In this document: positions 1 to 4,476 of the stretch, in pieces
How positions within the stretch are numbered: position 1 is the first letter of the stretch
Layout of the letters: each line of letters begins with the position of its first letter
DNA from: a virus
Lineage: Duplodnaviria; Heunggongvirae; Uroviricota; Caudoviricetes
DNA: 4,476 nt
Direction: 5' to 3' (one strand)
Virus record (IMG/VR): IMGVR_UViG_2734482551_000008
Notes under the pieces: model-generated
What the model was told of the DNA's origin: nothing
What the model saw: the letters and a program-made list of their open reading frames with translations, nothing else
Database searches by the model: none
Position numbers and translations under genes: made by a program

Positions 1-49
1 GGAATATCTCCCCGGCAGCCTTCAGGGAAAAATATCATCAGATGGCTGC

Positions 50-403
50 TTAAAAAAAGAACAAATGGTAGTGTCCGCTATTGCCAGTACACCTCAATTG
101 CTCTGCGGCTTCGCTCAGAGCTGGCGTATGTTCCCGGCCTACTGATTCACACAGGTAATCAACGAAACCGGACACCAGTTTTCGTTCGCGAGGCGTGATC
201 GCCCCACCGACCGGAGTCCAGTAATCGAAACCCAGTTGCAGGAGTTTGAAAAAACGCTTGTGGAATGCGTAGTTACACACACGCTTAAAGTCTGCGTGTA
301 TCCACTCACCTATTTTGATTTGATGCAGAAAATCGCAACTCTCCGGCGTCGCCGGGAGAAGTAATCCGGAAGAGGTTTGTTTGACCAGTTGTATATGTGC
401 CAT
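50..403 (-). CDS. hypothetical phage protein (about 117 aa), last gene of a coupled pair
   Basis: Open frame from the ORF track (131 aa from 445). I prefer the internal ATG at 401-403 (MAHIQLVKQ...) because it has a GGAG 7 nt upstream (minus strand, plus 411-414), whereas the 445 start has none and only overlaps the upstream gene stop (ATGA). No family recognised from memory. Confidence 0.5.
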   Translation of the reverse strand: MAHIQLVKQTSSGLLLPATPESCDFLHQIKIGEWIHADFKRVCNYAFHKRFFKLLQLGFDYWTPVGGAITPRERKLVSGFVDYLCESVGREHTPALSEAAEQLRCTGNSGHYHLFFF

Positions 404-441
404 CGGCTTTCTCCGGTGGCACGGTGTTACACAGCAGGAGT

Positions 442-729
442 TCAATCCTGCTCAAGATTGTAGATGAGTTTATTCTTCAGCAAAAGCAGAAAACCAGCCT
501 TAAAACCAATCTCTTTCAAAACCCGTAATGATGTGACAAATTCGTCCTCACGCAAAATAAAACCGTCCGTCAGAAGTCCATTACAAAAATAAAATAACAC
601 AGCACCGCTCTTCCTTTGTTGAGATTGCAAACATCTAATGCGGCAATGGCTGACAATCGCTCCATTCTCAACGCGCACAGCATAGAGGCCATTTTCACTA
701 AAAATTTCACGCAATTCTTCGATTTTCAT
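442..729 (-). CDS. hypothetical phage protein (95 aa)
   Basis: ORF-track frame; ATG at 727-729 preceded by GGAAGGA (plus 738-744) with 8-nt spacing; stop overlaps the next ORF (ATGA). No family recognised. Confidence 0.5.
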   Translation of the reverse strand: MKIEELREIFSENGLYAVRVENGAIVSHCRIRCLQSQQRKSGAVLFYFCNGLLTDGFILREDEFVTSLRVLKEIGFKAGFLLLLKNKLIYNLEQD

Positions 730-810
730 CTTCAGAATCCTTCCAGATAAATAGCTCTCCCCTGTTCGGGGTCCATCCCTCTTCTCCCTGCGCGCTACTT
801 AAGTGAGTCG

Positions 811-838
811 ATTCTATCTGCGAAGGTGCGCGAATCAA
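811..838 (-). promoter_or_regulatory. sigma70-like promoter candidate for the 442-729 operon (TTGATT-N16-TAGAAT)
   Basis: Minus-strand hexamers TTGATT (plus 833-838) and TAGAAT (plus 811-816) with a 16-nt spacer, downstream of the hok terminator and about 80 nt upstream of the 727-729 start. Hexamer match only. Confidence 0.3.
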
Positions 839-857
839 ATTCACCGGAAATAAACAA

Positions 858-903
858 CAAAAAACCCGCCGAAACGCTGAGAGATCACAGCGATGGGCGG
901 GTT
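858..903 (-). terminator. rho-independent terminator at the 3' end of the hok transcript
   Basis: On the minus strand, stem AACCCGCC (plus 896-903) pairs with GGCGGGTT (plus 863-870); an inner CGCTG/CAGCG stem sits in the loop; the stem is followed by TTTTTTGTTGTTTATTT (plus 859-864 A-run). Confidence 0.6.
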
Positions 904-907
904 AAGT

Positions 908-970
908 GCGGGTGCGTTGAGGATGCCTGACACATCAGAGGTGGGCGGGGATGGGATCAGCTCCCCGCCC
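908..970 (-). promoter_or_regulatory. hok mRNA 3'-UTR structural elements (GC hairpin plus fold-back-inhibition-like element)
   Basis: A 9-bp perfect hairpin lies immediately after the hok stop (GGGCGGGGA at plus 943-951 with TCCCCGCCC at 962-970, 10-nt loop). Plus 908-922 (gcgggtgcgttgagg) is an imperfect inverted repeat of plus 1293-1306 (cctcaagcacccgc) at the predicted 5' end of the hok mRNA, as expected for the 5'/3' fold-back pairing known for hok mRNAs. Confidence 0.45.
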
Positions 971-978
971 GGTCACTC

Positions 979-1134
979 TTACTTCCTGGATTCGTAGTCT
1001 ACGAAGACAGCGACCTCCGTCTGGCCGGTTCGGATTCGTACCTCACAGAGGTCTTTCCTCGTTACCAGTGCCGTCACTATGACGGTTAAACAGATGACGA
1101 TCAGGGCGATTAACATCGCCTTTTGCTGCTTCAT
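979..1134 (-). CDS. hok: Hok/Gef-family type I toxin (51 aa small membrane protein)
   Basis: Translation MKQQKAMLIALIVICLTVIVTALVTRKDLCEVRIRTGQTEVAVFVDYESRK has the Hok family hallmark (single TM helix, then TRKxLCEVxIR...EVAxF..YES), very close to my recollection of chromosomal HokD/Gef. AAGGAG lies 9 nt upstream of the ATG at 1132-1134. The ORF-track 70-aa version uses an upstream in-frame start that I regard as leader sequence. Confidence 0.85.
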   Translation of the reverse strand: MKQQKAMLIALIVICLTVIVTALVTRKDLCEVRIRTGQTEVAVFVDYESRK

Positions 1135-1179
1135 AGCCTGCTTCTCCTTGCCTTTCGGCATGTAAGAGGCTAACCTACA

Positions 1180-1250
1180 TGTGCAAAGCATGAAATTGGC
1201 CTCAGATTAATGTTAAGCGTCTTGCCGGACGCGTAATGTTAACTGGGGCT
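1180..1250 (+). ncRNA. sok: putative Sok-like antisense RNA (position approximate)
   Basis: Inferred only: hok loci encode a short antisense RNA complementary to the hok leader. A possible plus-strand promoter is TTGCCT (1148-1153)-N17-TAACCT (1171-1176). The 3' end and terminator were not convincingly identified, so coordinates are a guess. Confidence 0.2.
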
Positions 1251-1310
1251 TTTCTCTATCTGCCTTTTGGTGTTCATGCCTGAAGCAGATAGCCTCAAGC
1301 ACCCGCAGTC

Positions 1311-1340
1311 ATTCTACTTACCTCGCCAATATGAAATCAA
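1311..1340 (-). promoter_or_regulatory. hok promoter candidate (TTGATT-N18-TAGAAT)
   Basis: Minus-strand -35 TTGATT (plus 1335-1340) and -10 TAGAAT (plus 1311-1316). The predicted start near plus 1300-1305 falls at the GGGTGCTTGAGGC motif, which resembles the 5' end of the plasmid R1 hok mRNA (GGCGCTTGAGGC) as I remember it. Confidence 0.4.
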
Positions 1341-1361
1341 TCAGAAAGGTGCCCCATAAAA

Positions 1362-2048
1362 TCACTCCTTCTCTTCTTTACCGTAGTGGAGTTGACCAAT
1401 TTTGATAAGAGGGCGTCCCTGAGATTTGCGGTGTAGATTGGTATCGCGCAGAGAATACACACAGCCACAATATTCCTGCTGATAGAATTTTTCGCGCTTG
1501 CTGATTTCAATCATACGGGACGAGCCGCCCTGCTTGCGCCAGTTATAATCCCAGTACACCATGCCCGGATAATGCGCGACGGCTCGCCGCCCACAGTCGT
1601 TAACCTGCTGCATATTTTTCCAGCGTGAAATGCCCAGTGAACTGCTGATCACACTGAAACCATTTTCAGCGGCGTACAGCGCTGTCCGCTCAAAACGCAT
1701 GTCAAAACACATGGTGCAACGGATCCCTCGTTCGGGCTCCCATTCCATTCCTTTGGCTCGTTCAAACCAGTTGTCTGTGTCGTAATCAGCATCAATAAAC
1801 GGCACGCCGTGTTGTTCAGCAAAGCGAATATTCTCATCCTTACGAATTAAATACTCTTTCTGAGGATGAATGTTCGGGTTGTAGAAAAAGATGGTGTAGT
1901 CGATTCCCGAGGCCTGAAGCGCCTCCATCACCTCACCGGAACATGGAGCACAGCAAGAGTGCAGTAGTAGTTTGTTTGCCCCGTTTGGGAGCTCCAATTT
2001 GGGCCGTTTGAAATCAGCAACTGTCATAAATATGTTTATTGGGGTCAT
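1362..2048 (-). CDS. queH: QueH-family (DUF208) epoxyqueuosine reductase homolog, 228 aa
   Basis: Translation carries the cysteine motifs I associate with QueH: [11 protein letters not shown] (C32, C33, C36), RCTMCFDMR (C111, C114) and EYCGCVYS (C194, C196), at typical spacing and length. There is no obvious Shine-Dalgarno before either ATG (2046-2048 or the M8 codon), so the start is uncertain. Confidence 0.8.
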
Positions 2049-2195
2049 AAAAATATCAAAGAGTGTAGCATTAGAACGGGGCTATCGGAAACAGATGTGT
2101 GACTGCTCCCCGCCCTTTCGGGTGGTCTCCTGATGATTTGAGGGTGCAGAAATCCCTCCGGTTAAGGATTAAATTTTTAACAGTGCTAAATTTAA

Positions 2196-2552
2196 TTATT
2201 CAGTTCTGGATTTTGTCGCCCTGCGTATCCGCGCTTTCGCGTTACGCTCAATCTGTATCAGCTTTTCTATATTTCTCCGCCTTTCCTGTTCCTCCTGGCG
2301 CAATAGCCTTACATCATCTGCCAGTCTGGTTTCTCTTTTTGCCACAGAGAGCATCCAGTCAAACGGCTCCACAACCGCACCGCAGATTTTACAGCGGACC
2401 TGACGCTCTTTTTCGTCAACCCGTACAGAGGCGTGATGGCAATATGGTCTTTCCGATGGCTCATAAAGAAAATTAACCTGATTACGAGGGTCATCCTCTT
2501 TTACCGGAAATAAAACGATATTGCTTAACTCATCTTCTGGTTTTATTTCCAT
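2196..2552 (-). CDS. hypothetical phage protein with a zinc-ribbon-like motif and a charged C-terminal helix (118 aa)
   Basis: ORF-track frame (137 aa from 2609). I prefer the ATG at 2550-2552 (MEIKPEDE...) because of a strong AAGGAGAGGAG upstream. Contains C-H-H...C-x-x-C (YCHHASVRVDEKERQVRCKICG) followed by an Arg/Glu-rich helix. No family recognised. Confidence 0.5.
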   Translation of the reverse strand: MEIKPEDELSNIVLFPVKEDDPRNQVNFLYEPSERPYCHHASVRVDEKERQVRCKICGAVVEPFDWMLSVAKRETRLADDVRLLRQEEQERRRNIEKLIQIERNAKARIRRATKSRTE

Positions 2553-2609
2553 GCTCCTCTCCTTTGATGCGAATGCCAGCGGTAATTGAAGCCTGATAGC
2601 TAATTTCAT

Positions 2610-3032
2610 TCACAGTATCGCCTCCTGAAAATTACCCTGATAGAAAGCCAGTACACGCTGCATAGCTTCGCTCTTCCGGCACTCGCGACAGATTATATTC
2701 AGGCGCCTGTCGTAGCGGCGTATTTCTCCGTCAGGTAATGACCAGATAAGGTCCGGATCAACAACAACCGGTTTCCTCACCTTTACTCTCGAGAGTTTTT
2801 TGCGGGCGCTTTGCCAGTCCTTGCGAGCCTGTTCAGACGGGAATAAGCCGTAGCCAGAATTATATACATCACCACTTGCGACCAGTTCTATGCATAAGCG
2901 ACCGACAGACGCACGACTGATACCTGTTTCATCTGACAACTGCCGAATCGTGACCCGACCGTCCTGATGCACGAGTTCCACAATTCGCGTCTTCAGTTCT
3001 TCCCGCTGTTCGGGAGTAAAAGGTTTCGCCAT
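2610..3032 (-). CDS. phage-associated winged-helix DNA-binding protein (140 aa)
   Basis: ORF-track frame; AGGAGG lies 4-5 nt upstream of the ATG at 3030-3032. The N-terminal segment VTIRQLSDETGISRASVGRLCIELVASGDV looks like a helix-turn-helix; a C-terminal CxxC (ICRECRKS) is present. Starts 14 nt after the DnaC-like stop. Confidence 0.6.
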   Translation of the reverse strand: MAKPFTPEQREELKTRIVELVHQDGRVTIRQLSDETGISRASVGRLCIELVASGDVYNSGYGLFPSEQARKDWQSARKKLSRVKVRKPVVVDPDLIWSLPDGEIRRYDRRLNIICRECRKSEAMQRVLAFYQGNFQEAIL

Positions 3033-3046
3033 AAATCCTCCTGAAA

Positions 3047-3688
3047 CTACTTAACAACCCTCGAATGGCTAACATTCGGACGCCAGCTCTCCCAGTTAAA
3101 ATTCACCCAGCGNNNNNNNNNNNNNNNNNNNNNNNNNNNNNNNNNNNNNNNNNNNNNNNNNNNNNNNNNNNNNNNNNNNNNNNNNNNNNNNNNNNNNNNN
3201 NNNNNNNNNNNNNNNNNNNNNNNNNNNNNNNNNNNNNNNNNNNNNNNNNNNNNNNNNNNNNNNNNNNNNNNNNNNNNNNNNNNNNNNNNNNNNNNNNNNN
3301 NNNNNNNNNNNNNNNNNNNNNNNNNGATAGCTGCCGCTAAGTGATTCTTCCCGGTACCAGGTTTTCCGCTGAACGCAAAATTTGTACACCCGGTCATCAG
3401 TTCATCGGCGATGGATTTCGCCTGGCTTAACGCGTATCGCTGGCCGTCGTTCTGCACCTGGTAATTCGCAAACGAGCATTTACGGTGCAACGGCTGGATG
3501 CCTGAGCGATTCAGAATTTTTTCCACCCGCAACTGGCGATTCAGGCGGTTGATCTCCTCGCTACGTTTCTGGCCTTCAGCAAGTTGCCACTCGCGCCACT
3601 CCGCTACCGTTCTGAATGGGGCGGTTACATGTGGCGGGGTCAGTCGGCGGATGCGTTCCAGAACGCCGCCTGTCGCAATATTTTTCAT
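3047..3688 (-). CDS. DnaC-like replicative helicase loader (phage replication protein), interrupted by an assembly gap
   Basis: N-terminal 120 aa align by eye to E. coli DnaC as I recall it (MKN..., NRSGIQPLHRKCSFANY, Walker A FSGKPGTGKNHLAAAI) and the C-terminal tail (WVNFNWESWRP) matches the DnaC C-terminus. The middle of the gene is N (3113-3325), so true length and intactness are unknown. Confidence 0.8.
   Translation of the reverse strand: MKNIATGGVLERIRRLTPPHVTAPFRTVAEWREWQLAEGQKRSEEINRLNRQLRVEKILNRSGIQPLHRKCSFANYQVQNDGQRYALSQAKSIADELMTGCTNFAFSGKPGTGKNHLAAAIXXXXXXXXXXXXXXXXXXXXXXXXXXXXXXXXXXXXXXXXXXXXXXXXXXXXXXXXXXXXXXXXXXXXXXXRWVNFNWESWRPNVSHSRVVK
3113..3325. other. assembly gap (213 N)
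   Basis: Uninterrupted run of n characters, directly seen. ORF-track peptides containing X strings across this interval are artefacts. Confidence 0.98.
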
Positions 3689-3694
3689 GGTCCG

Positions 3695-4371
3695 TTACCC
3701 CCTGAAGCCTGGCGGGATCGCACTGTCCGGCAACGAGACGGTGTTAACCTGTCGGAGCAACGTCTCAGGCCGAACACCTTTCGGCGCGAACAGGCCCTGG
3801 TATTCATTGGCGATGCTGTGTCGAATCACCTGCTCAGGTGTAAAACCCTGCTGACGGAATTTTTCCAGTTCCCGTATCGCCCCGTTAGCGCCCTGCTCCG
3901 TTCGAATCGGTTTTCGCAATGCCTGTCTGAACCGGACCCACTCATGCCAGAGTGTTTCCGGCAACCAATCGGGCAGCTCAATAGCCTCCGGCTCGAATTT
4001 TTTAGACGCTCGTTTTTGGCGAGGGGGAGATCAGTATTTAGATCTTCCTCTTCCTCTTCCTCTGGTAACGCTTTTTGATCCGTTTGTGTAACGCTGGCAG
4101 CGTTACCTTTTCGTTTCAGTTCGCGTATTTTTGTTACTCGCTCGTTTGTAACCGCCCGTTTTTTTTAGAGCTTTTTCCGTTATGACGTTCAAAGTTAGGT
4201 AGAGAAAGCCCTCCGTCATTTTCGACCAGCCATCCAACCTGAATTAACGCATCAGCAAAACCAGACATAAAAGTGATGCGATCTATTGCACTTTTTGTAA
4301 CGCCGCGAGCGTTACAATCTGCATTACCGTCTATCATTTGTTGATCCGCCCATGCCCAGAAGCGAATAACC
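3695..4371 (-). pseudogene. DnaT-like primosomal/replication-organiser gene, frame-disrupted and apparently 5'-truncated by the IS
   Basis: The C-terminal ORF (3695-3964) ends ...RQVNTVSLPDSAIPPGFRG, which closely resembles the C-terminus of E. coli DnaT as I recall it (...NTVSEPDSQIPPGFRG); it stops 6 nt before the DnaC-like start, the same order as the dnaT-dnaC operon. The upstream part (4134-4371) is in another frame and a third frame encodes an acidic linker (EEEEEE). Frame changes coincide with a T8 run (4159-4166) and a G5 run (4023-4027). The reading frame runs into the IS inverted repeat at 4372 without a credible start. Confidence 0.55.
4044..4063. repeat. hexanucleotide tandem repeat (CTTCCT)x3, encoding EEEEEE on the minus strand
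   Basis: Directly seen: cttcct cttcct cttcct ct at 4044-4063. Confidence 0.9.
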
Positions 4372-4476
4372 TGAGGTAGCCTGAGTTTAACGGACACTCC
4401 TTCCTGAAATAGAATGGCATCAGAAGGAGCTAATAATGAGCAGAAAAACCCAACGTTACTCTAAAGAGTTCAAAGC
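4372..4476 (+). mobile_element. left end of an IS3-family insertion sequence (IS600-like), continuing beyond the window
   Basis: A plus-strand gene starts at 4436 (AAGGAG 6 nt upstream) with MSRKTQRYSKEFK..., matching the IS3-family OrfA N-terminal motif (R-x-Y/F-S-x-E-F-K; compare IS911 RNFSAEFK). The preceding 64 nt begin TGAGGTAGCCTGAGTTTAACGGACAC, typical of an IS3-family terminal inverted repeat (5'-TG...). Exact boundary at 4372 is inferred. Confidence 0.6.
4436..4476 (+). CDS. IS3-family transposase OrfA, N-terminal fragment (runs off the window)
   Basis: ATG at 4436 with a strong AAGGAG; the first 13 codons MSRKTQRYSKEFK fit the IS3-family OrfA N-terminal motif. Confidence 0.6.
   Translation, partial: MSRKTQRYSKEFK

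Follow-up and report, generated by a model that had tools for sequence, protein, structure and literature searches.

The toxin-antitoxin locus and its reading frames

The DNA analysed here (the window) is a stretch of 4,476 nucleotides, and all of its substantial ORFs lie on the minus strand. Minus-strand positions 1340 to 858 were found to carry what is, judged from the sequence, a complete and apparently intact hok-family type I toxin-antitoxin locus, located between a QueH-like gene (1362-2048, minus strand) on one side and a 95-aa ORF (442-729, minus strand) on the other. A preliminary description of this DNA had listed a toxin ORF, complementary 5′ and 3′ elements, a GC hairpin, a terminator and a promoter, and each of them was recovered on the minus strand at or close to the place proposed. 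The elements could be followed in their presence, complementarity, energetics and evolutionary conservation, as could the toxin. No IS element, frameshift, truncation or stop codon interrupting the locus was found within 858-1340.

The hok toxin gene (979-1134, minus strand) encodes a peptide of 51 aa, MKQQKAMLIALIVICLTVIVTALVTRKDLCEVRIRTGQTEVAVFVDYESRK, which matches the Pfam family HOK_GEF (PF01848) with 81.1 bits (cutoff 22; E 4e-23) and covers the profile end to end, in agreement with the 51-aa toxin ORF described earlier. The peptide is 98% identical to HokW, from which it differs by one residue, 90% to K-12 HokD, 78% to HokC and 43% to R1-type Hok; an alignment of six toxin sequences, including HokW, HokC, HokB, HokD and R1-type Hok, has 12 invariant columns. 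HokW is a demonstrated toxin, which sokW RNA made from sokW's own promoter neutralises (PMC8621323).

The ORF list also contains a mok reading frame of 70 aa (979-1191, minus strand), which is in frame with hok, ends at the same stop codon and can be aligned with the annotated mokW and mokC; its AUG is at 1191-1189. Two Shine-Dalgarno (SD) sequences were read from the sequence: GAGG (1200-1203, minus strand), 8 nt 5′ of the mok AUG and sequestered in the full-length fold, and AAGGAG (1144-1149, minus strand), 9 nt 5′ of the hok AUG. The CAAGGAG block of the hok SD is invariant or nearly so over 55 homologues.

Promoter, leader and 3′ end of the predicted hok mRNA

A promoter scan found a predicted hok/mok mRNA promoter at 1311-1340 (minus strand), consisting of a -35 hexamer TTGATT (1340-1335), an 18-nt spacer and a -10 hexamer TAGAAT (1316-1311), with 9 of 12 matches. 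The -10 hexamer is at a position common to the hokW, hokC and hokB loci, and the promoter suggested previously is therefore upheld as a candidate. Transcription probably starts at G1304, and not at 1306, since G1304 lies 7 nt past the -10 hexamer and the Rfam model begins there. The predicted full-length hok mRNA is about 445 nt long (860-1304, minus strand), running from G1304 to the U-run past the terminator, with both ends deduced.

Scanning the whole window against Rfam gave a single match, to RF01794 ('sok') at 1129-1304 on the minus strand, with 117 bits (gathering 59; E 4e-27) over model positions 1-157 of 157. The same model scored 113.5 bits at hokW, 118.3 at hokC and 87 at R1-type hok, and it also matched hokB. 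At all reference loci RF01794 sits on the hok-mRNA strand; at K-12 hokC and hokB and at 933W hokW, Sok is annotated on the opposite strand. As a by-product of this work, the Rfam family called 'sok' is thus seen to model the toxin-mRNA leader, not the antisense strand, so the match in the window identifies the leader and not an antisense transcript.

The whole transcript folds at -195.4 kcal/mol, against -138.3 ± 6.0 kcal/mol for shuffled sequences (z = -9.46), and none of 100 shuffles was as good. Past the stop codon, a GC-rich hairpin (943-970, minus strand) of 9 bp with a 10-nt loop was present in all folds, and relatives show a GC hairpin there too; the stems in the window, 943-951 and 962-970, are a perfect inverted repeat with 100% complementarity, exactly the 9-bp GC hairpin noted before.

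The mRNA would end at a predicted intrinsic terminator (858-903, minus strand) with an outer stem AACCCGCC/GGCGGGUU of 8 bp (863-870/896-903), an inner hairpin CGCUG/CAGCG of 5 bp and a run of six T (U6 in the RNA), for which direct folding gave -22.8 kcal/mol, compared to -11.8 kcal/mol for the common short form. The earlier term 'two-level' is apt, and the two-level character is due to a 23-nt insertion in the TTCG loop of the family's usual terminator, which forms the inner hairpin. Close relatives mostly end with AACCCGC-TTCG-GCGGGTTTTT, without the insertion, which was also found in two GTDB loci (L007 and L008; 99.6% identical) and in two FDAARGOS 'E. coli' genomes (100%). Most relatives have a terminator shorter by about 23 nt, so that in the window the 3′ element described below lies further from the 3′ end, and the insertion might also retune the 3′-processing clock. 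A generic scan of 780-1420 reported no terminator. Its absence was rejected on the strength of the direct folding, the scan having missed it because of a loop limit of 8 nt, against a compound loop of 31 nt.

Pairing between the 5′ and 3′ ends

A perfect 9-bp inverted repeat joins 907-915 and 1299-1307. In the MFE fold, the translational activator tac (1293-1304, minus strand; GGGUGCUUGAGG) is the 5′ partner of the fold-back inhibitory element fbi (910-922, minus strand; CCUCAACGCACCC), with 1304-1293 paired to 910-922 over 12 bp and one bulged C at 916; two extra pairs, 1305:909 and 1306:908, would be available only if transcription began at 1306. Folding of the minus-strand transcript, suggested earlier as the check on the 5′/3′ complementarity, thus bore it out. 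When the 14-nt 5′ end was set against the 200 nt past the stop codon, a duplex of -21.5 kcal/mol was obtained, as good as in none of 40 shuffles and at the level of the best values in the family.

Conservation of this pairing was followed in 79 hok loci gathered from species-representative genomes, in which the mRNA 5′ end of each was located by profile search and the best partner of the first 14 nt was sought in the 200 nt past the stop codon. Among 60 distinct loci, the 3′ partner was located 46-58 nt past the stop codon in most, and it changes along with the 5′ end: GGGUGC is matched by GCACCC and GGCGC by GCGCC, GAGG by CCUC and GAGA by UCUC. In a whole-mRNA alignment of 55 sequences, 81% of the tac/fbi cells were paired, compared to 35-57% when the partner was slid by 1-3 columns, and column pair 4:447 was formed in every sequence, by U:A in 28 and by C:G in 27, which is a compensatory change. 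Only the outer six tac/fbi pairs share one register family-wide; a common register for the inner half was rejected on the same alignment, as it differs across subfamilies. The MFE fold of the window, projected onto the 55 sequences, had 67% of its cells paired, and several helices in the coding region were poorly supported, so no claim is made for helices inside the ORF.

Predicted alternative conformations of the mRNA

In the published hok model the RNA has three states: the nascent chain forms a metastable 5′ hairpin; the full-length RNA is closed, tac being bound to fbi and the mok SD sequestered by ucb; and the 3′-trimmed RNA is open, with tac/ucb and mok-SD/dcb pairs (PMC9841398). All three were recovered by folding, as thermodynamic predictions. 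In the predicted nascent hairpin, 1302-1292 pairs with a tac partner at 1276-1286 (minus strand), according to the MFE folds of the first 35-45 nt and of RNAs without fbi; the hairpin of the first 35-45 nt has about -17 kcal/mol, and at 60 nt the MFE structure is tac/ucb. The ucb element (anti-SD of mok; 1245-1254, minus strand) has two predicted partners, the mok SD region while the RNA is full-length and tac once the RNA is open. The MFE structure of the complete RNA joins 1254-1245 to 1192-1203, a segment that includes the mok SD GAGG, and the tac/ucb pairing is given by the Rfam consensus and by an enforced fold. In the open form, dcb (GCCUC; 1166-1170, minus strand) is predicted to pair with the mok SD region GAGGC (1203-1199), as in the third hairpin of the Rfam consensus and in the published model (PMC9841398).

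For the full-length RNA, an enforced open tac/ucb form was 12.4 kcal/mol less stable than the closed form, and once fbi was removed the open form came within 1.6-2.2 kcal/mol of the MFE. The tac/ucb structure had been expected as the MFE of the trimmed RNAs, but ViennaRNA ranks the metastable hairpin first, with a gap within model error. Hence no claim is made here that the open form would be selected on thermodynamic grounds alone.

The predicted Sok antisense RNA

A Sok promoter is predicted at 1148-1176 (plus strand), with -35 TTGCCT (1148-1153), a 17-nt spacer and -10 TAACCT (1171-1176), the latter 7 nt upstream of 1183. The promoter scan gave no plus-strand promoter, TAACCT having 3 of 6 consensus matches and falling under the threshold of the scan, and the Sok promoter was placed by homology instead: the sokW promoter of 933W and Sp5 has the same two hexamers. 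In the Sp5 study, a 'promoter-less' sokW gave no protection and its antitoxin activity was lost (PMC8621323); from the primer sequences we infer that exactly TAACCT was altered in that construct.

In the alignment, the 5′ ends given in three independent annotations, those of sokW, sokC and sokB, coincide at 1183 (plus strand), and the 3′ ends fall at 1253-1259. The predicted Sok RNA of about 75 nt (1183-1257, plus strand) would consist of a 9-nt single-stranded 5′ tail GCAAAGCAU, a long hairpin and UUUUCU, and it folds at -30.2 kcal/mol with the 5′ tail single-stranded, a terminator hairpin and a U-rich end. An antisense RNA had been expected on the plus strand around 1150-1260; its location agrees with our prediction, while its bounds are narrowed to an RNA from 1183 to about 1257 and a promoter at 1148-1176. 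The loop CUUUGCA of the Sok-target hairpin (1182-1188, minus strand), taken from the Rfam structure alignment, is complementary to the Sok 5′ tail, with GCAAAG of the tail facing CUUUGC in the loop of the hairpin that carries the mok AUG.

This loop was the most variable segment of the leader among close relatives. Over nine of them, mean pairwise identity was 0.49 in the tail/loop segment 1188-1183, compared to 0.95 in the ORF, 0.97 in fbi and 0.88 overall, and hok copies that share one genome carry different recognition loops.

Genomic context

Both ends of IS600 were identified in the window, at 1-96 and at 4372-4476, and they are oriented alike. They enclose 4.3 kb that runs collinear with a portion of the replication/nin region of a lambdoid prophage in FDAARGOS_943. 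The DUF1367 and replication genes at the flanks of this segment are truncated, and the lysis and structural genes are missing. The hok locus is thus located in a decayed lambdoid prophage remnant of 4.3 kb flanked by IS600. Among the complete E. coli genomes searched, none shared the IS600 junctions of the window.

The locus itself is common. Matches were found in 4713 of 5426 complete E. coli genomes, the matching genomes having a median of two places each, and a near-full-length copy (at least 80% of the query) was present in 3807 of the 5426, or about 70%. Relatives of the locus were also found on plasmids.

Comparison with named hok systems

The nearest match of the locus is the experimentally proven hokW-mokW-sokW system of the Shiga-toxin phages, to which it is nearly identical: DNA identity with the copy in the Stx2 phages 933W and Sp5 (VT2-Sakai) is about 92% over window positions 900-1324. 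The two have mok in frame, identical Sok promoter hexamers, identical fbi and a leader of the same build, with about 18 nt of additional stem inserted where the Sok hairpin lies. They differ in the Sok tail and target loop, which are GCAAAG/CUUUGC in the window and GUUCAG/CUGAAC in 933W, and therefore may not cross-regulate. Homology to 933W stops just past fbi, 933W being without the terminator of the window, and the -35 region upstream of about 1324 is different as well. The genomic place also differs, the locus being in the replication/nin region beside the QueH-like gene in the window, and at the far end of the phage record, after the very large ORF L0134, in 933W. Phage-borne hokW-sokW was annotated in 933W and characterised by experiment in 2021, when it was shown to belong to the type I toxin-antitoxin systems (PMC8621323).

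R1 hok/sok (parB) is the prototype of the family, is plasmid-borne and acts in post-segregational killing. Its elements follow in the same order as in the window (tac, ucb, Sok target, mok, hok, GC hairpin, fbi and terminator), the Sok promoter has the same position in R1-type loci, and their terminator region is likewise long and GC-rich. R1-type loci differ in the toxin, at the 43% identity given above, and in a longer 5′ hairpin. The R1 tac is GGCGCUU and that of the window GGGUGCUU, with a compensating change in fbi, and the inner half of the R1 tac/fbi helix is in another register.

Of the chromosomal loci of E. coli, hokC (gef)/mokC/sokC has a 78% identical toxin, mokC in frame and the sokC 5′ end at the same base as predicted for the window. 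Its Sok hairpin region does not have the insert of about 18 nt, and it is not prophage-borne; the K-12 copy adjoins IS186, and its fbi is displaced. K-12 hokD (relF) of the Qin prophage resembles the window in its lambdoid prophage context and in its toxin (90%), but is located after relBE and gave no match to the RF01794 leader model; by that test it has no tac, ucb, mok or Sok region, all of which are present in the window. PGAP names the window gene hokD. As K-12 hokD is without a leader match, this name reflects protein similarity only, and a by-product of the comparison is that a gene labelled 'hokD' by the pipeline belongs here to what appears to be a complete hok/mok/sok module, unlike hokD of K-12.

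Proposed mechanism and alternative explanations

The locus very probably operates as described for R1 hok/sok. The promoter at 1340-1311 (minus strand) would yield a stable mRNA of about 445 nt, whose 5′ tac would be held in a local hairpin during synthesis. In the finished RNA, tac (1304-1293) would pair with fbi (922-910) near the 3′ end and ucb (1254-1245) would cover the mok ribosome-binding site, so that neither translation nor Sok binding could take place. Slow 3′ trimming would take off fbi, upon which tac would pair with ucb and the mok ribosome-binding site would shift into the Sok-target hairpin. The unstable Sok RNA of about 75 nt (1183 to about 1257, plus strand) would then dock with GCAAAG of its 5′ tail on the loop CUUUGC, blocking translation of mok and the coupled translation of hok and marking the duplex for RNase III. 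Once Sok synthesis stopped, the 51-aa Hok peptide would be made and would damage the inner membrane. Transcription, 3′ processing, the instability of Sok, toxicity and the physiological role are here presumed for the window locus from its likeness to the systems compared above.

The preliminary description had favoured a functional module over a relic, and had mentioned stabilisation of the prophage and abortive infection as possible roles. Its first point is backed by the toxin family, the mok frame, the Rfam leader, the tac/fbi covariation, the alternative folds and the predicted sokW-like Sok, although we infer that the module is functional from these features and from the 98%-identical tested homologue. 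The two roles are general attributions of the family. In the only direct test of HokW, the closest homologue, a different role was seen: upon RecA-dependent induction of the Sp5 prophage HokW appears, sokW RNA disappears and HokW accumulates in the inner membrane, phage release is about doubled, and the toxin is thus seen to assist lysis and release (PMC8621323). Since the prophage of the window is a fragment flanked by IS600 ends, a phage-linked role is moot in this genome.

One further possibility goes beyond ordinary hok/sok behaviour. The locus may be a specificity variant, its Sok tail and loop being unlike those of hokW-sokW and of co-resident copies, and may also be an addiction module that guards the 4.3-kb remnant; we regard the two taken jointly as rather unlikely. 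If the first were true, co-resident hok/sok modules would be insulated from cross-talk, and if the second were true, the module would have outlived its prophage and, in a Shigella-like genome rich in IS elements, would keep recombination between the direct IS600 copies from deleting the remnant.

Less probable still is that the locus is a decaying relic, complete in appearance but silent or non-toxic like chromosomal hok loci of K-12, several of which Pedersen and Gerdes in 1999 reportedly found to have lost their activity through rearrangement, point mutations or IS elements. The surroundings would fit such decay, with IS600 cutting off the prophage fragment on either side and the related prophage in FDAARGOS_943 full of IS1, IS2 and IS600, as would the unusual 23-nt terminator insertion and the weak Sok -10 hexamer; K-12 hokC (locus L023), whose best 3′ complement is displaced and which adjoins IS186, shows that an IS insertion can remove fbi. 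Within 858-1340, however, the locus is uninterrupted and its regulatory elements are intact and score like those of validated loci (the RF01794 score of 117 bits lies between those of hokW and hokC). The tac/fbi energy equals the best in the family, the toxin is one residue from a proven toxin, and the Sok promoter hexamers are those of the functional sokW promoter, all of which argues against a relic.

It is most improbable that hok is mainly a read-through passenger of the prophage early-right operon, serving as an auxiliary lysis or membrane factor at induction and not as an autonomous toxin-antitoxin system: its neighbours, including the upstream replication, DUF977 and QueH genes, are all on the same strand, the generic scan found no terminator-like site in the stretch from the QueH stop (1362) to the hok promoter, and Sp5 HokW does appear on induction and help phage release (PMC8621323), but hok has its own positionally conserved promoter and the precise 5′ end that the tac switch requires, the same module is found at another place in 933W and Sp5 and on plasmids and so moves as a self-contained unit, and the prophage here is a fragment without lysis and structural genes.

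Significance

Control by RNA conformation has a textbook case in hok/sok, and we conclude that the locus in the window is an ordinary copy of this well-known module, of a kind already known. As the family is thoroughly characterised and its phage subtype has already been tested, the locus has little significance beyond its correct annotation. Minor leads are offered by the insertion in the terminator, by the remnant between IS600 ends and by the variability of the loop; the Sok recognition loop, which varies most in paralogues that are otherwise conserved, is a hint of specificity diversification.

Prophage fragment and source lineage

The window is bordered by two IS600 ends in identical orientation, namely the right end at 1-96 (...GTACACCTCA, ending at 96) and the left end at 4372-4476 (beginning TGAGGTAGCC at 4372), in which orfA starts at 4437 (MSRKTQRYSKEFK). 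The 4.3 kb enclosed by these ends is a prophage fragment, whose DUF1367 gene and replication gene are each cut at an IS600 junction. No match to the IS600 junctions of the window was found in the complete E. coli genomes of the collection.

Among the complete genomes labelled 'E. coli', only FDAARGOS_943 (prophage locus L001) and FDAARGOS_944 were found to contain a locus 100% identical to the window, and in both the prophage is surrounded by numerous copies of IS1, IS2 and IS600. L008, a GTDB locus that is nearly identical, comes from Shigella flexneri. Therefore, the source lineage of the window looks Shigella-like.

A run of 213 masked nucleotides is located at 3113-3325, within the DnaC-like ydaV gene; its counterpart in FDAARGOS_943 is 318 nt long (L001, 11274-11591). 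This may mean that the length of the original stretch was not kept on masking; otherwise, the two sequences differ by 105 nt at this position.

Genetic organization around hok

The QueH gene, encoding epoxyqueuosine reductase (1362-2048, minus strand; PF02677, 221 bits), lies within the prophage early region directly upstream of hok, and E. coli prophages commonly show this QueH-hok arrangement. Directly past the hok terminator, a second promoter-like site (TTGATT-16-TAGAAT; 811-838, minus strand) was found, whose hexamers match those of the hok promoter exactly; it is located upstream of a 95-aa ORF (442-729, minus strand) for which no Pfam match was obtained.

The terminator loop itself (871-895) contains a 23-nt insertion, CCATCGCTGTGATCTCTCAGCGT (minus strand), which lies within the TTCG loop of the family's usual terminator and gives rise to the inner hairpin. 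The only carriers of this insertion seen were the window, the GTDB loci L007 and L008, and the two FDAARGOS genomes.

Enterobacterial-type hok loci were also found, mostly on short contigs, in assemblies labelled Veillonella, Acinetobacter, Xanthomonas, Ferruginibacter, Streptomyces, Oscillibacter, Dysgonomonas and Vagococcus (L010, L022, L027, L036-L038, L054 and L072). These off-taxon loci most likely stem from E. coli or plasmid DNA that contaminated the assemblies or was mis-binned into them.

Predicted antisense RNA and its recognition segment

The Rfam family RF01794 ('sok antitoxin') is oriented as the hok mRNA leader, with its 3' limit at the hok AUG, both in the window (1129-1304) and in the reference hok loci L002-L004 and L006. 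The strand it matches is opposite to that of the annotated sokC, sokB and sokW; therefore, a hit should not be taken to show where, or on which strand, the antisense RNA is encoded.

In the alignment of close hokW-like copies, the Sok recognition segment (Sok 5' tail and target loop, 1183-1188) ranks among the least conserved stretches of the mRNA, with an identity of 0.49 versus 0.88 overall. Moreover, hok copies of the same genome were found to differ in this segment (CTTTG, TCTCA, CTGAA, CTAGA and others). As loops are generally under less constraint, these sequence differences are only a hint that variability of the Sok segment could insulate paralogous hok/sok modules against cross-talk.

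Follow-up and report, generated by a model that had tools for sequence, protein, structure and literature searches.

The locus described here raises the question of why a lambdoid prophage would carry an enzyme for the last step of queuosine synthesis. In this pathway, QueA forms epoxyqueuosine (oQ) on tRNA, and QueG or QueH then reduces oQ to queuosine (Q). We analysed a window of 4,476 nucleotides of viral DNA, the minus strand of which carries an unbroken open reading frame at positions 1362..2048, with 228 codons counted from the ATG at 2048 and a TGA stop codon at 1364-1362. The initial annotation had described this frame as an intact, full-length QueH homolog. We found that the product matched Pfam PF02677 (QueH) with E=1.9e-65 and a score of 220.6 bits (cut-off 23.5), and that the alignment covered positions 1-174 of the 175 in the model; this full-model match together with the uninterrupted frame confirmed the description. 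No family besides QueH was found in the Pfam search of the product at E<=0.01, and the QueG domains were not matched. As the profile search gave PF02677 and no other Fe-S family, the proposed assignment to QueH/DUF208 was upheld as well.

The family assignment was further examined at the level of structure. We identified a sequence match to the QueH of T. maritima (PDB 7lc5) at E=5e-22. An AlphaFold2 (AF2) model was built from 49 homologs (pLDDT 80.9, pTM 0.81), and its predicted fold is that of solved QueH, with an adenine-nucleotide alpha-hydrolase-like core. The top five PDB matches of the model were all T. maritima QueH, with target-normalised TM scores of 0.80-0.82 and rmsd values of 3.0-3.6 A; the best one was 7lc5 (TM 0.82, rmsd 3.0 A, 31% identity), and the next matches, TtuA and LarE, were far weaker. 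The match to QueH is real and far beyond chance. The T. maritima enzyme (PDB 7LC5, 7LC7 and 9DEU) shares the Pfam family, the fold and six Cys positions with the query, while the query carries Cys36 in place of Asp13, is extended at the N terminus by about 20 residues, and has a conserved basic tail at the C terminus (residues 204-228) outside the Pfam domain.

All three cysteine motifs, reported earlier as preserved, are present in the product: CCAPC at residues 32-36, CTMC at 111-114 and CGC at 194-196. Alignment with the T. maritima enzyme placed C9/C10/D13/C87/C90/C169/C171 against C32/C33/C36/C111/C114/C194/C196 of the query, and every metal-ligand position is kept with the single change of Asp13 to Cys36. 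Thus, the ligand positions do align with the structurally characterised QueH, and opposite Asp13 the query has the family-typical state. In T. maritima QueH, as Li et al. reportedly described in 2021, the ligand residues serve a [4Fe-4S] cluster and an extra iron. The PDB also holds the C9S (9d86) and D13N (9dco) mutants of this enzyme, indicating that these positions matter to the depositors. We surveyed the first motif in representatives of 50%-identity clusters; of the 150 best ones, 113 carried it, and these read CCAPC in 109 cases, CCAPD in three and CCAPL in one, indicating that the solved T. maritima enzyme is a minority variant among these relatives. The change from Asp13 to Cys36 was therefore rejected as the mark of a divergent subfamily, since Cys is the majority state at this position (109/113). 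Judged from the alignment, the mononuclear-metal site is not identical to that of the characterised QueH, having Cys instead of Asp.

The length of the protein depends on the start codon, for which public databases hold three calls (228, 221 and 188 aa). The initial annotation gave a protein of 228 aa; the ORF of 228 codons is real, but the conserved start is M8 (ATG 2027), which yields a queH CDS at 1362..2027 on the minus strand with 221 aa plus the stop codon. This start is also the one chosen by PGAP, whose CDS WP_012421537.1 has the same span, and ortholog proteins of other genera start at or shortly after the M8 position. The in-frame ATG at 2048 (M1) adds seven residues upstream of M8 and is replaced by ATT or CAC at three loci (L015, L098 and L099). 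M1 was rejected as the start because it is not conserved in orthologs, and M41 (188 aa) was rejected because it would remove the invariant CCAPC motif. No Shine-Dalgarno-like sequence was found upstream of either candidate ATG (2048 or 2027), in agreement with the earlier remark that the gene has no recognisable ribosome-binding site; this absence is common to the chromosomal queH orthologs too.

The choice of start has consequences for how the gene is labelled. PHROG 3217, which is listed as 'unknown function', was built on the 188-aa version from M41 and is therefore N-terminally truncated and devoid of CCAPC; this mislabel of queH in phage annotation resources is correctable. At NCBI the protein is already named QueH (WP_012421537.1), and the exact 221-aa sequence occurs on at least 1000 contigs. 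An NCBIfam search with the protein at E<=0.01 returned no match, and thus the QueH name given by PGAP must have another basis.

We then placed the gene in its surroundings. Along the minus strand, the replication side of the window carries O-like remnants, a DnaC/YdaV-like ATPase, a DUF977/Ren-like gene and a phrog_1621 zinc-ribbon-like gene, and queH is followed by hok/sok, phrog_340 and a truncated NinB-like DUF1367 gene. The replication ATPase (3047..3688, minus strand), the middle of which is masked by an N-run at 3113-3325, is annotated by PGAP as ydaV 'ATP-binding protein' in a 99.9%-identical locus. The DUF977/Ren-like HTH protein (2610..3032, minus strand; Pfam DUF977, E=1.1e-33; phrog_142) is the usual upstream neighbour of queH. 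The phrog_1621 gene (2196..2609, minus strand; PHROG E=5e-56; PGAP start at 2552) encodes a zinc-ribbon-like phage protein of unknown function, with a weak, below cut-off match to Pfam Zn_Ribbon_TF. Downstream of queH, the hok/sok locus (979..1340, minus strand) comprises the hok CDS (979-1134), a mok-like ORF extending to 1191, a promoter-like site at 1340-1311 and a match to the sok RNA family at 1129-1304 (Rfam RF01794; 117 bits against a gathering score of 59; E=3.9e-27). The peptide matched Pfam HOK_GEF at E=9.8e-23 and is labelled hokD by PGAP, and with both the Hok peptide and the sok/hok-mRNA RNA element this neighbour is a type I toxin-antitoxin system. Sok was the sole RNA family found in the Rfam scan of the window. 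The phrog_340 gene of the nin region (PHROG 340) lies at 442-729 on the minus strand. These Pfam, PHROG and Rfam matches substantiate the proposed location of queH between phage replication/nin-like genes and hok.

The same position was found in related prophages, as the initial annotation had suggested looking for. The 99.9%-identical locus in E. coli FDAARGOS_944 belongs to a full lambdoid prophage adjoining ybhA, which runs from integrase, excisionase, Gam/RecE, repressor, Cro, YdaT and replication genes through DUF977 to queH, and continues with hokD, nin-like genes, tRNAs, lysis genes, terminase and head genes. In ST131, O157:H7 and a wood-wren isolate queH sits in the same slot, so that the lambdoid order of replication genes, DUF977, queH and variable cargo recurs in each of the four annotated E. 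coli contexts; the downstream cargo in the latter three is hokD, an NgoMIV-type restriction-modification pair or a DUF1971 gene. Among the 188 viral contigs with queH in IMG/VR, 80 were fetched for locus comparison, and DUF977 lay within the retrieved flank at 75 of these 80 loci and hok at 66. Three of the four E. coli prophages with annotation have DUF977 directly beside queH, and so does the corresponding region of HannyBb, an isolated temperate lambdoid phage, the queH product of which has 96.5% aa identity and is annotated as 'hypothetical protein'. The phrog_1621 gene lies directly upstream of queH in the present prophage type only (14/80 viral loci).

The prophage in the window is itself decayed. 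The O-like replication-initiator remnant (3695..4370, minus strand) is split over two ORFs in different frames (PHROG 6451/2509), and comparison with the intact gene of FDAARGOS_944 revealed two extra A residues in an A-run and a 10-bp deletion, by which it is frameshifted. The left end of an IS600 element (IS3 family) occupies 4371..4476 on the plus strand, with the orfA ATG at 4437 and 99-100% matches to 'IS3-like element IS600 family transposase'. The right end of a second copy lies at 1..97 in the same orientation, with a 100% match to IS600, and in another locus (L097) it falls at the opposite end of one IS600 copy. Through these two IS600 ends, the O-like gene has lost its 5′ end and the NinB-like gene its 3′ half. 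The latter gene (about 98-403/445, minus strand; PHROG 319) covers only positions 1-102 of the 198 of the Pfam DUF1367 profile. Hence, of the prophage setting described initially, the phage genes are real, but the window holds a decayed fragment between two IS600 ends and not an intact prophage. queH is intact despite the frameshifting and the IS600 bracketing of this remnant.

The next question was whether queH belongs to the phage operon around it. We found that homology to other prophage types stops at about 1356-1358 and at 2098, and that a block of 743 bp (1356..2098, minus strand) is common to differently flanked prophages, chromosomal loci and plasmids. Nucleotide homology to the Enterobacter hormaechei chromosome covers 1355-2091, and that to Scandinavium covers 1358-2075. 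The block ends 4-6 nt past the queH stop codon. Both flanks differ among prophages: the 5′ neighbour is a Zn-ribbon gene or DUF977, and the cargo 3′ of queH is hok, a restriction-modification system or DUF1971. With sharp boundaries at 1356/2098 and differing flanks on both sides, queH lies on a discrete insert of the moron type.

Upstream of the gene, this cassette carries a promoter-like element at 2062..2090 (minus strand), which consists of an extended -10 motif, TGCTACACT, at 2070-2062, a 17-nt spacer and a weak -35-like TTCCGA at 2090-2085. The extended -10-like motif stops 34 nt short of the M8 ATG and was found at the same distance in 80 of 80 viral loci, while the background for such a motif is 2% of random 140-nt windows. 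The nearest chromosomal queH orthologs carry TGCTACACT or TGCTACAAT at the same place. A consensus scan upstream of queH called no sigma-70 promoter, since the -35 matches at only three of six positions, and the element was therefore taken from its conservation across loci. This conservation makes the upstream motif a candidate for queH's own promoter. Thus, the location of the gene within a prophage early operon, as first proposed, was borne out, but a mere operon passenger is not what we found, given the discrete 743-bp cassette and its own conserved promoter-like motif.

The orientation of queH is also compatible with a purely lytic role, in which the gene would be expressed, once the prophage is induced, as part of the early-right (PR) operon, so that oQ in the tRNA pool would quickly become Q and phage genes would be translated efficiently, with no gain for the lysogen. 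queH is co-oriented with the cro-O-P-ren-nin unit, a scan of 900-2700 found no intrinsic-terminator-like site, and the isolated phage HannyBb carries the gene. Moreover, infection by a Shewanella phage raised host queG expression and the Q/oQ ratio (bioRxiv 10.64898/2026.03.05.709803, a 2026 preprint), indicating that the step from oQ to Q is modulated during infection. However, the same cassette and upstream motif occur in chromosomes and IncF plasmids without a phage promoter, and queH is intact in a replication-dead, IS600-bracketed remnant. These observations argue for a benefit at the level of the host and for autonomous expression, and we regard lytic-phase tuning as the only role as unlikely, though it is the best placed of the alternatives.

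The distribution of queH was determined next. queH DNA was detected in 995 of 5426 complete E. coli genomes (~18%), 985 of them at >=80% coverage and with about one copy each, and the PGAP label was QueH in every E. coli entry listed. The initial annotation had stated that enterobacteria usually use QueG for this step; this is correct for E. coli, where queG, a separate chromosomal gene, was present in 5426 of 5426 complete genomes, but chromosomal queH occurs in many Enterobacterales genera. QueH homologs at 80-92% aa identity were found across these genera, with chromosomal copies at 92% in Enterobacter hormaechei, 91% in Scandinavium and Kluyvera, 86% in Erwinia, 83% in Providencia and 80% in Photorhabdus. 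In Erwinia the order is purL-queH-glrK, in Providencia queH lies beside tmcA, and in Enterobacter, Scandinavium, Kluyvera and Serratia it lies among metabolic genes; the nearest non-phage copies, which come from Enterobacter and related genera, were found to have no synteny in common. The chromosomal genes of Enterobacterales are orthologous to the prophage gene, and the nearest share with it the extended -10-like motif, the lack of a Shine-Dalgarno sequence and the M8 start. They differ in their metabolic or housekeeping setting, whereas the copies of Escherichia and Shigella alone are in lambdoid prophages; at the loci examined, phage markers beside queH were seen only in these two genera.

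The cassette was also found on plasmids. IncF conjugative plasmids matched 97-100% of the cassette block, and plasmid copies were identified in Klebsiella (16 records, ~84% nucleotide identity) and Salmonella (90.6%). The neighbours of queH on plasmids are fec genes, TonB-family fragments and IS elements. The queH cassette thus behaves as mobile accessory cargo.

Such cargo might be kept through linkage alone. A captured host gene without function in E. coli, carried along by the prophage, would fit the redundancy of queH with the universal queG, the missing ribosome-binding site and the position in a hot-spot of miscellaneous cargo. We therefore looked at selection in 87 prophage-context copies. 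The full ORF was present in 86 of the 87, and the lone exception, starting at M8, is an extraction artefact at L015. The copies formed 22 nucleotide alleles against nine protein alleles, with substitutions mostly in residues 2-10, and pairwise dN/dS was 0.037-0.082 at dS values of 0.15-0.37, indicating strong purifying selection. The QueH protein is maintained by selection. This result (dN/dS 0.04-0.08 with dS up to 0.37), the retention of queH while adjoining phage genes decay, and the independent acquisition of queH by plasmids all speak against a neutral hitch-hiker, and the lack of a ribosome-binding site, being common to the chromosomal orthologs, does so too. We consider neutrality quite improbable. 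Together with the 80-92% identity to chromosomal orthologs, purifying selection suggests that this QueH is probably active as an enzyme.

Another function proposed initially was action on a 7-deazaguanine-type nucleic-acid modification. To our knowledge, the QueH substrate oQ is made by QueA on tRNA only, which counts against an activity of QueH on 7-deazaguanine in phage or host DNA instead of tRNA. Phages do use the preQ0/archaeosine branch for DNA (PMC6884629), but the known systems consist of DpdA with FolE/QueD/QueE/QueC, none of which was annotated in the sampled prophages. Specifically, no DpdA/TGT or preQ0 genes were annotated in the 25-kb intact relative (from integrase to head genes) or in three other prophage contexts, and the proposal is therefore without support. 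The phage copies, at 80-92% identity to housekeeping orthologs, also bear no sign of divergence, and a role in DNA modification is in our opinion very improbable.

A role in conflict was considered as well. Colicin E5 cleaves exactly the Q-bearing tRNAs, and conversion of oQ to Q, or the upkeep of complete Q, could shield Q-family tRNAs from colicin E5-type anticodon nucleases or from tRNA-targeting host defences, and the conflict-type cargo nearby (hok/sok, and a restriction-modification system in the O157:H7 Z1768 prophage) gives this circumstantial support. However, queH matched no PADLOC defence model, and neither did three of the four neighbours tested; DUF977 gave two very weak HTH-type matches only (Csa3 and mad1). 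Furthermore, oQ and Q are not known to differ in their susceptibility to nucleases, and the chromosomal orthologs lie in housekeeping contexts. Counter-defence is accordingly held to be just as poor a candidate as DNA modification.

What distinguishes the two enzymes for the last step is their cofactor. E. coli has no de novo synthesis of B12. QueG is described, in PMC4646009 with citation of Frey 1988, as using cobalamin and two [4Fe-4S] clusters, with the conversion of oQ to Q being cobamide-dependent in E. coli, and QueH has been described as cobalamin-independent (PMC5615194). Since QueG is universal but needs cobalamin and the host does not make cobalamin de novo, the cassette most likely provides a B12-independent route. 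We propose that the ORF product would be a cobalamin-independent iron-sulfur epoxyqueuosine reductase, converting oQ34 to Q34 in tRNA-Asp, -Asn, -His and -Tyr. The 743-bp moron, with its promoter-like element and gene, would have been captured from the chromosomal queH of Enterobacter-like Enterobacteriaceae and would have entered lambdoid prophages of Escherichia and Shigella in the gap that separates the replication from the nin genes, and it would let the lysogen, and the phage in lytic growth, complete queuosine when B12 is unavailable. On balance, a functional QueH on a moron captured from Enterobacter-like chromosomes, which most likely allows lysogen or lytic phage to finish queuosine without B12, is the probable explanation of the locus. 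Expression from its own promoter and the benefit of bypassing B12 are what the sequence comparisons suggest, and a host-level benefit is favoured by the autonomous structure of the cassette, by its presence on plasmids and by the fact that queH has survived in a dead prophage. The selective advantage could also be other than B12 independence, for example under certain iron or oxygen conditions or through dosage.

Several known systems resemble this arrangement in part. Acinetobacter baylyi ADP1, as Zallot et al. are said to have reported in 2017, has both QueG and QueH. S. aureus also has QueG and QueH, and their differing expression was read as a response to cofactor availability (PMC13443448). 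In these bacteria, too, the final step of Q synthesis is served by two enzymes that are not homologous and differ in cofactor; both of their genes are chromosomal, while in E. coli the second enzyme is prophage-borne and strain-variable (18%). The phages with 7-deazaguanine pathways (DpdA plus preQ0/G+ genes) likewise carry queuosine-related genes, but these belong to the early pathway and act on phage DNA, whereas the queH prophages have a lone late-step, tRNA-specific enzyme without DpdA. Other lambdoid morons in the gap between replication and nin/Q, such as hok/sok of 933W-type phages, share the hot-spot, the variable neighbours and a promoter-like signal; in contrast to these, no terminator was detected for the queH cassette, and its cargo is a tRNA-modification enzyme and not a toxin, exclusion or virulence factor. 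Hutinet et al. 2019 reported no QueA, QueG or QueH in the viruses analysed (PMC6884629). The family, the chemistry and the protein name are already known, with NCBI annotation in many hundreds of genomes, and our search of the literature on QueH or epoxyqueuosine reductase with phage or prophage found no paper on phage- or plasmid-borne queH of E. coli. Thus, the possibility raised earlier that the arrangement is already described applies to its NCBI annotation as QueH, but not to any paper discussing it that we found.

The natural, strain-variable and mobile QueH in 18% of E. coli is a ready genetic contrast for the effects of oQ versus Q, and queH would tie prophage content, vitamin B12 and the tRNA epitranscriptome together in a simple, testable way. 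If QueH is active, the tRNA modification status of E. coli and Shigella would depend on prophage content, and the gene would be a phage-borne late, tRNA-specific queuosine gene, a class reported absent from viruses (PMC6884629). If queH does supply a route without B12, about one in five E. coli strains would finish queuosine without cobalamin, and lysogeny would alter how codons for Asp, Asn, His and Tyr are decoded in niches poor in B12 and also in btuB-deficient, phage- or colicin-resistant hosts. More tentatively, queH may be a selected, mobile 'B12 bypass' of the tRNA epitranscriptome, spread by lambdoid prophages and IncF plasmids, through which phages control the conversion of oQ to Q; temperate phages would then hold a switch that is otherwise regulated by the host during infection.

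We identified that PHROG 3217 (annotated as 'unknown function', 188 positions) corresponds to residues 41-228 of the QueH protein (window 1362-1928) and starts at the internal Met41, which is also taken as the start in many GenBank 'hypothetical protein' entries of the queH product. Starting at Met41 removes the invariant CCAPC motif from the protein. A GAGG-like sequence was found directly 5′ of the Met41 ATG, and gene callers were probably misled to this codon by it. At the other end of the protein, a basic C-terminal tail (residues 204-228, window 1362-1439) lies outside the Pfam domain. This tail is kept across enterobacterial QueH proteins, with R207, K208, G211, R212, I215, G218 and Y222 invariant, and exceeds that of T. 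maritima QueH in length. The tail may serve as a tRNA-binding extension.

We then compared the genes around queH in prophages. In the prophage of E. coli O157:H7 Z1768 (L014), an NgoMIV-family restriction endonuclease and a DNA cytosine methyltransferase (L014 3806-5816) are encoded immediately downstream of queH, in the place that hok/sok takes in the window, showing that this position is a cargo hot-spot. On the other side, a zinc-ribbon-like protein of unknown function (phrog_1621, window 2196-2609) is encoded between DUF977 and queH. This arrangement was found at 14 of the 80 viral loci, only in the prophage type of the window, and other prophage types instead encode a DUF1627 protein, upstream of DUF977. 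The near-identical intact prophage of E. coli FDAARGOS_944 (L001) additionally has tRNA genes for Gly, Thr, Arg and Ile between the nin-like and lysis genes (L001 9264-9574), and none of the four encodes a queuosine-family tRNA with a GUN anticodon.

IS600 (IS3 family) ends were identified at window 1-97 and 4371-4476. Because both have the same orientation, the 4.27-kb prophage fragment between them is bracketed like a composite element, and the IS600 insertions truncate two genes, a NinB-like one and an O-like replication gene. The latter, a replication-initiator gene (window 3695-4370), is moreover split into two frames by two lesions relative to E. coli FDAARGOS_944: an A-run (about 4165-4172) has two extra A, and 10 bp are missing at a direct repeat of TCCCCC (about 4026). 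The window prophage is replication-defective. In the DnaC/YdaV-like gene, the central part is masked by a run of 213 N (window 3113-3325). The ORF of this gene measures 642 nt in the window versus 747 nt in L001; as the L001 stretch is ~105 nt longer than the masked one, the N mask is not length-preserving.

Outside prophages, the queH cassette was found on conjugative IncF plasmids beside TonB-family fragments, the fec iron-dicitrate operon and IS elements, as on a K. pneumoniae IncFIB/FII plasmid (L176 5988-6656) and a Salmonella IncFII plasmid (L177 6005-6673). Twenty PLSDB plasmid records carry the cassette, 16 of them from Klebsiella. The closest non-phage copy (92% amino acid identity) is that of Enterobacter hormaechei B56 (L098), where a phage-integrase-family ORF of 234 aa (L098 5181-5885) lies immediately upstream of queH and the two are set between the chromosomal genes GntR/DAO and budR-budA. 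This integrase-family ORF hints at another mobile context for queH.
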